Positions 1-64,000 of a stretch of 64,000 bases of DNA are shown here, piece by piece. The translations under genes and the position numbers were made by a program. Within the stretch, counting starts at the first letter, position 1. Each line of letters begins with the position of its first letter. The stretch is from Chloroflexota bacterium. Lineage in GTDB: Bacteria > Chloroflexota > Dehalococcoidia > JACPQK01. Below the pieces are notes generated by a model. That model was not told the DNA's origin and ran no database searches. It was given only the letters and a program-made list of their open reading frames with translations. The stretch lies in contig JACPQM010000052.1 in NCBI GenBank assembly GCA_016190505.1, positions 21,027 through 85,026 on the forward strand, in the 5' to 3' direction.

Positions 1-633
1 GGTCTCTGTGTTGATTTCTAAACCGCCCACGACGCGACGCCAAAGGTCGCGACCGGAGCCGATTCTCTTGAACCAGTTGATTGAGCCATGAAGTTTCACA
101 ATCTTGACCTGACGGTCACCCTTGATGTAGGTCGCCAGGTTGGAAAAGCCGAGTGTTGGGTCGTACAGTGTAACAGCCTTCTCCAGGAAGGTGTCATAGT
201 TGAGCGTCAAGAATAAGACTTGATGCTGGACTTCCGAAAGCAGTCCACCCAGCAGTTGGATGTAGGTCCCAGGGTAGTCCGTGTATTCGGCGACGACCTT
301 GAACAGCAAGTCTCTTAGATAAGGAGGCACGAATCTAAAGTGTTCCCTGAGTCGAGGATCAGCGTGCTGAGAGAACCTCCGCAATTCACGTTCCAGGATG
401 AATCCGTCCTTCCGGAGGCTCGGCTGCAACCGTGCCGCTATGACTTCGGCTCCTGGGTATTCTCGAAGGATACCGTAGAATGCAGGGTGCTCGTGGATGT
501 TAAACAAATCACGCGCCAAAGGAGGCTTCAGCTGTTCACGTCTCGGGGAGCTCCCATTCCACACATCAGATGAGGCTCCGGCCCCCAGTACCACGCACGC
601 TTTGGGCAGCTTGGCGACTTCCAAAACAGACAC
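1..633 (-). CDS. SIR2-like (SIR2_2 family) NAD-binding/NADase domain protein, 3'-partial (runs off the left edge; absent from the ORF track)
   Basis: Hand translation from GTG at 633 stays open to position 1. It shows the SIR2-like motifs VVLGAGAS, FLTLNYDTFLEKA and VKLHGSINWF. Confidence 0.8.
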   Translation of the reverse strand, partial: MSVLEVAKLPKACVVLGAGASSDVWNGSSPRREQLKPPLARDLFNIHEHPAFYGILREYPGAEVIAARLQPSLRKDGFILERELRRFSQHADPRLREHFRFVPPYLRDLLFKVVAEYTDYPGTYIQLLGGLLSEVQHQVLFLTLNYDTFLEKAVTLYDPTLGFSNLATYIKGDRQVKIVKLHGSINWFKRIGSGRDLWRRVVGGLEINTET

Positions 634-775
634 ATTCTATCAGAGGAATATCCTTGTGAACCAGAAAGCCCAAGCGTTCGGTCCCCAAATGCCCTATTAT
701 TGCTGATTGGCAACACGGTCTCCGTTCGTACTGGAGATGGCCGCATTCCGCTATTGCCTCGTCAGCGGGAATCAG

Positions 776-2773
776 CTACGTGCTCCTGGCTTCCTCAAGC
801 TGCTGGCTGATCCTCTCCGCCTCCACGGACAAACGCTCCCACTCATTGAAAAGGAGGTCTATTTCTGCTTTCAAGAGGCGGTATTTCTCGCTGGAGGCAA
901 CCACTTGAGCAGCATCACCATACTGGTCCGGATTAGAGAACAGCCTCTCCATTTCCGCTAGCTGTGACTCATGAGCCGGAAGCGCAACATCTATTTCAGC
1001 GATCCGCTTTGCGAGCTTTCGGCTCTCACGAATGAGCGTCTTCCGACGCTCCTCCTCTCCTCGGAGCGACTGTCGAGAGTCTTCCCCTAGAGGCCTGTTG
1101 CCCCTGGGGCCGTCCCTCGGAGTCTTGTCACCGTTCTTCGGAGCTTGAGCCAGTGCCGCCAACTGTTTTGCTTTCGTTTCCTTCCGGTACAAATAGCTGT
1201 CATAATCGCCCAGGAAGACCTCGGGTTCGCCGCACTCTATCTCTATGATCTTGTTAGCAACCTGCCTTATCAGGGTACGGTCATGGGTTATCAGGCAAAT
1301 CGTGCCCTGATAGTTGTTAAGAGCGTCGGCCAGGATCTCCCGTGAAGCCATATCCAAATGGTTGGTCGGTTCGTCCATCAGCAGCAGGTTGCTCGGCTGG
1401 AACAGTATCTTGGCCAGCGCCACGCGAGCCTTCTCTCCGCCGGACAGGACCGATATTGGCTTGTGGACATCATCACCGCTGAACATGAAGCCGCCCAGGA
1501 TTCGCCTCAGGTCCTGCTCAGGCTCTTCAGGATTCGCCTGATGCACCTCCTCGATGATCGTGTTGTTGGAGTTGAGAAGCTCAAGAACATATTGAGCGTA
1601 ATAGGCCATCACCACATTGTGGCCCAACACGCGTTCACCCTCTTCAAAGGGCAGGACTCCGGCGCAGATTTTGAGCATTGTTGTCTTGCCGGAGCCGTTG
1701 GGGCCGACCAGAGCGACCCTATCCCCACGGCTCAGCACCAGATTCAGATCGTGGTATACAGTGTGCGTACCGTATGACTTCCCGACGTGTTTCAGCGCTA
1801 TGACCTCCTCGCCACTCCGTGGCGGCTTCGGGAAGGAAAAGTGAATCCTCTTTGTGGCTCTCGGCAGCACAATCTTCTGCACCTTTTCAAGCTGCTTTAT
1901 CCGGCTTTGCACCTGGCCCGCCTTCGTGGCCTTAGCCCGAAAGCGCTCGACGAATCGCATCTGTTTCTGGAGAGCCCGCTCTTGCCGCATTGCTGCGCCC
2001 TGCTTGATCTCAAGCGAACGCTCTCGCGCAATCAGATAATCATCGTAGTTGCCGCGATGAAAAACGACTTCACCTGGCTCGATAGACAGGACTTTGCTGA
2101 CAACGTGATTCAGAAAGGTCCGGTCATGGGAGGTGACAATGACCCCTCCCCGAAACGCAGCGAGGTACTTTTCGAACCAGATACAGGCTTCAAGGTCCAG
2201 GTGATTCGTCGGCTCGTCCAGGAGCAGCATGTCGGGCCTCATGAACAGAAGCCTGGCCAGTGCGGCGCGCATCAGCCATCCACCGCTGAATTCACTCAAC
2301 GGACGGTTGAAGCCATCCTGCTTGAATCCCAGTCCCGAAAGGATGACCTTTGCCTCGTGTTCCGGATTGTAGCCGCCGGCTGCTTCCAGCGCGGTGTGCA
2401 ATTCGCCAAGCTCACGCAGTAGTCGGTCGCAGTTGCCGGTGCCCGTCTCTGCTGCCAACGCTTCCTCGGTTGTGGCGATCCGGTGCTCCAGTTCCATCTT
2501 CGTTGAGGAGCCATTCATCACTTCCTGAAGCAACGGCCTCTCGGAAGACGGGCGGATGTCCTGTTTCAAGTAGCCAATGGAGATATTGTTCTGTTTGGAC
2601 ATCTGGCCCGAGTCAGGAGCGGATTCACCTGCAAGGATATCCAACAAGGTCGTTTTCCCAGAGCCGTTCGCGCCAATCAATGCGATACGGTCCCTGACAT
2701 CTACATTGAAGCTAAGACCCTCGAACAGGACCCGGTCTGCATAGGTCTTGCTGATATTCGATACGCTTAGCAT
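776..2773 (-). CDS. ABC-F family ATP-binding protein (Uup/YheS/YdiF-like)
   Basis: Two ABC domains ([18 protein letters not shown]; FSGGW and LSGGE signatures; [11 protein letters not shown] twice), a linker and a C-terminal coiled coil, with no TM segments. Confidence 0.95.
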
Positions 2774-3050
2774 TTCACCTCACGCTACCAGTCATTATAC
2801 CTTCTGTGGGCACACCCATGGGGCAGGTGCGTATCTGTCCACCTCGCTCGCAATCGGCTTGTTGCCGGCAGCCCGTCCCTGATAGGAAGAGTCTCCTTCG
2901 TGGACCCGTGGCATTTCTCCACACAGAAGCCGATGGGCTGCGGGATGTCCGACCGGTGAAGTGGTAAACTGGTTACGTGTTGGTTCATCAGATAGAGGTT
3001 ATTGGACTCCATCACCGCCATATGTTGAGGGGACTGGTGACGTGGGCAAC

Positions 3051-3302
3051 ATGAACGGTACAAGTCGGGTGACTATCCGGCCAGGCTCTCGCGTCTCAAT
3101 CGTATTGAAGGAAGACCAGCGGTCTGGAAAACTTACCACAGGAGTCGTCAGAGAGATTCTGACGAAATCTCCAGATCATCCCCACGGCATCAAAGTGCGC
3201 CTGGAAAGCGGTCAAGTGGGGCGAGTCAAAGCGTTGATTGATTGGGTGGTGTTCAAACCTTCCACGGCTGTCAAGCCGGATTCGACGTCGGATGTTTCCT
3301 GA
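3051..3302 (+). CDS. YwbE family (DUF2196) small protein
   Basis: MNG...IVLKEDQRSGKLTTGVVREILTKSPDHPHGIKVRLESGQVGRV matches the YwbE pattern. Start trimmed to the ATG at 3051. Confidence 0.85.
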   Translation: MNGTSRVTIRPGSRVSIVLKEDQRSGKLTTGVVREILTKSPDHPHGIKVRLESGQVGRVKALIDWVVFKPSTAVKPDSTSDVS

Positions 3303-3355
3303 GGGGGCTGTTCGCGCGAACACTCGTCATCTCGGGGCAAAGAAAGGCTTCATGA

Positions 3356-3808
3356 TTGTCTGAAATCATGGTAGACGCGGATGGCTGTCCAGTTAAGCAG
3401 GAAATCTACCGTGTGGCCAGGCGCTATGCGCTCAAGGCAACCTTAGTGGCGAACTCGGGAATGCAGATACCGGACGAGGACTGGCTCAAGCTGGTAATCG
3501 TGAGTGGCCAATTCGATGCCGCGGACGACTGGATCGTTGAGCATGTCGCCGCGAACGACATCGTGATCTCCGGGGACATCCCCCTGGCTTCACGTTGCCT
3601 GGCAAAGGGAGCCCGTGCGCTCGATTTCAAGGGGCGTATCTTTACCGAGGACTCCATCGGCGACGCTCTCGCCACTCGGGATATCCTTTCCCACCTTCGT
3701 GCATCCGGGGTCATGACTGGAGGCCCGGCTCCCTTCGCCAAACAAGACCGCTCCCGCTTTCTACAGAGGCTTGATGGGATCATACAGGCTATCCGCAACG
3801 GAAAGTAG
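3356..3808 (+). CDS. YaiI/YqxD family (DUF188, UPF0178) PIN-like protein
   Basis: VDADGCPVK, DAADDWIV and DIPLA motifs; 150 aa. Confidence 0.9.
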   Translation: MSEIMVDADGCPVKQEIYRVARRYALKATLVANSGMQIPDEDWLKLVIVSGQFDAADDWIVEHVAANDIVISGDIPLASRCLAKGARALDFKGRIFTEDSIGDALATRDILSHLRASGVMTGGPAPFAKQDRSRFLQRLDGIIQAIRNGK

Positions 3809-3855
3809 GCGCGCCAACCTCGTTTCCGTTTGAGCGACGGCCCTTGGTACTCGAT

Positions 3856-5994
3856 CTAAGAAAGATTCTTCATGGATAGGGAAATGCGGCCGCGTTTCGT
3901 ATCTACTGCCAGCACAGTCACCGTCACCTTCTGGTTGACTTTGATCACATCTGCGGGGTCCTTGACAAAACGGTCAGCCAATTCACTGATGTGCACAAGC
4001 CCATCATGATGGACGCCTACATCAACAAAAGCCCCAAAGTTGGTCACGTTCGTTACGATACCGGCCAGCTTCATCCCCGGTGCAAGCTGGCCGATCGTCC
4101 TGATATCGTCCGCAAAAGCCACCGCTTCAAATCGTTCCCGCGGGTCACGACCCGGCCTGGCAAGCTCTGCCATGATGTCCTTTAAGGTGGGCAGTCCACA
4201 ATCCTCACCTACATAAGATTCAAGGCGAATCTGACCGCGTCGTTCCCCCCGATGCATGAGATCTGACACGTCACACCGCAGGTCTTTTGCCATGCGTTCG
4301 ACGATGTGGTAGCTCTCGGGATGCACGGCACTGGCATCAAGAGGGTTATCGGCATCGTCTATGCGCAGGAACCCCGCGGCAAGTTCAAATGCCTTCGGAC
4401 CAAGGCGGGGTACTTTCTTGAGTTCCTGGCGGCTGCGAAATGGGCCGTGCGCGTTTCGATAGGCAATAATGTTCCTTGCTAGGGTGGGACCCAATCCAGA
4501 GACATAGGTCAGAAGCTGCCGGCTGGCCGTATTCACCTTCACACCAACCTCGTTTACACAGCTTGTTACTACCTCATCAAGCTTGTCCCGAAGTCTTACC
4601 TGGTCAACATCGTGCTGATATTGCCCCACACCTATGGACCTGGGTTCAATCTTCACCAGCTCCGCAAGAGGGTCCATAAGCCGCCGTCCGATTGATATCG
4701 CACCACGCACGGTGACATCCTGCTCAGGAAACTCTTCACGGGCCACTTCGGATGCCGAGTAGATAGACGCGCCGCTCTCGTTCACCATAACGACAGGAAT
4801 CTTGTCGGGCAAGCCAAGCCCGCGTACGAACTCTTCCGCCTCGCGGCCCGCGGTGCCATTCCCAATGGCAATGGCTTGAACGCCAAATCGCTCCACCAGA
4901 CTGCGAACAGTCATTGCTGAGTCATGTGCCATGGTCGCAGACTGACCAGGGTAGACCGTAACACTGTCTAAAAGCCTACCCTGTGGGTCCAGGCAGACCA
5001 CTTTACAGCCGGTGCGGTATCCAGGGTCAATGGCCAGGATCGTCTTGGGGCCCATGGGCGCCGACATCAAGGTTTCGCGGAGATTGCGGGCGAAGACGTG
5101 GAGTGCTTCCTCATCGGCGCGCTTTTTGGCCTGGGTCCGAGTATCCGTCTCAATAGACGGCCCCAACAACCTTTGATAGCTGTCATCCATGGCTAGAGCC
5201 ACCTGTGCTGAGGCGAAGCCATTACCTTTGATGAAACGCCGGTGCAGTTGTGCCAACGCCTTATCGCGAGGGGGCCGGATGGTCACTTTCAAATAGTTCT
5301 CATTCTCGCCGCGCAACATGGCGAGCACACGGTGGCCGGGCGCTCTGCCAACCGGTTCCTGCCAGTCGAAGTAGTTGCTGTACTTGATACCTTCGCTTTC
5401 TTCGCCCTTAACCACCGTTGACTGAAGGATGCCTTCTCGCTCGAAAAGCTCACGCATAGGACGTCGAGCTTCGGCATCTTCGTTGATCCATTCGGCGATA
5501 ATATCGCGCGCCCCGGCAAGGGCCTCTTCGACAGAACTTACACCTCTTTCCGTACACACAAACGATTCGGCTTCTCGCATGGGGTCGTGGTTTGATTGCT
5601 GAAGAAACAGCGCCTTGGCCAGCGGCTCAAGACCTTTCTCTTTGGCGATTGTGGACCGAGTGCGCCGCTTGGGCCGGTAGGTTAAGTAAACGTCTTCCAG
5701 CGCAGACATTGTGGTGGCTGATTCAACGAATTCACACAACTCGTTCGTCAGCACGCCCTGTTCTTCAAGGGACTTCAGTATGGCCTGTCGCCGAGCATCG
5801 AGGGCCGCCAGCCGCGCCAATCTGTCCCGTATTTCGCCAATCACCACCTCGTCAAGCGAACCTGTCCTCTCCTTGCGATAGCGTGCGATGAACGGAACAG
5901 TGGCTCCTGCCTCAATCAGAGACTGCACTGCTTTTACCTGCTGCGGTGTGATCCTCAGCTCTTCAGCTATTTGCGTGCAAGTGGTTTCTACCAT
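3856..5994 (-). CDS. tex: Tex family RNA-binding transcriptional accessory protein
   Basis: TVPFIARYRKE, AIDPGYRTGCK, SIGVGQYQHDV, HhH repeats and a C-terminal S1 domain (FGAFVDVGVHHDGLVHIS). Confidence 0.95.
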   Translation of the reverse strand: MVETTCTQIAEELRITPQQVKAVQSLIEAGATVPFIARYRKERTGSLDEVVIGEIRDRLARLAALDARRQAILKSLEEQGVLTNELCEFVESATTMSALEDVYLTYRPKRRTRSTIAKEKGLEPLAKALFLQQSNHDPMREAESFVCTERGVSSVEEALAGARDIIAEWINEDAEARRPMRELFEREGILQSTVVKGEESEGIKYSNYFDWQEPVGRAPGHRVLAMLRGENENYLKVTIRPPRDKALAQLHRRFIKGNGFASAQVALAMDDSYQRLLGPSIETDTRTQAKKRADEEALHVFARNLRETLMSAPMGPKTILAIDPGYRTGCKVVCLDPQGRLLDSVTVYPGQSATMAHDSAMTVRSLVERFGVQAIAIGNGTAGREAEEFVRGLGLPDKIPVVMVNESGASIYSASEVAREEFPEQDVTVRGAISIGRRLMDPLAELVKIEPRSIGVGQYQHDVDQVRLRDKLDEVVTSCVNEVGVKVNTASRQLLTYVSGLGPTLARNIIAYRNAHGPFRSRQELKKVPRLGPKAFELAAGFLRIDDADNPLDASAVHPESYHIVERMAKDLRCDVSDLMHRGERRGQIRLESYVGEDCGLPTLKDIMAELARPGRDPRERFEAVAFADDIRTIGQLAPGMKLAGIVTNVTNFGAFVDVGVHHDGLVHISELADRFVKDPADVIKVNQKVTVTVLAVDTKRGRISLSMKNLS

Positions 5995-6021
5995 TCCGGT
6001 CTAGCTCCAATCTCGTCCTGC

Positions 6022-6276
6022 CTAGAATCTGAAATGTACGAAAACCCTACCGGAATTCTTATCGTCCTTCTCCAATCGGTGGTAAAGCCGTCTTATCTCC
6101 GGCTGAGCCAGAAATCGCAACACGCGCTTCTTCAGTTGTCCCGACCCCTTACCAGGTATGATTTCCACTAACGTGACCTTCATCCGCACGGCTTCTGCAA
6201 TAACCCGGTTGAGCTCGGCGTCGATTGCCGTGCCCTTGTCAAAGATGTCATGCAAGTCCAATACAATCTTTGCCAC
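6022..6276 (-). CDS. Stand-alone Smr/MutS2 domain protein
   Basis: LDLH at the N-terminus and VEIIPGKGSGQLK; 84 aa. Confidence 0.85.
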   Translation of the reverse strand: MAKIVLDLHDIFDKGTAIDAELNRVIAEAVRMKVTLVEIIPGKGSGQLKKRVLRFLAQPEIRRLYHRLEKDDKNSGRVFVHFRF

Positions 6277-6383
6277 AGGCTGATGTTCCTTTGCAGGTAT
6301 GTTCTATGCGCTGGCCGGAGAGGGCCACTGACCACGGCTGCCAACCTATCGCCGAAGCCTCAGGGCATGTCCCAAGTGCTCCC

Positions 6384-6560
6384 CTACTTCTTGCGGTAGA
6401 CGTTTAGGCCCACCACTTCCGCACGCTCAGGCAAGGGGAGATTCCCCTCGGTAGAAGCGATGATGATGGTCTTGCCAGAAGATGACGGCCCAAACTCCTT
6501 GGTCAGGTCCACCGTGATGGTCAGGGTGTTGCCTTTAACTGAAAGCTCTACATTCTTCAC
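6384..6560 (-). CDS. Small hypothetical protein, 58 aa (below the ORF-track cutoff)
   Basis: GGAGG RBS then GTG. Translation: MKNVELSVKGNTLTITVDLTKEFGPSSSGKTIIIASTEGNLPLPERAEVVGLNVYRKK. I recognise the DLxKEFGxSxSGKTxIIASTEGN pattern as a conserved bacterial hypothetical. Confidence 0.75.
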   Translation of the reverse strand: MKNVELSVKGNTLTITVDLTKEFGPSSSGKTIIIASTEGNLPLPERAEVVGLNVYRKK

Positions 6561-7500
6561 ACATGACCTCCATACGTCAGGTAGTATTGCCTAGCTCGCA
6601 GCTACCCGGCGGCTTGCAGCTAGACCGTGTCTGGAAAACGTGCAAGATGTAGCCGGTAAGCCGTGGGACAACCGCGGCGTCCCGGCGACAAAACGGTCGA
6701 AACCTCATAGGGCTCGGGACCTCATGCAGCCAGAAGAACGCGTTTTGGAGTGAATCTGGCCGCGGCTATTTCGTGTTTGCCTTTTCCTTCCGGCCGGGGG
6801 TATCTTCGGCCTAACCGGCGCCTGCCCGCATTCTATAGCGCCGAGATCGGGAAAGCGAGACCTGCCCTACGGCAGGGACGCAGCACGACGACCTTGCACT
6901 GCGACCACTGGATTGGGCCGGATCGCTGTCCTGTAGAACAGTCCGGCCAAAGGGTGGTACAACCCGCTCTTTCGTCTCGCAGCCTGCTGGCCAGGAAGGC
7001 GTGGCCCTCCACCAGTTGCCCGGCACATTTCGGTGTTGTGTTCATCCGTGCCGGGTCTGCGGGAGAACCAGAGGGGACCCTGTCCCACAACAGGGCGGAT
7101 AGCCTGAACCTGGTTCCCAGGAAACCCGGGCTCGTGCCCTTTGGGAAGCCTTGCGGAGAAAAGGTGGGGCGAAGGCCGGAAGACCCTTGCCTGCAGCGCG
7201 ACCGCTTTGGGCTAGGCACGCAAGTCTGGCAGATTGACATCTATAGATGCTGTATGGTGAAATCTGGCCTGAACGAACAGGGGGCAACCTCAACGCCGTT
7301 TGAAGGCGCCGAAAGGGAAGGCGATGGCGACACATGGTTCTGTCCCGCGGACGCGCTGGTTGTGGGTTCCAGCAGGGCCGGTGTTGCCACTGCTATCAAG
7401 ATCGCTGGCCTAGCGGCCCGCGTGGTCGTGGCGCTTGAAAGTCCGTCGCTCAACGAATACATGTTCTGTCGCTGAGAAGAGATAGCGCTGGGGTACTACG

Positions 7501-9060
7501 ATGCGCAATATGGATTTCATCAATTCACACAGGCCACCGGGACTTGCCGGAAAGGGTGACCGACATCTACCACAGCTTGCTCAGGACCTTGAGCGACTGC
7601 TCTCAAGGGTGGTGAGGTCGCTTGCCTTTGAGACGCTACGCCTGCCGAACGACGGCCTTGAGGAGCTGGCAGGTGTTCTGGTCGAGTTCGGTGAAGACAT
7701 TCACAATAACATTGGCATCTGGAACAGCTTGGAGCACTACAACCTTGAGTTCTTCGGCACTCGCCTCCCCTTTGTCGTCGGACCAGACGAGAGAGATCGG
7801 AGGCCCGCCAACGAGCATCGTCTTCAGCACCTGCTCTGGGTCATGTACTCCGAGCTAAAACCCGAGTTGCTCCTTTCACCCACACATCGGGACCTGACCC
7901 ATCTGGCAATATCGGTTTCCACCTTCCTGGGGAAGCGATTTGCGGGAATCCCACGGGGCTCGGCAGTCAAGGCATTCCTTGGGCGGCCAAACACGTTCGG
8001 CTGGGATGTGAAGAGGAAGCTGGTCTGGTTAGGGACGCACTCGTATCTCTTTCGCAACGGCTTTCGGAACTATGCGGGGGCGCATGAAAAACTGCCCCTC
8101 ATCCCCTTAACCGACGACTTCGTGTGTCAACAAACTACCGCCTGGTCTGGGCTTGGTGTCATTGACATTCTGGCGGCCACGCTTGACATGTCCCCGGAAC
8201 GACGCGCCACACTGCGCGGTTGGTACGAGAGACATACCGCCCTTTATCGGGTGGCAGCCATCAAGGGCGGCACAATGGAACTGCTGAATGCCATCAGCGG
8301 CAAGACATATACCGTGCGGATGGGGGAGGGCGCCAACCCGTTCCGAGTGGGACAGGTCGTAGTGGGCAGTCTGGTACCCTGGAACGGGGAATGGTACTGG
8401 GCAGGACAGCAGTCTGCCTACGATGACATGGCTGAGGGTCAACTGCAGAGCTTGAGAACTTCCTTCCTCAAGGATTCCCCAGTGGTAGCTTACCGTTATT
8501 GCGATGACCTGGCTGAAAAGGCATGGCGAGGACTGGATACCCACCACCGCGAGTTCGCAGCCTATCACGGCGATGATCTCGCAGTGTATCCCAACGGGTT
8601 GGCCATGGCCAGCGACCTCCAAAAAGAATGGCGACTCCAATGGCAGTCTCAGCCCGCAGAGGCGGTGGCCCGGGCAATGGCAGAGCACAAGCTGCCCAAC
8701 CCGTGGCCCTCGACGTCGTTTCCTCGTGAACTCCTTGAGCACGAGGAAGGGGTTGCCGTTTACTACAACCGGGATGAAGGCCAGGAAATGATGACCGGGT
8801 TCAACGACATCTTGGCCGGACTGAAGAAAAGGGGGCAGGACCTTACCGACGACGAGGCAAGCGGCATCAGGGAATTCGTTTCCTCCGACCACATTAGCCC
8901 CGCATTCGTCAAGAGAGTCGTTCGGGAATACGGTTACGAGTCTATCGAGTCGGCATTCTTGATTCGAGGCGATCACAAGGACTATCACCTCGACTATCTG
9001 CTCAGGCGGTATAAGGGAGCCTACTACCGAAAGCGGCACCCGCGCATCGCGCTTGTCTGA
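7501..9060 (+). CDS. DUF3843-like hypothetical protein
   Basis: 519 aa ORF; the N-terminal EDIHNNIGIWNSLEHYNLEFFGTRLPF resembles DUF3843 proteins (from memory). Confidence 0.55.
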   Translation: MRNMDFINSHRPPGLAGKGDRHLPQLAQDLERLLSRVVRSLAFETLRLPNDGLEELAGVLVEFGEDIHNNIGIWNSLEHYNLEFFGTRLPFVVGPDERDRRPANEHRLQHLLWVMYSELKPELLLSPTHRDLTHLAISVSTFLGKRFAGIPRGSAVKAFLGRPNTFGWDVKRKLVWLGTHSYLFRNGFRNYAGAHEKLPLIPLTDDFVCQQTTAWSGLGVIDILAATLDMSPERRATLRGWYERHTALYRVAAIKGGTMELLNAISGKTYTVRMGEGANPFRVGQVVVGSLVPWNGEWYWAGQQSAYDDMAEGQLQSLRTSFLKDSPVVAYRYCDDLAEKAWRGLDTHHREFAAYHGDDLAVYPNGLAMASDLQKEWRLQWQSQPAEAVARAMAEHKLPNPWPSTSFPRELLEHEEGVAVYYNRDEGQEMMTGFNDILAGLKKRGQDLTDDEASGIREFVSSDHISPAFVKRVVREYGYESIESAFLIRGDHKDYHLDYLLRRYKGAYYRKRHPRIALV

Positions 9061-9197
9061 ACCTAGCTAAAGAGAGGACGCGGCGCCGTCCCCGCCTAGC
9101 TAGCCCAGTAGGGAGTCGCAGTGGCGCCTATCGCGAGCCCGCACTGGTTCACGATAGCAAGCTGGTCATCGAGTCTGCCACTGTGGAATGGTTTGGC

Positions 9198-10346
9198 TCA
9201 TTGTTCCATCGCCTGTCGGGGGGCACTGCCGGCACCGGCCAACGGCAGGGTAAGTTGCAGGCTGTCGTGATGATCTGCCCCGTCATCGTTGAGCCGCTGC
9301 CGAGGACGCAGGGCGAAGGCTTCCTCGAACGAGCGCGCGTCCAAAAACTTTTTCCTTAGCCCCTCATAAGGGGGGAAGGCGCCGCCATATCCGATAACGC
9401 GCCGGGCGCGGGCCACCATTTCGAGTTGAACGGCGGTCCACTTCGGACCGACGTGCTGGTTCTTCTTGAGTGAGTTGAGTGGCTCGAAGCGCATCGGGTA
9501 GGCGACAACGCCCCAGTCAAGCAGGTCGCGTACCTTGTCCAGGAACTCCTCCGGTGAGTCGTGAAAGTTGTACAGGACGTAGACAATCATCCTTCGCCGG
9601 TTGAATCCGGCCGCGGCGAGAGCTGGAATGGCCCTTTCCAAGGCCCTTCTCTCAGCAGGCACATCATAGGCCATGCGCACGGGGCTAATGCGCAGTCCCC
9701 GGAACTCCTGAGCTACATCCTGCGTGATCCGCCGAGCGTCGAGGCCCTGGTTGAAGTCCACCGGGAGCCCTATCTCCTTGAGCTCTGCAATAAGGTCTCG
9801 CCAGTTTGTCGCGCCTAGCAGGTTGTTGTCCCAGAGCACTACCTTCGTGTGGCCGGGGGCCACCAGGTGCCTGATAGCCTTAACCGTTATCGGCCCGTTG
9901 GACTTCTCCATTAGCGGGACCGCACAGTAAGGGCAGTGGTTGACACATCCCCGGTGGCTGAAAACGATGCTCTGGCGCCACCCGGGGATCGAAGAGTAAT
10001 AGTAATCAGGTAAGAGGTCCTCAGCATCTGCGAAAAGCCCTGAGTGCACCTCATCGGCTCCAGACCGGGCAGCGTGCTCCGGCATTAGGGTAGCATATAT
10101 CCCGCCCACGACCAACTTTGCTACGGGGAACGCCCTCTTGTAGTACGCTACAGCCTGGTGGACAGGCTGCCAGGCATAGGTGAACAGGCTGGTCACGTAC
10201 ACCTTGTCCGGCACTCGAGCAACCGGCTGGCGACCGCGCACCAGTTCAACGGTATTCCCCAGCAGCTTGTGGTATGTCGCCAGCTTCAGGAGCCCCAGTG
10301 GGGGGTAGCGGCTGTAGTAGGCCGGTTCGACTAGCAGGACATGCAA
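9198..10346 (-). CDS. Radical SAM protein with B12-binding-type N-terminal domain
   Basis: CxxxCxxC motif (RGCVNHCPYC); N-terminal YPPLGLLKLATY and VVGGIYATL; DFNQGLDAR. Confidence 0.85.
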   Translation of the reverse strand: MHVLLVEPAYYSRYPPLGLLKLATYHKLLGNTVELVRGRQPVARVPDKVYVTSLFTYAWQPVHQAVAYYKRAFPVAKLVVGGIYATLMPEHAARSGADEVHSGLFADAEDLLPDYYYSSIPGWRQSIVFSHRGCVNHCPYCAVPLMEKSNGPITVKAIRHLVAPGHTKVVLWDNNLLGATNWRDLIAELKEIGLPVDFNQGLDARRITQDVAQEFRGLRISPVRMAYDVPAERRALERAIPALAAAGFNRRRMIVYVLYNFHDSPEEFLDKVRDLLDWGVVAYPMRFEPLNSLKKNQHVGPKWTAVQLEMVARARRVIGYGGAFPPYEGLRKKFLDARSFEEAFALRPRQRLNDDGADHHDSLQLTLPLAGAGSAPRQAMEQ

Positions 10347-10366
10347 TGTGGGATTACGCCTGTTCT

Positions 10367-12145
10367 TTAGGTGAGCGAGAGGAGACGTTGCACGACTTCC
10401 AGGAGTTCGTGATGTTCACGACCTTGGTCGTCCTTGTAGCGGTCTCTCTCCAGAATCTCATCACAACTCATATGCCTCACGAGACCACAGCACCCGTCCC
10501 CGATTAGGTGCTTGACGTCGCAGAAATCGTCGTTGGGGATATCCTTTCCTGTTTGGCGGTGGACGCAGGTAGGGTGGAGGTAGTTCTCTATCTCCCTTTT
10601 CCTTGTGAAATGGGCAACGGCGCCGTCAGCTTCACACTCGTGCCTAACCTTCAATCTGTCTGTGGAAAGGGTGCTACTAGGGCCTCGCAGATCGCTGTCG
10701 GCGAAAACCCCGTATCGCCTGCTGAGAGCGCGCATTGCCTGCCTGTCTACCCACAGTTTCATGTTCCCCCAACCACCCACCGGAACCAACCCTATTTGTT
10801 TGTCGGCAAACGTGGCATCCACGCATCCAGCTTCCTTGAGCTTACACGCCACGTAAGTCAGGAACTCTACGTCATCCCTTCCCTCGACGAAAACACATGC
10901 GCGGTAGGCATAGATTTGATCGCTGGGTTCCACACCCATGTCGTCGGCCAAGGCCCGCAGGTCAACGGCGTCGCCTTGAATGACTTGGGCGCTTCCTTGG
11001 GGCTTGGTTACCCACACAAGCGAGCCTCTTTCGGTCGCACCGGCAAACACAGGGGAGTGCGAAGTGACAATAACCTGGTTTTCCGCTGCTATCGCCCTCA
11101 ACGACTTGAGTAGTTCACGTTGGGCCCCGGGGTGCAAGTACGTCTCGGGTTCCTCAATGCCGAAAACGCGGTTTGCGGTCAGACGGCCCTCCGCCCGCCG
11201 ACTGGCCAGGTAGCGAAAGTACGCAACCATGAGAAGACGACGTAGGCCAGCCCCCCGTTTCACGAGAGGGACTGCTACGCCATCCCGATCTCTGGCCTCA
11301 ATGCGAAAACCCACCATATCTTTCCATTTGAACTCGGGACTTGCGCTCAAGGAACTGATATCCTCGGTATGTTGGGACAGGAAGTCATGTATCTTACCTA
11401 ATTCTCCGTTAATGAACTGCTCGATTGACTCCTCGATAGACTGGCGCTCTGCCAGAGTCTTGGTTGCCTCATCAACCATATCCCTGAACACCCTCTGAAA
11501 TGGTGTCTCCTCTTCACTTAGGCGCCAATCGGCCGCAAACAGATTGAATGTCGGGAAGTAAAGGGCCAATCTTCTTAGAACATCTTCGTCAGGCTGAATC
11601 TCCAAATCTCGTAGGGCCACTGCGCCGTCTTTTGCCTTCTCTCTTAGCTGCGCTCGCTTGTTCTTGTTGGTGACCCCTCTGCCGGCCTTTGAGAAACCGA
11701 GACCATGTTTGTCACCGGCGGCATTCAGATCGCGCTCGCTCTTGGAACAGAGATTCTGGAAATCGGCATGGTCGAAATCATTCACCAGCAGTCTGGATTC
11801 TGGCTTCTTTGCGCCCCTGGCCCAGGTGCGTCTGATCACCAAGCGCCCTTCGCGGTTCAGCAGGTGCTCCTCCGCCAATGTAGTGGCAACCCCTTCCTCG
11901 AATTCTATGGCTGGTGGCACGTCTGCGAAGGCAATGGTGATTTCTATCCTGGCATCCGATGTAGCTCCACGATTCCAGTCATCGGGATCAAGGGGTCTGT
12001 TGCTGAAGAAGATGTCCAGGGCATGAAGCACGCTCGATTTGCCAACGTCGTTTCTCCCAACCAACGTAGTGAGGGCTCCGAGCTGAACAGAGGCCTCGGT
12101 GTCGAACGCCCGAAAGTTCTTGAGAGTCACCCACTCGATCTTCAC
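10367..12145 (-). CDS. OLD-family ATP-dependent nuclease (ABC/AAA_15 ATPase + TOPRIM)
   Basis: LKNFRAF, Walker A GRNDVGKSS, signature RGAGLRR, Walker B IEEPETYLHP, TSHSP, and TOPRIM VFVEGRDD with DSD. Confidence 0.85.
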   Translation of the reverse strand: MKIEWVTLKNFRAFDTEASVQLGALTTLVGRNDVGKSSVLHALDIFFSNRPLDPDDWNRGATSDARIEITIAFADVPPAIEFEEGVATTLAEEHLLNREGRLVIRRTWARGAKKPESRLLVNDFDHADFQNLCSKSERDLNAAGDKHGLGFSKAGRGVTNKNKRAQLREKAKDGAVALRDLEIQPDEDVLRRLALYFPTFNLFAADWRLSEEETPFQRVFRDMVDEATKTLAERQSIEESIEQFINGELGKIHDFLSQHTEDISSLSASPEFKWKDMVGFRIEARDRDGVAVPLVKRGAGLRRLLMVAYFRYLASRRAEGRLTANRVFGIEEPETYLHPGAQRELLKSLRAIAAENQVIVTSHSPVFAGATERGSLVWVTKPQGSAQVIQGDAVDLRALADDMGVEPSDQIYAYRACVFVEGRDDVEFLTYVACKLKEAGCVDATFADKQIGLVPVGGWGNMKLWVDRQAMRALSRRYGVFADSDLRGPSSTLSTDRLKVRHECEADGAVAHFTRKREIENYLHPTCVHRQTGKDIPNDDFCDVKHLIGDGCCGLVRHMSCDEILERDRYKDDQGREHHELLEVVQRLLSLT

Positions 12146-12158
12146 CGGCAGTCCCCCT

Positions 12159-15100
12159 TTATGCCTTCAGCTCCGCCAGCGACTCCTGGATTTCTTTCAA
12201 CTCGTCGTTGGTGAGGCCCCACAAATCTGCCGCCAGTTGGTCAATGCGCCTCTCTATGGCGGCAACTGTCTCCTGGTCGCCCTCCGCCGCTGCCTGGTGC
12301 GCCTGCTGGGAGAGAGCGACCAACTCGCGGTGGATCTTGTCTCCAGCCTTGAACTTGGGGACGCGAACGTGCTCAAGAATATGAGGGTCAGGATGCAGCA
12401 CAATACAGTTCTTGGATGCAAAGCGAAAGGGCGAGGAATTGACCATGCCGCAAACGTAATGGGCCTCCTGCCTGCCGCCGCAAGAGACCGCTACCAGAGT
12501 GTGGTCTGGCATTGCCACCTTGCCATCGGACTCCGCCACTGCGGCGTCGGCTTCTTCCCCAACTTCCCTCCATACAACCTTGTACTCAGCCAAAGTATGC
12601 TCACTAACGCCGAACATCGAATAGAACGGTGCTCCTTTTTCCATGAGCCCTCTGCTGCCGCGGTCCTTCCTCGCCCAAAGTACTTCATCAAACCGCTTGA
12701 GGTAGGCGTAGGCCTTGGGGTAGTGCAGCTTCATGTCGTCTTCAGGGATGCCCCGGCGTAGCTCGGGGTCCTGGACCATGATGATATGGGCGGAGGGTGT
12801 CGCGGCCCAGCGCCTCACATCCCTCCCTCGGAGCAATGGGTAAATCAGGTCTGGCTCGATAGCGGCCTGCACACTTTCCACTTTCGTCCTAGCGCCCTCG
12901 GTCAGGTTGGAGACCATGGCCAAGCCCTGAGGGGTGTGGCCCACCACGTTGACCCAGTACACACCGTTGGCCCCTCCGGTGTTGACCCCCTCGTGGGCCC
13001 CGTAGTCAGACTTGCCCAGGACCTTCCTTACTGCTGCCAGCGCCTTAGGCTTGCCGGTGAGCCAGGCGGAAGTAGGGTCGGCAGCGTCAATCGGTTCGGC
13101 TTCGAACTTCCGGTAGGTGGCAACATCAAGCACCTGCCGGAATGAGAAATCGGTGCCAATGCCAATGCCCTTGACCTTCTTCCACCAGAAGTTGTAGCTG
13201 ACCGGGTACCTGGTGGGCCTGCCCTTCTCCAGCACGACTATGCTGGTCCTGTTACTGGCCCCCTCAAAGGGTTGAAGCTTCGTCATGTCGTCCACGGCGA
13301 GCACCTGAAGGCGCGTGCCATCGCCCAGGACAAAGCGCCTGAATCCCTGGCCCGCCCCCGAGGTCTTGAACACCGACTGGGTGATCACGAAGCCGAGCTT
13401 ACCGCTCGGGTGCAGGTAGTCGTGCATGGCCGAATAGGTCATGAGCATCGAGATGTCTTTCTTGCCCTTGCCCAGGATGGTGTCCATGCCGCCGTGCGGA
13501 AATAGGCCGTGATAGACCCAAAGGCGCTTGGTGTCGTTCCGGTAGTCGTCGGGCAAGCTCTCCCAGTTCACCCACGGGGGATTGCCCGCCACATAGTCGA
13601 AGTGACCGCAGAACAAGGGAGCGAAGGCGTTCTTAATGATGCGCGCCCAGATACCGTTGATGGCCCTTTCGTCGAGCTCCCTGATCCTGGCGTAAAGCTG
13701 CTCCAGGGCTTGAATGTCGTGGGCATCCTTACCTTCTACCAGAGGGAAAGCTTGGAGCAGGCGCTTGCGGAACTCACTGACCGCGTACTTGCTGTCTACG
13801 CACTCCTCGACCAGCCCGGCAAGCTGGTCAATGTACTGCGCCTTGACCAGGGAGCCGGGTATGGCGAACTCCCCCACCACCGTTTTGAAGCGATAGAGGC
13901 GCTCCTCGGCACCCACCATGCGCACCTGCTTCTGGCCCTTCTCAGGCTTCTTGGCTTCTTCCGGCTCAACCATGTCTTGCCCCGCCTGGGACGGCGTAAG
14001 GATGGAGTCGCAAAGGTAGACAGGGATGTTTACGTCGAAGTCCCGCTGCGCCTGGAGGAGGTCGCCCAGGGCCAGGAGGTAGTTGGTGCGGGCGGAGATG
14101 ATGGCCAAGGGGTTCAGGTCGAATCCCTGTATGTTGGACAGGATTTTGCTCAGCACGTCCGCCGACCGGATCGGGCGCTCAGCGCAGTGCTCCTTCACGC
14201 GCTTGATGGCCAGTACCAGGAAGGTGCCGGAGCCACAGGCGGGGTCCAGTAGCCGCTTCTCTTGCAGTCTAGGTTCGCGCTCCGAGGTGAACCCAACCTG
14301 ATTCAGCAGCCGCTCCGCGAGCCAGTCTGGGGTGTAGTACTCGCCCAGGTCATGGCGAAGCTGCCTGGGCATCACGTTCTGGTACAGCTTCTTGAGGAGG
14401 TCCCTAGTCTCGTCGGGGTCGGCGTCCAGGGTCACCAGCGAGTAGTTGGCCAGCTCAGAGACGATGCGGCGTATACCCTTGTCCACGGGTTCATCCCACA
14501 CCTCCAGATACCAGCCGAAGAAGTCGCCCTCCAGAAAGTTGCTGATCCCCAGTTGCTTGAAGATGCCGCCGCGCTCCATGTCTTTGAGGTACTTCTGTAG
14601 GCGGTCGCTGGGATAGCTGGCCACCTGGGGTAAGGCTGTGCCCAGCTTGGGGGCCACATAATAGTGGACCACCTGGAGGGCCAGAAGCTTGATAAACGTG
14701 GCGTAGTAGGTGTGGATGGAGAAAAACAGCCTGAAGGCGTTGGGCTTGGGGTCCTGGACACCGTACTGCCTGGCCACGGCCCGTACGTCCAGGCGTGGCG
14801 AGCCTTCCTCGTAGCCGCAGACCTCGCTGAACTGCTGCCGCCACTGGCCGTATATTACCGTGACTTTCGGGCTGGGCGACTCGGCCAGCGCCTTGTAGAG
14901 AGAGCTGACGGCGAGGCGTGCCACATTGGTGTTCTCGCCAAAGTCCCGGACCAGGTTGTCGGCGGTCAGAGCTTTCTCAGTGCTAAGCAGGTACAGTGAG
15001 GCAAGAAAACGTCCGGTAGAATCGGCTGCTACTGGGAGGGGATCATCGGCATGCCACACACCGCCCCGGAAGCGACAGAAGATGAAGAAGAAGCCATCGG

Positions 15101-15476
15101 TGGCTACGCCGGCCAGGCGCTCGGGCTTGTGCCTCTCCACCTTTACCAAGTCTTCGATATACTGCTTTACCTGGCCTACGGCTTGACGGTTCTTCTGGCT
15201 ATCCCTGGGCGTGAGCCTGCCAGGAGGCTCGTACTCTATGACGAAGCGGTTGTACACTGCGTCGGCCCGGCCATTGATGAGGGTATATTCCTCGCGGGGC
15301 TGCAAGGTCAGACCAAGGCCCTCGGCAAATCCCTCCAAGACGCGCCCCCGAGCCAGGTTCCCCCTGAACTGGGCTTCGTTGCCAATAGCATCGAGCGCCG
15401 CCTTCTTGATCTGCTCGGCTACTTCAGGGGAGTGTACCCTGATGGTATCTTCGGCGCTTTCTGTTGCCTGCGTCAT
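12159..15476 (-). CDS. Type IIG / Eco57I-like N6-adenine DNA methyltransferase with putative N-terminal nuclease domain and C-terminal target-recognition domain
   Basis: GEYYTP, motif I LLDPACGSGTFL and motif IV FDYVAGNPPW; 1105 aa. The N-terminal RADAVYNRFVIEYE is PD-(D/E)xK-like. Confidence 0.9.
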   Translation of the reverse strand: MTQATESAEDTIRVHSPEVAEQIKKAALDAIGNEAQFRGNLARGRVLEGFAEGLGLTLQPREEYTLINGRADAVYNRFVIEYEPPGRLTPRDSQKNRQAVGQVKQYIEDLVKVERHKPERLAGVATDGFFFIFCRFRGGVWHADDPLPVAADSTGRFLASLYLLSTEKALTADNLVRDFGENTNVARLAVSSLYKALAESPSPKVTVIYGQWRQQFSEVCGYEEGSPRLDVRAVARQYGVQDPKPNAFRLFFSIHTYYATFIKLLALQVVHYYVAPKLGTALPQVASYPSDRLQKYLKDMERGGIFKQLGISNFLEGDFFGWYLEVWDEPVDKGIRRIVSELANYSLVTLDADPDETRDLLKKLYQNVMPRQLRHDLGEYYTPDWLAERLLNQVGFTSEREPRLQEKRLLDPACGSGTFLVLAIKRVKEHCAERPIRSADVLSKILSNIQGFDLNPLAIISARTNYLLALGDLLQAQRDFDVNIPVYLCDSILTPSQAGQDMVEPEEAKKPEKGQKQVRMVGAEERLYRFKTVVGEFAIPGSLVKAQYIDQLAGLVEECVDSKYAVSEFRKRLLQAFPLVEGKDAHDIQALEQLYARIRELDERAINGIWARIIKNAFAPLFCGHFDYVAGNPPWVNWESLPDDYRNDTKRLWVYHGLFPHGGMDTILGKGKKDISMLMTYSAMHDYLHPSGKLGFVITQSVFKTSGAGQGFRRFVLGDGTRLQVLAVDDMTKLQPFEGASNRTSIVVLEKGRPTRYPVSYNFWWKKVKGIGIGTDFSFRQVLDVATYRKFEAEPIDAADPTSAWLTGKPKALAAVRKVLGKSDYGAHEGVNTGGANGVYWVNVVGHTPQGLAMVSNLTEGARTKVESVQAAIEPDLIYPLLRGRDVRRWAATPSAHIIMVQDPELRRGIPEDDMKLHYPKAYAYLKRFDEVLWARKDRGSRGLMEKGAPFYSMFGVSEHTLAEYKVVWREVGEEADAAVAESDGKVAMPDHTLVAVSCGGRQEAHYVCGMVNSSPFRFASKNCIVLHPDPHILEHVRVPKFKAGDKIHRELVALSQQAHQAAAEGDQETVAAIERRIDQLAADLWGLTNDELKEIQESLAELKA

Positions 15477-15487
15477 GCCTCGCCTCC

Positions 15488-17212
15488 CTATGCCTGCTGC
15501 TGCCTGTAGGCAGGCTTGGGGAAGACAACCTTTACGGGCTGGCGGTATATGGCGTGAGAGAGCAGGAGCTCACCCTTGTTGAGGCGGGTCACGTTGAGCT
15601 TCAAGTCGTCGTCCAGGAACTTGTAGTCAGGCTGGAGCACTTCGGCGGAACCAGAGCGCCCCAAGACCTTGGTCGCGGCGTTGCCAGTGACGCGCGAATG
15701 CACGGCGCTCATGAACTGTTGGGCCGAGACGAGGATGACCCCCAGGGACCGCCCCCTCTCCGCGATGTCCAACACTTGCTCGGAGATTGGCGATGTTTTC
15801 GCGCCGCTGGGGGCATATTTGTTCAGCTCGTCCACGAAGAAGATGATCTTGTCAGGTACTTCCTCTTCGCCTTCTTCAGGGGCCTCGGCCTTGAGAGCGT
15901 AGACGGTCTTAAGCAGGTCGCCGAACACCAAGGTCTGCTCGGCGTCGGCAAGCTTGGCTATGTCCACCACGTAAACATGGCCGCCCTTGATCTTGCCTAT
16001 CTCGGCGCTGAGCACTTTCTCGTTGATGGCACGGGATTCCACGAAGATCCCCGTCTGCCGGGTGTGAACCAGACGGCGAAGATGTCTTCGGAACTTACCT
16101 ACTGAGGACCCGAGGTGGTCTCCCAGCCTTACGGTCTTCTTTGCGGTGGGGTCAAACAGCGGTGGACCATAAAGCAAGGTCATCCAACTGCGCACGGCCT
16201 TGAAATCGGCCTGTCCTCCCTGGAGGCCAATCATGATGTCTCCGATGATGGACTCCATCGTCCCAGAGGGGTCCGAGACATCGCTGAAGAGCAGGTCTAG
16301 CTTGTCGGCAGTGGCTTCAAGGTCGTAGGCGTAGGTGGTGTAGATGCTAGGCGGGAAGAAGCTGTTGGGCTGAATCCCATCCTTGCTTCGCGGCAGGAAA
16401 TAGTGGACTTTGCCCGGCTCAAAGGGCTTGGGTTCCAGGCCCAGCTTCTCCCACTTCTCCTTCTCTTCGGGCGGCAGGTCCGGGCCCCGTTCATCAATGT
16501 GCAGCAAGTCGGCCTGCTTCACGTTCATGATGATGACGGCTATCTTCGTCGGATCGTCGGCTTTCTGAAGTATAGACTGGATGATGAACATGGCGTAGGA
16601 AGTCTTCGTCGCCAGCCCGCTGATCCCCGAGATGTTGATATGGGCAGATTCCGGGCCCAGCACGTAGCGGCGGTCAATGTAAGCCACCGCAGAAGCGCCG
16701 TTGCTCATGCTGATCAAACCGGCAGGAACTCGGTTTTTCAACTCCATTTGGTCAATGCCCAGAGCCTCTTCAATCCCATTGGCATCCGCAAACGTAACCA
16801 CTCGTTCGTTGGGAACAGGCATGTACACATTGGCGTTATTGCTGAGGACATTCACTTTGGCTATGGTGGTGCCCTGGCGAGGCGTGTTCGGTTCCTCGGC
16901 CAGACTACCGAAATTGCTGGATATAAAGTTGGCCAGGTGATTGGGCGCATCGGTCCGGTGTTCAAGGGTGGTGACCAGGCCGTAGGTCTTGCTGGCCTTG
17001 TTGTCCGGAGCAACCTGACCGACTTGCACAATGTCAAACGGGTTGACTATGACTTCGGGCGAAAGCCAGAAATTGAACTTGTCCGAGGTGCTGGGGTCTC
17101 GCTCCGTGGCGGAACTGCGCCCGACGGGCGCCTCGGCCGCCTTCCCCGGGGTTTGAGCTCCGTTCTTCTCGAGGGTGACCTGTGTAGGGGCTTGTATGCT
17201 CTCGTTCACCAT
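15488..17212 (-). CDS. HerA/FtsK-family ATPase with N-terminal HAS-barrel-like domain
   Basis: Variant Walker A GISGLATKTS, Walker B IFFVDELNKY and arginine-finger region ERGRSLGVILVSAQQ. ATG at 17212 follows GGAGGAGG. Confidence 0.85.
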   Translation of the reverse strand: MVNESIQAPTQVTLEKNGAQTPGKAAEAPVGRSSATERDPSTSDKFNFWLSPEVIVNPFDIVQVGQVAPDNKASKTYGLVTTLEHRTDAPNHLANFISSNFGSLAEEPNTPRQGTTIAKVNVLSNNANVYMPVPNERVVTFADANGIEEALGIDQMELKNRVPAGLISMSNGASAVAYIDRRYVLGPESAHINISGISGLATKTSYAMFIIQSILQKADDPTKIAVIIMNVKQADLLHIDERGPDLPPEEKEKWEKLGLEPKPFEPGKVHYFLPRSKDGIQPNSFFPPSIYTTYAYDLEATADKLDLLFSDVSDPSGTMESIIGDIMIGLQGGQADFKAVRSWMTLLYGPPLFDPTAKKTVRLGDHLGSSVGKFRRHLRRLVHTRQTGIFVESRAINEKVLSAEIGKIKGGHVYVVDIAKLADAEQTLVFGDLLKTVYALKAEAPEEGEEEVPDKIIFFVDELNKYAPSGAKTSPISEQVLDIAERGRSLGVILVSAQQFMSAVHSRVTGNAATKVLGRSGSAEVLQPDYKFLDDDLKLNVTRLNKGELLLSHAIYRQPVKVVFPKPAYRQQQA

Positions 17213-17228
17213 TTCGGCCTCCTCCACC

Positions 17229-18356
17229 TCAGGGTGCACCTGGCTTGGGCCATTTGATGGCTCCCATGAGCACTTGCTGGGAAAAGAACCGGTTCTTGGT
17301 GGCCTGCTCCGCCATAAAGATGGGATAGATGTGGCAGTGCCAACGCCTGTCCAAGCCGTATGGGGTGACGCTTCGTTCTGCTACCAGGGCCCGGGACAGC
17401 AGGTCCGCCAAGTCAGCGGGCACCGGCTTCCGGTCGGGTCGGGGCAACTCTACCTTGACCACGCCCATAAGAGGATAGTCCAGGTCCTTTTGTTCCCACA
17501 TCCTGACGTACCAGAAAGCGACCTTCCCGTCATAAGCCTTGAAGGCCATCGTGCGGTGGGCATAGGGCAGCGCCGCCAGGATGGTGGTAACGTCCCTCTT
17601 CTCGGATTTCCTTGCCCCAAAGTAGAACTGGGGCTCCTTGCTGAATGATTTTGCCACCCCGATCAAGTGAGGCGCGGAGATGAAGTCTCCGAGTTTGACA
17701 GCGCCGTCTATTATTAGCCAGCTATCCTCGCTCCGGAGATGGTCCGTTGCCTTGATAAGCTCGGCCTCCATCTCGTGCATCCGGAAACGCGCTTTACCGC
17801 CCGCCTTGTCCCTGGGGTCTTTCTTGTCGTCGCCAAATACATCTGGAATGTCGAAATCAACTATCTGTAGGACGCTGCCGGGCGGTTGAACCTTTGAGAG
17901 CTGGGTCCAGACCGAATCCGACACTCCGCGAGCACCCTTGGGAACGAGAAGCAAAACCTTGAGGTCGCTGGAAAGGGTGCTGAGGTGCCCGTGCTCGTCC
18001 CGGGTGACCACGGATGCCCCAATCTGCGCCAACTCGATGGGGAAAGTCCGAGTACCCTCGATCCCCGTGGCCAGGAAGTACGTCCGTAGGCTTCCGTCCA
18101 AGAAGAACCTGAACAGATGACGTTCCGCACGAGGCAATGGAGGCGTCGGCCTGTATATGTTGGTGGTCGAAGGCTCAGGCTCTTCGGCGAAGGCTGTGAC
18201 ATCCTTGTCCATTTCCTTGTGGACCAGGACATCGTCAATCTCGTCCTGGTCTGGGTGCTGTAGGTCTTCGACGGCCGTGCCCGTGGCCGGCAATATGTTG
18301 AGGTTCTTGCCCAGCAGTTCCAGGGCCGGAGTGATTACCGACAAGGGGTTGGGCAC
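17229..18356 (-). CDS. NurA-like (RNase H fold) nuclease
   Basis: FFLDGSLRTY and LIIDGAV acidic motifs, GVAKS, late EQ; lies directly upstream of a herA-like gene. Confidence 0.7.
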   Translation of the reverse strand: MPNPLSVITPALELLGKNLNILPATGTAVEDLQHPDQDEIDDVLVHKEMDKDVTAFAEEPEPSTTNIYRPTPPLPRAERHLFRFFLDGSLRTYFLATGIEGTRTFPIELAQIGASVVTRDEHGHLSTLSSDLKVLLLVPKGARGVSDSVWTQLSKVQPPGSVLQIVDFDIPDVFGDDKKDPRDKAGGKARFRMHEMEAELIKATDHLRSEDSWLIIDGAVKLGDFISAPHLIGVAKSFSKEPQFYFGARKSEKRDVTTILAALPYAHRTMAFKAYDGKVAFWYVRMWEQKDLDYPLMGVVKVELPRPDRKPVPADLADLLSRALVAERSVTPYGLDRRWHCHIYPIFMAEQATKNRFFSQQVLMGAIKWPKPGAP

Positions 18357-18651
18357 GGTTCAACTCCCGTCAGGAATCCAAAAGTACCTGGGGGCTACTC
18401 GCCCCGACCTAGGACGTGCTGGTATCGCAACTGCAACTGCGACCAACGCTCCAGCACGAAGTCCACTTGACTGGGGCAATTGTGCAACTTTTCGCTGCGG
18501 CGCGCAAGGTGCCCGCCGTTTGGAGAGCTACCTATTCTTTCGGACCGGAAGTGGGCAATCGCGTCACGCACCCGCGTCGGCGGTGGACTGGTTGCGGACC
18601 TCAACGCAGTGCAGCCTCGCATGGAACGATCTAGCGAAAAGTTCGCTGACG

Positions 18652-18722
18652 GCCCAATGCGGCCATGACCCGCGTGTTGTCGGCGCGGCAATTACAGGTC
18701 GGCGTCAATGGCCCTGTTGGGT
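18652..18722 (-). mobile_element. attC-like integron cassette recombination site
   Basis: Minus strand reads ACCCAAC-agggcc-ATTGACgCCG...CGGGTCAT-ggccgc-ATTGGGC. It has an RYYYAAC left core, paired L boxes with two extrahelical bases and a near-GTTRRRY right core, and overlaps the ORF stop. Confidence 0.6.
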
Positions 18723-19033
18723 GTTTTTCTTATTTTCACTCGGAAAGCGTCCTCTCCGAAACTGTGGTACGTAACGACGGTTAAGTGATAAGATCGGCCT
18801 CCCACCGTGATGCTTCTGCCTTCCCTTCCGATAGCGTACAGGTGCTCTCGCAGAGTACGGGCGTCCTCGCTTGTCGACTCAATGCTGGCGATGCCAGCCC
18901 CCGTTTTGCCTCTGAGTGCACACACGTCTTCGCGGCCGTCCTTGTATTCGATTTCCAAGGTATCCGCTCGGTGCCTGAGCGTATCTGCGACCAGGCGGTG
19001 CAGGATGCCCCCAGGCTCCGACCGCAACTGCAT
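18692..19033 (-). CDS. Hypothetical cassette protein (113 aa)
   Basis: AAGGAGGGG RBS; the ORF sits between two attC-like sites. Confidence 0.7.
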   Translation of the reverse strand: MQLRSEPGGILHRLVADTLRHRADTLEIEYKDGREDVCALRGKTGAGIASIESTSEDARTLREHLYAIGREGRSITVGGRSYHLTVVTYHSFGEDAFRVKIRKTPNRAIDADL

Positions 19034-19052
19034 AATCCCCTCCTTTGTGGCT

Positions 19053-19133
19053 CTCTAACGACTCAACGGCAAGGGGCTGAGCCGCGGCGCTCAAGTCCTC
19101 GCCAGCGCCGTCGGCTCCATCGCGCTGATAGCC
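19053..19133 (-). mobile_element. attC-like integron cassette recombination site
   Basis: Minus strand reads GGCTATC-agcgcg-ATGGAGCCGacGGCGCT...AGCGCCgCGGCTCA-gccccttgcc-GTTGAGT(c)GTTAGAG. It has an extrahelical G in the L box and a GTTRRRY core. Confidence 0.6.
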
Positions 19134-19192
19134 AGCGCTGTCGTCGGGGGGCGCCTGCCTCATGGTGGCTCAGGACAGCGGTCCTACACGTC

Positions 19193-19543
19193 CTAGAGAT
19201 ACACCGCCGCCATCTCGAACGCTTCCTCGGGCGTTCCGTAGAAGGTGCCGTTCGGAAAGATGCTCGGCTCATACCGCTCGTGGCTGTACGTGTAGAATGC
19301 CATGCTCCAGGCCTCTTCGTTGCCGAAGTACCGAAGCCGGCACAGGTGTAGCGGCCCCGTTGGTGTCGGGTCCAGATGGGCGTCTATGTAGCACAGCGCG
19401 CCGCGGAAGCGGATGTCGAGCTGACTGAACTTGCCGCCATAGTGGGCGTCCGCGTACGTTCGGATCCTCTGCTCCGTACGGAGACGAACCACCGGCGGGA
19501 CCTTTTTCCCGCCGACCTGGGGATTGTAGACCCAAGCACACAT
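19193..19543 (-). CDS. Hypothetical protein, DUF3024-like
   Basis: LDIRFRGALCYIDA...LCRLRYFG..WSMAFYTYSHERYEP; 116 aa. Confidence 0.6.
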   Translation of the reverse strand: MCAWVYNPQVGGKKVPPVVRLRTEQRIRTYADAHYGGKFSQLDIRFRGALCYIDAHLDPTPTGPLHLCRLRYFGNEEAWSMAFYTYSHERYEPSIFPNGTFYGTPEEAFEMAAVYL

Positions 19544-19564
19544 CGGGGCGCGTCCTTCCCGTGG

Positions 19565-19723
19565 TCAGCGCAAAGAGTAGCGCCGGCTCAGGTCAAGGAT
19601 GCCCTGGAAATGTGGGTCCCGCTCGACATTCCAGTATGTCCCTCCACACATCGGACATCCAAACTTAACCTTTTCCTGGAGGTGACCGATCACGCGCTGG
19701 ATATGGGATTCGGGAACCGGCAT
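19565..19723 (-). pseudogene. Short Zn-ribbon (CPMCGG) ORF, probably a truncated cassette gene
   Basis: ATG ~27 nt after a GTTAGGC core; only one CxxC before an early stop. Confidence 0.4.
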
Positions 19724-19749
19724 GATTCCCCCGACTATCGGTCGCTGAC

Positions 19750-19793
19750 GCCTAACAGTGCCTTTTGGCCGCTGTTCAAGCCGCATATTAGCA
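19750..19793 (-). mobile_element. Degenerate/shortened attC-like (or attI-like) site
   Basis: Minus strand GCTAATatgcggCTTGAAC...GTTAGGC: perfect GTTRRRY core, but the internal stem is largely missing. Confidence 0.35.
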
Positions 19794-20379
19794 CTGGCCC
19801 TGCGACGCGTCAAACGCCCGCGCTGTGTCGCTGCGAAGCTGGGTTGTTGTCGGTGGCAGGGTCACACGCGCTGTCCCACCTGCCCACGTCACCCTTTGTG
19901 TCAACAAACGTTTCGCCCATTCCCGACCCTCCCCGGATTACCCACATAACCGCTAGTTCCTCTTGTGGCACGCAAGGGCAGATTGTTCCACGCCGCTTGC
20001 GGCTCGTGGGTGGGGCAACCCGATCGGCTGGGCCAGCGCGGCCCTGTGGTGGCCCTGGCGTGCCCTCGCAGGCCCTCGCCCAGGGTCGGGCATCACACAA
20101 TGCTCAGCCAAGGCCCTGAGGCCGCCAGGGGCTGGGCCGCCTTGCCCTGGCCTTTCGTCTTCCGCTCGCCCCTGCCTTTGCGAACGCCTTGGCCCTTCGG
20201 CTCTGCCTCAGAGAGACAGATAGCAAGACATAGAGAGGCAGAGATACAGAGGGAACAAAGTAGTGCCTTTTCCAGGGGGCACTTTTCCCCCTATTGTGGG
20301 ACGATAAGGATGCTAGATTTTGAATCTAGCTGGCACCTTGACAACTGTATACGGTCCCTGGCACCAGGTGGCACCTTGG

Positions 20380-20720
20380 GCTAGGAAAGCAAGGTCACCG
20401 GAAGCTGGAAGCCTGTTAGGCAAGTCCGAATGGCATGGCGTAGCCAGACCTAAGCCAAGGCGGTAGTGACCTTGGCGAAGCGATACCGTAGCAGTCTACG
20501 CCTCAGACCTAGCCAGTCTGGGGACATACTACCGACATAGGGTTAGGCCAGTCCCGACAATGTCGGGACGCCAGTAGCGTGGATTTAGCCCGACTATGGG
20601 TTTGCTATAGCGTTCCCGCTACTGGTTCGGCAACCTAACCCTTCCGACTAGTCCCGACAGTAGTCGGGATCGCCCACCGCTTGGGCGGGGCGCAGTCCCC
20701 ACAAGTCGGCTGTGCGCAAT
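20380..20720 (+). ncRNA. Candidate large structured non-coding RNA / leader
   Basis: No credible ORF. Nested helices: 20390-98/20466-74 (9 bp), 20487-500 hairpin, 20501-23 hairpin, 20539-47/20634-42 (9 bp), 20551-69 hairpin, 20571-79/20617-25 (9 bp) and 20651-70 hairpin. Confidence 0.55.
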
Positions 20721-21294
20721 CTACAAACGAAAGGATTGAGCATGCCCGACGTCAAGACACCTCAGTACATTATGGACCTTCTGCGCCCCATGTCCCAACA
20801 GTCCAACGCTGACCGGCGGGTGTGGAGCATCCCGCTCCAGACGGTCTGGGTGCCCTTCTTCACCGCCACCAACGTGGTGGGGCAGACGCGCCTGGCCGAC
20901 GAGAGCCTGGGCGCCCCCCTGCGCCTGGCCAAGGACAAGGACGGGGCCGTCCGGTTCACCAAGCAGGGCCGTCCCGTCATCTCCGTGGCCAAGGAGCTTT
21001 CGACCAACGTCCGCATGGTGCGGGAGAACTTCCAGGCCGGCCTGGTGGCCTTCACTTCCCACGTGCGCAAGGCCAACGCCGAGGGCTACAAGTCCCAGGT
21101 GGAGCGCGCCCTGGCCGCAGGCCAGCCCATCGTCGAGAGCGACGGTAAGGCCCTGGTCGAGGCCATATCCGAGCGCGAGGAAGCCGAGGCCAAGGCCTCG
21201 GCCAGGGCGCCCCAGGACACCCGCGAGCCTGTGGCCGCATAGGAACCCCAGTCAGCGCATAGTCCCTCTTGTGGGGACTTCGCCCCGTCCAAGC
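20679..21294. repeat. Imperfect 40-bp inverted repeat (20679-20717 / 21255-21294) flanking ORF 20742-21242
   Basis: gcttgggcggggcgcagtccccacaagtcgg-ctgtgcgc vs the reverse complement gcttggacggggcgaagtccccacaagagggactatgcgc: 34 of 40 positions match, and two of the mismatches are G-U compatible on the + strand. Confidence 0.85.
20742..21242 (+). CDS. Hypothetical protein (166 aa) of the integrative element
   Basis: AAGGA RBS before ATG 20742; strong GC3 coding bias. Confidence 0.8.
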   Translation: MPDVKTPQYIMDLLRPMSQQSNADRRVWSIPLQTVWVPFFTATNVVGQTRLADESLGAPLRLAKDKDGAVRFTKQGRPVISVAKELSTNVRMVRENFQAGLVAFTSHVRKANAEGYKSQVERALAAGQPIVESDGKALVEAISEREEAEAKASARAPQDTREPVAA

Positions 21295-21319
21295 AAAGTC
21301 TGAGGGGCAGGAGCGAGCT

Positions 21320-21949
21320 ATGCGCTATCCTCAGTGGGCGACGCCGGAGCGAAGGGCGCACCTGGTGGCCATGTGGTCCAGGCTGGGCAACCGGTGTCTC
21401 TTGGGACACCTGGGCTGTAGTGAGCCGGAGCACTTTGTCCATACCAGGGTCAAGCCCGAGGTGGTGGGTGTCCCCGTGGCCCTCAAGGTTGTGGGCAAGG
21501 ACGGCACAGTCCGCGTGCTCAACACCCACCAGCCCCGCAAGGTCTACGTCCAGACCGCCGAGTGGGTAGGCGGCATCTACTACCTGGTGGAAGACGAGGT
21601 TGTCCAGGAGTGGGTGAGCGACGACAGGGCCGAGAGGGCCGCCTTGCTTCAGGCGGAGAGACGGCGACTCCATGACGACCAGTACCGTATCCGCCAGGGC
21701 CAGTGGGACAACGTAGCCCGTGAGCAGTGGTCAGAGCGCCACGGCATCTACTACCTGGAAGGCATGACCGTGGACGCCCTCACCCACAAGCGGGTGGCCA
21801 AGGTGCGCATCGCCAGTAGCCCCGTGCGTCTCTGGGTAACCATGCCCAGCCAGAACGCCAAGCGCAAGGCCCGGCGCTATGGCAAAGAGGGCGCCAGGAG
21901 CGACGACGAAGCCATCGTCCAGGCGGTGAAGCACTACTTGAATAGCTAG
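21320..21949 (+). CDS. Hypothetical protein with possible C-H-C-H zinc site (CLLGHLGCSEPEH)
   Basis: GAGGGG/AGGAG RBS; strong coding bias; 209 aa from ATG 21320. Confidence 0.75.
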   Translation: MRYPQWATPERRAHLVAMWSRLGNRCLLGHLGCSEPEHFVHTRVKPEVVGVPVALKVVGKDGTVRVLNTHQPRKVYVQTAEWVGGIYYLVEDEVVQEWVSDDRAERAALLQAERRRLHDDQYRIRQGQWDNVAREQWSERHGIYYLEGMTVDALTHKRVAKVRIASSPVRLWVTMPSQNAKRKARRYGKEGARSDDEAIVQAVKHYLNS

Positions 21950-22152
21950 CAACCTTTGGGGGGTCACCGAGCCGGAACGAGTGGCCGTAGCCCACGTCGC
22001 GAGAGGGCGTGGGGTCCCGATTTATCGGGATGGGAGCATGGCGGTCCCTGCTCACGGTCGAGGCGTGGCAGACCGCCCCCAGCGCAGCGGGGTGTGGGAT
22101 AAGCCCCCGCCGCCTTCCAAGCACGCCAGGGGGCGTTACTGCCCTGGCGCTA

Positions 22153-22193
22153 CCCCCAGTCCCGATACGTCGGGACTGGGGGCTTTTTGTTTT
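22153..22193 (+). terminator. Rho-independent terminator
   Basis: cccccagtcccga-tacg-tcgggactggggg (13-bp stem) followed by ctttttgtttt. Confidence 0.8.
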
Positions 22194-22285
22194 GCCTATC
22201 CTGGCCACAGCAAGAGGCCCCCAGCCTTTTTCACGAAGGGCTGGGGGCCTCTTGACGTTTGTGGCCCATTTTCGGGAGGTAACTC

Positions 22286-23014
22286 ATGGGCCTCACCTAT
22301 GACGAGCGCGACGGCTACCGCTACTGGGTGCGCGCCCAGTATGAGCGCTTGGACGAGCCCTGGCTGAGCTACGGGCGCATCGCCCGCCACTATGCCCGCG
22401 AGGCGGACCCCGAGGACCGGGAGGACCTGGTCCAGGACATCATCCTGGCCCTGGCCGCGGCTGCCCTCAAGCGGGGCGAGCTTCACCCGTGGCTCATGCT
22501 CACCATCGCCAAGCACGCCTGGTTCCACTACCTGCGGGACAAGATCAATCTCCGCCGGCGCTTTTGCTCCCTCAACAGCCCCGTGCCTGGGGACCACGAG
22601 GGAACACGGGAGCTGTGGGAGACCCTGGCCGATGATAAGGCGCTGGACCTGGACGACTGGGCCGACGCCCGTCTGACCCTGGCGGCGTTCCCTCTCAGGG
22701 TGCTCCAGGTGGCCGCCAAGCGGGCCGGGGGCGAGGCGCTGACCACGGGTGAGCGCTCCTTACTCCTGCGCTGCCGGGAGCGGGGCGGGCCACCTGCGCC
22801 CACCAGCACGGGCATCGAGCGCTTCGCCCACATCGTCGCCGAAAGGGCGGCCCAGGGCTGGGGCAGCTGTGCCATCTGGCGTGAGCTGAAGGACATTGGC
22901 TTTGAAGGCTCCCGTTCCGCCGTCAAGTACTTCCTGGGCGGGGACAAGACCCGCGAGCTCCGGGCCAAGCGGCAGCGCGACCGGCGCCGGAGACAGTCCC
23001 GACAGGAGGTCTAG
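22286..23014 (+). CDS. Sigma-70/ECF region-2-like protein with additional C-terminal HTH-like segment
   Basis: DREDLVQDIILAL...LMLTIAKHAWFHYLR is region-2-like. The C-terminal QGWGSCAIWRELKDIGFEGSRSAVKYF is HTH-like. GGGAGGT RBS. Confidence 0.55.
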   Translation: MGLTYDERDGYRYWVRAQYERLDEPWLSYGRIARHYAREADPEDREDLVQDIILALAAAALKRGELHPWLMLTIAKHAWFHYLRDKINLRRRFCSLNSPVPGDHEGTRELWETLADDKALDLDDWADARLTLAAFPLRVLQVAAKRAGGEALTTGERSLLLRCRERGGPPAPTSTGIERFAHIVAERAAQGWGSCAIWRELKDIGFEGSRSAVKYFLGGDKTRELRAKRQRDRRRRQSRQEV

Positions 23015-23251
23015 ATGACACTGGACCCAATGGACCGCCTGGTCCGGAGCTGGGCCAGGCTGAAGGCCGCCAAGAAGCTGCTAGCGGAGGGGCCGGACAG
23101 CCGCGGGCTGCGCCAGTTCATCCGGCGGGAGACGACTATCCTCCTGCGCCGGGCGGCCCGTGTGCTGTGGCTGGCCCTGAAGGAGTGGGGCAGCGCCCGG
23201 TCCAGAAAGAGGTGCCCCTACGGAAGTCGGGTGCCCCAGGGCCGGCCCTGA
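23015..23251 (+). CDS. Small basic hypothetical protein (78 aa)
   Basis: AGGAGG RBS; starts immediately after the upstream stop. Confidence 0.55.
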   Translation: MTLDPMDRLVRSWARLKAAKKLLAEGPDSRGLRQFIRRETTILLRRAARVLWLALKEWGSARSRKRCPYGSRVPQGRP

Positions 23252-23591
23252 GCAAAGCGAGGGGTAAGGGCATAGCTAGTGGGGCAGCCTGCCTGGGCGG
23301 CCAAGGCAGATGTGATCTGCTCTGGCGGATGGCCCGCTGGGCGGAAGCGTGTGTGCAAAGGGAAGTCCGCTGGCTTAGAGAGCGCCAGGCTCAAACAGGC
23401 GAAGCGGATGCCCAAGCCAGGGACAGCGTGACTTGCAGGGGACGGAGGCCGCTTGTATGAAAGGTTCAGTGCATGCCGAAGGACCTTGTAGGGCCTTCAC
23501 CGGCGGCCACCAACATCCTCTCTGCATGCAAGAAACGTGAAGTCCGCCCTGCTTGCTCCGAGGATAGGCTAATGCCCAGCGCGCAGGCGAC

Positions 23592-25031
23592 ATGCGCGGC
23601 ATGGGCTTGACACCGGATAGGGGCTATCCTCAGAATTGGTGCCTAAAGAGCGGAAGCCCCTGTGCGGGGGCGATTGATGCCGGAGCAGCGAGGAGGCCCC
23701 TCATGCCCAGAAGCATGGCCAGACTAGCGCAGCCCCGGGGCGATGCCAAGGCCCCGGTTCCATCTACGCCATCCCCAGAGTCAGTAATGGCCGATGCCGA
23801 TGCGTTCTTTGCCGAGGGTACCCCAGGCGAAGACTTTCTCTCTTCATTGGAAGTAAAGCAAGTCCCATACCCCAGCAACCTTGACATTCAAGATCGCATC
23901 GAGGAAACCAAGGCCGAGATCTCCCACCGCATTGCGGAACTGGAAACCCGTTTGGCGCAACTGGGGGGCATTGTATCGGCGACCTCACATCCCCAAGTAC
24001 CGAGCATCTCGACCGCATCCCTTATCGATCTCTTGCTAGCGCAAAAAGCCCACAAGGGCGTGAAAGATAGTCATGGCAGGACTCTGGCGAAGCACGTCAG
24101 GCGGTTTGGCAAGGCCTTCCCATCCTTGCCCCTCGACTCTCAGGCCATCATTGAGTATCTGTCGCAGTTCAATGGAATATCCGGCCGCACGCGGCGGAAT
24201 CACCAGGATAGTCTACGACAGCTTTACAAGGTCGCCGCGGCCCGGCTTGGCGTCCCTAATGTGTTGGCCCAGATTGAACGCCCGCTGGTGCGCCAGCGGC
24301 CGCCACGGACCCTATCCCTGGACCAAGTGCGCCTCGTCGTCGCCGCCGCAATGGAAGGAATGGAGAGGACTGCGCTGGATCTGGCACTAGGCCATGGCTG
24401 GCGGCAAGTGGAGGTCAGGAGGATAACTGGCGAAGATGTCCGCGCAATCGAGGCAGGTCTGATTGCATGCCACGGGAAAGAACGAGAAGAGCTCGCGCCC
24501 GTGCTTCCCGAAACCGTAGAGCGACTGTCACGGCTAGCTGAGGGGTGTTCAGGGCCTATCTTCCTGGACCGCCGGGGGCGCTCGCAGCCGTTGGGTGAGG
24601 ATGGCATGAGCGATTTGCTCAAAGGCATCATGAACAGGGCGAGGGTGAGTGGTTTCAGTGGCCACGACCTTCGCCGTACGTTCGCAACCCTCGTGCGCGA
24701 TGCCTCAGGGGACGAGCTGCTGGCAATGAGGCTGCTTCGCGATCGGGTTCCTGGCGTGGCAGACCGTTACCTCGCATCCAATCTGGGAGAACTTTGCCGG
24801 GCGCTTCAAAACTACTCCCCGGTTAGGCAGATCCATCACGAAGTGCCGCATCACAACAACGGCCAGGGGCGCCGCACTGTCGACGCCAACCCCCCGGCAA
24901 ACCCTCACGCACCCCCCCGTCAGACCGCAGCTTTAGCAGGCCGGGGGGATACATGGTGGAGACGGGGGGGAGTCGAACCCCCCGTCCAGAGACGGACACC
25001 CAGGCTGCCTACAAGCTTATCCGACCATTAG
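23592..25031 (+). CDS. Tyrosine recombinase / phage-type integrase (true start probably further downstream, e.g. 23703)
   Basis: Catalytic residues R (GWRQVE), K (GKE), HxxR (HDLRRTFAT) and Y (ADRY); SAM-like N-domain. The ORF tail overlaps the ssrA 3' end in antisense. Confidence 0.85.
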   Translation: MRGMGLTPDRGYPQNWCLKSGSPCAGAIDAGAARRPLMPRSMARLAQPRGDAKAPVPSTPSPESVMADADAFFAEGTPGEDFLSSLEVKQVPYPSNLDIQDRIEETKAEISHRIAELETRLAQLGGIVSATSHPQVPSISTASLIDLLLAQKAHKGVKDSHGRTLAKHVRRFGKAFPSLPLDSQAIIEYLSQFNGISGRTRRNHQDSLRQLYKVAAARLGVPNVLAQIERPLVRQRPPRTLSLDQVRLVVAAAMEGMERTALDLALGHGWRQVEVRRITGEDVRAIEAGLIACHGKEREELAPVLPETVERLSRLAEGCSGPIFLDRRGRSQPLGEDGMSDLLKGIMNRARVSGFSGHDLRRTFATLVRDASGDELLAMRLLRDRVPGVADRYLASNLGELCRALQNYSPVRQIHHEVPHHNNGQGRRTVDANPPANPHAPPRQTAALAGRGDTWWRRGGVEPPVQRRTPRLPTSLSDH

Positions 25032-25303
25032 CTCTCGCCCTGCCTGTGGCCGTCGGCCGCCCCCTGGCAGGGCCAGTCGGTTACTTTTCTTTGACGGGCC
25101 AGACCGACATAGGGCCCATCGCACCCCTTCTGTTCGGCGCCTTGACCAGGCCCGAAGGGTGAAGCCTGGGAGGCGTAGTCGCTGTTTAGGCGGCTAGGGC
25201 GAAATCGTTTGCGCCAGTTATGTTTTGCCCCGTTTTTACGAGGTCAGGGCGCCTCGGCTTGCCATCCTGGGACGCCACACCCCTGTCGAAACCACGCGTC
25301 CCC
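24954..25303 (-). ncRNA. ssrA: tmRNA (350 nt); tag reading frame (A)GANDFALAA*
   Basis: 5' GGGGACG pairs with 3' CGTCTCC-ACCA including the G3-U alanine identity pair. T-arm GGTTCGACTCC; ATAACT-GGC GCA AAC GAT TTC GCC CTA GCC GCC TAA; smpB lies ~1 kb upstream. Confidence 0.95.
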
Positions 25304-25316
25304 AATAACCAATACC

Positions 25317-25344
25317 ATTATACACGCCATAGGGCCACGGTCAA
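25317..25344 (-). promoter_or_regulatory. Sigma70-type promoter of ssrA
   Basis: TTGACC-N16-TATAAT, 13 nt upstream of the mature 5' end. Confidence 0.7.
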
Positions 25345-25400
25345 AGCTACGACAAATCGGGCGCTAGTACAAACCGGAGCCCGTGGGGGCAAGGCAGCTC

Positions 25401-25426
25401 AGGGCAAGGCAGCGCCTTGCCCCTAC
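25401..25426 (-). repeat. GTAG-type REP palindrome
   Basis: GTAGGGGCAAGGCGCTGCCTTGCCCT, overlapping the stop of the MBL-fold gene. Confidence 0.7.
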
Positions 25427-26259
25427 TCTCTTGTGTGCTTGTAGATGCGGTAGCACATCTCGATGTTCTCGGGAATGAACTCCTGGTGGTGCCAGTGGCT
25501 GTACTTGCTCAAGTCCAGGCCCTTCCTTACCTCGTCCAGGGTCTTGCCCTGGGCAATCATGGCCTTGACCTGGCCGGTGAAGTCCACCAGGTAGTCGCGG
25601 AAGGCCTTCAGGTCGGCTTTGGTGCTTAAGGGGCCGTGGCCGGGGACGATGGTGTCCACCGGCATGTCGAGGATGCGGTCAATGACCCGGACCCAGTTCC
25701 CGGGGTTGGTGTGGGAGTATGGCTTGAACACACAGTGGTTGTGGGAGAAGAGCAGGTCGCCGGTGAAGATGATGCGCTCGTGGGGGAGGAAGACGTAGAC
25801 GTCCCCCGCCGTGTGGCCAGGCCCGGCGTGGACCAGTCGCAGGTGCTTGTTCCCCATGTTGAGGACCATCTCACCGGAGAAGCCCAGGTGAGGGTTCACG
25901 GGCTGAAGCCCCTGGGCCTTGGCCGGGTCGAACTCGCGCATGAAGTTGATGCTGTGCTGCGGTCCCCAGTCCTCCAGATTGAGGCGGGTAACCTCCGAGG
26001 CGACAATCGTGGCCCCTTCCTTTTGCCAGACCTGGTTGCCCGTGGTGTGGTCCACGTGCATGTGGGTGTTGACCAGGAACTTGATAGGCTCGCTGGTGAT
26101 GCCCCGGATGACCCGGACCAGGTCCGCCGCCCAGACAAAGTGCGAGTCTATGACGACTACTCCCTCGCCGGTAACGATGAATCCGGCGTTGGTGCCGTCG
26201 TGGGGGTCATTCTCACCCAGGTAGGCGTAGACGCCTTCAGTGATGCTGACCAGGTTCAT
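25423..26259 (-). CDS. MBL-fold metallo-hydrolase (cyclase-like)
   Basis: THMHVDHTTGN, GHTAGD, TGDLLF and VPGHG. Confidence 0.9.
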   Translation of the reverse strand: MNLVSITEGVYAYLGENDPHDGTNAGFIVTGEGVVVIDSHFVWAADLVRVIRGITSEPIKFLVNTHMHVDHTTGNQVWQKEGATIVASEVTRLNLEDWGPQHSINFMREFDPAKAQGLQPVNPHLGFSGEMVLNMGNKHLRLVHAGPGHTAGDVYVFLPHERIIFTGDLLFSHNHCVFKPYSHTNPGNWVRVIDRILDMPVDTIVPGHGPLSTKADLKAFRDYLVDFTGQVKAMIAQGKTLDEVRKGLDLSKYSHWHHQEFIPENIEMCYRIYKHTRE

Positions 26260-26271
26260 TGTGCCTCCTCG

Positions 26272-26754
26272 CTACACGCGTTGTTTGAGGGCGCGCTCGA
26301 CCTCCCGCCGGGTCTCGCGCTCAATGGTAGTCTGCCGCTTGTCATACTGCTTCTTGCCCAACGCCAGTCCGATCTCTACCTTGGCCAGCCGCCCTTTGAT
26401 GTAGAGTCTCAGGGGAATAATGGTAAAGCCCTTGGCGCTCACTTTGCCGGCCAGGTAGTCCATCTGTTTGCGGTGGAGCAGCAGCTTGCGGGGCCGGAGG
26501 GGCTCGTGGTTGTAGTGCGTCCCTGAGGCGTAGGGGGCGATGTGCACGTTCAGCAGCCACATCTCTCCCTTCTCGGGGAAGGCGTAGCCCTCGCGGAGGT
26601 TGACCTTGCCCTCGCGGATGGACTTGATCTCCGTCCCCGTCAGTTGGACCCCCGCCTCGAAGGTCTCCAGTATGTGGTAGTCAAAGTGCGCCCTCCGGTT
26701 GAGGGCCATGGTCCTGACGGGCGAGGAGGCCTCTTTAGAGCTGCTTTTTGACAT
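26272..26754 (-). CDS. smpB: SsrA-binding protein
   Basis: NRRAHFDY, EAGVQLTGTEIKSIR, RKLLLH and GKKQYDKR. Confidence 0.97.
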   Translation of the reverse strand: MSKSSSKEASSPVRTMALNRRAHFDYHILETFEAGVQLTGTEIKSIREGKVNLREGYAFPEKGEMWLLNVHIAPYASGTHYNHEPLRPRKLLLHRKQMDYLAGKVSAKGFTIIPLRLYIKGRLAKVEIGLALGKKQYDKRQTTIERETRREVERALKQRV

Positions 26755-27958
26755 GGTCCAGGGCAGCGTCAAGCTGGGGGTCCAGCCCCCGGGCGTTGTC
26801 GTCCTGCGTCCGGAGGATTTCTATGTCAGGGGCCAGGCCCTGCCCCTCGATCTGGCGGCCGTTGGGGGTAAGCCACCGGGCAATGGTGACGTACAGGGCG
26901 CCGCCGTTGCTCAGCTCTCGGAAGATGTTGACCGCCCCCTTGCCGTAGGTGGAGGTGCCAATGATGACCGCCCGCTGTTGGTCCTGGATGGCGCCGGCCA
27001 TTACCTCGCTGCCGCTGGCGCTGCCACGGTCCACCAGGACGGCCAGGGGCAACTCGGTGGCGATGCCACCCGGGACCACCGACCAGGACTTGCGGTCCCC
27101 GTTGGCGGACTCCTCGTAGAGGACGATACCCTTCTTGAGGAACTGGCTGGTGGCCTGTACGGTGGCGTCCAGGAAGCCGCCCGGGTTACCCCGAAGATCC
27201 AACACCAGCCCCCTGGCGCCCTGGCCCTTGAGGTCGCGGAGGGCCTTGACCAGGTCCTGAGGGGTATCCGAGGCGAAGGTGGTGATCCGTACGTAGCCGA
27301 TGTCGTCTGGCTTCATCTCGGCGCTCACGGTGGACATCTGGATGCGGGCGCGGGTCAGCGGGAATTCCGTGGGCCTGGTGTCGCCCTCCCGGACGATGGT
27401 CACCGTTACCCTGGTGCCCGCTTGGCCCCGGATGCGGACGATGACCTGCGGCAGGCTCAGGCCCTCTATGGAATCGCCATCAACCGCGACAATCTGGTCG
27501 CCGGCCTTGATGCCGGCCTTGGCCGCCGGGCTCCCCTCGATGGGGCTGACTATCACGATCTTGCCGTCTCGCTGGTCCACCACGGCGCCGATGCCCTCGT
27601 AATCGCCACCAAAATGGCCGGTGGTCTCCAGCTTGTAGCTGAGGGGGTCAATGTAGGAGGTATGCGGGTCGCCCAGGGCGTCCACCAGGCCCTGGATGGA
27701 GCCGTTGCCCAGAGCGTCCCAGTCCAGGCGGTCACGGTCCACATGGTCCTGGCCCAGGATGTCCCAGACCTCAATAAGGGTCTGGAGCTCGGGTGAGACG
27801 TCACCAGACCTGGTGTGGAACGGGGGAGTAGACGAAGTAGCTGGGGCAAACGGCGCCAGGGCGCCAGCCGGGGAAAAGCCCATGCCGGCGCCGAAGGCCA
27901 GTCCCAGGAGCAGTGGTATGAGCAATACTATGACAGTAGTCTTGGCGACTCTTAACAC
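26735..27958 (-). CDS. ctpA: S41 family C-terminal processing protease with PDZ domain
   Basis: PDZ domain (GIGAVV), LDLRGNPGG, SASGSE and YGKG; N-terminal TM; GTG start after AGGAGG. Confidence 0.9.
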   Translation of the reverse strand: MLRVAKTTVIVLLIPLLLGLAFGAGMGFSPAGALAPFAPATSSTPPFHTRSGDVSPELQTLIEVWDILGQDHVDRDRLDWDALGNGSIQGLVDALGDPHTSYIDPLSYKLETTGHFGGDYEGIGAVVDQRDGKIVIVSPIEGSPAAKAGIKAGDQIVAVDGDSIEGLSLPQVIVRIRGQAGTRVTVTIVREGDTRPTEFPLTRARIQMSTVSAEMKPDDIGYVRITTFASDTPQDLVKALRDLKGQGARGLVLDLRGNPGGFLDATVQATSQFLKKGIVLYEESANGDRKSWSVVPGGIATELPLAVLVDRGSASGSEVMAGAIQDQQRAVIIGTSTYGKGAVNIFRELSNGGALYVTIARWLTPNGRQIEGQGLAPDIEILRTQDDNARGLDPQLDAALDHVKKQL

Positions 27959-28107
27959 AGGATGCCTCCTGATGGGTACACTTGGTCTAACGATTCTAGC
28001 ATACCTTCTTTCACCGGGGGTCACAACGCCCCAAGTTGACTGGCTGTCGCCCAGACAGGATAATGTCGGTGGTCTATGCGCAGAATTTCAGGTCTGAGGA
28101 GGCCAGT

Positions 28108-28905
28108 TTGAGTTACGAGACCCTTCTGGTAGAGAAGGACAGCGGTGTCGCCACCGTCACCCTGAACCGCCCCGAGGTAATGAACGCGGTCAACGAGACG
28201 ATGGGGCGCGAGTTCATGCAATGCATGGAGTCGCTGGGGCATGACGAGGCCGCGCAGGTGGTGGTGATCAAGGGCGCCGGTCGCGGCTTCTGCTCCGGGG
28301 CCGATGTCCGCCGCTTCGCTCAGGCGGTCGAGGCCCGCCGGCGGGGCGAGCCCGTCATCGGCATGGGGTCCATGCTTCGCGGTCGCGGGCCACTGTTGCT
28401 GCGCGAGATGGCCAAGCCCATCATCGCCTCTATTCACGGGCCGTGCGTGGGGCTGGGGTTCACCATTGCCCTGGCCTGCGACATGCGCGTCGCGGCCGAG
28501 GACGTCCAGATCGGGGCCATATTCACCCGGGTAGGGCTCATGCCCGAGTTTGGCTCCACCTACTTCCTTCCCCGGCTGGTGGGCGTGGCCAAGGCCATGG
28601 AGCTGTGCCTCACGGGGCGCATCTTCGGCGCGCAGGAGGCCCTCCAGATAGGCTATGTCAACAAGGTGGTACCTGCCGGCAGCCTGGAAAAGGAGACCCA
28701 AGCCATGGCCCGGCAGATCGCCGCAGGGCCGCCCCTGGCCATGGGCATCATCAAGCGCTTGCTCTACCAGGGGCTCGACTGCGACCTGGGCGCCCAGTTC
28801 CACGCTGAGTCCCTGGGCATTCAGACCCTCTTTGAGTCCGAGGACCACGCTGAGGGTGTGACCGCGTTCCTGGAGAAGCGGGCAGCGGTCTTCAAAGGGA
28901 GGTAG
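28108..28905 (+). CDS. Enoyl-CoA hydratase/isomerase (crotonase) family protein
   Basis: TLNRPE, FCSGAD, GLGFTIALACD and PE; TTG start after GAGGAGG. Confidence 0.9.
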   Translation: MSYETLLVEKDSGVATVTLNRPEVMNAVNETMGREFMQCMESLGHDEAAQVVVIKGAGRGFCSGADVRRFAQAVEARRRGEPVIGMGSMLRGRGPLLLREMAKPIIASIHGPCVGLGFTIALACDMRVAAEDVQIGAIFTRVGLMPEFGSTYFLPRLVGVAKAMELCLTGRIFGAQEALQIGYVNKVVPAGSLEKETQAMARQIAAGPPLAMGIIKRLLYQGLDCDLGAQFHAESLGIQTLFESEDHAEGVTAFLEKRAAVFKGR

Positions 28906-29022
28906 GCAGCAGTGGTCCGGCGCATAGCTCCGGGCTTATGGTCATCGAGCATTTGATGTGCCGCCATCGTTGGGGGAAAGGTGTCATTGTTACGAAAATG
29001 CCGCTCGCTCGTCACGTACGCC

Positions 29023-29087
29023 GTAGGGGCGGGACTCCGTGCCCGCCCTGGCGGGGCGGCGGGGAGGACACGGAGTTCCTCCCCTAC
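29023..29087. repeat. Inverted pair of GTAG REPs (REPIN-like)
   Basis: GTAGGGGCGGGACTCCGTGCCCGCCC at 29023-48 and the reverse-oriented GTAGGGGAGGAACTCCGTGTCCTCCCC at 29061-87. Confidence 0.75.
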
Positions 29088-29211
29088 GTTACAAATCGCC
29101 AAGCGCGTTTTCATTCCCCGTGGTGCCGGTGGCAACCGGCATGGACGATTCTGAGCGAAGAGAGGCCCCGATGCGTCGGGGCCCTCCGCTGCCACAATGA
29201 CGTCCCCTAAT

Positions 29212-29309
29212 GTCATTGCGAGGAGCGCAGCGACGAAGCAACCCGCGGACGGCGCTATGGTCAGAAGGTTGCTTCGTCGTCCTTAGCCGGAAGGACTCCT
29301 CGCAATGAC
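29212..29309. repeat. GTCATTGCGAG-type palindromic repeat
   Basis: gtcattgcgaggag...ctcctcgcaatgac (14-bp arms) with inner acgaagcaacc/ggttgcttcgt. Confidence 0.75.
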
Positions 29310-29522
29310 GAAATATGGCTTCGTCGCTCTGCTCCTTTCAACGAAACGCGCCATCTCGGTTCATGGCTTTACATTGGGTCCCGACGGGCCGGGACCTGTG
29401 ATACTCGCAATGACGGCTGGGACGTGGCTCTGCATTGTCTTTCCGAGGAAGGACTGAATGGATGTCATTCAAAGCCAGCCTGAGGCGGGCGAAGAATGAC
29501 ACGATTCGGAGGGAGGTCTGGT

Positions 29523-30317
29523 TTGAACTATGAGACGATTCTCCTGGAGAAGGACTCCGGCATCGCCTGGGTGACTCTAAACCGGCCGCAGGCGCTCAAC
29601 GCGGTCAATGAGGCGATGGGCCACGAATACATAGAGGTCATGGAGGAACTGTCCAAGGACAACGACGTGCGGGTGGTGGTGGTGAGGGCCGCGGGCAAGG
29701 CGTTCTGCGCGGGCGCCGATGTCAACGCCTTCATGGCGCTGGTCGAGGCGCGCGAACGCGGAGAGCCGGGGGTGTTGCACCCGGACTTCCGCCGCCGCGT
29801 TCCCATCATCATGCGTAACATGCCCCAGCCCACCATTGCGGCGGTCCAGGGCAACGTGCTGGGGCTGGGTTTTACCATCGCCTTGAACTGTGACATGCGC
29901 ATCGCGGCCGAGGACGCTCGCTTCGGCACGGGGCACGTCCGCCTGGGACTGTGTCCCGAATGCGGTTCGACCTACTTGTTGCCCCGGTTGATTGGCCTCC
30001 CCCGGGCTATGGAGCTGGCGTTGACCGGCCGGGTAATCGGCGCCCAGGAAGCCTACGAGATAGGTATGCTCAACCGGGTGGTGGCCCTGGACAAGCTCCC
30101 CGAAGCTACCCTGGAGCTGGCCAGGGGCATCGCGGCAGCGCCGCCGCTGGCTGTGCCCGTCATTAAGCGCCTGGTGCACTCGGGCCTCAATACCGAGCTG
30201 GCCGCCCAGGTGGAGTTCGAGGCGACGTCTATCGCCGGGCTGTTCCAGACGCGGGACCACTCGGAGGCGGTGCGCGCCTTCTTCCAGAAGCGGCCCGCGG
30301 TATTCACAGGCCGGTAG
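29523..30317 (+). CDS. Enoyl-CoA hydratase/isomerase family protein (paralog of 28108-28905)
   Basis: TLNRPQ, FCAGAD, GLGFTIALNCD and PE; TTG start after GGGAGG. Confidence 0.9.
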   Translation: MNYETILLEKDSGIAWVTLNRPQALNAVNEAMGHEYIEVMEELSKDNDVRVVVVRAAGKAFCAGADVNAFMALVEARERGEPGVLHPDFRRRVPIIMRNMPQPTIAAVQGNVLGLGFTIALNCDMRIAAEDARFGTGHVRLGLCPECGSTYLLPRLIGLPRAMELALTGRVIGAQEAYEIGMLNRVVALDKLPEATLELARGIAAAPPLAVPVIKRLVHSGLNTELAAQVEFEATSIAGLFQTRDHSEAVRAFFQKRPAVFTGR

Positions 30318-30319
30318 CC

Positions 30320-31486
30320 TTGGACTTCGGCCTCTCCCCGCAGGAGGAATCGTTCCGCGAGGCGGTGCGCGCCTTCTTGCGGGCGGAGTTGCCTGCTGGT
30401 TGGCAAGGGCCGGTGGACACCGCCAGCGATGCCGCCGATGATGACCTCTGGGCAATCTCGCTCGAGATGCGCCGCAAGCTGGCGGCTCGGGGCTGGCTGT
30501 CCCTGGCCTGGCCGCGCCAGTACGGTGGGCTGGGGGCATCCCACCTGCAGCAGATCGTCTTTGACGAGGGGATGGCCTATCACCGGGCGCCGGGGCTGGA
30601 CATCATCGGTGGTCGCATGGTGGGCCCTGCCCTCATGGAGTACGGGACGGAGGAGCAGAAGCGGGCACACCTGGGGGCGATCTGCCGTGGCGAGGTGACC
30701 TGGTGTCAGGGCTTCACCGAGCCCGACGCCGGCTCCGACCTGGCCTCCCTTCAGACACGGGCGGAACCTCAAGGCGATGGCTTCGTCATTACCGGGCAGA
30801 AAGTATACACCGGGCGCGCGCACCGGGCGCAGTGGTGCGCGCTGCTGGCTCGCACCAACCCCCAGGCGCCAAAGCACAAGGGCATAAGCTACTTCCTGGT
30901 GGACATGTCGTCTCCTGGAGTCGTGGTGCGTCCGCTGGTGGACATGATGGGCCGCCATTTCTTCAACCAGCTCACCTTCGATGGGGTGTGGGTGCCCCGG
31001 TCATGTCTGGTGGGTGAGCAGGACCAGGGCTGGTACGCGGCCGTGGCCACGCTGAACTTCGAGCGTACGGGCATTGACTATTCCGCTTCGGCGAGGCGCA
31101 CGCTTGAGGACATCGCCGCCTACACGCAAACGCTCCGGCCCCGTTTGTCCGAAGTCCGGCGGCGCCAGCTCGCGGACAGAGCGGTGGAAACGCAGGTCAG
31201 CCGGTGGCTGGCCTACAGGGTGGGCTGGCTCCAGGCGAAGGGACTCATTCCGAGCTATGAGGCGTCCATGTCCAAGGCCTTCGGCTCGGAGCTGTTGCAA
31301 CGCCTGGCCGCCACAGCCATGGGCATTCTCGGCCCGTACGCTGTCCTGGCTGGTTCTCGTTGGGCGCCGCTGGGTGGCTGGCTAAGCCAGTTCAGCCTGC
31401 GCTCCATCTCCGCCACCATCCCCGGAGGCACCACCGAGGTGCAGCGAAACATCATTGCCACCCGTGGCCTGGGCCTACCCCGCTAG
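30320..31486 (+). CDS. Acyl-CoA dehydrogenase family protein
   Basis: CQGFTEPDAGSDLASL, ITGQKVYT and IPGGTTEVQRNII. Confidence 0.92.
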   Translation: MDFGLSPQEESFREAVRAFLRAELPAGWQGPVDTASDAADDDLWAISLEMRRKLAARGWLSLAWPRQYGGLGASHLQQIVFDEGMAYHRAPGLDIIGGRMVGPALMEYGTEEQKRAHLGAICRGEVTWCQGFTEPDAGSDLASLQTRAEPQGDGFVITGQKVYTGRAHRAQWCALLARTNPQAPKHKGISYFLVDMSSPGVVVRPLVDMMGRHFFNQLTFDGVWVPRSCLVGEQDQGWYAAVATLNFERTGIDYSASARRTLEDIAAYTQTLRPRLSEVRRRQLADRAVETQVSRWLAYRVGWLQAKGLIPSYEASMSKAFGSELLQRLAATAMGILGPYAVLAGSRWAPLGGWLSQFSLRSISATIPGGTTEVQRNIIATRGLGLPR

Positions 31487-31490
31487 ACGG

Positions 31491-32162
31491 CTACTTGGTT
31501 GCCGTGGGGCCGGCCCCTACAGAGGGGGCCAACTCCAGCGGCGATTTCTTGAACTCGGCGGGTGAGACAGTGCCCCCTGACAGCGTGAGCCGCATGGCCA
31601 TGGGGACCGAGAGGTCCGTGTCGTATATGTCCTCCACCGGTAGAATCGCCACCCAACCGGTGTTGGGCATGGGCGCACTGGGTATATAGACAACGCCCAG
31701 GCTCTGCCCCATTTCGTTCCTGGTCATTCCGGTCAGGAAACCCACGGCCCAACTGCCGGACCTGGGATACTCGATCACCACAACACGCTTGAAACCAGTC
31801 CGAGTGCTGCCGGAGAAGGACTCGATGAGCTGCTTGGACGTGTCGTAGATGGTGCTGATGAGGGGCACCCGCAGTAGCGTACTCTGTCCGGCGTGAATCA
31901 GGCTGCGCCCCACGACGTTCTCGGCCAGCACACCGGCCACATACACCAGGGCCACGAGCAGGACAATGCCTACGCCAGGTACTTGCCAGCCGAAGATCTG
32001 CTCCACGATTGGCGCAAACACGCCGTCCAGTCCTCGAAAGGCCAGGTCCAGGATCCAGTAGGTTATCAGCAGCGGCACCAGCAGCAGCAGGCCCGCGGTG
32101 AGCGTGTTCCGCAGGTGCAGCAGGAAGGCCCTCCAAGCCGGGTTAGGCTTGCCCTTTGTCAT
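31491..32162 (-). CDS. DUF502 family membrane protein
   Basis: AGLLLLVPLLIT, RVPLISTIY, VVVIEYPR and YIPSAPMPNTG. Confidence 0.85.
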   Translation of the reverse strand: MTKGKPNPAWRAFLLHLRNTLTAGLLLLVPLLITYWILDLAFRGLDGVFAPIVEQIFGWQVPGVGIVLLVALVYVAGVLAENVVGRSLIHAGQSTLLRVPLISTIYDTSKQLIESFSGSTRTGFKRVVVIEYPRSGSWAVGFLTGMTRNEMGQSLGVVYIPSAPMPNTGWVAILPVEDIYDTDLSVPMAMRLTLSGGTVSPAEFKKSPLELAPSVGAGPTATK

Positions 32163-32260
32163 GCACAACTCCTGGAGCGGCAACCCGCCGGAAGCAGGCT
32201 GCCGCTCTCTAACCACACTAGTCCCAGAATATAATGACGCCAGCCGCAAGTCCAGTCGGA

Positions 32261-32340
32261 GGGCGCACGCCGTGCGCCCCTACGGGCTACGGGGGTTGGG
32301 GCTGGGCCTGAAGCCTGGAGTTTGAAGTCTAAAGCCTGAC
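32261..32340. repeat. Composite intergenic repeat with GTAG REP (copy 1)
   Basis: gggcgcacgccgtgcgcccctac plus a ctgaagcctggag tail shared with the copies at 52.2 and 61.1 kb. Confidence 0.7.
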
Positions 32341-32343
32341 ACG

Positions 32344-33345
32344 CTAGGCGGGGGCCTTCTCCGGCTGCGCCAGAGGTTTCCCGAAGACCTGCCGGTAGCG
32401 GGCAGCCAGTTGGTCCGCCGTGGGCAGGCTGGTCCGCGCCCCTAGCTCGGCGATGGCAAACCGGGCCATTATGCCGCCGACACGGGCGCAGGTTTCCGGG
32501 TCGTGGCCCTCCAGCAGGCCGTAAAGGAATCCGGCGGCAAAAGCATCCCCGGCGCCGGTAGTGTCCAGCGTCGTGGTGGCTAACTGGGGCTGGGGCACGA
32601 AGTACTCCCTGCCAGCCTGGCTTACGTAACAGTCCAGGAAAAGGCCAGGGCGGGCGGTGAGGGTCTCTCCTTTGCCGAAGGTGACCACGACGGTCTCGCA
32701 GCCCAGCTCGTGGCAGTGGCGGGCGCCGCTGGGGACCTCTCGACCAGTGAGCTGGTGCAACTCCGAGGCGTTGAGGAAGACGACGTGGGACCTCTTGAGG
32801 AACACCTCGATGCCCTTCCAGCCCAGGGCCGAGTACACGGACCCCGGGGCGAAGCTCAGCTTGACGCCGGGCGCCATCTCGGCGACCAGCCGCTGCTGCG
32901 CCTGGCGCTGCTGCTCGCCCAGGAACGAGGACAGGTGCAGGTACTGGCTGCGGTTGACCAGCCCGAGCGGGATGTCTGCCCAGGAAAGGAGCGCGTTTGC
33001 CCCGGGCGATAGGTAGATGGCCCGGCGGCCGCCGGCCTCGGTAAGGATGACGGCCCGCCCGGTAGCTCCGGGCTTGACTACGATGCCTGATGTGCTTACG
33101 CCAGCCTCGGCCATCTGCTGGCGGACGTTCTCGCCTTCGGGGTCATCTCCCACGGCGCCGATGAATAGCGTGACAGCACCCAAGCGCGCCAGAGCGAAGA
33201 TGGTGTTGGCCGCCGAGCCTCCGGCGTAAGAGCCGGACGCCTCGATGGGCGCTTCGCCGTCGCCCAGGATCTTGGGCACGCGGTAGATGTGGTCCATGTT
33301 GAGGGCGCCGAGCCCGACCACCTGAAGTTGCTTGTTAGTAGGCAT
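32344..33345 (-). CDS. PfkB/ribokinase family carbohydrate or nucleoside kinase
   Basis: GGSAANT and DTTGAGDAFAAG. Confidence 0.92.
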   Translation of the reverse strand: MPTNKQLQVVGLGALNMDHIYRVPKILGDGEAPIEASGSYAGGSAANTIFALARLGAVTLFIGAVGDDPEGENVRQQMAEAGVSTSGIVVKPGATGRAVILTEAGGRRAIYLSPGANALLSWADIPLGLVNRSQYLHLSSFLGEQQRQAQQRLVAEMAPGVKLSFAPGSVYSALGWKGIEVFLKRSHVVFLNASELHQLTGREVPSGARHCHELGCETVVVTFGKGETLTARPGLFLDCYVSQAGREYFVPQPQLATTTLDTTGAGDAFAAGFLYGLLEGHDPETCARVGGIMARFAIAELGARTSLPTADQLAARYRQVFGKPLAQPEKAPA

Positions 33346-33348
33346 ATA

Positions 33349-34335
33349 TCACCCCAAAGCGGCGGCGGCCTGGCGGACGTGGCGCCGCAAGTCTTTATGC
33401 AGGGCCGACACACTGGCGGGCGGGGGCCGCCCGGCCAACCATTGGAAGTGGCCCCGCTCGCCCTGGGCAGGTGTGGGCGTCAGGGCCTCGAGCCAGGTCA
33501 TGATGGCCGGGCGGCCCCCGCCCTGCCATGCCTCGAGCACGGGCAGAAGGTCTTCTATATGGGTCGAGGCCAGGCCCAGAGTGGCGCAGGGCAGGGCGTA
33601 CTCGTTGGCGTTGAAGGCAATGGCGAGGCCGCCAGCCTGGTCCACACCCCGGAGCATGGCCGCATCGGTGATGCTGTCGCCCACGGCCACCACCCGGGAC
33701 AGGGGCTGGCCTTGGGCCAGGCAGTACGCCTCCACCGCTATTTGTTTGCGGCTGCCCCCCATAGGGCGGACCACCCGCAGCACCTGGTGCATGTGGCTGT
33801 CCACGCTGTCCCGCCAGTAGAACCGGTCCAGGCGCTCGCGCAGCCAACCGTCGTCCCTGCTGTCCCGCTGGGCCAGCTCAGCTTCCAGGTCGGCCGTTTG
33901 CCGGCGCGCTTCCTGGGGAAACCAGTGGTCCAGGCGCTCCAGCGGGAGCGCGGTGCACGCGACATGCGACTGAGGTATGCCCACGCGCCCGGCGACGGCC
34001 CGGGCAAAGGGCGCGTAGGACGTGGTAACGGCGTGGACCTGCCATCCCTGGTCCTGCAGGTTGCGCAAGAGGCGCTCGGCGCCGCCCACCAGGGTTGCCT
34101 CTTCCCCCATGCGCTGGATGGCTCCGGTAGTTACTCCATGGCACAGCAAGAAGGGCACGATGAGCCTGAGCGTGTCTCCCGGCTCGTAGCCGGGGCGCCC
34201 TTCCAGAGTAAGCAAGTCATCATAGCGGCTGATAGCCTCGAAGACCTGCCGGCCCCCGGGCCACAGGCCCATCAGCTCGTAGGCGTTGTCCTGCGGGGTT
34301 AGGGGCCCCTCCAGGTCGAAGAAGGCGAGGTTCAC
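33349..34335 (-). CDS. HAD-superfamily protein, EhaR/COG4030-like
   Basis: True start is the GTG overlapping the purN stop (GTGA). Motifs FFDLEGPLTPQDNAYE and VGDSITD. Confidence 0.65.
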   Translation of the reverse strand: MNLAFFDLEGPLTPQDNAYELMGLWPGGRQVFEAISRYDDLLTLEGRPGYEPGDTLRLIVPFLLCHGVTTGAIQRMGEEATLVGGAERLLRNLQDQGWQVHAVTTSYAPFARAVAGRVGIPQSHVACTALPLERLDHWFPQEARRQTADLEAELAQRDSRDDGWLRERLDRFYWRDSVDSHMHQVLRVVRPMGGSRKQIAVEAYCLAQGQPLSRVVAVGDSITDAAMLRGVDQAGGLAIAFNANEYALPCATLGLASTHIEDLLPVLEAWQGGGRPAIMTWLEALTPTPAQGERGHFQWLAGRPPPASVSALHKDLRRHVRQAAAALG

Positions 34336-35168
34336 GGCACGCCGGCCCCCCGGAGGGCAGCCTCGACTTCGGCGGTCAGGTCCACCGGCGGCCGGGGCTG
34401 TCCCCGCTCGTCCACCACCTGCCCGCTCTCCACCCGGAAACGGCCCTCGCCGAACGCCTTTATGGTGGCCACTATGAGTGGGAACTCGCGGGCCAGGCCC
34501 CGACGGCGGACAGCCTGGAACAGGGGCAGGCTTTCGCCACCGGCGGCTTGCAGCCCGGTCCCTGTGCGGTCGCCTGCCTGGCGCCACAAAGGATCCATCT
34601 CTTCGCCCCTCAGGGAATAGGCACAGTAGGCGATGGCCGGGCCCCGGTCCAGCTCCGGCGTGACCAGGTGCATCATCACCCCGCTGGCGGGCGCCTGCGC
34701 CTCGATAACCTGCCAGACCACCTCCTGCCAGGTCCCCTTGGGGCCGTTGGGCAGGGCCGGGTGCAGGTTGATCATGGTCATCTGTTGGCAGAGCAGCGGC
34801 GAGGTTATCATCATGTATCCGGCCATGACCACCAGGTCGTGGGGAAAGCCGCTCAGTAGACGCAGGACCTCCTCGTCGTACCTCAATCGCCACGGGGGCG
34901 GTGCTGCGCCGGCGTAAGGCTCTCCCGCCCCGTGCTCACGCCAGAAACGGCGGCCGGAGAGGCAGACCAGGGGGATAGTGTAGCCGTTCACCAGCTCGAT
35001 GAAGCGGTCGCTTTCGGCGGACTCCCCGGGCTCCCGGTTGCAGAACACGAACTCGAGGCGTCCTGATATGTCGCCAGTGTCCATGGCAGAGCGCACCACC
35101 CGCAGCAGGTCGCGGGCGGCCTCGTCACGCCCTGTGGAGAGCCATCCGATGCGCCTTATGTCGTTCAT
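34332..35168 (-). CDS. purN: Phosphoribosylglycinamide formyltransferase-like protein
   Basis: VFCNRE, VVMAGYMMI, INLHPALP and HLVTPELDRGP. Confidence 0.75.
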   Translation of the reverse strand: MNDIRRIGWLSTGRDEAARDLLRVVRSAMDTGDISGRLEFVFCNREPGESAESDRFIELVNGYTIPLVCLSGRRFWREHGAGEPYAGAAPPPWRLRYDEEVLRLLSGFPHDLVVMAGYMMITSPLLCQQMTMINLHPALPNGPKGTWQEVVWQVIEAQAPASGVMMHLVTPELDRGPAIAYCAYSLRGEEMDPLWRQAGDRTGTGLQAAGGESLPLFQAVRRRGLAREFPLIVATIKAFGEGRFRVESGQVVDERGQPRPPVDLTAEVEAALRGAGVP

Positions 35169-35842
35169 GCTTCGTTGGGGCAGGATGGCCGCCGGTTCTG
35201 TCCCCCGCGCAGCAGGCGGCGGCCCACGCTCCACGCGTGTACCCACACCGGGGAGTAGGCCCTAACCATTGTAGCTTGCGTGAGGGACCGGAGAAACCCC
35301 TGGGGTCCGTCGAACTCGGGCATCACTACGCCGGAGCGCCCCAGCTCGCTCAGTAGGTGGGCGTCGCTGGCCGCAGCCACGGTCAGCCCGTGCTGGCGGG
35401 CAAAGGTCTCCGCCTTGCGATTAGCCCCGCGGAAGATGTTGTTGCGGGCGTTGAACACCTCCACTACGTCCACCGAGGGTAGAATAGCCTCCAGCGCGCT
35501 TTCGGCGAGGCCAGACGCTCGCCAGGAAAAGGGGTGGGGCACGTAGACCAGCCCGCCCTGGCCCTTGATGCGGGCCACTGTCTCCTGGGGCGAGAGGCCC
35601 CGCGGGACCTCCTGGCCCAGGAACAGCCCGATGATCTCGCCCTCGCTGGACTTGATCTCCTCGCCGGGGATAACCAGGAAAGGGGCCATGTCCCTCAGTC
35701 TCAGGGCGCCGTGAAGACAGTTGTGGTCGGTCACCGCCAGGCAGTCCACACCCACCTTCTGGCATTGACGCACGACGTCTTCAAGGGAGCTAGCGGAGTC
35801 TGGGGAATAGCAGGTGTGGCAGTGGAGCTCCGCCCTCAGCAA
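35165..35842 (-). CDS. PHP domain protein
   Basis: LHCHT, AVTDHN, VPHP and ASDAH. Confidence 0.88.
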   Translation of the reverse strand: MLRAELHCHTCYSPDSASSLEDVVRQCQKVGVDCLAVTDHNCLHGALRLRDMAPFLVIPGEEIKSSEGEIIGLFLGQEVPRGLSPQETVARIKGQGGLVYVPHPFSWRASGLAESALEAILPSVDVVEVFNARNNIFRGANRKAETFARQHGLTVAAASDAHLLSELGRSGVVMPEFDGPQGFLRSLTQATMVRAYSPVWVHAWSVGRRLLRGGQNRRPSCPNEA

Positions 35843-36105
35843 GGGCCGTTCCCCTCGCCGTCAATGAGGCGTATTTGCTGGCCGAAGTTGACCTGGAGCT
35901 GCTTTACTTTCAGCTCCGTGGCGTCCAGCATGTCGTGGCAGGACCGGGCCAGGCGCATACCATCCTGGAACAGGTTGGTGGCCCGCTCCAGCGTCAGCCC
36001 GCCCGCCTCCAGCGCCTGGACGGTGCGCTCCAGTTGGGCAAAGGCCTCCTCGAAGCTCGGACTGGGAGTTGCCGGGGGGGCAGCATTATCCTTGGCCATG
36101 GCCAT
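35836..36105 (-). CDS. xseB: Exodeoxyribonuclease VII small subunit
   Basis: SFEEAFAQLERTVQALE...L..AT.LFQDGM; downstream of xseA. Confidence 0.92.
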   Translation of the reverse strand: MAMAKDNAAPPATPSPSFEEAFAQLERTVQALEAGGLTLERATNLFQDGMRLARSCHDMLDATELKVKQLQVNFGQQIRLIDGEGNGPC

Positions 36106-37282
36106 CCTCCGACACTCGGGCAGCGAAGCTGCCGTCCACGACCTGGATCGAGAGGCGGTCGCCTGTGGCCACCTGGGCGCGGTGCCTCACCGCGGTCCCG
36201 CTGGAAGCGTGGTGCACCAGGGCGTATCCCCGGCCCAGGGTAGCTAGAGGTGACAGGGCCGAGAGGCGCCCGGCCATGCCGTGCACCTGCTCCCGCCGCA
36301 CCGAGGTCAGCTTGTCTAAGTGGGCCCTGGCCCGCGAGCACACCTCGAGCAAATGGTGGCGCCGGGAGGCCAGGTCCGGCGCCAGCCCTGTTAACCGCCG
36401 GGCCGTGGCCTGCAACTGGTGGCGTCTCTGGGCGAGCAGCCCGTCCAGCGCCGCCTGGGCCCGGCGCTGGCTGGTGCCCAGCCTCTTTAGCAGGTCGGCG
36501 CGATCGGGCACGGCCACCTCCGCGGCCGCCGACGGGGTGGGTGCCCGGCAATCGGCCGCGAAATCAGACAACGTGAAGTCCGTGTCGTGGCCGACGCCGG
36601 TGATGACGGGCACGGGGCTTTTGTAGATGGCCCGCACCACCTTCTCCTCGTTGAAGGCCCACAGCTCCTCCAGGGAGCCGCCACCCCGGGCTACGATGAT
36701 TACGTTTATCGCCGGTTCTTGCCACAGTGCTTGCAGGGCGGCCACCACGCCGTCGCCCGCGCCATCGCCCTGCACCGGACTGGGAGCGAAAACGACTTCA
36801 ACCAGAGGGTAGCGGCGCTCCAGCACGTGCACCATGTCGTGGAACACTGCGCCCGTAGGCGAGGTGACAATGCCGATATGCTGTGGAAAGCGTGGCAGGG
36901 GGCGCTTGTGCGCCGGATCGAATAGTCCCTCCTCCTGGAGGCGCGCCTTGAGACGCTCATACTCCAGGTGGAGCAGGCCCAGCCCCTCGGGCTGGACCAT
37001 GTCCACATAGAACTGGAGCTCGCCCCGGGTCTCATATATGGAGACGGCGCCGTGGGCAGAGACGAGGGCGCCGTGGGCCAGCAGATGCGCCCCGTACCGT
37101 CCCCGGAACATGACACAGCGAAGCTGTCCCTGGGCGTCCTTGAGGGTGAAGTAGGTATGCCCGGCCGAGGACGTGGTCAGGTTGGACACCTCGCCGCGCA
37201 CCCAGATGTCCTGGAGCGCTGGCTCCGACTCCAGGAGGCGCCGGAGGAAGGCGACCAGCTCGCCAACCGCCAGCAGCTTCAT
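36086..37282 (-). CDS. xseA: Exodeoxyribonuclease VII large subunit
   Basis: WVRGEVSN, GHTYFTLKD, ARGGGSLEELWAFN and LGRGYA. Confidence 0.96.
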   Translation of the reverse strand: MKLLAVGELVAFLRRLLESEPALQDIWVRGEVSNLTTSSAGHTYFTLKDAQGQLRCVMFRGRYGAHLLAHGALVSAHGAVSIYETRGELQFYVDMVQPEGLGLLHLEYERLKARLQEEGLFDPAHKRPLPRFPQHIGIVTSPTGAVFHDMVHVLERRYPLVEVVFAPSPVQGDGAGDGVVAALQALWQEPAINVIIVARGGGSLEELWAFNEEKVVRAIYKSPVPVITGVGHDTDFTLSDFAADCRAPTPSAAAEVAVPDRADLLKRLGTSQRRAQAALDGLLAQRRHQLQATARRLTGLAPDLASRRHHLLEVCSRARAHLDKLTSVRREQVHGMAGRLSALSPLATLGRGYALVHHASSGTAVRHRAQVATGDRLSIQVVDGSFAARVSEDGHGQG

Positions 37283-37391
37283 AGCTCAGCGCGGCCCGAC
37301 CGAAACATGGAGCCAGTCACGCCCAGGAAAAGCGGCGTGGGACTGCTTCCTCTCCCTCTGGGAGAGGAGTGAGGTGAGGGCAGGGGGGTCA

Positions 37392-37952
37392 CTAGGTTAC
37401 CCGCGTAACCACGAGGTTGGTGCGAGTATCCACGCGCACCGTATCGCCCACGTTGATGAAGAAAGGCACCTGGACCACCAGGCCCGTCTCCAGCTTAGCG
37501 GGCTTGCCTCCGCCCTGGGCGGTGTCACCCTTGAAACCTGGCGCTGTGTCCACCACTTTGAGGTCCACGGTAATAGGGAGCTGTATGTCCAGGGGCTCTC
37601 CTTCGTAGAAGCCGAGCTCCAGGGTCATGTTCTCGGCGAGGTACTTCACGTTATCCCCGAGCACCTCGGCGTCTATGGTGAACTGGTCGTAAGTAGTGGT
37701 GTCCATGAAAGTATACTGCTGGCCGTCGCTGTACTGGTACTGGGCGGTGCGGCGGTCCAGTTGGACTACCGGGAACTTGTCCCCGCTGCCGATGGTCCGC
37801 TCAATGGTGTGGCCCTGGCGCACATCCTTGAGCTTGATCTTCACCATGGCTGCCCGCTGGGCGTACCTGAAGGGCTGGTACTCCACGATGCGCCAGATCC
37901 CTCCCTCGAACTGGATAATAATGCCCTTCTTGAACTCGCTAGAGCTAATCAT
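37392..37952 (-). CDS. efp: Translation elongation factor P
   Basis: PGFKGDTA, KPAKLETG and VPFFINVGD. Confidence 0.93.
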   Translation of the reverse strand: MISSSEFKKGIIIQFEGGIWRIVEYQPFRYAQRAAMVKIKLKDVRQGHTIERTIGSGDKFPVVQLDRRTAQYQYSDGQQYTFMDTTTYDQFTIDAEVLGDNVKYLAENMTLELGFYEGEPLDIQLPITVDLKVVDTAPGFKGDTAQGGGKPAKLETGLVVQVPFFINVGDTVRVDTRTNLVVTRVT

Positions 37953-38140
37953 GGTGCCTCCTGGATTCGTTCCTTCTTGGAGAACAGCTTGCGCCCCCCG
38001 TCATTGAAAGCGCAGCGAAGCAACCTTCTGCCGCGGGCGTCGCTGGAGAATGCTTTGTCCTCCTCGCCATGAGGTGAGGCCGTCTCCCTGTCATGGCTGG
38101 TGTCAACAAACCGACACGGGAAGCAGTCGCCCCCACTATC

Positions 38141-39220
38141 TCAACCTAGCCCCTTCCTGGCAGTGGTGAGCGGCCGGGCGCCGCCCTTTTCCAGTACGAC
38201 CGTGTCCTCGATGCGGACGCCGCCCCAGCCCGCCAGGTAGACCCCCGGCTCGATGGTGAATACCATGCCCTCCTCGAGAACGTCCTGGGAAACGTGGCTC
38301 AGACGGGGCAACTCATGCACCGCCAGCCCTACCCCGTGGCCCAAACTATGGCCGAAGGCCTCACCATAGCCCGCCTTCTTGATGAACCCGCGGGCCAGGG
38401 CGTCGGCCTCGGCGCCGGTCATGCCGGCGCGGACCGTACTGAGGGCAGTGAGCTGCGCCCCGAATACAGTATCGTATACCCGCCGGACTTTGTCATCCGG
38501 CTTCCCGAGGCAGACCGTGCGGGTCATGTCGCAGCAGTAGCCGCCAACCCTGGCGCCGATGTCCACTACGATGGTCTCGCCGCGCTCGATGGGGTGGTCT
38601 GAGGGCTGGTGGTGGGGTAGGGCGGCGTTAGGCCCGGCGGCTACGATGGAATCGAAGGCCAGGCCCTGTCCACCTTTCTCGTGAAAGCGCCGCTCGATCT
38701 CCCAGGCCGCGGCGGCCTCGGTCGTCCCGGGCTCCAGGACGGCCGCCACCTCGTCCAGGGTGCGGCTGGTGATCTCGCAGGCCCGGGCCATGAGCGCCAG
38801 CTCCTGCGGCTCTTTGACCTGGCGCAGTGGCTCCACCATTTCCCGGGTGGCCACCAGCCGGGGTCTGCCGTTGGCGGAGGTCCGGCGCATGGCCCCCTTG
38901 AGGGCATAGAACTCGGCCACGGTAAGGTGTTGACTCTCGTAGCCCCAGACCCTGGCGCCGAAGTCCCCGGCGGCGTCGGGGAACCAGTGGCCCAGGTCAC
39001 CCTCGGTCTTGAATAGCTCAAAGTCAGGCGCCTGCTGTGTGGACTGCTCGACATAACGGAAGTCGGTGGCTATTACCGCCTTGTCCTGGGTGATGAGCAG
39101 CATGCCAGCGCTGCCGGTGAACCCTGAAAGGTATCGCCGGTTCTCAGGCTGGGACACCAGAAGGGCGTCCAGCCCGGCCTCGGCAAGCTTCTGGCGCAGC
39201 TTGATAACCCGTTGGTTCAT
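38141..39220 (-). CDS. Xaa-Pro aminopeptidase (M24 family)
   Basis: YLSGFTGS, DMTRT, HSLGHGVG, TIEPG and GVRIED. Confidence 0.93.
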   Translation of the reverse strand: MNQRVIKLRQKLAEAGLDALLVSQPENRRYLSGFTGSAGMLLITQDKAVIATDFRYVEQSTQQAPDFELFKTEGDLGHWFPDAAGDFGARVWGYESQHLTVAEFYALKGAMRRTSANGRPRLVATREMVEPLRQVKEPQELALMARACEITSRTLDEVAAVLEPGTTEAAAAWEIERRFHEKGGQGLAFDSIVAAGPNAALPHHQPSDHPIERGETIVVDIGARVGGYCCDMTRTVCLGKPDDKVRRVYDTVFGAQLTALSTVRAGMTGAEADALARGFIKKAGYGEAFGHSLGHGVGLAVHELPRLSHVSQDVLEEGMVFTIEPGVYLAGWGGVRIEDTVVLEKGGARPLTTARKGLG

Positions 39221-39324
39221 GACTCTGGCTCCGCCCGCATGAATTGGCTTGTCAACTCCGACCGATCGGACTGATCCGTCCGATACGACCTGCCTCGTTC
39301 GGGCCGATACACGCCTGGTCGCAC

Positions 39325-39771
39325 CTAGGCCGTTCCCCCCTGCGACAGAATGGCCGCCAGCGCTTCCAGGGCCAGCAGGTAGCCTCGCCAGCCCAGCCCG
39401 CTGATCTGGCCCCGGGCCACGGGGGCGATGACTGAGTGCTGCCGGAAAGCCTCCCGGGCATAGATGTTGGAGATGTGCACCTCAATGACGGGCAGGCCGG
39501 TGTCTGCCAGTGCGTCCCGCAGGGACAGGCCGTAGTGGGTAAGCGCCCCGGGGTTGATGATGATGCCCTGCGCCAGGGGTCCCTGGGCCTGCAAGAAGTC
39601 CACCAGGTCGCCTTCGCTGTTGGACTGATAGGGCTCCAGCTCCACTCCCAGGTCCTGCCCCCGGCGTAGCAGGAGGGTGTCTATATCGGCCAGCCTTTGG
39701 GTTCCGTAGATATGGGGTTCCCGCGTCCCCAGCGTATTGAGGTTCGGGCCATGTAGCACAAGTATCTTCAC
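39325..39771 (-). CDS. aroQ: Type II 3-dehydroquinate dehydratase
   Basis: HGPNLNTLGTREPHIYG, INPGALTH and EVHISN. Confidence 0.97.
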   Translation of the reverse strand: MKILVLHGPNLNTLGTREPHIYGTQRLADIDTLLLRRGQDLGVELEPYQSNSEGDLVDFLQAQGPLAQGIIINPGALTHYGLSLRDALADTGLPVIEVHISNIYAREAFRQHSVIAPVARGQISGLGWRGYLLALEALAAILSQGGTA

Positions 39772-40865
39772 TTCCCGGTCCCGCTCTCTCCGTGTTTCTG
39801 GGCGCGCGGGTGGCTGCGCAGGTACACCTCGCGGGCCTGGGCCTGGCTGACGTGGGTATAGATCTGGGTTGTGGCCAGTTGGGAGTGGCCCAGCAGCTCC
39901 TGGACCACGCGCAGGTCAGCGCCACCCTCGAGCATGTGGGTGGCGAAGGTGTGGCGCAAAAGGTGGGGATAGACCCGGGATTCGTCCAGCCCAGCCAGCC
40001 GGGCATGCTTCTTGACCGCCAGCTCCAGTCCGCGCACGGTCAGGCGGCCTCCCTTGTTGTTTAGGAACACGGCGTTGGTGGCCCGCGGTCCCGCTAGCTG
40101 GGGCCGCCCTTGCTCCAGGTAGGCGGCCAGGGCGCGGCAGGCCGGCGCCCCCACCAGGGCGATGCGCTCCTTGTTACCTTTGCCCCATACCCGGACCTGG
40201 CGCATACCCAGGCTCACCTGGCCCAGGTCGAGACCGGTCACTTCGGAGGCGCGCACCCCGGAAGCATAGACCAGCTCCAGCAAGGCCCGGTCGCGCAGCC
40301 CCAGGGGCGTGTCAGCCGGCGGGTTCTCCACCAGCCGTCGTATTTCGGACTCCGATAAGAAGTTGGGCAGGCGTACCTCGCGCTTCAACTGGAATCCCTT
40401 GCCCACGGGGCTGGTGGAAACAATCCCTTCCCGCACCAGGTATCTGAAGAATGAGCGGAGGGCGCTGAGCCGCAGGCTCACGCTGGCCCGGGCTGGGTGG
40501 CCCTCGGCCAGCGCCGACAGATACTCACGTATGGTCAGCCGGTCTATTGCCGTCGCCGCAGGGGCGCGATTTATCGCGCCCGAGTCGGCGGGCAGCTGCA
40601 CATTAGATTGTCCGGGTGCGATGACCTGCGCAGGGGGCGCAATGAATTGCGCCCCTACGGGGGGCCGGTCGCCCTGGCGTCCTTTGAGGAACTCCAGGAA
40701 GTCCCGTAGCGCCTGCACGTAGTTGCGCTGGGTGTAGGTGGACAGCCGGCGCTCGGCCTGGAGGTAGCTGGCGTAGCCCTCTACAGCTTGGGCCAGGTCG
40801 GGCGGGGCGCTCTCCATCGCCTCGGACTGGAGCCGGTCAACCTGGCGGGCCGCCGGGTGCGCCAT
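39768..40865 (-). CDS. xerC: Tyrosine recombinase XerC/XerD with an in-frame REP-derived insertion
   Basis: SGVRASE, GKGNKER, PHLLRHTFATH, LLGH and TQIYT; the ATG overlaps the topA stop (TAATG). Confidence 0.9.
   Translation of the reverse strand: MAHPAARQVDRLQSEAMESAPPDLAQAVEGYASYLQAERRLSTYTQRNYVQALRDFLEFLKGRQGDRPPVGAQFIAPPAQVIAPGQSNVQLPADSGAINRAPAATAIDRLTIREYLSALAEGHPARASVSLRLSALRSFFRYLVREGIVSTSPVGKGFQLKREVRLPNFLSESEIRRLVENPPADTPLGLRDRALLELVYASGVRASEVTGLDLGQVSLGMRQVRVWGKGNKERIALVGAPACRALAAYLEQGRPQLAGPRATNAVFLNNKGGRLTVRGLELAVKKHARLAGLDESRVYPHLLRHTFATHMLEGGADLRVVQELLGHSQLATTQIYTHVSQAQAREVYLRSHPRAQKHGESGTGK
40558..40658. repeat. Inverted REP pair inside the xerC coding sequence
   Basis: GCAGGGGCGCGATTTATCGCGCCC (40558-81, +) and GTAGGGGCGCAATTCATTGCGCCC (40635-58, -). 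Confidence 0.8.
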
Positions 40866-43027
40866 TACCTGGCCACTCCCACGGGTCCTTCGCGCGGCTC
40901 CGGGCTTGCTCCGCTTGGCTCGTCCCGACCTGTGGGGGCACTGGTCACGGTCTCGTGACACTTCAGGCACTCGCCCCGCTCCTGTTTGCGCCCGTTGCTT
41001 ACTACCAGGCTGCCACACTTGGGGCAGGCCTGAGGCAAGGGCAAGCCGAAGGTGCTGAAGCTGCATTTGGGGTAGTTGCGGCAGCCCCAGAAAAAGCGTT
41101 TTTTCTTCGTCCGGCGCTGGACCACCTCGCCGCCGCATTCCGGGCACACTCCGGCGGCCTTGACCAACAGCGGCTCGGCGGTGCGGCATTCGGGGAAGCC
41201 GGAGCAGGAGATGAACTTTCCGAAACGGCCGTACTTGATGACCATGGGCCGCCCGCAGTTGGGGCAGTCCTTACCGGCCGGCTCGGCTATTTTTACCTTG
41301 GGAATGGCGGCGCTGGCGGAGGTCACCACCTCGTTAAAGGGGGTGTAGAACTCCTGGAGCACGGGGACCCTCTCCCGTTTGCCCTCGGCGATGTCGTCCA
41401 GCTCCTCCTCCATATGGGCGGTGAAGGCCACGTCCATCACCTGGGGGAAGTGCTCGGTGAGCAGGTCGCTGACTGCCAGGCCCAGGGCTGTGGGCTTGAG
41501 GTGGCCATCCACGCGCTCCACGTAGTCCCGCTGGTTCAGAGTTACCATGATGGCGGCGTAGGTAGATGGGCGCCCGATGCCATTCTCTTCCAGAGCCTTG
41601 ATGAGGCTGGCCTCGCTGTACCTGGGTGGAGGTTGGGTGAACTTCTGGTCGGAGGAAAGGTTGTGCAACTCCAGGACCTCTCCTTTGTTCAGGGGTGGGA
41701 ATACGGCGGTCTCCGATTCGTCCCCGGCCTCGTCCCTCCCCTCCTGGTAGACGGCAATGAACCCTGGGAACTTGACCACGGTGCCGCTAGCCCGGAAAAC
41801 GTAGGTCTCTTGCCTGGTCTTGGCGTGCACGTCCACGGTGGTGGTCTCGATTCGGGCAGCGGCCATCTGGGAGGCCACCATGCGCTTCCAGATCAGCTCG
41901 TAAAGGCGGGTCTGGTCGCGGTTCAAGTATGGCTTGACCCGCTCCGGCTCGCGTTCGGCCGAGGTGGGGCGGATGGCCTCGTGGGCCTCCTGGGCGCCGG
42001 CGGCCTTGGTGCGAAATATCCGTGGGGTGGGGGAGAGGTAATCTTGGCCGAACTTAGCGGCGATGTAGTCCCGAAACTCGTCCCGGGCAGAGTTGGCCAC
42101 GTGGGTAGAGTCAGTCCGCATGTAGGTGATGAGGCCTACCTGACCCTCTGAACCCAGGGGCAAACCCTCGTACAACTGCTGGGCCACCGCCATGGTGCGC
42201 TGGGCGGAGAAGCGCAGCTTGCGCCAGGCCTCCTGCTGGAGCGTGCTGGTGATAAAAGGTGGTGACGGATTGCGCTGGCCTGCCTTCCGAGTAATGGCGG
42301 CCACCTGGTAGGGGGCGCCCTTGAGGCGACTGACCAGGCCCTCCGCCTGCTTGTCGTCCCCAACGGTGAGCTTTCCCTTCTGCCCGGCGATGCCGGTCAG
42401 GGTGGCATTGAAGGTCTGTGGTTGCCCCACCTTGGACAGCTCGGCCCCGATGACCCAGTACTCTTGGGGAATGAAGGCCAGGATCTCCCGTTCGCGGTCG
42501 GCCACCAGGCGTAGGGCCACCGACTGCACACGGCCCGCGGAAAGCCCCCGGCGCACTTTTTGCCACAGCAGCGGGCTGAGCTTGTAGCCCACCAGCCGGT
42601 CCAGAATGCGTCTGGCCTGTTGCGCCTCCACCAGGCGCACGTCAATGTCCCGGGGGTGACGAAAGGCCTGGGCTACGGCCTGGCGTGTGATCTCGTGGAA
42701 TGCCACCCGGTGCAGGGGCCTGCTATCTATCCCCAGGGCCTGGACCAGGTGCCAGGAGATGGCCTCGCCCTCACGGTCCGGGTCAGTGGCCAGATAGATG
42801 TCGGAAGCCCGCCCCGCCGCACCTTTGAGTTCCTTGACGACTTCTTTCCGGTCGGGGACCAGGACATACTGGGGGATGAATCCCTCATCTACATCCACGC
42901 CCAGCTTGGACTTGGGCAAGTCCCGGACGTGGCCCAGACAGGCCTTGACCTGGTATCCTTTGCCCAGGAACCCGCCCAGAGTGCGCGCCTTGGCGGGCGA
43001 CTCAACTATGACTAGCTTGCTTGGCAT
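40865..43027 (-). CDS. topA: DNA topoisomerase I
   Basis: VIVESPAKA, ATDPDREGE, SAGRVQS, YMRTDS and C-terminal Zn ribbons. Confidence 0.97.
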   Translation of the reverse strand: MPSKLVIVESPAKARTLGGFLGKGYQVKACLGHVRDLPKSKLGVDVDEGFIPQYVLVPDRKEVVKELKGAAGRASDIYLATDPDREGEAISWHLVQALGIDSRPLHRVAFHEITRQAVAQAFRHPRDIDVRLVEAQQARRILDRLVGYKLSPLLWQKVRRGLSAGRVQSVALRLVADREREILAFIPQEYWVIGAELSKVGQPQTFNATLTGIAGQKGKLTVGDDKQAEGLVSRLKGAPYQVAAITRKAGQRNPSPPFITSTLQQEAWRKLRFSAQRTMAVAQQLYEGLPLGSEGQVGLITYMRTDSTHVANSARDEFRDYIAAKFGQDYLSPTPRIFRTKAAGAQEAHEAIRPTSAEREPERVKPYLNRDQTRLYELIWKRMVASQMAAARIETTTVDVHAKTRQETYVFRASGTVVKFPGFIAVYQEGRDEAGDESETAVFPPLNKGEVLELHNLSSDQKFTQPPPRYSEASLIKALEENGIGRPSTYAAIMVTLNQRDYVERVDGHLKPTALGLAVSDLLTEHFPQVMDVAFTAHMEEELDDIAEGKRERVPVLQEFYTPFNEVVTSASAAIPKVKIAEPAGKDCPNCGRPMVIKYGRFGKFISCSGFPECRTAEPLLVKAAGVCPECGGEVVQRRTKKKRFFWGCRNYPKCSFSTFGLPLPQACPKCGSLVVSNGRKQERGECLKCHETVTSAPTGRDEPSGASPEPREGPVGVAR

Positions 43028-43062
43028 AACTTAGCTGCTTGTCCCTTCCTGTAAGCGTGGGC

Positions 43063-44214
43063 TCATGTTGCCTGATAGCTGGCGGCGGCTTCGCGCGCCC
43101 GAATATAGTTCATGGCGCCGACCTGCTTGACTAACCCCTTCAGTTCCATCATAACAAGGGCGCTGCTTACCGTGGGCAGAGGCAGCCCAGACGCCCGGCA
43201 GACCTCGTCAATGTGGGTGGGCTGAAGGGAAAGGTGGCGAAGCAGCAAAGCCTCATTGGCCTCGATCGGCGGGGCCGCCGGAGGCTCCTCAGAGACGGGT
43301 GCCTTCGGGAGATCCCTGGGGCGCTCCGCCGGGCGCGGCGCCGCCAGCCCCAGATTTAGCTCTTCAAGGATGTCCTGGAAGCCGTGCACCAGCTTGGCCC
43401 CATCCTGAATAAGGCGGTGGCAGCCCAGGCTGCGGGGGGAGAAGATGCTGCCCGGTACGGCAAAGACCTCCCGGTTCTGCTCCAGCGCCCACCGGGCGGT
43501 GATCAGTGCGCCGCTGCCCTCGCCTGCCTCGACCACTAGCACACCCAGACTCAGTCCGCTCATGATGCGGTTGCGGCGGGGGAAGTTGTCGGCCCGCGGC
43601 CGGGTGCCCAGGGGATAGTCGCACACCACCGCGCCCCGGGCGGCGACTTCGCGGGCGAGCTGCGTGTGCTCCGGGGGATACACAATGTCCGGGCCACTGG
43701 CCACTACGGCGATGGTCTGACCGCCCGCCGCCAGGGCGGCCCGGTGGGCCACGGCGTCAATGCCTCGGGCCAGGCCACTCACGACGGTCACACCGTGCCG
43801 TGCCAGGTCGGAGGATAGCTGTCCGGCGACCTCTTTGCCGTAGGCGCTGGCCTCGCGGGTGCCCACCACCGCGATGGCCGTCTGGTCCTGGGGGGTCAGG
43901 GTGCCCTTGACATAAAGCACAGGCGGAAGGTCATAGATCTCTTTCAACCTGGGCGGGTAGGCAGAGTCTTTCCAGGTGATGGCCTGGACGCCCTGTCGCT
44001 CCAGGCGCTCCATCTCGGCCTCGGGGTAGACCTCGCCGCGGCGGGCGATGATGGCCTCCACCGACCTGGCATCCAGGCCGGCGGCGTGCAACTCGGAGGC
44101 TGAGGCACGCCAGGCCTCGCCCAGGTCGCCGAAGCGCTCCTGGAGCAGGGCGAACTTGGCCCGCCCGATGCCTGGGACCAGGTTGAAGGCTACCCAGTAC
44201 TTGGTATCATCCAA
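43063..44214 (-). CDS. dprA: DNA-processing protein DprA
   Basis: AVVGTR, VSGLARGID, FPRRNRIMSG and SGALITA. Confidence 0.96.
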   Translation of the reverse strand: MDDTKYWVAFNLVPGIGRAKFALLQERFGDLGEAWRASASELHAAGLDARSVEAIIARRGEVYPEAEMERLERQGVQAITWKDSAYPPRLKEIYDLPPVLYVKGTLTPQDQTAIAVVGTREASAYGKEVAGQLSSDLARHGVTVVSGLARGIDAVAHRAALAAGGQTIAVVASGPDIVYPPEHTQLAREVAARGAVVCDYPLGTRPRADNFPRRNRIMSGLSLGVLVVEAGEGSGALITARWALEQNREVFAVPGSIFSPRSLGCHRLIQDGAKLVHGFQDILEELNLGLAAPRPAERPRDLPKAPVSEEPPAAPPIEANEALLLRHLSLQPTHIDEVCRASGLPLPTVSSALVMMELKGLVKQVGAMNYIRAREAAASYQAT

Positions 44215-44263
44215 GGCCGAACTATTGTAGCACAGGGGAACGACACAATTTGGCTTGGCCCAA

Positions 44264-44803
44264 CTACCGGAATGGATGGATGGCCAGGTAGATGGCTATG
44301 GCCAGCACCACCAGTCCGTACAGGCTCTGGCCGAAGGTGAGCCAGGGCGCCAGCACGCTGACCAGGCCGTAGCTCAGGAAGGTACTGACCCCGACGATGA
44401 TCTGGAAGCCCAGTCCCCGCTTCCGGTTCACCGAAAGGCTCACGATCTGGCCAATGAGGTAGCCCGCCCCGACTGCCAGAAGCAAAGGCACGAAGGGCAA
44501 AGGTATCATGGCACCGAGAACGCGCCAGGCGACGCCTATGCCCACCGCCGATCCCAGCCCGACCGCAAGCGCCAGCACATAGTGGTGGGCGCCGACCTGG
44601 AAGGTGGGCAGGCGTTGGACCCGGGCACACGCCCGGCAGCGGGCGCCCACTGGCGTCTGCACCAGGCATCTGGGGCAGATGGGCGTGCCGCACCGGGAGC
44701 AGGTGAGGCGCGTCTCGACGTCGGGGTGGATAGCGCAGCGCACAGGTCTTAGCGCCCGTCCCCCTGACGGGCCTGGTCTGGCGGTGGGCGCCGGTGTACC
44801 CAC
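44264..44803 (-). CDS. Membrane protein with N-terminal B-box-like Zn finger
   Basis: CAIHP...CSRCGTPICPRC...CRAC followed by about 4 hydrophobic helices. Confidence 0.75.
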   Translation of the reverse strand: MGTPAPTARPGPSGGRALRPVRCAIHPDVETRLTCSRCGTPICPRCLVQTPVGARCRACARVQRLPTFQVGAHHYVLALAVGLGSAVGIGVAWRVLGAMIPLPFVPLLLAVGAGYLIGQIVSLSVNRKRGLGFQIIVGVSTFLSYGLVSVLAPWLTFGQSLYGLVVLAIAIYLAIHPFR

Positions 44804-45438
44804 TCGCTACGTCTGGGTACGTCCCGGTCGAAGAAGACGCGGTACAACAGCCGGCGGCCCCACGGTTGGGGTGGGGAAGGAGTCCCGGGATTTCCGGCGA
44901 GTCGCTTGGCCAGTATCAACGCCACCAGGCCCACGCAGGCCACAGTGATTATTCCGGGCTCTTCCAGCAGGACACTCCAGAGCGGTAGGAACACCGCACT
45001 GACCGCCACGACCAGCGGTGGATTGCGCAACAGCGACAGCAGCACCAGAGAAGCTGCCGCGAAGACCATGGTCAGACCTGGGGCCAATGCCACCAGCGCT
45101 CCGAGACCGGTCCCGGCACCCCTGCCGCCGGCGAACTTGAGGTAAGGGGACCAGTTGTGCCCGGCCACCGCAGCCCAACCGGCCACCGCTTGTACCCATA
45201 AGCCCAGGTCCAGCCACCGGGCAACCAGCACGGGCGCGGCCCCCTTGGCGATGTCCAGTGCGACCGTAGCCGCGCCGCCACGGCGGCTCACCGTTGCCCA
45301 GACGTTGGCCGCGCCGACGTTGCCCGAGCCATAACGCCGGATGTCAATGCCGCTAACCCAGCGTCCAGCCATATAGGCGAACGGCACTGCGCCCAGGAGA
45401 TATGCTCCCACTGCCAGAAGCCAGCCCTCGGTCGGCAT
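44749..45438 (-). CDS. plsY: Glycerol-3-phosphate acyltransferase
   Basis: YLLGAVP, GSGNVGAAN, LDIAKG and GHNWS...GGRG. Confidence 0.9.
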   Translation of the reverse strand: MPTEGWLLAVGAYLLGAVPFAYMAGRWVSGIDIRRYGSGNVGAANVWATVSRRGGAATVALDIAKGAAPVLVARWLDLGLWVQAVAGWAAVAGHNWSPYLKFAGGRGAGTGLGALVALAPGLTMVFAAASLVLLSLLRNPPLVVAVSAVFLPLWSVLLEEPGIITVACVGLVALILAKRLAGNPGTPSPPQPWGRRLLYRVFFDRDVPRRSEWVHRRPPPDQARQGDGR

Positions 45439-45504
45439 CGCCGTCAGCCACTCACCCTGACATGCCTGTAGCTGGCGCTAGCTCTTGCGCCCTGTGACTG
45501 GACG

Positions 45505-46350
45505 TTAGCGCACATGGGCCTTTCGGCGCTGTTCCGCCATTTCCATTAGCTTCTGGGCCGACTCCCAGGGAATGCTGAGGCTACCTAGCTCGGCCTCCCC
45601 CTTGCCTCCGTGCCCATGGTAGTCACTTCCGCCAGTTACCAGGAGCCCGTAGCGACGGGCGGCCTTCAACAGGCGTTCGCATATCTCCGGGCAGTACCCA
45701 CTGTAGTAGACCTCGATGCCCACCAGTCCGGCGCCAGTTAGCTCCGAAAGGTAGCTGTACAGCCCTTCCATCTCGCCCGGGTGGGCCAGCACTGGTAAGC
45801 TCCCGACCTTCGCCAAGAGGGACACTGCCTCGACAGGCGTCAGCTTCTCCCGCTCAGCGTAAGCTGGGCCATCGCGGCCGATATACTTTACGAAGGCTTC
45901 CTGGAAGGAGCCGACGTGCCCTGCCTCCAGAAGGGCCTCGGCTACGTGGGGGCGGCCCACGGAGCCGCCGTTGGCCAGCTCCAGCACGCGGTCCCACCGG
46001 ATGGGCATGCCCAAGCGGCGCAGCTTTTCCACCATGTGCCTGGCCCGGTCCAGGCGGGAGCTGCGCATTATGTCCAGGCGTGCCTGGAAGTCTTTGTCCT
46101 GGTAGTCCACATAGTAGCCCAGCACGTGCACCTCGCCCTTGGGCACGTCAGTGCTCAGCTCCACACCGGGGATGACTACCAGGTCAGGGTAGTCTCGGGC
46201 CGTCTCCAGGGCTTCGGCGATCCCTTCCGTAGAGTCGTGGTCGGTAATCGCAATCACCGATAGACCCCTGCGGGCTGCCTCAGTAACGAGTTGGCCAGGG
46301 GTGAGCACGCCGTCAGAGGCGGTGGTGTGGAGATGCAGGTCTACTTTCAT
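45505..46350 (-). CDS. PHP domain protein (TrpH/YciV-like)
   Basis: DLHLHTTASDG, ITDHD, GRPHVA and GGSDYHG. Confidence 0.9.
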   Translation of the reverse strand: MKVDLHLHTTASDGVLTPGQLVTEAARRGLSVIAITDHDSTEGIAEALETARDYPDLVVIPGVELSTDVPKGEVHVLGYYVDYQDKDFQARLDIMRSSRLDRARHMVEKLRRLGMPIRWDRVLELANGGSVGRPHVAEALLEAGHVGSFQEAFVKYIGRDGPAYAEREKLTPVEAVSLLAKVGSLPVLAHPGEMEGLYSYLSELTGAGLVGIEVYYSGYCPEICERLLKAARRYGLLVTGGSDYHGHGGKGEAELGSLSIPWESAQKLMEMAEQRRKAHVR

Positions 46351-47120
46351 GCCAGTTCCTTGTCAATACGCGCTATTTGCAGTGATCGGCCCGTGGCAAG
46401 GTCTATCTCGATGAGCACCGAGTTGAAGACGACGGGATGCGACTGCTTGGCCACGGGCAGGCGGCGGGGCATCTGGGTCAGGAAACGGGTCAACACCGCT
46501 TCCGGCTCGTCGCCGATAACGGAAAATATAGGGCCCACCATGCCCACGTCCGTAATACAAGCAGTCCCCCGAGGGAGTATGCGGGCGTCCACCGTGCCCA
46601 CGTGGGTGTGGGTGCCCACCACAGCGCTGGCCCGCCCATCCAGGTGCCAGCCCATGGCCCCTTTCTCAGAAGTGGCCTCCGCGTGCAGGTCAACTATGAC
46701 CACCGGTGGCCTGTCCTTTAGCTCCGACAGCAGCCGGTCCATGGCCCGGAAGGGACAGTCCACGGCAGTCATAAAGGTCCGCCCCAGGAGGTTAACCACC
46801 AAAGCCCCGTTTCGCACCAGGTAGCCCCGCCCGGGCACGCCCAGAGGGTAGTTGAGGGGGCGCAGTATGGGGGCCTCGCCATCCAGGTGAGGGATGATCT
46901 CTTTCTCGTCCCAAATGTGATTACCGGATGTCAGCACGTCCACGCCGCTGGAGAGAAGCTCGTCAGCGGTGTCCAGGGTCAGGCCCAGGCCACCAGCGGC
47001 GTTCTCGGCGTTGGCCACTACCAGGTCAACGTGATGTTGCTTCCGGAGGCCCGGGAGCAGCTCCTTTACCGCATGGCGCCCAGGCCGCCCGATTACATCC
47101 CCAATGACCAGCACCTTCAA
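46347..47120 (-). CDS. ymdB: YmdB-like metallophosphoesterase (TIGR00282)
   Basis: GDVIGRPGR, ENAAGG, TSGNH, HAEATSEK and GTHTHV. Confidence 0.92.
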   Translation of the reverse strand: MKVLVIGDVIGRPGRHAVKELLPGLRKQHHVDLVVANAENAAGGLGLTLDTADELLSSGVDVLTSGNHIWDEKEIIPHLDGEAPILRPLNYPLGVPGRGYLVRNGALVVNLLGRTFMTAVDCPFRAMDRLLSELKDRPPVVIVDLHAEATSEKGAMGWHLDGRASAVVGTHTHVGTVDARILPRGTACITDVGMVGPIFSVIGDEPEAVLTRFLTQMPRRLPVAKQSHPVVFNSVLIEIDLATGRSLQIARIDKELA

Positions 47121-47130
47121 AGCTGCCGCC

Positions 47131-48660
47131 TCAGCGAGCGATCTCCACAGCCCGGGTCTCCCGGATGACGTTGACCTTCACCTGGCCCGGGTACTGGAGG
47201 TTCTCCTCGATCTTTTTGACGATGTCCCGGGCCAACCGGATAACGCCCAGATCGTCAATCTGGTCAGGCTTGACGATAATACGTACCTCACGGCCGGCCT
47301 GGATAGCGTAGGACTTCTCCACACCCTGAAAGGAGTTGGCGATAGCTTCCAGGGACTCAAGCCGTTTGACGTACTGCTCCAGGGACTCGCGGCGTGCCCC
47401 GGGGCGTCCGCCGCTGACGGCATCAGCCGCCGCCACCAGATAGCCCTCCACCGTGGTGCAGGGCACCTCTCCGTGATGGGCGGCCAGGGCCTCCACGACA
47501 TCGGGGGGGCACCCATAGCGACGGGCCAGGTCCGCCCCAATGAGGGAGTGAGTCCCCTCCACCTCGTGGTCCACTGCCTTGCCAATATCGTGGAGCAGGC
47601 CAGCCCGTCGGGCCAGGTCCACGTTGGCGCCGAGCTCGGTGGCCATCATGACCGCGATGTGGGCCACCTCCAGGCTGTGCCTGAGCACGTTCTGCCCGTA
47701 GCTGAAACGGAAGTAGAGCCGTCCCAGGAGCTTGACCAGCTCCAGGTGCAAGCCCGGAATTCCCGCCTCCAGGGCCGCGCGTTCCCCTTCAGCCTTGATG
47801 GTGGTGTCCACCTCGTTCTGGGCCTTCTCCACCATCTCCTCGATGCGGGCGGGGTGGATGCGCCCGTCCAGGATAAGCTTACTCAGGGCGAGGCGCGCCA
47901 CCTCTCGGCGCACCGGGTCGAAGGTGGACACGGCCACGGTCTCCGGGGTATCGTCAATGATCAGGTCCACGCCCGTGGCCTGCTCGAAGGCCCGGATATT
48001 GCGGCCCTCGCGTCCGATCACCCGCCCCTTCATTTCGTCGTTGGGCAATGGGACCACGGAGACAGTAGTCTCGGAGACCACGTCTGTGGCGCAGCGCTGG
48101 ATGGCCTGGGCCACAATCTCCCTGGCTTTGGCGTCGGCCTCTTCCTTGACCTGGGCCTCCGCCTGCCTGGCCACCTTTGCCGCGTCGTCGCGGACCTCGT
48201 CCTCGATGCGCTTGAGCAGCAGGGCCTTGGCCTCGGCGGTAGACAGGCCGGAGGTCATCTCCAACTGCTGGAGCTCTCTCTTGCGGAGCTCGTCCACCTG
48301 TGTGCGGACCTGAGCGGTCTCCCGCTCCTTCTGCTCCAGGGCGCGGCTGCGCCGCTCCAAGCCCTCGATCTTCCGGTCCAGGTTCTCTTCCTTCTGGGCT
48401 ACCCGGCGCTCCAGGCGCTGGAGGTCGGCCCGGCGCTGGCGGATCTCTGTCTCTCCGGCTTGCTTGAGGCTGATGGCCTCTTCTTTGGCTTGAAGCAGGA
48501 TCTCTTTCTGCTGGGACTTGGTCTCCTCCAATAGGCGTGAGGTCTCCGCCTGCATACGCTGCCGCTGTTTCCCCAGTACCAGTGCCTGGAAGGCCAAGCT
48601 AAGCCCGGCTCCTACAGCCAGGGCTAATACGGCGACTATTATGGTAATTGCAGTCCCCAT
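47131..48660 (-). CDS. rny: Ribonuclease Y
   Basis: N-terminal TM, coiled coil, KH ([13 protein letters not shown]) and HD (LLHDIGK). Confidence 0.97.
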
Positions 48661-48736
48661 GGCAATAGCTCACTTTCTGTTGATCCCGCCATGGTTGTGA
48701 CCATTCGGGCTATCATACGTTTACCTATGTGTGTAG

Positions 48737-49372
48737 TCAAGGCTGACCTACCTTGCCCTCCGCCAGAAGTTGTTCCACTGCGGAATGCGTGGCGCCGGTC
48801 CCGAACCCGCGCCGGCGCAGCCCAGCGGTCAATCGCCGCTTGAACTCGCCAGGGTCATCCGCGGGAAGATGGCGGGCAAAGCGCCGCCCGGCTTGGCAGG
48901 CGCTGGTGACTTCGTCCACGTCTGCCACCGCTGTCCGGGCGGTGTCCGGGTCAACGCCCAGACGGCCGAGCTCAAAAAGCAGGGCCTTACGCCCCCTGGG
49001 GTTAGCCTGCTCCCTTTGCCGCCGCCAGAACTGGGCGAAAGCGGCATCGTCCAGCAGCCCTTCTTTTTCAAGGCGTTGGAGGACCTGGCGTATGGTTGTG
49101 TCTCCCAGGGCGGCCCGGCGCAGGCGGACTTCGATCTCTGCCCGGCTGCGCGGGCGGTAGCCCAACAGCCGGTAGGCGATGGAAAGGCCACGGCGCACCT
49201 GGTCCGCCGCCAGAAGCGCCTCCGCCTGCTCTGGGGAAAGCGTTTGGCCAACCGAGAGACGCTCTTCGGCCAGCAGGTCGCAGCCCAGCCAAAGGCTCTG
49301 GCCATCGTCCAACCGGACCTGGGCTTGCCCTCGGGTGCCCCGGAGGGCCTTTATGGAAATTATGGTTTGCAT
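48737..49372 (-). CDS. recX: Regulatory protein RecX
   Basis: LLGYRPRSRAEI, LDDAAFA and LRRRGF; directly downstream of recA. Confidence 0.9.
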   Translation of the reverse strand: MQTIISIKALRGTRGQAQVRLDDGQSLWLGCDLLAEERLSVGQTLSPEQAEALLAADQVRRGLSIAYRLLGYRPRSRAEIEVRLRRAALGDTTIRQVLQRLEKEGLLDDAAFAQFWRRQREQANPRGRKALLFELGRLGVDPDTARTAVADVDEVTSACQAGRRFARHLPADDPGEFKRRLTAGLRRRGFGTGATHSAVEQLLAEGKVGQP

Positions 49373-49396
49373 GCCCGCCTCCGGCGGGCCGGGAGG

Positions 49397-50434
<1,038 letters not shown>

Positions 50435-50536
50435 CCGTTTCCCTTATTCCCGGCCAATAACAATCAAAGTAGCTATATACTAGCACAAACGCGCTAGCAA
50501 CACCAACCTGGCGCGGTTGTGCTGGATACTCCTCCC

Positions 50537-52054
50537 TTAGAACTGGTCGAAGGACTTCCCGTACAGCCGCCCCATGAAGGTCCAGCCTTCCTTCCGCCGG
50601 GCGGCCTTGACGGCCTCCATGATCATAATGGACAAGCCTTTGGCGCCGCCATAACCCAGGCCGCCGCCACGGCTGGGGTAGCCGCGGTGCCGGCCCAACT
50701 GCACCGTGGTGTCTACCCGGGCCACGTTGGCCGGGTCGAAGCTCCCGCCGCGGGCGTAATGCGGGAAATCGCAATAGAAGTAGACGGCCTGGTCGTCTTC
50801 CAGCCCCAGCCAGTCGAGCAGCTCGGCCATCTTGGTGCCCGTGGGCACCAGGGTCTCCTGGATGATGAACTTGGGGTTGTAGCCAGTGTCCAGCCAGTGT
50901 TCGGTGTCTATCCCCTTGCCCTTGAGTCCCATGAGGCTGTAGGGATTACCTAGCTGTACCACGTCCATCCCCAGCTCCTGGCACATGCGGCCAATGGAGA
51001 AGGGGCGGTTGGCGAAGCCGCACACGATGGCGGTCTTGCCCTTGACCATGCGCTCGCACTCCTGCCACACTTCCTTCAGGCCGGCCCACTCCCGTTGGAT
51101 GAGGGCTTCGCCCTCTGCCTCGTGGCCGGTAGCCTTGCCCAACTGGCGGACCCACTCGGCGGTGGAAATGGGCCCCAGGGGTTGGGCCAGGGGGATATAG
51201 CCGGTGCCGAACTGCTCCTGCATGGCGCGGGCCAGGGGCATGCCGTAGGAGGCACAGGTAATAGTGTTGGTGGCCGCCTCGGCGGCGTGGCGCAGCCGGC
51301 GATAGGGGTCAGAGCAGAAGACCACGTTGACCTGGAGCCCCATGCCCTCGATGAGGCGCCCCATCTCTTCGGAGTCGGCGGGAAAGTCCTGGCGGCGCAC
51401 AGCGCCCGGGAGGTCCTGCCGTGCCCGGCAGTAGGGCTGCTTGTTGTTGCCCAGGATGTTTACCTTGTTCTTGTCCACCCTGGCGGGCGGGTCCATAAGC
51501 TCGGAGAACTTGGGCAGCACATCTTCGAAGAAGCCGTTGCCGGTGTAGTCGAAGCCCGAGGTGGGCACATGGAACAGCCGGGCGCCGACCTCCTCCTGCG
51601 CCTGCGCGACGACAGCAACCACGTCATCCAGGGTCAGTCCCGGGGCGCAGCCCGTGAGTACGGCGATGAGCTCCGGCCTGTAGTCCCGGTCCACTGCCAG
51701 GATGGCCTGGCGCAGCTCCTTTTCGCCGCCATAGACCACGGCGTCGCTGCCCATGTTTGTGGTGGGAGTATGAAGATGGGGATTCCCGTAGTCCGTATAG
51801 TACGTGGCCTTGAACCCCTTCATGCAGGAGGGGCAGTTCAGAGGGGCATGCACCACCACCACCGCGTCGTTCATCTCCTCAATCATGTTGTAGGTCATCT
51901 CGAACTTGCACCAGGGGGAGGCGTGATTCTCGAATATTCCCCTGACCTGTTCCCGGGCGTTCAAGTCAGGGACCAGGGCATAGGCTTCTCTTAGGGTCGT
52001 CATGGGGAATCGAGAAATCTGGGGGTCCATAGGCTTCGCCGTGGTCAAAGTCAA
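50537..52054 (-). CDS. Nitrogenase component-1-like (NifD/NifE/Nfl-type) oxidoreductase, orphan
   Basis: Cluster Cys pattern SPWC / HAPLNC / LTGC, VVYGGEKEL and GFDY, plus a later ITCASY cysteine. Confidence 0.8.
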   Translation of the reverse strand: MTLTTAKPMDPQISRFPMTTLREAYALVPDLNAREQVRGIFENHASPWCKFEMTYNMIEEMNDAVVVVHAPLNCPSCMKGFKATYYTDYGNPHLHTPTTNMGSDAVVYGGEKELRQAILAVDRDYRPELIAVLTGCAPGLTLDDVVAVVAQAQEEVGARLFHVPTSGFDYTGNGFFEDVLPKFSELMDPPARVDKNKVNILGNNKQPYCRARQDLPGAVRRQDFPADSEEMGRLIEGMGLQVNVVFCSDPYRRLRHAAEAATNTITCASYGMPLARAMQEQFGTGYIPLAQPLGPISTAEWVRQLGKATGHEAEGEALIQREWAGLKEVWQECERMVKGKTAIVCGFANRPFSIGRMCQELGMDVVQLGNPYSLMGLKGKGIDTEHWLDTGYNPKFIIQETLVPTGTKMAELLDWLGLEDDQAVYFYCDFPHYARGGSFDPANVARVDTTVQLGRHRGYPSRGGGLGYGGAKGLSIMIMEAVKAARRKEGWTFMGRLYGKSFDQF

Positions 52055-52154
52055 CCACCTCCATCAGCAGTTTGAGTTGGGGCCTGCGCCCGCTGTTCAA
52101 GTCCGTGCTAACTAAAGCACAAACTGGTCTTTTTTTCAAGCACCTGGCGGATGG

Positions 52155-52280
52155 GCTACGGGGTACGGGCGGTAGGGCGCACGCCATGCGCCCCTACAGG
52201 CTACGGGCTATCTCTATCTCTGTCTCTGTCTCTGTCTCTGTCTCCGTCCAAAGCCTGAAGTCTGGAGTCTGAAGCCCGAA
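52155..52280. repeat. Composite intergenic repeat with GTAG REP and (TCTCTG)n microsatellite (copy 2)
   Basis: gtagggcgcacgccatgcgcccctac (52172-97), then six hexamer units and aagcctgaagtctggag. Confidence 0.75.
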
Positions 52281-52282
52281 GC

Positions 52283-54013
52283 CTAGAACCCCCGGTAATG
52301 GTTCACGATGGGCAGGCGCCGGTCGCGGCCAAAGGCGCGGGGGGTGATCTTGACGCCCGGTGGCGCCTGCCGGCGCTTGTACTCGCTGCCGTCCACCAGG
52401 CGCATCACACGCTTGACCGTCGCCTCGTCGAAGCCCAGGGACAGCATTTCGTCGAAGCTGCGGTCCTCCTCCACGTAGGCGTGCAGGATGGGGTCGAGCA
52501 CCTCATACGGGGGCAAGCTGTCGCTGTCGCGCTGCCCGGGGCGCAGCTCGGCGCTGGGCTCCTTGACCATCACGCTCTCCGGGATCACCGCGCCATCCCC
52601 ACGGCTGTTGCGGTAGCGGCACAGCTCGTAGACCAGGGTCTTGGGCACGTCCTTGATGACGGCGAAGCCCCCGGCCATGTCCCCGTACAGGGTGCAGTAG
52701 CCTGTGGCGAACTCACTCTTGTTGCCAGTGGTGAGCACCAGCCAGCCGAACTTGTTGGACAGGCCCATGAGTATGTTGCCCCGGATCCGCGCTTGCAGGT
52801 TCTCCTCCGCTACGTTGGGCTCGGTGCCAGCGAAGGCCTCCCCCAGCATTTCCAGGGAGGTCTTGAAGGCAGGCTCAATCGGGATGGTCATGGACCTGAT
52901 GCCCAGGTTGTCGGCCAGCACCTGTGCATCCTCCCGGCTGGACAGCGACGAGTAGCGGGAGGGCATACTTACCCCGACCACGTTCTCCGCGCCCAGTGCA
53001 TCTACGGCGACGCAAGCCGTGAGGGTGGAGTCTACGCCCCCCGATAGGCCGATAACCACCTTCCGGAATCCGTTCTTGGCCACGTAGTCGCGGGTGCCCG
53101 TTACCAGCGCAGAATAGACCTCGGCATTGCGAAGCAGCGGCTCCGCCTTGTGTGGGGCCAGGGTGAGGCGGCCGTCGGCCAGGGGTGTGCCCGAGAGCTC
53201 GATACGCTCCACCCCCGGCGGGATGGCCCCCACCTCTTTCCGCCGCCTGGGGTCATGCAGCCGGTGCCGGAAGACCCCTTCAACATCCAGGTCAGCCACC
53301 ACCAGGTCCTCTTCGAACTGCTTGCCCCGGGCCACCAGATTGCCCTGCTGATCGAAGACCATACTGCCGCCATCGAAGACCAGCTCGTCCTGGCCGCCCA
53401 CCAGGTTGGTGTAGGTAACGATGACCTCGTAGTCGGTGGCCCTGGTGGCCAGCATCCGCTCGCGGAAACCCCGCTTGCCCGCGTGGTAGGGCGAGGAGTT
53501 GATGTTTACGATGACCTCGGCGCCTGCCTGGCACTGGAGGCTGGTCGGCGGGCCAGGATACCAGATGTCCTCACAGATGTTAACGCCAATGGCCACACCG
53601 CTGACCATGAACACCGGGAACTCCTGGCCCCGGGCGAAATAGCGGTCCTCGTCAAAGACGCCATAGGTGGGCAGAAAGTGTTTGTGGTAGACGCCAGCCA
53701 CCCGCCCCTGGTGCAGCACGGCGGCCGCGTTGTGGATGTCGCCCTCCGAGTCCACGAAGCCCACCACGGCCACGATGCCCCGGACAGCCCGGGCCACCTG
53801 CTGGAGGTAGTGCTGGTTGTCCTGGATAAACTGGGGCTTGAGGAGCAGGTCCTCCGGGGGGTACCCGGTGATGGTGAGCTCCGGGAAGGCCACCAGGTCT
53901 GACCCCTGGGCCTTCGCCTCCTCAATGTACTCGATCACTTTGGCGGCATTGCCCGGCAGGTCACCCACGGTGGTGTTTATCTGGGCTAGGGCTATCCGAA
54001 ACTTTCGGGCCAT
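52283..54013 (-). CDS. nadE: Glutamine-dependent NAD+ synthetase
   Basis: N-terminal nitrilase domain (FPEL, ICEDIW), GLSGGVDS, TGNKSE and EPSAELRP. Confidence 0.96.
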   Translation of the reverse strand: MARKFRIALAQINTTVGDLPGNAAKVIEYIEEAKAQGSDLVAFPELTITGYPPEDLLLKPQFIQDNQHYLQQVARAVRGIVAVVGFVDSEGDIHNAAAVLHQGRVAGVYHKHFLPTYGVFDEDRYFARGQEFPVFMVSGVAIGVNICEDIWYPGPPTSLQCQAGAEVIVNINSSPYHAGKRGFRERMLATRATDYEVIVTYTNLVGGQDELVFDGGSMVFDQQGNLVARGKQFEEDLVVADLDVEGVFRHRLHDPRRRKEVGAIPPGVERIELSGTPLADGRLTLAPHKAEPLLRNAEVYSALVTGTRDYVAKNGFRKVVIGLSGGVDSTLTACVAVDALGAENVVGVSMPSRYSSLSSREDAQVLADNLGIRSMTIPIEPAFKTSLEMLGEAFAGTEPNVAEENLQARIRGNILMGLSNKFGWLVLTTGNKSEFATGYCTLYGDMAGGFAVIKDVPKTLVYELCRYRNSRGDGAVIPESVMVKEPSAELRPGQRDSDSLPPYEVLDPILHAYVEEDRSFDEMLSLGFDEATVKRVMRLVDGSEYKRRQAPPGVKITPRAFGRDRRLPIVNHYRGF

Positions 54014-54372
54014 ACGTTTTCGGCAACTAGTATATCACTGCCCAGGCAACGCGAAATGAGCCATTGAGGTGGAACGCATCCCAAATCGGCACAACCCGAA
54101 CAGTTGGATTATTCTGTCACACCATTGGAGTTGCAGGCGCGGTGAGAGCGTTCTCTATGGCTGAGAGTGAAGAGGGCGAAATACCGGCAGCGGTGCTCGA
54201 TAACGCGAAGCTTGTCGCAAAGACAATTGGGAAGAGCAACCGGTTCTCCGTGCTTGTCGAGGTTGAACGGATCGGCCAGACCATTAGCGTGCCGTTGGTA
54301 CAAGCGCGGCACGTCACGGTCGCAAGTGAATGAAGGCCCAGTACGTTGCGCCGGCGAGTGCGCAATTATCCC

Positions 54373-54431
54373 GCGGAACAACCGGTTGCAGCGGACGGCG
54401 CTTCGCGCCGTCGCTGACTTTGTCGTTGGGC
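54373..54431 (+). mobile_element. Solo attC-like site (59 bp)
   Basis: gcggAAC-aaccgg-TTGCAGCGgACGGCG-cttcg-CGCCGTCGCTGA-ctttgtc-GTTGGGC: two extrahelical G and a perfect GTTRRRY core. Confidence 0.65.
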
Positions 54432-54720
54432 GGCGCCCCCGAGTATTTGGAGGACAATGTGCCACGGGCCAATAGAGGCGACTGGAAGACCTGCTCGCGA
54501 GGCCACAAATACAGAGGGCCCGGTGGCTGCCCGGTCTGATGGAAGGGCAATCGCGACACCGGCGGTGCGCGCAGTAGGTCGAAGGGACGCTCTCCATCCA
54601 CGTCTCGCACCTCATCCGGACAAGAAGGCGTTGCCTGACGGCTCGCGACTTGCAGGGTGAGCGGGACCAGGGCAAGAATAGGCCAGCCCCCAATCCCTAT
54701 TCCTGGGGCGATCCGAATTG

Positions 54721-54749
54721 TTGACTGGTTCCAAGGTCAATGCTAGTAT
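54721..54749 (+). promoter_or_regulatory. Sigma70 promoter of the DUF433/DUF5615 pair with overlapping inverted repeat
   Basis: TTGACT-N17-TAGTAT with an extended TG; TTGAC...GTCAA (54721-40) is a possible autoregulatory operator. Confidence 0.65.
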
Positions 54750-54770
54750 CCTCTCGAAGAGGTACAAACC

Positions 54771-54995
54771 ATGAGGTTCGAGCGCATTACCGTAGACCCC
54801 CGTGTTTGCACCGGTAAGCCGTGCATCCGCGGGCTTCGTTTTCCGGTCTCACGCCTGCTTGGCCTTCTGGCTTCTGGAGAGACCAAGGAAGCGATTCTAA
54901 GGGCATACCCCTACCTGGAGGCAGAGGATATCGCCGAGGCTTTGCACTACGCTGCCTACCTCGCAGAAGAGGAAACGGTGGAATTCTCTAGGTGA
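54771..54995 (+). CDS. DUF433 family antitoxin
   Basis: ITVDPRVCTGKPCIRGLRFPV...YPYLEAEDI. Confidence 0.92.
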   Translation: MRFERITVDPRVCTGKPCIRGLRFPVSRLLGLLASGETKEAILRAYPYLEAEDIAEALHYAAYLAEEETVEFSR

Positions 54996-55366
54996 GGTTC
55001 CTCGTTGACATGCCACTGTCACCCGGACTAGCTGCCTGGCTGGCGCAACAAGGACACAACGCTATTCATGCCCTTGAAATAGGACTGGGCCGGGCTCCGG
55101 ACGAAGTCGTCTTGGAGCGCGCTCGGAATGAACAGCGAGTGGTCATCACGGCTGATTTGGACTATCCCCGGCTTCTGGCTATGGCGCAATCTGAAGGGCC
55201 TGGCCTTATACTCCTCCGAGGTGGAAACTATAGTGATCAGGAAGCTGTGGAGCGCCTGACCCGAGTGCTCGAAGCGGTTGCAAACGAGGAGTTACCGAAT
55301 TCAATTGTTGTCGTTGACAGGGAGCGGATTCGCCGCAGGCGCCTTCCAATTGAACCAAGTCCCTGA
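54992..55366 (+). CDS. DUF5615 PIN-like toxin
   Basis: MRFLVDMPLS, APDEVV and ITADLDY; GTGA-type overlap with the DUF433 gene. Confidence 0.9.
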   Translation: MRFLVDMPLSPGLAAWLAQQGHNAIHALEIGLGRAPDEVVLERARNEQRVVITADLDYPRLLAMAQSEGPGLILLRGGNYSDQEAVERLTRVLEAVANEELPNSIVVVDRERIRRRRLPIEPSP

Positions 55367-55575
55367 CGGACAGAGCAACTTCGGTTTACATGCCGCGACG
55401 GCGGACCGTCGCTTTCGCCGCCTAAGTTGATGCCAGAAGAGGCGGCGGTAGCACCATCCGGCCACTTGTGGTAAACTCTTACCCTCGGTGACAGGTTGTA
55501 CTTTTTTTCGCGCATTCCCGCTGTGCTGGGCGCAGGCCCAGGCTGGCGGGCGCAGTCTCTAGGAGGAACTAACCT

Positions 55576-57726
55576 ATGAGCATAGTGTGGGTGGTCCCCA
55601 TCTCGGGCCTGATAGCCGTACTCTTTGCCTTCGCTATGGCCCGGGATGTGCTGCGCCGGGACCCGGGAACGCCCAAGATGCAGGAGATCGCCGGGACCAT
55701 CCTGGAAGGGGCCATGGCCTTCCTGCGCCGCCAGTACAGGACCATCGGCATACTGTCAATAGTGGTCGCTGTAGTCGTCGGCGCGGTGGTCGGCCTGGTG
55801 GGTGGTGCGCTGGAAGTGAAAGACCCCCAGGGCGCCATCTTCCGCATCAGCGCTGGAGGGGTGGCCTGGCGCACGGCCCTGGCTTTCCTGGCGGGGGCCT
55901 TCTGCTCCGCCATCTCGGGGTTCATCGGGATGTACATCTCGGTGCGCTCCAACCTGCGCTGCGCCGCCGCCGCCCAGAAAGGGCTCCGGGACGCCATCAC
56001 CGTGGCCATGCGAGGTGGCGCGGTGTCCGGGTTCCTCATCGTGGCCCTCAGCCTGCTGGGGGTCACCGCCATGTACTATGCCTACGGGGCCAAGCCCGAG
56101 CTGGCCCCCCACCTCATCGTGGGCTTCGGCTTCGGGGCTAGCTTCGTGGCCCTCTTCGCCCAGCTTGGCGGCGGTATCTACACCAAGGCCGCCGATATGG
56201 GCGCCGACCTGGTGGGCAAGGTAGAGGCCGGCATCCCGGAAGACGACCCCCGCAACGCGGCCGTCATCGCCGACCTGGTGGGGGACAACGTGGGCGACTG
56301 CGCCGGCCGCGGCGCTGACCTCTTCGAGTCCACGGCCGCCGAGAACATCGGCGCCATGATCCTGGGCATCCTGGCCTATCTCGCCACCAGGGACCCGGCC
56401 TGGGTATTGTTCCCCCTGGTGGTGCGCGCCTTTGGCCTGATCGCCAGCATAGTGGGTGTGCTCATGGTGCGGGGCAAAGAGGGTGAGAACCCCATGACCG
56501 CCCTGAACCGGGGTTACTTCATAGCCATTGGCTTCTCACTGGCGGGCATGGCCCTGGCCACCTTCACCATGCTGGACAACGGCTGGCTCTTCCTGTCGGG
56601 CGCCGTGGGCATCCTCACCAGTGTGGTGGTGGTGTACGTCACCCAGTACTACACTGAGCCGCGCTACCGGCCCGTAAAGGAGATCGCCAAGGCTTCCCGT
56701 ACCGGGCCAGCCACCAACATCGTGGCGGGCACCGCTGTTGGTTTCGAGACCACCTTCGCCACCGCCGTGGTCATCGGCATCGCGCTGTTGCTCTCATACT
56801 GGCTGGGTGGCAAAGCCGGGATCGAGGGAGGCGCCGTGTTCGGCACCGCCGTGGCCACCATGGGCATGCTTATGACCTGCCCCTACATCCTGTCCATGGA
56901 CACCTTCGGGCCGATCACCGACAACGCCAACGGCATCATCGAGATGGCTGGGTTGGGTGGGGCGGCGCGCGCGGTCACCGACAAGCTGGATGCCGTGGGT
57001 AACACCACCAAGGCCCTCACCAAAGGCTACGCCATGGTGTCCGCTGGTCTGGCTGCCTTCCTCCTGTTCCAGGCCTATATGGAACGGGCAACTAGTCTCC
57101 GCGTTGCCAAAGGCTTGCTCCCCCTCGACAAGGTGGACCTGGCAAAGCCAGAGGTCTTTGTGGCCGGCCTGCTGGCGGTGATGCTGGTGTTCCTGTTCTC
57201 CTCCCTGGCCATACGAGCCGTGGGCAAGACGGCGGGGGCCATCATCGAGGAAGTCCGGCGCCAGTTCAAGGCGGACCCCGGCATCATGAAGGGCACGTCT
57301 CGACCTGACTATGCCCGGGCGGTTGACATAACGGCCAGGGCCGGGCTCCGGGAGATGGTATGGCCCGGCGTACTGGTGGTCGCGGCACCCATTGTAGTAG
57401 GTGTGCTGTTCCGCCAGGTCGCCAGCTACGACTCCGCCATGTCGGTGGCGGCGCTGCTCATGGTGGGCACCATAGCCGGCATCATGCTGGCTTCCTTCAT
57501 GAACAACGGGGGCGGCGCATGGGACAATGCCAAGAAGATGATCGAAGCCGGCGAGCTTAAGGACGAGAGCGGCAAGGTGCTGGGAAAGGGTACGCCGGCC
57601 CACGCCGCCGCAGTGGTCGGTGACACCGTGGGCGACCCCTTCAAGGACACGGCTGGCCCCTCCCTGCACGTGTTGGTCAAGCTGCTGAGCACTGTTACCC
57701 TGGTGCTGGTGCCCATATTCGTTTAG
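55576..57726 (+). CDS. hppA: Membrane-bound proton-translocating pyrophosphatase, K+-independent type
   Basis: YTKAADMGADLVGKVE, EDDPRN, DNVGD and GNTTKA (Lys marks the K+-independent type), plus GGAWDNAKK. Confidence 0.95.
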   Translation: MSIVWVVPISGLIAVLFAFAMARDVLRRDPGTPKMQEIAGTILEGAMAFLRRQYRTIGILSIVVAVVVGAVVGLVGGALEVKDPQGAIFRISAGGVAWRTALAFLAGAFCSAISGFIGMYISVRSNLRCAAAAQKGLRDAITVAMRGGAVSGFLIVALSLLGVTAMYYAYGAKPELAPHLIVGFGFGASFVALFAQLGGGIYTKAADMGADLVGKVEAGIPEDDPRNAAVIADLVGDNVGDCAGRGADLFESTAAENIGAMILGILAYLATRDPAWVLFPLVVRAFGLIASIVGVLMVRGKEGENPMTALNRGYFIAIGFSLAGMALATFTMLDNGWLFLSGAVGILTSVVVVYVTQYYTEPRYRPVKEIAKASRTGPATNIVAGTAVGFETTFATAVVIGIALLLSYWLGGKAGIEGGAVFGTAVATMGMLMTCPYILSMDTFGPITDNANGIIEMAGLGGAARAVTDKLDAVGNTTKALTKGYAMVSAGLAAFLLFQAYMERATSLRVAKGLLPLDKVDLAKPEVFVAGLLAVMLVFLFSSLAIRAVGKTAGAIIEEVRRQFKADPGIMKGTSRPDYARAVDITARAGLREMVWPGVLVVAAPIVVGVLFRQVASYDSAMSVAALLMVGTIAGIMLASFMNNGGGAWDNAKKMIEAGELKDESGKVLGKGTPAHAAAVVGDTVGDPFKDTAGPSLHVLVKLLSTVTLVLVPIFV

Positions 57727-57809
57727 GCATCGCTTTGAGGGTGCCGGCGCGGAGGTGAGATTTGGACGGCTCGATCGGCGCTGGCACCCTGGCCCAGGTG
57801 GGGGTCCCG

Positions 57810-58742
57810 CTATCTGTAGTGCCGCTGGAGCTCGGAGGCGTACCTGGCCCCCACCCCGCGAGCGTTCTGGGCCAACCAGTCGCTCAGCCGGGTGCGCCCG
57901 GTGACTGGTCCCGCAGACACCAGGAGATTGGCCATGAGGCCCCTGATCTCGTCCCTGGTTATTATGACGTCATTGAGCATGAGGCTACCGAACCGGGCCA
58001 GCCACAGGCCCAGGTCGGGGGGGAGGTGCAGGACTCTGGCCCGGCTGCCTGCGGCACGGCCTATGAGCCTGACCAACTGGTCGAACGTGTAGGTCTCGGG
58101 GCCAACGGCATCAACGAACAGGTCCTCGGTCCGGTGTCCGGAATGGGCAGCTATCTGGGCCACGTCCTTCACATATACCGGTTGGACCCGGCAGTCCCCA
58201 CGTCCAAAGACAGCAAACGCGGGAAACCGCCGGAGGTGCCAGGCGATGTTGTTTATGAGTATGTCCTCGAGCCCAAAGACTACTGTCGGCCGGACTATGG
58301 CGTAGGACAGGCCCGAGGCGATGATGGCTTGCTCCACCCGGCCTTTGCCCCGGAAATAGGGCAGCGGCGAGTCTGCTGAGGCGTTGGTGATGCTGATGTG
58401 CACGATCCGGCGCACACCGGCCTGCCGGGCGGCCCGGACCAGCGTCCCCGAGTTGGCGACGGCCGTTTCGAAGGTAACCCGGCCCCGGGGGAAGCGCACC
58501 CAGTAGGTGTTATACAGGGTAGTCACTCCCCTGAGGCTTTCCACTAGCTGGGTGGGATGGGCGAAGTCCAGGGGGAAGACCTTGACCCTGCCCCCGAAGG
58601 GGTCCTGCCGGCGGGGATGCCCGGTCAGCGTCCGTACGCTTTCGCCCGAGTCGAGTAACTGCCGGGTTATGTACTTTCCGATATAACCGAAGGCACCAGT
58701 AACAGCGTTCAAGAAGGTGGGATTCCTGCGTCGCAGCGTCAT
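57810..58742 (-). CDS. NAD(P)-binding atypical SDR / epimerase
   Basis: AVTGAFGYIG, RRIVHIS and IVRPTVVFG. Confidence 0.88.
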   Translation of the reverse strand: MTLRRRNPTFLNAVTGAFGYIGKYITRQLLDSGESVRTLTGHPRRQDPFGGRVKVFPLDFAHPTQLVESLRGVTTLYNTYWVRFPRGRVTFETAVANSGTLVRAARQAGVRRIVHISITNASADSPLPYFRGKGRVEQAIIASGLSYAIVRPTVVFGLEDILINNIAWHLRRFPAFAVFGRGDCRVQPVYVKDVAQIAAHSGHRTEDLFVDAVGPETYTFDQLVRLIGRAAGSRARVLHLPPDLGLWLARFGSLMLNDVIITRDEIRGLMANLLVSAGPVTGRTRLSDWLAQNARGVGARYASELQRHYR

Positions 58743-58760
58743 GGCCGGCTGCGCACGCCG

Positions 58761-59147
58761 CTATGGGTGCTCCAGAAGTTTCAACTCCTGCATGGGGAAG
58801 TGCCTGGGGTTTGCGGTAACCAGGCAAGCACCACGGCCCACAGCCACTGCAGCCACCAACATATCGGCCAGGCTCAAAGTAACTCCTTTTCGGGCGAACT
58901 CGTTCCGATATGTGCCTGCCCTTCGGGCGTCGTCTGCCCTTATGTCGTAGTAGGCCAGGTCCTGGAGAAACTGTTCAGCATGGGACAATTCCCAGGGAAA
59001 TAGGCCAGAGTACAGCTCAGCGATATTGACCGCGCAGACCGCCAGCTCATGCCCATCATTTGAAAGTTGGGCCAGCAGTGCGGCGACCGGACGACGACCC
59101 TTGAGCTGGTCTATCAAGGCCGTCGTGTCTAGGAGGTATCTCGCCAA
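58761..59147 (-). CDS. VapC PIN-domain toxin
   Basis: YLLDTTALID, NIAEL, DMLVAA and TANPRHF. Confidence 0.9.
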   Translation of the reverse strand: MARYLLDTTALIDQLKGRRPVAALLAQLSNDGHELAVCAVNIAELYSGLFPWELSHAEQFLQDLAYYDIRADDARRAGTYRNEFARKGVTLSLADMLVAAVAVGRGACLVTANPRHFPMQELKLLEHP

Positions 59148-59386
59148 GGGTCCCGCTCTTGTTCACGCAGTTTCCTGACCCATGCGTACACGTCTTCCCG
59201 GGTGGCCCACTCAGGATGGTCCTCGGCAGACAGGATACCAGCCGTCTCGCGCAACGCCTTCAGCAACCGCTCCCTTTTGAGCTTGTCTCGCGCTGCCTCC
59301 TCCACAAAACGGCTGCGCTGCCGCTTGCCCACCAGGGCGTCTATCTCCCTTACCAACTCTTCCGAAAGTACCAGGTGCGTCCGCAT
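59129..59386 (-). CDS. Antitoxin with RHH/CopG-like N-terminus
   Basis: RTHLVLSEELVREID...RSRFVEEA; overlaps the PIN gene. Confidence 0.85.
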   Translation of the reverse strand: MRTHLVLSEELVREIDALVGKRQRSRFVEEAARDKLKRERLLKALRETAGILSAEDHPEWATREDVYAWVRKLREQERDPWRDTS

Positions 59387-59484
59387 GCGTCACATCCCAC
59401 AGTGAAGTCCCACTGATGATACCACAGATAGTGGGCCTTCGCGGCGGACGAACGGAGTCAAGACAGGGACTGGTGGGGTTGGGG

Positions 59485-60708
59485 CTAACCGTGGCTGTTG
59501 AAGCCGCGGCGCAGTCCGGTTAAGGGCGCCTTGATCAGGTCCAATAGCCCGGCGCGGGTCTCGGCCTGCCGGATGAACAGCGCCGCAGCCAGCGCCAGGT
59601 AGATGCCCACAAAGACGTAGCGAACGGTGGGGTCAGGGAAAACCAACTGGACCGAGAACAAGACGAACAGGGCCAGCGCCTCCCGGAGGGAAAGGCTCAT
59701 GCTGGCCAGCACGGCCAGGCCGAAGGCCGATTGGGCCGCGGTGAGCAGTATCTCCTCGGCCTGGCGCGAGTCCAGGGCCAGCGCCCCTGGACTGCCCAGG
59801 GACGCGCTGTATATGATAGGCAGGGTGCCGACCAGCAACGTCCACTGGTTAACCTTCGAGGAAACCAACGCGCCCAAGGCCTGAGACCCCTTGTTGGCCA
59901 AGGCGAAGATGGCGACCACCGTCAGCTCGGGAGCTTCCGAGGCCAGGGGAGCAATCCACTGCACCAGAATGAACTCGTCAATTTCGAACTGTCTGCCGGT
60001 GTGGACCAGACCATCAGCGAAGGGCTCCGCTGAGGCTAGTATGACCGCGGCGCTGAACCCGAAGAAGAACAGCACCAGGGTGCGACGCCACCGCGTCCTC
60101 AGCGCGCCCAGAGCGGCCGCCGGGCCCAAAAGCTCCGGCTGCACTTTCCCGGCCCGGGCGCTTGTCCACAGGTACAGGCCAAATAGGGTGACCAGGACCG
60201 CGCTGTCTTCCAGGCCCAGTCTCCCTTTCAAGGGGATCAGGAATGAGTACGCCGTAGCCAGGGCCAGGAAAGAGAGCGTCACTTTCTGGTGCTTCTCCAG
60301 GTGGACTGACGGTTGCCGGAACTTGAGCCACACCAGGAGCACCACCATGGACCAGCCAATGCCGATGAGCAGCCGGTTGCCGCCGGTCATGTTGGCGGTA
60401 GCGTAGTGCACATAGGTGGGGTCACTGGCTGCCCGCCAGGCGAAGAAGCCGTCCACGGCGTACTCGGGCAGAACGGCGATGAGGGCCAGCGCCGCCAGGG
60501 CGAAGGCCTGGGCCACGTCCATCTGGGCCGCCTCGGTGGCCCAGGCGAGAAGGAACGCGGCGGCTACGATGCTAACCCCGAAGATGGCCGATTGGGTAGG
60601 GGCGGAAAGCTCTGCTCCTGAGAGCCGGATGGCAATGGCGAGCAGGCTTACTAGTAAGGCCCCGGCTACCCATAGCCAGGGCCCTGTGCCGTGATATGGC
60701 TTGCTCAT
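59485..60708 (-). CDS. Cation/Ca2+ (CaCA) antiporter family protein
   Basis: About 11 TM helices with repeated alpha motifs AVLPEYAV and ASEAPE. Confidence 0.85.
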   Translation of the reverse strand: MSKPYHGTGPWLWVAGALLVSLLAIAIRLSGAELSAPTQSAIFGVSIVAAAFLLAWATEAAQMDVAQAFALAALALIAVLPEYAVDGFFAWRAASDPTYVHYATANMTGGNRLLIGIGWSMVVLLVWLKFRQPSVHLEKHQKVTLSFLALATAYSFLIPLKGRLGLEDSAVLVTLFGLYLWTSARAGKVQPELLGPAAALGALRTRWRRTLVLFFFGFSAAVILASAEPFADGLVHTGRQFEIDEFILVQWIAPLASEAPELTVVAIFALANKGSQALGALVSSKVNQWTLLVGTLPIIYSASLGSPGALALDSRQAEEILLTAAQSAFGLAVLASMSLSLREALALFVLFSVQLVFPDPTVRYVFVGIYLALAAALFIRQAETRAGLLDLIKAPLTGLRRGFNSHG

Positions 60709-60897
60709 CGGGTGCTGTTGTCCATTGGTGAGCCGCCCACTAGTTTACTTCAGGCAGGGCATGTTCACAAGAGGCGTTTGGCCAGGCTTGACATCCGGCG
60801 GTGAGGAAAGCGAGAATGAGATGTAGGTAGTAAGGCGTTCCATGGTGTTGCGGGCCGCCTCATTACTCGGGGTGGCGCGGATGGAGGAGGAGTTAAC

Positions 60898-61128
60898 ATG
60901 GCCACAGTCCAGGCAGTCGGGCACAAGCACGAGGCACTAGTCCACGGGCACGGGCATCCCCACATAGTACATCACCTGAAGGGCGGCAACCCGGGCGATG
61001 TCGAGCATCTGTCCGCCATACATGACCACGATCATCGCCATTCTACCGTGGAGCATGCCCACGGCGCGCACCAGAACCCGCAGCGGGAGCACGAGCACGA
61101 GGGCCACATCCACGACCACGGCAGGTAG
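60898..61128 (+). CDS. Histidine-rich small protein (21 His of 76 aa)
   Basis: GGAGGAGG RBS; host-like codon usage; repeated HxH motifs. Confidence 0.75.
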   Translation: MATVQAVGHKHEALVHGHGHPHIVHHLKGGNPGDVEHLSAIHDHDHRHSTVEHAHGAHQNPQREHEHEGHIHDHGR

Positions 61129-61140
61129 CCGGGCTTCCGG

Positions 61141-61230
61141 CTCCAGACTTCAGGCTTTGGACGGAGACAGAGATAGCCCGTAGCCTGTAGGGGCGCATGG
61201 CGTGCGCCCTACCGCCTGTAGCCCGTAGCC
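61141..61230. repeat. Composite intergenic repeat with GTAG REP (copy 3, reverse of copy 2)
   Basis: gtaggggcgcatggcgtgcgccctac (61187-212), with only two hexamer units. Confidence 0.75.
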
Positions 61231-61233
61231 GGC

Positions 61234-61998
61234 CTACTTGATCAGCCGGCGTCTCATAAGCACCAGGGCCAGCCAGAAGGCGACGGCGCCTACGACGCCG
61301 AGCCAGACTACGTCTACCAACAGGCCCCAGGTCGCCGCGCCCCGAAGGGCTGCCCTCACCACATTGACCCCGTGGGTCAAAGGCAGCGCCCAGGCCAGCC
61401 ACTGGACCACCTTGGGCAGACCGGACAGGGGGAAGAATACCCCACTGAAGAAGGACATGGGCGTGATAAAGAGGGTGAAGTAGTAGTTGAACGTGTTGAT
61501 GCCAGGCACTATGGCGGTGAACACCATTGAGATGCTGGCGAAGGCGAAGCCGGTAAACACAGCGGCCACGGGCACCAGGACCGCCCAGGGCGAAGCCACC
61601 AGGCCAAACACGGCAAGGACCACCAACAGCGCCATTGCACTGAGCAAGGCGCGGGTTGCACCCCACAGTATCTCCCCGGCGATAACGTCCTCCACCTCCA
61701 GGGGTGTGGCGATGATGGCCTCGAAGGTGCGCTGGACCTCCATACGAATGAAGGAACCATAGGTGCACTCGAAGCTGGCGCCGAACATGGCATAGGCAGC
61801 GATGATGCCCGGAGCAATGAAGCTCAGATAGCTTTGTCCGTTGACCTGCCCGATGTAGGCGCCCAAGCCGAAGCCCATGGCCGCCAGCACGAAAAGCGGC
61901 TCGCCCAGGAAGCCGGCTGCCTCTGACCTCCACAGGCGCAGGAATACGTCCCCATCCCGCTGCCACACAAACCAGGCACGGTAGGACGGGCGGCTCAC
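61234..61998 (-). CDS. ABC-2 type transporter permease (NodJ-like)
   Basis: YLSFIAPG, FFSGVFFP and LPLTH. Confidence 0.9.
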   Translation of the reverse strand: MSRPSYRAWFVWQRDGDVFLRLWRSEAAGFLGEPLFVLAAMGFGLGAYIGQVNGQSYLSFIAPGIIAAYAMFGASFECTYGSFIRMEVQRTFEAIIATPLEVEDVIAGEILWGATRALLSAMALLVVLAVFGLVASPWAVLVPVAAVFTGFAFASISMVFTAIVPGINTFNYYFTLFITPMSFFSGVFFPLSGLPKVVQWLAWALPLTHGVNVVRAALRGAATWGLLVDVVWLGVVGAVAFWLALVLMRRRLIK

Positions 61999-62900
61999 TC
62001 CGTTAGCCCCCGGCCCGTGAGGTGCAGGAACACGTCCTCCAGCGTGGCCGGGCGGTAGGTGGCGCCTGGCACCAACCCGATGGTCCGGTGCAGGGCTTCG
62101 CGGTCCCGGGCGAAGACATACACCGTGTCCTCCACTTCCTCCCAGGTCGCGTCACCCCGGCTGAGCTGCCCCACAATGGCGGGTGCCGCGTCCGCCGGGA
62201 CCTCCACCACCTGGCTGCCCACGTGCTCCCGCACCAGGTCTGCCGGGCTGCCCTGGGCCAGGATGCGGCCCTGGTGCATGATCACCAGCCAATCGCAAAG
62301 CCGGGCAGCCTCCTCCATGTTCTGAGTTGACAGCAGGACCGTAGTCCCCTGCTCCCGGAGCTGGCGTAGCTTTTGCCATACCATGTGCCGGCCCTGCGGG
62401 TCCAGGCCGGTGGTAGGCTCGTCCAACACCAGGATGCGAGGCTCGTGGAGCAGGCCGCGGGCCAGCACCAGGCGGCGCTTCATGCCCCCGGACAGGTCCC
62501 GCACCGGGCTGTGGGCTTTTTCGCGGAGGTGGAACAGGTCCAGGACCTCGTATGCCCGCCTGCGGGCGGTATCCGGAGGCATCTCAAAGTAGCGGGCATA
62601 GACCACCAGATTGTGCAGCACGGTGAAGTCGGGGTCCAGATTGTTCTCCTGGGGTACCACGCCCAAGAGGGCCTTGATGGCCCGGCCCTGGGTGCGCACG
62701 TCTAGCCCGCTGACGTAGAGCTGGCCCGCGGTCAGCGGCGACTGGCAACACACCATGCGCATGGTGGACGTCTTCCCAGCGCCGTTGGGCCCCAGGAAGC
62801 CAAAGCACGTGCCCGCCTCCACGGCGAAGTCAATGCCGGCCACGGCCACCAGGGGGCCGAACTTCTTGAGGAGTCCCCGCGCCTCAACAATCGAAGCCAT
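61995..62900 (-). CDS. ABC transporter ATP-binding protein (NodI-like)
   Basis: GPNGAGKTS, LSGGMKRR and LDEPTTGLD; start trimmed to the ATG at 62900. Confidence 0.92.
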   Translation of the reverse strand: MASIVEARGLLKKFGPLVAVAGIDFAVEAGTCFGFLGPNGAGKTSTMRMVCCQSPLTAGQLYVSGLDVRTQGRAIKALLGVVPQENNLDPDFTVLHNLVVYARYFEMPPDTARRRAYEVLDLFHLREKAHSPVRDLSGGMKRRLVLARGLLHEPRILVLDEPTTGLDPQGRHMVWQKLRQLREQGTTVLLSTQNMEEAARLCDWLVIMHQGRILAQGSPADLVREHVGSQVVEVPADAAPAIVGQLSRGDATWEEVEDTVYVFARDREALHRTIGLVPGATYRPATLEDVFLHLTGRGLTE

Positions 62901-62924
62901 GTAGAAATGGTCCGCGCCCAAACG

Positions 62925-62960
62925 AAAAGGCAAGCCCCGATACGCCGGGGCTTGCCTTTT
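62925..62960. terminator. Rho-independent terminator (bidirectional form)
   Basis: aaaaggcaagccccg-atacgc-cggggcttgcctttt. Confidence 0.75.
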
Positions 62961-62974
62961 CAACCAAGAACGTT

Positions 62975-63817
62975 CTAGGCGCGGAGGAGGTCCTCCTCTG
63001 GCTCGCCCGCTTCCACCACCAGCCCGGGCCCCTCAACAACGCTGAAGCCCTCAGGAAGGGTGTCAGACTCCTCATCCATCCCCGGCTCCTCTTCCTCCTC
63101 CTCGAGACCCTCTTCCTCTTCCAGATCATACTTCAGCACGCCCTCGCGGGTATAGGCCCGGAACTCCTCGGGTCCCGTGGTCGGGAAGGACACCTTGCCC
63201 ACCAGGCTAGGGTGCTGGTAGGTCTCCCGGATGATCACCCGGACCTCATGGTCGCTCACGCTGGTGACGGCGGCCACATAGCGGTTGCCCCCTTGCATGA
63301 GGCGCATCAGGCGGATGCCAAGCTTAGTCTCAACCTGCCCCAGATACTGCCCACCCGGAGTTTCCACCCTGAGCACACCGTCGGCAGCCGCCAGGCTCAC
63401 CTGGTCACCCGCGAATACCTTGAGTAGCGTAGCCCGGTGCGCCAGGTTGAGCAGGGCGGTCACACCGGCCTTGCCCCTTTCCTCGATGAAAACCCGCGGG
63501 GAGGCCTTGACCGTGTCTTCCTTGACGGGACGCTCAGGGTCCATGTGAGCCAGGCGGCTCAGGTTCTTCTGAGCGATGGTGTTCAGAGGATCAATACCAA
63601 GGGCACGACGGTAGGCGTCTTTCGCCTCGTCATACTTGCCCAACTCGGTCAGGGACTTGCCCAGCCGGTTCAGGGCATCCACGTCGTTGGGGAACAGCTC
63701 CAGAATAGCCTGGTTGACCTGCACCGCCTCTTCCCAGCGGTTCTGCATGGCCAGATCTATGGCCTTCTGGATGCTACTCCTGCGTAGCTTGGCTCCTTCT
63801 TCCTGGTAGATGGTCAT
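62975..63817 (-). CDS. Tetratricopeptide-repeat protein with acidic C-terminus
   Basis: TPR-like helices (DVDALNRLGKSLTELGKYDEAKDAYRRALGIDP) and a Glu-rich tail. Confidence 0.8.
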   Translation of the reverse strand: MTIYQEEGAKLRRSSIQKAIDLAMQNRWEEAVQVNQAILELFPNDVDALNRLGKSLTELGKYDEAKDAYRRALGIDPLNTIAQKNLSRLAHMDPERPVKEDTVKASPRVFIEERGKAGVTALLNLAHRATLLKVFAGDQVSLAAADGVLRVETPGGQYLGQVETKLGIRLMRLMQGGNRYVAAVTSVSDHEVRVIIRETYQHPSLVGKVSFPTTGPEEFRAYTREGVLKYDLEEEEGLEEEEEEPGMDEESDTLPEGFSVVEGPGLVVEAGEPEEDLLRA

Positions 63818-64000
63818 ATCTCACCTCCAGTGGCCTTCCTTTCTCAAGATTTTTGATGCCACCAGGGAAAAGCAGTTTATACGCAGTCGCCCGGTCTGTC
63901 AAGTGCTTTTTACCGATTTCTTACACATGGTTCATGAACATGGAGGATAGTACTGTAACTTTAGTCACAAAGCTGGGGGACGTGGCCAGAAGGTTGTGCC

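Follow-up and report, generated by a model that had tools for sequence, protein, structure and literature searches.

A TdtA-type NurA–HerA–type IIG cassette with OLD-family and radical SAM genes: a candidate defence operon in a Chloroflexota genome

Analysis of a 64,000-nt stretch of a Chloroflexota genome (hereafter, the window) revealed an operon of five genes, A to E, which very probably contains a TdtA-type cassette: a NurA-like nuclease, a HerA/TdtA ATPase and a Tth111II/TspDTI-type IIG restriction enzyme. The two remaining genes encode a member of the OLD family and a radical SAM protein of the B12 type. We give a probability of about 0.5 to a role of the operon in defence, in which marking and cutting of DNA by the IIG enzyme would be coupled to degradation by NurA–HerA.

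The NurA–HerA–IIG core

An ORF check of the window confirmed the five co-oriented ORFs of the preliminary description (Table 1) and the short gaps of about 11–20 nt that it had reported: genes A–B, B–C, C–D and D–E are separated by 16 (or −11), 11, 13 and 20 nt, respectively. The first value depends on the start of gene B. It is 16 nt with the probable true start, an ATG at position 17212 behind the Shine-Dalgarno sequence GGAGGAGG, which yields a protein of 574 aa, and −11 nt with the full ORF. Each of genes B, C and D is preceded by a Shine-Dalgarno-like motif. The four intergenic gaps contained no terminator-like site. The tyrosine integrase gene abuts the 3′ end of the tmRNA gene, both being located 5–7 kb from the operon; no att-type repeat (at least 16 nt) of the tmRNA 3′ end was found within positions 1–25400. 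Judged by their sequences, all five gene products belong, at the family level, to the classes named in the preliminary description (NurA-like, HerA, IIG, OLD/TOPRIM and B12 radical SAM).

Table 1. Genes of the operon and context features in the window
Feature	Positions	Strand	Basis
Gene A, NurA-like nuclease, 375 aa	17229..18356	−	Family profile and fold match
Gene B, HerA/FtsK-class ATPase, probable TdtA orthologue, 583-aa ORF	15488..17239	−	PDB 7f6d_B
Gene C, predicted type IIG/IIC restriction endonuclease-methyltransferase, TspDTI/Tth111II subfamily, 1105 aa	12159..15476	−	PADLOC, Pfam, motifs
Gene D, OLD-family ABC-ATPase + putative TOPRIM, 592 aa	10367..12145	−	Pfam, PADLOC, PDB
Gene E, B12-binding-like/radical SAM, 382 aa, TTG start	9198..10346	−	Motif, profile, AF2
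Tyrosine integrase (context; membership in the same element not established)	23592..25031	+	Pfam Phage_integrase, 1e-7
tmRNA (ssrA) (context), tag peptide GANDFALAA	24954..25303	−	ARAGORN

The product of gene A matched no Pfam, PADLOC or NCBIfam model. Its family profile matched D. radiodurans NurA (7f6d_H, E=1.2e-4), and a Foldseek search with its AF2 model (pLDDT 86, pTM 0.86) returned one strong match, also to NurA (7f6d_G, E=5.7e-11, TM 0.54/0.60), with 18% sequence identity in the structural alignment. Residues D87 (in LDGS), D217 (in IDGA) and D336/R338/W339 are invariant and H340 is near-invariant among 43 aligned homologues. On the basis of the model, we assign the product of gene A to the RNase H-like fold of NurA; its putative catalytic acidic residues are conserved.

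Gene B matched D. radiodurans HerA with E=2.8e-38, and its product contains Walker A (GISGLATKTS, at 205) and Walker B (FFVDELNKY, at 467) motifs. Its relatives in the database number 7851, the best 120 of them being 67–88% identical. In the T. scotoductus DSM 8553 genome, gene B scored 676 bits (59–61% identity) against the tdtA-like gene and 101 bits against the second HerA paralogue, so it is far closer to the former than to the housekeeping HerA. This tdtA-like gene is part of the T. scotoductus cluster named by Blesa et al. (PMC5365140). The sequence comparisons identify gene B as a probable orthologue of Thermus TdtA, a HerA-type P-loop ATPase.

Over its full length, gene C matched the PADLOC REase_MTase_IIG model (PDLC03630, 1157 bits) and is 45% identical to a TspDTI-like enzyme of T. 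scotoductus whose N-terminus is the published TspDTI peptide. N6_Mtase, Eco57I and MmeI_Mtase domains were recognized by Pfam. In common with the TspDTI subfamily of bifunctional Thermus enzymes, classed as type IIS/IIC/IIG (TspDTI, Tth111II/TthHB27I and TsoI; PMC3384240), gene C has its size, its R-Mh-Mc-S domain order and all three published motifs: the atypical D-EXE nuclease motif, with D72/E81/E83 aligning with TspDTI D66/E75/E77, DPACGSG at 411 and NPPW at 632. It differs from these enzymes in its C-terminal recognition region, which even in close relatives is only about 40–60% identical. Divergence among close relatives is much faster in the last 400 residues than elsewhere in the protein. 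Across relatives the target-recognition half is 26–56% identical, compared to 74–95% for the N-terminal half and about 81–88% for HerA, as expected for a diversifying restriction-modification specificity. The protein is predicted to be a full restriction and methylation enzyme, with an endonuclease, a gamma-class N6-adenine methyltransferase and a C-terminal recognition domain in one polypeptide. The preliminary description had it as a methyltransferase, but the protein also carries an intact D-EXE nuclease domain.

Related cassettes and their neighborhoods

Relatives of the cassette were found in at least 273 species genomes of more than 12 phyla. Gene order and neighbors were tallied with a crude ORF caller in 80-locus samples. 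In nearly all loci NurA and HerA are adjacent, with the gene A homologue upstream of HerA, and the IIG gene is present wherever the contig allows. A single HerA clade with 99% support contains every NurA–HerA–IIG locus and every locus with the radical SAM gene, and no IIG-first locus; a PF01555 N4/N6 methylase is the mark of a separate, IIG-first clade (c5). The operon falls into a distinct sublineage in which the genes are ordered NurA–HerA–IIG. Conservation of the neighborhood as a whole, implied by the five-gene proposal, was seen in part: NurA–HerA–IIG is kept and the radical SAM gene is kept within the sublineage, but the OLD gene is not.

Occurrence of the cassette is patchy, a close HerA homologue being absent from 40 relatives of the same class, and in Thermus it is found in 4 of 32 species. 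It is an accessory cassette with horizontal mobility. Overrepresented among the genes flanking its relatives are AAA_15/AAA_21 ATPases, DUF3800, integrases, Fic and NACHT. The 25 commonest flanking families include none of conjugation.

The OLD-family and radical SAM genes

Gene D matched Pfam AAA_15 (1.7e-39) and the PADLOC Old, GajA and AriA models; among PDB entries, the class 1 OLD protein of T. scotoductus matched best (E=3.3e-11). Like class 1 OLD proteins (P2 Old; T. scotoductus OLD, 6P74) and GajA, it combines an N-terminal ABC-type ATPase (Walker A GRNDVGKS at 30) with a putative C-terminal TOPRIM part bearing the E and DxD motifs (VEGRDD at 420 and ADSD at 482). Unlike them, it is embedded inside another operon, and its match to OLD-like_TOPRIM (PF20469, 18.8 bits) falls below the 23.2-bit Pfam cut-off. 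No helicase gene is present in the operon.

The 80 related loci contained only two weak fragments of OLD homologues (27–29% identity at 18% coverage, in L050 and L080), and the GC3 of gene D is 0.62 compared to 0.73–0.78 in the other four genes. Gene D is therefore a local one-off insertion into a variable slot. In relatives, this slot, which separates the radical SAM gene from the IIG gene, is empty or occupied by DUF3800, NT5C-like, GHKL ATPase, SPL-like or small unknown genes, the SPL-like radical SAM protein, a member of a DNA-repair family, being that of locus L025. In the closest relatives, L007 and L103, the operon runs from the IIG gene directly to the radical SAM gene. Outside its operon and on the opposite strand, L103 carries an unrelated OLD gene (25% identity).

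The preliminary description had counted OLD among the members of an integrated five-part system, with methylation and a possible radical SAM hypermodification as the self-mark, OLD as the primary nuclease and HerA–NurA finishing the degradation. The tight co-oriented block formed by all five genes fits this scheme, as do the recurrence of OLD-family and AAA_15 genes near related cassettes and the presence of a radical SAM gene in a "methylase slot" elsewhere. We nevertheless consider such a system highly improbable, since the 80 loci hold no OLD homologue beyond the two weak partial matches, the closest relatives lack an intervening gene, the OLD gene near L103 is distant in sequence and oppositely oriented, and gene D is a compositional outlier. 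With an intact nuclease motif in the IIG enzyme itself, there is no need to invoke OLD for the cutting of unmarked DNA.

The product of gene E contains a CxxxCxxC cluster motif (CVNHCPYC at 134; C134/C138/C141). Its match to the Pfam B12-binding domain (PF02310, 24.8 bits) is below cut-off; its family profile matched AprD4, RimO, TsrM, NocN and TokK, and its AF2 model (pLDDT 81) matched an MtaB model (the top Foldseek match), TokK, LipA, Mmp10 and corrinoid proteins. By motif and modelled fold, gene E is a B12-type (class B) radical SAM protein with putative cobalamin binding. No cysteine is found in residues 1–133, and so an auxiliary cluster of the MTTase type is lacking. A methylthiotransferase (MiaB/RimO/MtaB) was rejected despite the top match to MtaB, as the N-terminal three-cysteine cluster is missing and no TRAM domain was matched. 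Like the cobalamin-dependent enzymes TokK, TsrM, Mmp10 and CysS and like AprD4, the protein has an N-terminal Rossmann-like B12-type domain and a CxxxCxxC barrel; unlike them it is much shorter, with about 350 structured residues. Genes of its family neighbor DNA machines instead of biosynthetic clusters.

A radical SAM homologue was present within 10 kb in all 15 NurA–HerA–IIG loci with enough downstream sequence, lying downstream of the IIG gene in almost every case and once on the opposite strand, and none was seen beside an IIG-first locus. The sequences indicate that gene E is a conserved partner in the NurA–HerA–IIG sublineage. Its family is a recurrent partner of DNA-cutting systems: it also occurs in a DISARM operon without a methylase and, at 55–61% identity, directly beside NurA–HerA–Mre11(Metallophos)–Rad50(SMC) clusters in about seven distinct metagenome loci, one of which has archaeal neighbors (histone, thermosome). 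These wider contexts keep alive the idea that the protein may provide a second self-mark. The clusters with Mre11 and Rad50 have the look of repair operons and count against a defence role. They would fit a repair module that accompanies the restriction enzyme, in which NurA–HerA and the radical SAM protein would resect and repair the breaks introduced by IIG where self DNA is under-methylated, as might happen upon acquisition, and so lower the cost of carrying the restriction-modification enzyme. The SPL-like protein in the slot of L025 points the same way, and a repair role for NurA was also weighed by Blesa et al. (PMC5365140). We regard a repair module as decidedly unlikely, however: in Thermus the D. 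radiodurans-type housekeeping HerA paralogues are separate, the cassette is accessory and mobile, and the embedded effector genes would be left without explanation.

Possible function and comparison with known systems

In the defence role that we favor, the IIG enzyme would methylate adenine at its own asymmetric site on self DNA and, about 11/9 nt downstream of the site, would nick incoming DNA that lacks the methylation or cut it incompletely. NurA–HerA would then load on the nicks or ends and degrade the DNA processively, a "restriction-licensed resection" that would convert the weak, nick-prone cutting reported for the Thermus enzymes into irreversible destruction. The radical SAM enzyme may act on DNA, as a second self-mark or in end processing, and OLD may be an independent add-on effector. 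In the NurA–HerA–IIG sublineage, the radical SAM gene takes the place of the second N4/N6 methylase found in one IIG-first clade and reported for ICEth1, and in the operon described here a class-1-like OLD gene of separate origin has been inserted into the variable slot. We consider sound the earlier idea of a methylating enzyme coupled to HerA–NurA degradation.

Restriction or conflict is favored over pure DNA export by the diverging IIG recognition half, the enriched flanking families, the lack of a conjugation family among the commonest ones and the patchy distribution. The low specific activity of Tth111II and its preference for top-strand nicking (PMC5365140) also speak for the defence reading.

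The only experiments on such a cassette, performed in Thermus HB27, speak against defence, and no phage or plasmid challenge of it has been reported. The tdtA operon of ICEth1 was described in 2017 as a DNA-donation machinery or "DNA secretion system" (PMC5365140), and deletion of Tth111II, NurA or TdtA reduced transfer by 3–5 or more orders of magnitude (PMC5365140, PMC7767461). In such DNA donation ("transjugation"), the IIG enzyme would cut the host chromosome at many sites, NurA would trim the ends and the TdtA-like motor would export fragments to competent neighbors, spreading the element together with host genes. Donation is the one function of the homologous operon that has experimental support, and it agrees with the identity of gene B to the Thermus tdtA-like gene, with the nearby tyrosine integrase and ssrA site and with the recurrence of integrases near relatives. 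However, neither a competence link nor a membrane-anchoring feature is evident, and transjugation is not known from the hosts (Chloroflexota, Omnitrophota, Armatimonadota and others). Export has no obvious use for a fast-diverging IIG recognition half or for embedded OLD, DUF3800, GHKL and STAND/NACHT genes, and the additional methylase or radical SAM gene points to protection of self DNA, not to its cutting. A donation role in the operon studied here is possible but, in our view, unlikely.

The absence of GajB, PglZ/BrxC and DrmA/B noted in the preliminary description was confirmed among the neighbors. Gabija was rejected, as no GajB helicase was found among them, and PARIS, as no AriB was; for BREX, DISARM and MADS (PglZ and BrxC; DrmA and DrmB; mad1-8) only generic methylase or P-loop matches were obtained, the mad3 and mad8 models being unspecific since both also match the housekeeping ABC-F protein of the window (200 and 47 bits). 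Neither the NurA protein nor the whole system is represented by a PADLOC model, which counts against defence, and HerA obtained only weak generic matches, so the cassette appears to be unnamed in defence catalogues. This much of the proposed novelty stands, but the cassette is already in the literature and the combination was not undescribed: NurA, HerA (TdtA) and a Tth111II-type IIG enzyme are those of the ICEth1 tdtA operon and of at least 273 species genomes.

In T. thermophilus HB27 that operon consists of Tth111II/TthHB27I (TTC1877), a NurA-like protein (TTC1878), TdtA (TTC1879) and an N4/N6 methylase (TTC1880) (Blesa et al. 2017, PMC5365140). The two operons share the same core, a TspDTI-subfamily IIG enzyme of ~1105 aa and a NurA-like protein of ~376 aa encoded directly upstream of a HerA/TdtA protein of ~565 aa, as well as very short gaps, patchiness, horizontal mobility and a nearby tyrosine integrase. 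They differ in gene order, NurA–HerA–IIG here and IIG–NurA–HerA in ICEth1. Unlike ICEth1, the operon described here has no PF01555 methylase, has a B12-like radical SAM gene at its 3′ end instead, contains the inserted OLD gene, resides in a Chloroflexota-like host and, in contrast to the att-flanked ICEth1, showed no att repeats in 1–25400. Compared with the D. radiodurans and archaeal NurA–HerA end-resection complexes (PDB 7F6D), the NurA fold and the HerA ATPase are alike, presumably as a dimeric nuclease seated on a hexameric translocase; the partner of those complexes is Mre11–Rad50, whereas here accessory, mobile genes are paired with a restriction enzyme.

Gene content of the operon and its surroundings

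The five minus-strand open reading frames were found at exactly the coordinates of the preliminary description (see the table). The start of gene B most likely is the ATG at 17212, behind GGAGGAGG; with this start the gaps between consecutive genes are 16, 11, 13 and 20 nt. Shine-Dalgarno-like motifs were read at the junctions ahead of genes B, C and D. A promoter/terminator scan of positions 8900-18900 gave nothing above shuffled expectation and was at chance level overall; no terminator-like site was found in the intergenic gaps by consensus.

Positions of the operon genes and neighbouring features in the window
Feature	Position	Strand	Remark
Gene A ORF (NurA-like)	18356-17229	minus	
Gene B ORF (HerA/TdtA-like ATPase)	17239-15488	minus	
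Gene C ORF (type IIG enzyme)	15476-12159	minus	
Gene D ORF (OLD-family protein)	12145-10367	minus	
Gene E ORF (B12-like radical SAM, rSAM)	10346-9198	minus	
tmRNA gene	24954-25303	minus	5-7 kb upstream of the operon
Tyrosine integrase	23592-25031		5-7 kb upstream of the operon
DUF3843 protein (519 aa)	7501-9060	plus	convergent with the last operon gene
Housekeeping ABC-F	776-2773	minus	
Partial ORF with SIR2_2 domain	1-633	minus	runs off the window start

No Pfam, PADLOC or NCBIfam match was obtained for gene A. A profile of 43 homologues found Deinococcus radiodurans NurA (7f6d_H, E=1.2e-4), and the AlphaFold model (pLDDT 86) had one strong structural match, also to NurA (7f6d_G, E=5.7e-11). 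The aspartates of LDGS and IDGA and an RRWH motif are conserved. For gene B the match is D. radiodurans HerA (E=2.8e-38), and both Walker motifs, A and B, are present. Gene C was matched over its whole length by the PADLOC type IIG model (1157 bits) and bears D-EXE (D72, E81, E83), DPACGSG and NPPW. These three motifs, of which D-EXE is an atypical nuclease motif, are signatures of the bifunctional Thermus enzymes TspDTI, Tth111II and TsoI (PMC3384240). Gene C, described earlier as a type IIG methyltransferase, should therefore encode both a methylase and a restriction enzyme: the methylase assignment stood, and the intact motif set adds the nuclease. Judged from its sequence, gene D is an OLD-family ABC ATPase, with the class 1 OLD of T. 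scotoductus as the best PDB match; the TOPRIM match was sub-threshold, and the E and DxD motifs are present.

Repeats of the tmRNA 3′ end were sought to delimit an island. Only chance-level repeats of 16-23 nt were found, and no such repeat marks an island border. Low GC was rejected as an island marker, since Tex and ABC-F, both housekeeping genes, are low in GC too. A SIR2_2 domain (PF13289, 3.2e-6) and weak PADLOC SIR2 matches were obtained for the partial ORF at the window start, which may be another defence-type gene; its neighbours are the housekeeping genes for ABC-F and Tex. The DUF3843 gene is preceded by an unannotated 241-aa ORF, and neither was seen near related cassettes.

Conservation of the cassette and its Thermus precedent

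The combination had been presented as a candidate undescribed system. This could not be upheld, since a type IIG enzyme, a NurA-like protein and a HerA ATPase form the core of a published operon. In Thermus thermophilus HB27, a single operon of the element ICEth1 codes for four proteins, namely Tth111II (a type IIG enzyme of 1106 aa), a NurA-like protein of 377 aa, the HerA/FtsK ATPase TdtA and an N4/N6 methylase (Blesa et al. 2017, PMC5365140). DNA donation ("transjugation") requires the first three (PMC5365140); the effects of the methylase on transfer are only minor (PMC7767461). A tdtA-like cluster was also named in T. scotoductus DSM 8553 (PMC5365140).

We scanned one genome per species with the gene B family alignment, which gave at least 273 relatives; the 80 loci returned span more than 12 phyla and include the T. 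scotoductus contig with the cluster named by Blesa et al. Gene B shares 59-61% identity with the TdtA-like gene of that contig (676 bits; the genome's second HerA paralogue gave 101 bits), and gene C is 45% identical, over the full length, to the adjoining IIG enzyme, whose N-terminal sequence is that of the published TspDTI peptide. The gene B family comprises 7851 database proteins at E <= 0.001, the best 120 of which are 67-88% identical. Its distribution is patchy: a search of 40 genomes of the class to which the window belongs gave no close homologue, and only four of 32 Thermus species have the family. Plasmid and phage collections contained only distant HerA relatives (27-37% identical). 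Nearly or fully identical HerA genes are assigned to very different taxa, namely T. scotoductus and a "Clostridiales" MAG, and Caldisericales and a Patescibacteria MAG; very recent transfer, or else mis-binning of contigs, would account for this. Decayed copies were also seen: the IIG gene is split into two ORFs in two loci (L011 and L024), and of two genomes of the genus Thermus (G439 and G432), one has a split TdtA-like gene and the other a TdtA-like gene containing an in-frame TGA.

The five proteins were then searched by tblastn on 86 loci, with crude ORF calling and clustering. NurA is directly upstream of HerA almost everywhere, and all contigs of sufficient length include the IIG gene. 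Two gene orders were observed, IIG-NurA-HerA, as in Thermus, and NurA-HerA-IIG, as in the window. In a quick IQ-TREE maximum likelihood tree of HerA, every NurA-HerA-IIG locus fell in one clade of 28 (SH-aLRT 99), which held no IIG-first locus; in a separate clade (support 100) a PF01555 methylase follows HerA. In all 15 NurA-HerA-IIG loci with enough downstream sequence an rSAM homologue was located at most 10 kb away, on the downstream side of IIG in nearly every case; none was seen adjoining an IIG-first locus among the 86. The closest relatives (L007 and L103) have NurA-HerA-IIG-rSAM with gaps of 9-16 nt.

No homologue of the OLD gene was found in the 80 genome loci apart from two weak partial matches (L050 and L080; 27-29% identity, 18% coverage). 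An OLD gene does occur in one close metagenomic relative, but it is only 25% identical and lies, convergent, outside the operon. The GC3 of gene D is 0.62 versus 0.73-0.78 for the other four genes. The interval that separates IIG from rSAM is empty in some relatives; in others it is occupied by DUF3800, an NT5C-like protein, a GHKL ATPase, an SPL-like protein or small unknowns. Given this variable slot and the near-absence of OLD homologues from the 80 loci, the conserved unit consists of genes A, B, C and E. The proposed five-gene unit thus stands for these four, and gene D, taken earlier for a system member, is a local insertion. As the OLD insertion shows, the slot gathers add-on effectors.

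The radical SAM partner

Gene E has a CxxxCxxC motif and a B12-type N-terminal domain; by profile and fold it matches TokK, TsrM, Mmp10, AprD4 and an MtaB model. A methylthiotransferase was rejected because the N-terminal cysteines are absent. The gene E family is large (2561 matches at E <= 1e-5; 540 relatives in the metagenome scan) and extends beyond the cassette into several other contexts. In NurA-HerA-IIG-rSAM loci the rSAM is 69-80% identical to gene E. About seven distinct loci (L119/L156, L140, L150, L152, L153 and L174) have the order rSAM, NurA-like, HerA-like, Metallophos (Mre11-like) and SMC/AAA_23 (Rad50-like); one lies beside histone and thermosome genes, which makes an archaeal origin probable for some of these loci. 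The orders NurA-HerA-rSAM and NurA-HerA-GHKL-rSAM lack the IIG enzyme. An example from a complete genome of the window's class (L098:4197-10516, G132) encodes a NurA-like protein, a HerA-like protein (37% identical), a GHKL HATPase_c_3 protein and an rSAM of 601 aa.

In the metagenome loci L120-L199 the commonest rSAM neighbour (22 loci) is a protein of ~350 aa; it has the motifs DPxNxR and EGNRR, a weak likeness to ParB/Noc (profile, E=0.018) and a weak PADLOC PDC-M38A match. A clear ParB_N protein also recurs there, and pairs of a GHKL ATPase and a ~335-aa unknown recur next to rSAM. In Archaeoglobus neptunius (L117:5331-14850, JAEKIW010000005.1) an rSAM 55% identical to gene E opens a DISARM operon, followed by DrmA (362 bits), DrmB, DrmC and DrmE (DrmE_C); no methyltransferase was found in this operon or its immediate flanks. 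Tandem pairs of long-form rSAM genes lie downstream of IIG in L009, L022 and L025; the first copy lacks CxxxCxxC and hence may be an inactive paralogue.

All assignable recurrent partners of the family act on DNA: NurA-HerA, Mre11-Rad50, ParB-like proteins, GHKL ATPase, DISARM and SNF2 helicase. In two restriction-modification-like systems the rSAM occupies the place expected of a methylase, which keeps the idea of a second self-mark alive, as an improbable one. The rSAM closes the NurA-HerA-IIG operon where one clade of the IIG-first form has a second methylase, and ICEth1 is reported to have a second methylase as well, after TdtA (PMC5365140). It is conceivable, if doubtful, that the gene E family is a DNA-modifying enzyme placing a radical-based self-mark new to DNA, a "modification module" that restriction-like systems could exchange. 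The Mre11-Rad50 contexts speak rather for the processing of ends or lesions.

Restriction or DNA donation, and comparison with known systems

We propose, with a probability of about 0.5, that the cassette performs restriction-licensed resection: the IIG enzyme would mark self DNA and nick or cut unmarked DNA, and NurA-HerA would degrade it from those ends. Among relatives whose HerA proteins are about 81-88% identical, the IIG N-terminal half is 74-95% identical and residues 700-1100, the recognition region, are 26-56% identical. This divergence resembles specificity turnover in restriction-modification and would favour a restriction/conflict role. The make-up of the flanks favours the same role: in a Pfam scan of 143 sampled flanking proteins the commonest families were AAA_21 and AAA_15 ATPases, DUF3800, integrases, N6_N4 methylase, Fic and NACHT, with no conjugation family among the top 25. 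So does the tolerance of the operon for embedded effector genes such as OLD. Against these three observations stands the sole experimental evidence on the cassette, obtained in Thermus, where it serves DNA donation (PMC5365140, PMC7767461). On this balance we consider DNA-donation machinery an unlikely function for the cassette and hold to restriction-licensed resection as stated.

The cassette occurs in hundreds of species of many phyla and has been studied once, in Thermus, for DNA donation only. Restriction-licensed resection, if true, would explain the poor stand-alone cutting by Thermus-family type IIG enzymes and give bacterial NurA-HerA a role outside repair. The rSAM partner, for which the Thermus operon offers no precedent, recurs by unrelated DNA translocase/nuclease systems, sometimes in the place where a methyltransferase is expected. 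Were the radical-based self-mark real, NurA-HerA-IIG-rSAM would count as a widespread defence system without a name, in which self DNA bears two chemically different marks.

A restriction enzyme-NurA-HerA cassette has no model in PADLOC (v2.0.0), the defence catalogue tested. The cassette is not Gabija, PARIS, BREX, DISARM or MADS. Membership in MADS/Hma, raised by mad2, mad3 and mad8 matches, was rejected: the same models match the housekeeping ABC-F of the window more strongly (200 bits for mad3, 47 bits for mad8), so they are unspecific and can yield false defence calls. The BREX-related HerA "capture" systems (PMC12839542) and HerA capture by DndH (PMC10853773) are also different systems. 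With the TdtA-type family the cassette shares the three core features, IIG, NurA-like protein and HerA/TdtA, but it lacks the second methylase. As to a mobile element like ICEth1, a tmRNA gene and an integrase lie 5-7 kb off, and the only repeats of the tmRNA end are at chance level. The rSAM partner was not described in the literature searched. New relative to the TdtA-type family are the different gene order, the conserved rSAM partner and the locus-specific OLD insertion, the last in a slot much like the embedded-gene slots of other restriction-modification-like systems.

Follow-up and report, generated by a model that had tools for sequence, protein, structure and literature searches.

A structured 5' leader RNA family of Chloroflexota mobile elements, with a predicted long-range helix enclosing the first cistron

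A Chloroflexota genome exhibits, at positions 20380 to 20720 of a 64,000-nt window (the whole stretch of DNA analysed here), an intergenic segment with dense potential base pairing. The initial annotation proposed it to be a novel large ncRNA composed of seven or more nested helices. Is this segment an independent RNA, a part of a messenger, a DNA element, or an accumulation of fortuitous hairpins? It contains no long ORF having homologues, and lies upstream of ORF 20742-21242. Its RNAfold minimum free energy (MFE) is -145.1 kcal/mol (z = -3.49), with none of 100 shuffled sequences being as stable. The predicted fold reproduces the nested helices and the multibranch domain: three exact 9-bp inverted repeats, AGGGTTAGG/CCTAACCCT (20539-47 / 20634-42), GTCCCGACA/TGTCGGGAC (20551-59 / 20561-69) and CCAGTAGCG/CGCTACTGG (20571-79 / 20617-25), are nested together with further hairpins. 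The non-coding and genuinely structured nature of the segment was thus borne out.

The reverse strand of 20380-20720 folds about equally well (z = -3.86), so that folding alone cannot assign the strand. The feature also exceeds the flagged segment: it starts at about 20310-20332, ends at the start codon 20742, and pairs with a further segment at 21255-21294. The full leader (20310-20760) exhibits a fold z-score of -6.1, and the sub-region 20330-20545 by itself folds no better than shuffled sequences (z = -0.03). Since the pairing at its 3' end involves the Shine-Dalgarno and the start codon region of ORF 20742, the structure is at least a 5' leader. The original proposal was therefore largely right as to a novel structured RNA; its free-standing character is not supported, the structure being continuous with the mRNA. 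The flagged segment is probably the body of a structured 5' leader of about 430 nt (~20310-20744, + strand) belonging to the first operon of a mobile element. The features of this leader and of its two genes are listed below.

20291..20309, + strand: predicted candidate promoter elements (TTGT box CTATTGTGGG, -10-like ACGATAAGG)
20312..20330, + strand: 5' hairpin GCUAGAUUUUGAAUCUAGC, an inverted repeat forming in every fold
20332..20344, + strand: family 5' motif (anchor) GGCACCUUGACAA, the sole part of the window scored by covariance model R1
20344..20355, + strand: P1 5' strand ACUGU-A-UACGGU, pairing with 20485-20495 (11 bp, one bulge)
20415..20433, + strand: GUUAGGCAAGUCCGAAUGG, degenerate counterpart of the GAAUAG-hairpin-GAAAG element, not scored by R1
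20485..20495, + strand: P1 3' strand ACCGUAGCAGU, paired in the MFE and centroid structures of the leader alone
20501..20523, + strand: hairpin CCUCAGAC...GUCUGGGG, an insertion relative to locus L046
20525..20540, + strand: conserved junction CAUACUACCGACAUAG (the CAUAG of the family), a block kept in loci L055, L053, L046 and L054
20539..20547, + strand: P4 5' strand AGGGUUAGG, the closing helix of the initial annotation, 9 of 9 bp with 20634-42
20551..20569, no strand assigned: REP-like palindrome GTCCCGACAATGTCGGGAC, a copy of a genome-wide motif
20571..20579, + strand: P5 5' strand CCAGUAGCG, the long arm of the initial annotation, 9 of 9 bp with 20617-25
20617..20625, + strand: P5 3' strand CGCUACUGG, exact inverted repeat, helix also in relatives
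20634..20642, + strand: P4 3' strand CCUAACCCU, exact inverted repeat, helix also in relatives
20651..20670, no strand assigned: second REP-like palindrome GTCCCGACAGTAGTCGGGAT, a copy of the same genome-wide motif
20671..20687, + strand: local hairpin CGCCCACCGCUUGGGCG, competing with LR, kept in L055, L054 and L053
20679..20717, + strand: LR left arm, pairing with 21255-21294
20711..20721, + strand: S 5' strand UGUGCGCAAUC, overlapping the LR left arm by 7 nt
20730..20744, + strand: Shine-Dalgarno AAAGGA and S 3' strand GAUUGAGCAUG, including the start codon 20742
20742..21242, + strand: gene 1, encoding 166 aa; LR loops out this cistron
21255..21294, + strand: LR right arm, located past the gene-1 stop codon and ahead of the gene-2 ribosome-binding site
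21320..21949, + strand: gene 2 (about 210 aa from ATG 21320; ORF listed from 21269)

The source genome is a Chloroflexota MAG (3.2 Mb, 100 contigs), in which the leader and its two genes are single-copy. A scan of the window against Rfam 15 returned a single match, the minus-strand tmRNA gene at 24954-25303. This gene is adjoined by a tyrosine integrase gene (23592-25031), and the G+C content is higher beyond about 25 kb than before it. These three observations together place the leader inside DNA integrated at ssrA, the tmRNA gene; the leader and its two-gene module thus sit in a mobile element. A direct repeat of the tmRNA 3' end was searched for and not found, which leaves the far border of the element undefined.

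Gene 1 has 308 homologues, none of them named. The homologues of gene 2 begin at the MRYPQWATPER position. A gene-2 homologue follows gene 1 in 42 of the 46 loci (genome assemblies) compared, most of the remaining ones being cut by a contig end, and both genes are co-oriented in every locus having both. Several genomes contain multiple copies of the module, with six loci within one MAG. Neither protein exhibits a match in Pfam, PHROG or NCBIfam. The AF2 model of gene 1 (pLDDT 84.5) has no significant fold match in PDB or BFVD; that of gene 2 (pLDDT 84.4) likewise lacks a significant fold match. The C-terminus of gene 2 is modelled by AF2 as an alpha-beta-beta-beta-alpha unit, and the protein carries a conserved motif SKNxRRKAIRYGK. 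About 15 of the top 50 PDB fold matches of gene 2 are dsRNA-binding-domain proteins, all of them weak (E 0.5-2, TM 0.12-0.17), and Pfam dsrm does not match the sequence. We take this possible dsRBD-like resemblance as a weak lead only.

Is the leader conserved with these genes? We examined a set of about 50 homologous loci, every one of them from a Chloroflexota MAG. When the leader was compared by BLASTN with 46 homologous upstream regions, no primary-sequence similarity emerged, so that the family is visible only through its motifs and structure. The loci share a common layout. A 5' motif GCACCUUAACAAA at the head of the leader is followed by a long-range helix, P1, and by a hairpin flanked by GAAUAG and GAAAG strands, then by a CAUAG (CAUAR) junction; next come a helix S, in which an AUACGC-type strand is paired with the start codon, and a helix LR of 25-39 nt, in which the end of the leader pairs with a stretch just after the gene-1 stop codon. 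The anchor CACCTT[ATG]ACAA heads nearly all homologous leaders. In short-type leaders CAUAR comes after P1. Most leaders are about 200 nt long, that of the window about 430 nt, and at the position of the window 5' hairpin (20312..20330) other loci have a variable hairpin.

To assess each helix, the pairing energy of a strand with its own partner was compared with its pairing energies with the partners from other loci, a design that controls for composition and for freedom of fitting. For the short-type P1, native pairs average -6.0 kcal/mol vs -3.3 kcal/mol for non-native ones (permutation p <= 2e-4). Two covariance models were also built, R1 for the 5' domain and R2 for the 3' domain; variable hairpins were trimmed in most seed sequences, and several MAFFT alignments misplaced the motifs. 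R1 matched 38 leaders in 523 kb (E 1e-9 to 7e-3, 27-60 bits), each immediately preceding gene 1 on the + strand, and nothing elsewhere. R2 matched 34 leaders. The R1 alignment is fitted to the model and its pairing statistics accordingly lean towards structure; in this alignment 87% of the cells pair, vs 63% in shuffled and 19-38% in slid controls, and compensatory double changes are present in 12 of 12 pairs. G.U pairs outnumber A.C mismatches in the R1 helices (32 vs 18). Covariation among the homologous upstream regions is thus present. RNAalifold predicted no structure from the raw MAFFT alignment because the latter is too gappy.

The inability of the initial annotation to match the segment to a known RNA proved well founded: none of the 4227 Rfam 15 models matched, either at gathering scores or at E <= 10. 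At E <= 10 nothing credible was found in 19900-21000 or in a typical member of the family (L028), and twelve homologous loci yielded one tRNA and nothing else. A 19-nt pattern, GCCCACCGCTTGRGCGGGG, retrieved 25 loci in a metagenome scan, one of them a true relative, and none in a viral scan. R1 gave no match over 401 Chloroflexota genomes, an uninformative outcome since the family is rare and the search had no positive control. Literature searches returned no description of this leader RNA. Overall, we think it probable that the leader represents a family of Chloroflexota, absent from Rfam, that stands upstream of the same two-gene module.

In most loci, the 5' motif is preceded, at a distance of 10-50 nt, by a TTTGT-N4-6-AYAAT(G)AAGC box. 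A strict sigma-70 scan found no + strand promoter upstream of the leader. The reading of the anchor as a minus-strand promoter (TTGTCA-16-CAAAAT) was rejected because the spacing varies between loci. Two other candidate interactions were discarded. Pairing of the sequence downstream of CAUAG with the Shine-Dalgarno (a pseudoknot or anti-SD) is unsupported (p = 0.22), and in the case of anchor-SD pairing, native pairs are no better than non-native ones.

In the window, S pairs 20711-21 with 20734-44 at 10 of 11 positions (duplexfold -10.4 kcal/mol). Across the family, with the window included, native S pairs average -11.9 kcal/mol vs -7.3 kcal/mol for non-native pairs (p <= 2e-4). The LR of the window is a 40-nt inverted repeat; its 39 aligned positions comprise 34 Watson-Crick and two G.U pairs, and its arms are located at -63..-25 from the AUG and at +15..+54 after the gene-1 stop. 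Both size classes have LR arms, which were located in about 30 of 32 loci: the left one lies at -62..-24 relative to the AUG, and the right one falls 9-50 nt past the stop. The arms have 25-39 aligned positions, at least 88% of them Watson-Crick in nearly all loci. When 25 non-redundant loci were compared, the best partner of each left arm was its own right arm (25/25), the native energy being -61.5 kcal/mol vs -26.4 kcal/mol for non-native combinations (p <= 1e-4). The left arms are only 56% identical between loci and have no common core sequence. The imperfect positions of the arms comprise 31 G.U, 8 A.C and 24 others (binomial p = 3e-4). Such an excess of G.U over A.C points to selection on the + strand RNA, and is not expected for an inverted repeat acting as DNA.

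The LR left arm contains the S 5' strand, so that S and LR are mutually exclusive. In the fold of a 1026-nt transcript (both MFE and centroid) LR forms, and S and the local hairpin 20671-87 are absent; the local helices are present in the fold of the leader alone. The alternative suggested earlier between a cgccca/tgggcg pairing and a long-range stem is therefore a real feature, shared family-wide. The Shine-Dalgarno of gene 2 (ATG 21320) lies 12 nt beyond the LR right arm. Probably, the 3' segment of the leader has two exclusive partners, forming S locally or LR over about 540 nt. The leaders apparently constitute a genuine, undescribed structured RNA family, the distinctive trait of which is a conserved helix looping out an entire cistron.

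How does the window copy, with its unusual length, fit in this family? It does not reach significance with R1, the model of the short-type 5' domain: the 13-nt anchor alone scores (8.9 bits, E = 0.039 in a 601-nt search). The best R2 match in the locus that contains the window region (L001) has 9.4 bits (E = 3.2), and was not mapped to window coordinates. On the long-type loci L046, L054, L022 and L032, R2 scores 10-16 bits immediately before the start codons, where a match is expected. As in the broader family, a gene-1 homologue directly follows the window leader and has the same orientation. Its closest relatives, L053-L055, were obtained through the nearest proteins; these and L046 have a longer layout in common with the window. 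P1, P4, P5 and the CAUAG block are common to the window, L046, L053, L054 and L055, with compensatory changes; the support for the long-type P1, P4 and P5 comes from only 3-5 related sequences. Judged by synteny, shared motifs, LR and these four relatives, the window copy is probably a divergent, expanded member of the leader family.

P1 directly follows the anchor in L046 (CUGAAUAGGGC/GCCCUAUUCAG) and L053 (GCAUAGGCU/AGCCUAUGC). The window P1 is present in the centroid and absent from the MFE structure of the 20330-20545 fold, and a local hairpin takes its place when the whole 1026-nt transcript is folded. The window segment GUUAGGCAAGUCCGAAUGG aligns with GAUUAGGCUUGCCAAGGCCGAAAGCC of L053 and with its equivalents in L054, L055 and L046. 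After P1, the long-type leaders exhibit a conserved block CAUACC..AACAUAG, at which P4 starts. The closing stem (P4) and long arm (P5) of the initial annotation recur in all four relatives with different sequences. At the P4 position, the pairing sequences are GGUUAGGCC/GGCCGAACC in L055, GUGGGA..UAGGC/GCCUAUCCCAC in L053, GCCUGGGUU/AACCCAGGC in L046 and CUGGCCU/AGGCCAG in L054, the duplex energy being -19.3 kcal/mol for native vs -13.6 kcal/mol for non-native pairs. P5 covaries in the same manner: AAGGUAG/CUACCUU in L055, CACACCGG/CUGGUGUG in L053, CUACCG/CGGUAG in L046 and CAUAGGC/GCCUAUG in L054. Each P5 encloses a conserved AAGGGUAGGAARGUAGAYUUCCUUG module. Judging from these five related sequences, the multibranch domain noticed earlier appears to be a real and conserved feature of a long subfamily. 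In the long variants, the window included, the CAUAG junction would thus be followed by an extra multibranch domain, with P4 as the closing helix and P5 as an arm.

A part of the dense pairing has another origin. The palindrome GTCCCGA-N3-8-TCGGGA occurs 202 times on the forward and 201 times on the reverse strand of the 3.2 Mb host genome, against 1-2 occurrences of a reversed control. Many of these REP-like copies are located at contig ends, and their flanking contexts are diverse. Two copies are present in the leader, at 20551-69 and 20651-70. As in REP elements, a short palindrome is thus found with some 200 copies in the genome; this description applies only to the two GTCCCGAC hairpins, the rest of the window leader being single-copy. 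The relatives have an unrelated hairpin at the position of 20551-69. The window leader has probably gained two host REP-like hairpins at positions where hairpins are tolerated. These copies account for a part of the dense pairing and for the first of the switching pairs described earlier: ccgacta/tagtcgg vs gtcccga/tcgggat is a cross-pairing between host repeat copies. The count of seven or more helices holds, with two of them belonging to the host repeats. The segment 20695-20712 also resembles a degraded REP-like copy.

Any explanation of the leader has to accommodate helices that covary, whose positions with respect to the start and stop codons are fixed, and that exhibit a + strand bias. 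Most probably, the leader serves to control gene 1 post-transcriptionally or to process it. As we infer the order of folding, S would form first on the nascent transcript and block initiation; after transcription of the right arm, LR, being far more stable, would displace S. Two outcomes may be envisaged. LR may free the start codon, in which case the ribosome-binding site would lie 24 nt inside the closed loop. Alternatively, LR may provide a long dsRNA for RNase III-type processing, and such a cut would detach the 5' domain and the gene-1 message from the downstream genes, including gene 2.

RNase III cleavage of LR might also release the 5' domain as a stable RNA of its own, closed by P1 (plus P4/P5), which would act in trans or form a particle with the two proteins. 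The near-perfect LR of 25-39 bp, flanking its unit in the way of the processing stems of rRNA operons, is compatible with such a stand-alone ncRNA, as are the conservation and covariation of the 5' domain independently of the start-codon region, and the alpha-beta-beta-beta-alpha segment of gene 2, with its dsRNA-binding-domain proteins among the top PDB matches. However, those fold matches are all weak and Pfam dsrm finds nothing, and every occurrence of the RNA in the 523 kb searched with R1 is next to gene 1. We regard a stand-alone RNA as a rather unlikely alternative to the leader described above. A similarly limited chance is given to the broader idea that the family forms a new Chloroflexota mobile-element RNA-protein module, whose 5' domain would be an orphan riboswitch, or a trans-acting RNA produced by LR cleavage, working with two proteins, one of which may be dsRNA-binding. 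The more specific view of the leader as a riboswitch, with the P1-closed domain as a small-molecule aptamer and S plus LR as the expression platform, draws on the conserved junction nucleotides (ACAAA, GAAUAG, GAAAG, CAUAG) with variable peripheral hairpins, on the covarying closing helix P1 and on the start-codon-sequestering helix downstream; short-type leaders indeed combine a conserved covarying domain with a platform at the ribosome-binding site. Yet the regulated genes are mobile-element genes of no family, rather than metabolic or transport genes that would point to a ligand, and the loss of the conserved loop sequences from the window copy would be odd for an aptamer. A riboswitch is accordingly improbable in our opinion.

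At the DNA level, the repeats flanking gene 1 could serve an invertible or mobile cassette as recombination sites, or the folded region could be a single-strand origin. Both strands fold equally well, inverted repeats stand on both sides of the ORF, and the mobile element encodes a recombinase. Against this, G.U exceeds A.C by 31 to 8 in the LR arms and by 32 to 18 in the R1 helices, one S strand holds the start codon, the arms have no common core between loci (56% identity), and no flipped copy is found among the two-gene loci (42/46) and the 38 leader matches. These observations make a DNA element very improbable. Finally, a functionless combination of chance pairing in G+C-rich intergenic DNA with host repeat hairpins would fit the two REP-like hairpins and the shuffle-like folding of 20330-20545 alone (z = -0.03). 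The family-wide covariation and positional conservation, the z-score of -6.1 for the whole leader, and the single-copy state of the leader outside the REP cores have already disfavoured this view, which we consider scarcely credible.

The preferred reading, a leader controlling or processing gene 1, may be compared with several known systems. Like translational operators and riboswitch-type leaders, the window leader lies in cis on the mRNA, with a conserved folded domain closed by a long-range helix and followed by a covarying start-codon helix; in contrast to them, it has no known ligand or binding protein, it serves family-less mobile-element genes, and its sequestering strand has, past the ORF, a second partner that is much stronger. 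RNase III processing stems flank the 16S and 23S rRNAs in rRNA operons, and RNase III sites are also present in phage mRNAs; the enzyme needs roughly 20 bp. LR resembles these stems in being a long, near-perfect helix of more than 20 bp made from both sides of the enclosed unit, but it encloses a protein-coding cistron with a ribosome-binding site, and its cleavage is putative. Fold-back inhibition operates in the hok mRNA and in IS10. There too a 5' part of the mRNA pairs with a distant downstream segment in competition with local start-site structures; here, however, neither a small toxin ORF nor a transposase is involved, and the partner lies after the stop of a 166-aa gene that is followed by further genes. 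GOLLD, ROOL, HEARO/omega RNA, STAXI and Chloroflexi-1 are likewise large structured RNAs tied to integrases or mobile DNA, but the window RNA matches no Rfam 15 model.

To our knowledge, Chloroflexota is a poorly studied phylum with almost no regulatory RNAs known. If the above interpretation is correct, it adds an undescribed structured RNA family with strong covariation. Its design would be unusual: a single leader strand chooses between the start codon and a post-stop partner, and a duplex of 25-39 bp loops out a cistron. This provides a model, open to testing, of the way in which a mobile element times or processes the expression of its first genes. For annotation, the window leader carries a warning that host REP-like hairpins may lie inside functional RNA structures and inflate their apparent complexity. 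The leader would also provide a handle on two widespread protein families (>300 homologues) annotated without function. Prok_Ub, Prok-E2, JAB and ThiF genes and a beta-clamp-like gene come after the gene pair in longer elements.

The leader and gene-pair module occurs six times in a single MAG, MFD03726.bin.1.10 (homologous loci L011, L012, L013, L021, L023 and L031). These six leaders are nearly identical over ~400 nt and their flanks diverge, a sequence pattern which suggests that the element spread recently. In the longer elements of two other homologous loci (L049, 11706-16397; L051, 12499-17917), genes for Prok_Ub, Prok-E2_D, Prok-JAB and ThiF (E1-like) lie downstream of the gene pair, together with one that resembles the DNA polymerase III beta clamp. 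The window element carries none of these genes. Its surroundings exhibit the following features.

9198-18356, minus strand: operon of large genes
20551-69, 20651-70, 22014-31 and 22159-76: examples of a REP-like palindrome
23592-25031, plus strand: tyrosine integrase gene (479 aa)
24954-25303, minus strand: tmRNA gene (175 bits)

The 3' end of the tmRNA gene overlaps the end of the integrase gene. The rest of the 64-kb window yielded no direct repeat of the tmRNA 3' end, which leaves the element's far border undefined. The operon encodes an N6-adenine methyltransferase of 1105 aa, an AAA_15/OLD-like ATPase, a B12-binding-domain protein and two products without a family; it looks like defence cargo of the island.

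Gene 2 (21320-21949, plus strand) belongs to a family conserving the N-terminal motif PKWATPERQ..LV..C..GH..C. At the C-terminus, a basic motif (SKNxRRKAIRYGK) is situated on an alpha-beta-beta-beta-alpha unit, for which the fold matches are dsRBD-like and weak only. The TTG annotated as the start of this gene, at 21269, probably lies 17 codons upstream of the true start.

Around the leader start, TGGCACC occurs three times inside 45 nt (20331-20375). The anchor, GGCACCUUG, the conserved motif heading the leaders, has a second copy at 20370-78, which base-pairs with the first in the predicted fold. Many loci (e.g. L041, L044, L037, L020, L003 and L008) share a conserved DNA motif, AATATAGGTTCATTYTGTT...TGAAC, located ~30-110 nt before the anchor. 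Its GTTCA/TGAAC palindrome precedes the TTTGT box (the candidate promoter element) by ~32 nt, and the motif is a candidate for an operator or a second promoter. In the window, only GGGAACAAAG is present, at 20251-60.

The REP-like palindrome, GTCCCGA-N3-8-TCGGGA, is present in ~200 copies in the 3.2-Mb host MAG, frequently enclosed in longer repeats (...GTCATTGCGAG...). Its copies are also frequent at contig ends, where they probably interrupt the assembly.

Follow-up and report, generated by a model that had tools for sequence, protein, structure and literature searches.

A protein gene enclosed by a long-range inverted repeat

In the window (the whole 64,000-nucleotide stretch of Chloroflexota DNA that was analysed), two neighbouring forward-strand genes, here called ORF1 and ORF2, are carried by an integrative element of Chloroflexota (Dehalococcoidia-type). 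ORF1 (20742..21242, + strand, 166 aa) represents a conserved family of more than 300 homologues that are about 50% identical and have 18 invariant residues in common. This family comprises 281 clusters at 50% identity and was never seen fused to another domain in an exhaustive profile search, which retrieved the family itself only; no member was found among IMG/VR viral contigs, and ORF1 occurs once in its own genome. Its Shine-Dalgarno (SD) sequence was read from the sequence as AAAGGA (20730..20735, +) with an AATCTA block before it, and the relatives likewise have an SD-like sequence 7-12 nt ahead of the ORF1 start codon. ORF2 (21320..21949, + strand, 209 aa) combines a CxxGxxxCxxxxH motif with a basic SKNKRRKA-like motif and is strictly linked to ORF1: it lies downstream of it on the same strand at 100 of 101 loci, and, of 101 relative genomes, the 6 that have ORF1 are also the 6 that have ORF2. 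Its SD (GGAG, 21310..21313, +, also read from the sequence) is located near the base of the helix described below; in the relatives, the ORF2 SD and start codon begin a median of 4 nt and 16 nt, respectively, past the end of the 3' arm.

Neither protein matched any entry of Pfam, PHROGs, NCBIfam or PADLOC, relaxed thresholds included, and a PDB profile search for the function of ORF1 and ORF2 found nothing. The AF2 models reached a pLDDT of 83.5 for ORF1 and 88.6 for ORF2, and we could not detect a significant Foldseek match for either of them in PDB or BFVD (best E for ORF2, 0.23). The Foldseek output for ORF2 included many weak rows for dsRNA-binding domains (dsRBDs); assignment of ORF2 as a dsRBD was considered and rejected, as profile comparison with the dsRBDs of the relatives' RNase III gave a probability of 0.2%.

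ORF1 is looped out by two arms capable of pairing with each other across the gene. The 5' arm (20679..20717, +, 39 nt, leader strand) and the 3' arm (21255..21294, +, 40 nt, trailer strand) form a duplex of 34 Watson-Crick and 2 G-U pairs (-73.4 kcal/mol), exactly as a preliminary description of this DNA had counted them around the ORF at 20742-21242, and the window copy deviates from full pairing at a single 1-nt mismatch and at a small internal loop. The placement of the arms just before the ribosome-binding site and just after the stop codon, also proposed there, holds as well: the ORF1 SD lies past the 5' arm, the end of which is 24 nt from the ORF1 ATG (20742), and the 3' arm follows the end of the ORF1 stop codon (21242) by 12 nt. 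When 1500 pairs of 60-nt segments with the same spacing were taken from elsewhere in the window as a duplex-energy control, their mean was -35.1 kcal/mol (sd 8.2) and their minimum -67.3 kcal/mol, compared with -76.4 kcal/mol for the 60-nt duplex at this site (z about -5). No other strong long-range inverted repeat was found in positions 15000-26000 of the window or in the 20-kb loci examined, and the genome has a single copy of this one.

The window copy of the element adjoins a tmRNA gene, and a tyrosine recombinase gene 2.3 kb downstream lies directly against the 3' end of the tmRNA gene, in the manner of an att-site integrase. A search of positions 1-25400 of the window for a direct repeat of this 3' end gave none that would mark the left border of the element.

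Conservation and covariation of the arms

Related loci were identified by an alignment-based contig scan, a single-sequence locus scan having given nothing. The preliminary description had made recurrence of the repeat in homologous elements one part of the test of its proposal, and an inverted repeat indeed flanks the homologous ORF at 79 of 80 non-redundant related loci, with a median arm of 29 nt and a median inverted-repeat score of 23, compared with a median of 7 (95th percentile, 10) in the cross-locus control. The same was observed in the relative genomes, where all of the six loci have a flanking inverted repeat and each repeat has a different sequence. The arms are thus not conserved in sequence between loci, and the changes in them are compensatory. 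Covariation was analysed in an in-register subgroup of 19 sequences, because aligning all 69 arm constructs with MAFFT introduced too many gaps for one structure. In these 19 loci both sides have changed in 26 of the 32 pairs, compensatory changes of the kind that the preliminary description had suggested looking for in homologs, and 95.4% of the cells are paired, compared with 28-48% when the partners are slid; none of 500 shuffles reached the observed covariation values.

Arm mismatches also differ between the strands. On the sense strand, in an alignment at the DNA level, 86 G-T mismatches were counted compared with 28 A-C mismatches (p = 5e-8), and the bias persists (34 compared with 13) after dereplication to less than 65% arm identity. 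Because compensatory changes occur together with G-U-biased mismatches, the repeat is best regarded as a single-stranded structure, most likely of RNA, rather than a DNA recombination site. The comparison of sequences across loci makes it almost certain that the helix is a conserved functional single-strand (RNA) structure, and the RNA-level role favoured in the preliminary description is thereby strongly supported.

The position of the helix relative to the gene is kept within narrow limits in the relatives, with a median of 27 nt (IQR 24-30) from the end of the 5' arm to the start codon and 9 nt (7-12) from the stop codon to the 3' arm, so that the helix stays narrowly clear of the footprints of ribosomes that initiate or terminate on ORF1. 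The loop-proximal 10 bp at the top of the helix (CCAURCGCYA / URGCGYAUGG) are conserved in sequence, whereas the remaining helix covaries freely; this top (CUGUGCGC/GCGCAUAG) is accompanied by AAUCUA, and the AATCTA block follows the 5' arm in most loci. In the reading that we prefer, one arm provides the leader strand and the other the trailer strand of this RNA helix, which has ~36 bp here and ~29 bp in the relatives, within a polycistronic transcript of the element.

A host-type boxA and structured leader upstream of ORF1

Several elements resembling those of an rRNA leader are arranged upstream of the 5' arm. The most distal is a weak candidate -10 sequence of a leader promoter, TATTGT (20292..20297, +); a TGnTATTGT-like block is kept ahead of the hairpin and boxA in the relatives, and a sigma-70 consensus scan detected no full promoter on the + strand. 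It is followed by a hairpin in a boxB-like position, GCTAGATT-TTG-AATCTAGC (20312..20330, +), which was read from the sequence and predicted by RNAfold; a hairpin of differing sequence is present just 5' of boxA in the relatives, and one is found in host 16S leaders too. Next comes a boxA-like element, GCACCTTGACAAC (20333..20345, +), which is one base off the host 16S-leader boxA GCACCTTAACAAC and identical to the 16S boxA variant of a genome of the same class (G019); host 16S leaders contain GGCACCTTAACAACTGG. In the own genome, the exact host boxA motif has two sites only, namely the 16S leader and a position upstream of cas2/CRISPR, and the window boxA is the sole match with one mismatch, while four near-complete genomes of the same class have one boxA motif each. 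Among 67 non-redundant related loci, the boxA-like block was detected on the + strand in 50, with no case on the minus strand, two in shuffles and none downstream. We could not find boxA, allowing up to 3 mismatches, in some of the helix-bearing subfamilies (e.g. L005, L008 and L009), and no host-element co-variation of boxA variants was observed in G041. The helix is evidently independent of boxA, because subfamilies without boxA keep it. Judging from these sequence comparisons, the window boxA is probably functional.

Between boxA and the 5' arm lies a structured untranslated leader (20346..20678, +; RNAfold z-score -4.2), which contains two GTCCCGAC...GTCGGGA hairpins and matched no Rfam family. 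The distance from boxA to the 5' arm is about 334 nt in the window, compared with a median of 115 nt in the relatives. In the relatives, a 6-bp closing helix (P1) extends from 2 nt past boxA to about 9 nt before the 5' arm, covaries in 5 of 6 pairs and cuts the linker between boxA and the 5' arm to 2 + 9 nt; for the window, a P1-like helix is predicted by the RNAfold centroid at about 20344-20355 with 20485-20496. The preliminary description had also proposed an additional pairing of gtctgagg (21298-21305, 3 nt past the 3' arm) with cctcagac (20501..20508, +, 5 nt past the predicted 3' strand of P1). This complement does exist and might extend the helix at this locus only, but it is at chance level, as 8 nt are expected for a search space of that size, and it is not conserved in the relatives. 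A second conserved helix between the leader and the region past the 3' arm was likewise considered and discarded, the own-locus median score of 8 being equal to the median of the cross-locus control.

The presence of a host-type boxA upstream, to which the preliminary description had not drawn attention, changes what the helix most resembles. Bacterial rRNA operons combine a boxB/boxA/boxC signal with an RNase III-cut leader-trailer stalk around 16S and 23S (PMC10250234; bioRxiv 10.64898/2026.03.17.712431), the rRNA leader-trailer helices being 25-40 bp long, with boxC in the 5' strand and, in Enterobacteriaceae, boxA 18-19 nt upstream (PMC10250234). In three genomes of the same class as the host, 16S is enclosed by a leader-trailer helix of 29-32 nt, with boxA at its start and a hairpin just upstream. 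As in an rRNA operon, the cassette contains a hairpin and then a near-host boxA, and the sequences flanking the gene form a helix of ~30 bp whose strands covary with many G-U pairs; P1, which is predicted for the window, might in addition bring the leader strand near boxA. With a hairpin, a boxA and a leader-trailer helix (29-32 nt in the host), the transcript appears to have the layout of a host 16S unit in which a protein gene replaces the rRNA. A boxA matching that of the host is located on the transcribed strand and a covarying 25-40-bp helix flanks the gene, whereas the enclosed product is not a structural RNA but a protein gene with its own SD and with conservation at the amino-acid level, residing in a mobile element. 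Two further differences are that boxA is part of the helix strand in host rRNA but ~115 nt away from it in the cassette (334 nt in the window), and that about one in four of the related loci lacks boxA.

Other systems resemble parts of this arrangement. In the lambda N leader, an RNase III-sensitive structure controls N translation. The likeness consists in a mobile-element boxA in a long structured leader before the first gene, with dsRNA between boxA and SD, so that cleavage would part the Nus-bound leader from the mRNA; however, lambda has a local hairpin ahead of N whereas the present helix spans a whole gene, lambda boxB follows boxA and binds N whereas the present hairpin precedes boxA as in rrn leaders, and no N-like protein was identified in Pfam, PHROG, NCBIfam and PADLOC searches. 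The 23S rRNA intervening sequences of Leptospira and Coxiella bear ORFs and are excised by RNase III. They also have a small protein gene in the loop of a long stem, but they lie inside an rRNA gene rather than forming an mRNA stem and encode a four-helix-bundle protein (S23p), from which the predicted fold of ORF1, without a match in the two libraries searched, differs. Pairing of the regions before and after a single cistron is known from B. subtilis hbs and S. aureus icaR (the latter with RNase III), in which 5'/3'-UTR pairing controls mRNA stability or translation. Those pairings are about 14 bp or less and gene-specific, and that of icaR occludes the SD, whereas the helix described here is part of an operon, is 29-40 bp long, does not cover the SD and covaries across a large family. 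Finally, boxA is not confined to rRNA: it is active on mRNAs such as suhB and others, and a Nus loop can repress translation, e.g. with lambda nutL ~200 nt upstream of N (PMC5725501), and its presence in CRISPR array leaders, upstream of the arrays, is mentioned in PMC7862264, citing Stringer et al. Here too a host-type boxA lies on a non-rRNA unit, and the own genome has the exact boxA ahead of cas2 and a CRISPR array, but the suhB and CRISPR cases are not known to have a leader-trailer helix around the downstream gene.

Possible processing of the transcript and alternative explanations

Taken together, analogy with host rRNA units suggests that the locus may be an rRNA-operon-like cassette, in which Nus/boxA antitermination is combined with a leader-trailer stalk around ORF1; we assign this reading a probability of about 0.5. 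The transcript would pass through the hairpin, the host-type boxA and a compact structured leader, continue with the 5' arm, ORF1 behind its SD, and the 3' arm, and then run into ORF2, again behind an SD, and the genes that follow. BoxA would bring NusB/NusE and other Nus factors to RNA polymerase, and the resulting complex may keep Rho from acting on the operon and its long untranslated leader, and may hold the leader strand close to the channel through which RNA leaves the polymerase. The helix would form co-transcriptionally once the trailer strand emerges past ORF1. Lying outside the ribosome footprints of ORF1, the helix could persist during ORF1 translation. RNase III would then cleave the stalk and detach the leader, which could leave an ORF1 mRNA with both ends still paired and hence exonuclease-protected, and at the same time free the ribosome-binding site of ORF2, which adjoins the base of the helix. 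The net effect would be that expression of ORF1 is uncoupled from that of the downstream genes and is probably higher. Each of these steps, from the binding of Nus factors and helix formation during transcription to cleavage by RNase III and altered expression, is inferred.

Near-perfect duplexes of 29-40 bp are canonical RNase III substrates, and RNase III-type processing would be the most plausible fate of a perfect helix of this length. RNase III genes are present in all of the five other element-carrying genomes; in the window's own assembly, which is 85% complete, none was detected. The essential role of the E. coli leader-trailer helix is in rRNA folding and is RNase III-independent (PMC10250234), and the rRNA analogy alone therefore does not predict cleavage. 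The splicing-like excision and circularisation that the preliminary description had named beside RNase III found no support, nor did its proposal that the RNA has ORF1 as its protein partner. For RNase III processing with differential expression of the genes, we consider the chances to be evenly divided. It is possible, though we put it forward with somewhat greater reserve, that this Chloroflexota element family has copied the expression logic of host rRNA, with ORF1 behaving as a 'pseudo-rRNA' that would be transcribed by a Nus-modified polymerase, released by RNase III and clamped at its ends as an unusually stable message.

Gene-enclosing long-range helices are textbook knowledge for rRNA. 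Examples around protein genes are few and not well described, and here compensatory changes at ~100 loci support one in combination with a host-type boxA. If the cassette reading is true, a mobile element would recruit the machinery that antiterminates and processes rRNA (Nus factors, RNase III) and thereby set the level of one protein within an operon, a mimicry of rRNA operons by mobile elements of which we found no description in the literature searched. Such a locus would also offer a compact natural system (~1 kb) for Nus-promoted pairing of distant RNA segments while the loop is translated.

Among the alternatives at the RNA level, the helix might act without RNase III as an uncleaved mRNA clamp, which might stop exonucleases of either polarity (5'-3' and 3'-5') or prevent endonucleases from entering, as in B. 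subtilis hbs mRNA with its paired 5' and 3' UTRs, isolate the translation of ORF1 from the leader, allow closed-loop re-initiation by bringing terminating ribosomes near the ORF1 start, or damp ORF2 translation through the helix abutting its SD. The position of the helix narrowly beyond the ribosome footprints at either end of ORF1, the ORF2 SD starting about 4 nt past the helix base, the retention of the helix in subfamilies without boxA, the failure to find RNase III in the 85%-complete own assembly and the RNase III-independent function of the E. coli helix (PMC10250234) are all consistent with a clamp. A duplex of the canonical RNase III substrate type would, however, need protection to stay uncut, because RNase III is present in other host genomes, and we regard the clamp as rather unlikely, if less so than the other alternatives. 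A binding platform, with ORF1 or ORF2 recognising the top 10 bp and AAUCUA for autoregulation or RNA capture, corresponds to the loop-encoded protein partner of the preliminary description and would fit the sequence conservation of the helix top beside a covarying remainder, the strict linkage of both genes to the helix, and the Zn-type and basic motifs and weak dsRBD rows of ORF2. Against it, those Foldseek rows are all non-significant and the comparison with RNase III dsRBDs is negative, ORF1 has neither a nucleic-acid-binding signature nor a fold match, and conservation of the helix top is equally explicable by an RNase cleavage context or by constraints on translation initiation; a platform thus appears improbable.

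Explanations at the DNA level appear far less probable than either. An ORF between inverted repeats of 30-40 nt has the outline of an IS, and G-T wobble pairs are possible in single-stranded DNA, so that ORF1 could be a small mobile cassette with terminal inverted repeats or the stem could form in ssDNA during replication or transfer. But ORF1 is invariably bracketed by the same leader and ORF2, is present as a single genomic copy and has no transposase-like features; the positions of the arms follow the ORF1 SD, the ORF1 stop and the ORF2 SD within a few nt, which points to a role in mRNA; and in the loci that were inspected neither a relaxase nor a rolling-circle Rep gene turned up, nor did we see ORF1 and its arms in unrelated contexts or empty sites in which the leader is joined directly to ORF2. 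Such an origin is very unlikely. Still slightly less credible is an inversion switch, in which the tyrosine recombinase would flip the ORF1 segment at the arms, as the preliminary description had offered as one possibility. It is suggested by an inverted repeat around a discrete segment and by the recombinase gene nearby, but the orientation of ORF1 relative to ORF2 was constant in 100 of 100 informative assemblies, with no inverted ORF at any of them, and boxA is always on the ORF1 strand; the variable arm sequences provide no conserved recombinase site, the strand-asymmetric 3:1 excess of G-T mismatches on the sense strand is not predicted by dsDNA recombination, and the recombinase sits at the tmRNA 3' end as an att-site integrase would.

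ORF1 and ORF2 are conserved core proteins of a widespread uncharacterised element family, and most relatives of the ORF1-ORF2 module are not located at ssrA. Dehalococcoides ssrA genomic islands, from the same class of bacteria, are also integrated at the tmRNA gene, but they use the serine recombinases DsiA and DsiB (PMC3146451) and a different integration module, the window element having a tyrosine integrase together with ORF1-ORF2. Elements of the ORF1-ORF2 family are often found with ubiquitin-like conjugation genes.

A long-range helix enclosing ORF1

The complementarity claimed in the preliminary description between the segments flanking ORF1 (20742-21242, + strand) was confirmed by RNAduplex, in which the 5' arm (20679-20717) and the 3' arm (21255-21294) form 34 Watson-Crick and 2 G-U pairs (-73.4 kcal/mol), interrupted by a single mismatch and a small internal loop. 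Between the 5' arm and the ATG of ORF1 lie 24 nt, and between the ORF1 stop codon and the 3' arm 12 nt. When taken as 60-nt segments, the arm pair reached -76.4 kcal/mol; 1500 control pairs of 60-nt window segments with the same spacing averaged -35.1 (sd 8.2), the lowest reaching -67.3. The inverted repeat is single-copy in its own genome and the only strong long-range one detected within 15000-26000. The additional 8-nt complement described between 20501-20508 and 21298-21305 is present, but only at chance level.

The helix is kept in homologous elements, where its absence and compensatory changes had been suggested as checks. A flanking inverted repeat of 20-36 nt with different arm sequences surrounds the homologous ORF in all six relative-genome loci. 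For 80 non-redundant loci with complete flanks, we scored the best ungapped inverted repeat between 130 nt upstream and 90 nt downstream; the median was 23, against 7 (95th percentile 10) for mismatched locus pairs, and 79 loci exceeded background. Among 19 loci with arms in register, a 32-pair helix was 95.4% paired, against 28-48% with partners slid by 1-3 columns, and 26 of the 32 pairs had changed on both sides; none of 500 shuffles matched these values, and although this alignment was made from the arms and is hence biased towards structure, the column-wise compensatory changes still hold. Sequence conservation extends over the loop-proximal ~10 bp (CCAURCGCYA / URGCGYAUGG; CUGUGCGC / GCGCAUAG in the window), which are followed by AAUCUA, while the remainder of the helix is free to vary.

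RNA-level role and relation to translation signals

With the arms aligned as DNA without a wobble bonus, a G-T mismatch corresponds to G-U in sense-strand RNA and an A-C mismatch to G-U on the other strand. We counted 86 G-T and 28 A-C mismatches (binomial p = 5e-8) and a further 38 of transversion type; 34 and 13, respectively, were left after dereplication to <65% arm identity. This sense-strand excess supports the RNA-level role previously suggested by the G-U-type mismatches, whereas a double-stranded recombination site would give no such asymmetry. In addition, of 101 informative loci, 100 have ORF2 (21320-21949, 209 aa) downstream in the orientation of ORF1 and none has it on the opposite strand, no inverted ORF1 was captured in any of the informative locus assemblies, and the arms contain no family-wide conserved sequence that could act as a recombinase site. 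Inversion by the tyrosine recombinase of the element, the other early proposal, was therefore rejected, as was a transposon-like cassette, considering also that ORF1 invariably lies between the same leader and ORF2.

A single-stranded DNA structure of the sense strand, in place of an mRNA helix, is formally possible; however, the placement of the arms relative to translation signals favours mRNA. Across loci, the median distance from the end of the 5' arm to the start codon is 27 nt (IQR 24-30), with the ORF1 Shine-Dalgarno (SD) sequence inside the loop, and that from the stop codon to the 3' arm is 9 nt (7-12). A ribosome covers roughly -20 to +15 around the P-site codon, and both helix ends fall just beyond the footprint of a ribosome initiating or terminating on ORF1, so that the helix is compatible with translation of its loop. 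The 3' arm ends ~4 nt before the SD and 16 nt (14-18) before the start codon of ORF2, and from this spacing initiation on ORF2 should be sensitive to the base of the helix.

A host-type boxA in the leader

An alignment of 330 nt upstream of the arm from 27 loci revealed a fixed order of leader elements: an A/T-rich stretch that includes a TGnTATTGT-like motif, a hairpin whose sequence varies, a single-stranded and nearly invariant block (A)GCACCTTAACAAA, and a ~98-nt domain closed by a 6-bp helix (P1) that begins 2 nt past the invariant block, ends ~9 nt short of the 5' arm and covaries at five of its six pairs. By its sequence, the invariant block is the boxA of the host, the antitermination signal of rRNA leaders: 16S leaders of the window's own genome and of two element-carrying relatives contain GGCAC(C/T)TTAACAACTGG shortly downstream of a TTGACA-17-TATTAT-type promoter. 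The exact 13-mer occurs at only two sites in the genome (one in the 16S leader, the other in front of a CRISPR array, between cas1 and cas2), and window positions 20333-20345 (GCACCTTGACAAC) are its sole one-mismatch match. Each of four near-complete genomes of the same class contains a single copy, which in one case is the window's variant. Allowing up to 2 mismatches within 300 nt upstream of the arm, we detected a boxA-like block on the sense strand of 50 of 67 non-redundant element loci; the controls gave 2 in shuffled sequence and none downstream or on the opposite strand.

Several other leader features were observed. A partial second boxA start (GGCACCTTG), without the ACAAC part, lies at 20370-20378, 37 nt past the first. 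GTCCCGAC-(N3-4)-GTCGGGA hairpins, which could bind protein, are repeated in the window's expanded leader (20551-20569 and 20652-20671), and one occupies the homologous position in at least one relative (locus L076). A nearly invariant CCGAAUAGG block in relatives' leaders (leader alignment A4, columns ~180-195) resembles the GGAUAGUGG / GAAUAGUGA segment that comes after boxA in host 16S leaders and may be an additional signal common to both. Outside the window, the boxA between cas1 and cas2 (contig C57:29987-29999; GCACCTTAACAAC, exactly as in the 16S leader) is preceded by two G+C-rich hairpins and is probably an antiterminator for cas2/CRISPR transcription; a location ahead of CRISPR arrays is known for boxA (PMC7862264, citing Stringer et al.).

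In three near-complete genomes of the same class, the 16S gene itself lies inside a 29-32-nt leader-trailer helix with a hairpin just upstream. BoxA forms the first part of the 5' strand (G014:C2, G006:C1 and G019:C3; loci L166-L168), which pairs with a trailer segment 72-203 nt past the 16S 3' end; we know of no description of boxA within this helix strand for the phylum. The element unit, with hairpin, boxA and a ~29-bp helix around its first gene, is thus built like the host 16S unit and differs in that its loop holds a protein gene. Both layouts agree with knowledge from E. coli, where leader-trailer helices span 25-40 bp, their 5' strand contains boxC and boxA is located 18-19 nt upstream (PMC10250234), and where co-transcriptional cleavage by RNase III is boosted by a Nus-factor complex that also bridges the 5' and 3' ends and keeps the leader near the RNA exit channel (bioRxiv 10.64898/2026.03.17.712431). 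BoxA is also active on mRNAs, on which the Nus loop can act as a translational repressor; an example is the lambda N leader, where nutL lies ~200 nt upstream of N (PMC5725501). Our literature search retrieved boxA uses in rRNA, lambda, suhB and CRISPR, and no account of a protein gene inside a leader-trailer-type helix behind boxA in a mobile element.

Possible processing and the surrounding element

From the structure, conservation, strand specificity and geometry of the helix and the identity of boxA, we infer a mechanism in which boxA would recruit Nus factors, the compact leader would hold the 5' arm near the polymerase and the helix would form once the 3' arm is transcribed. RNase III would then cut the stalk. 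The leader would be set free, the ORF1 mRNA would have its ends base-paired, and the ORF2 ribosome-binding site would be accessible on a downstream mRNA; ORF1 expression would be uncoupled from the remaining operon. RNase III genes are present in all five other element-carrying genomes examined; none was found in the window's own assembly (85% complete). Points counted against this mechanism, or limiting it, are subfamilies that retain the helix without boxA, the 334 nt between boxA and arm in the window, and a promoter search that found no consensus match. In the main rival reading, the helix is left uncleaved and works as a clamp that stabilises or insulates; in a lesser one, its conserved top serves as a protein-binding platform.

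The 166-aa ORF1 product has >300 homologues (~50% identity), all unnamed and nearly all from Chloroflexota/Dehalococcoidia metagenome-assembled genomes and sediment or groundwater metagenomes; no member was found in IMG/VR. Neither ORF1 nor ORF2 (AF2 models with pLDDT 83.5 and 88.6, respectively) matched any family or solved fold, and a hint of dsRBD similarity in ORF2 found no support when tested. Near its N-terminus, ORF2 carries invariant C, G, C and H residues; it also contains a basic motif of the SKNKRRKA type.

In relatives, the gene pair comes after a small tyrosine recombinase and a sigma-70-region-4-like gene and is followed by Prok_Ub, Prok-E2_D, Prok-JAB, ThiF (E1-like) and DNA polymerase III beta-like genes, a cluster conserved 1-6 kb downstream in loci L056, L058 and L060. 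The window copy is without this cluster and continues with a small ORF, a sigma-70-region-2-like gene, a 78-aa ORF and a tyrosine integrase (23592-25031, + strand), whose frame overlaps the 3' end of the adjoining tmRNA gene (24954-25303, - strand) by 78 nt. A search towards the left for a direct repeat of the tmRNA 3' end gave none, leaving the other border of the element undefined. Dehalococcoides ssrA islands differ in being of the serine-recombinase type (PMC3146451). Between two small genes of the ORF1-ORF2 operon in one relative (L060:16709-16774, + strand; G041, JACQUO010000004), a type II hammerhead ribozyme was detected (Rfam RF02276, 48.8 bits, above the gathering score), which would give this family of elements a second means of RNA processing.
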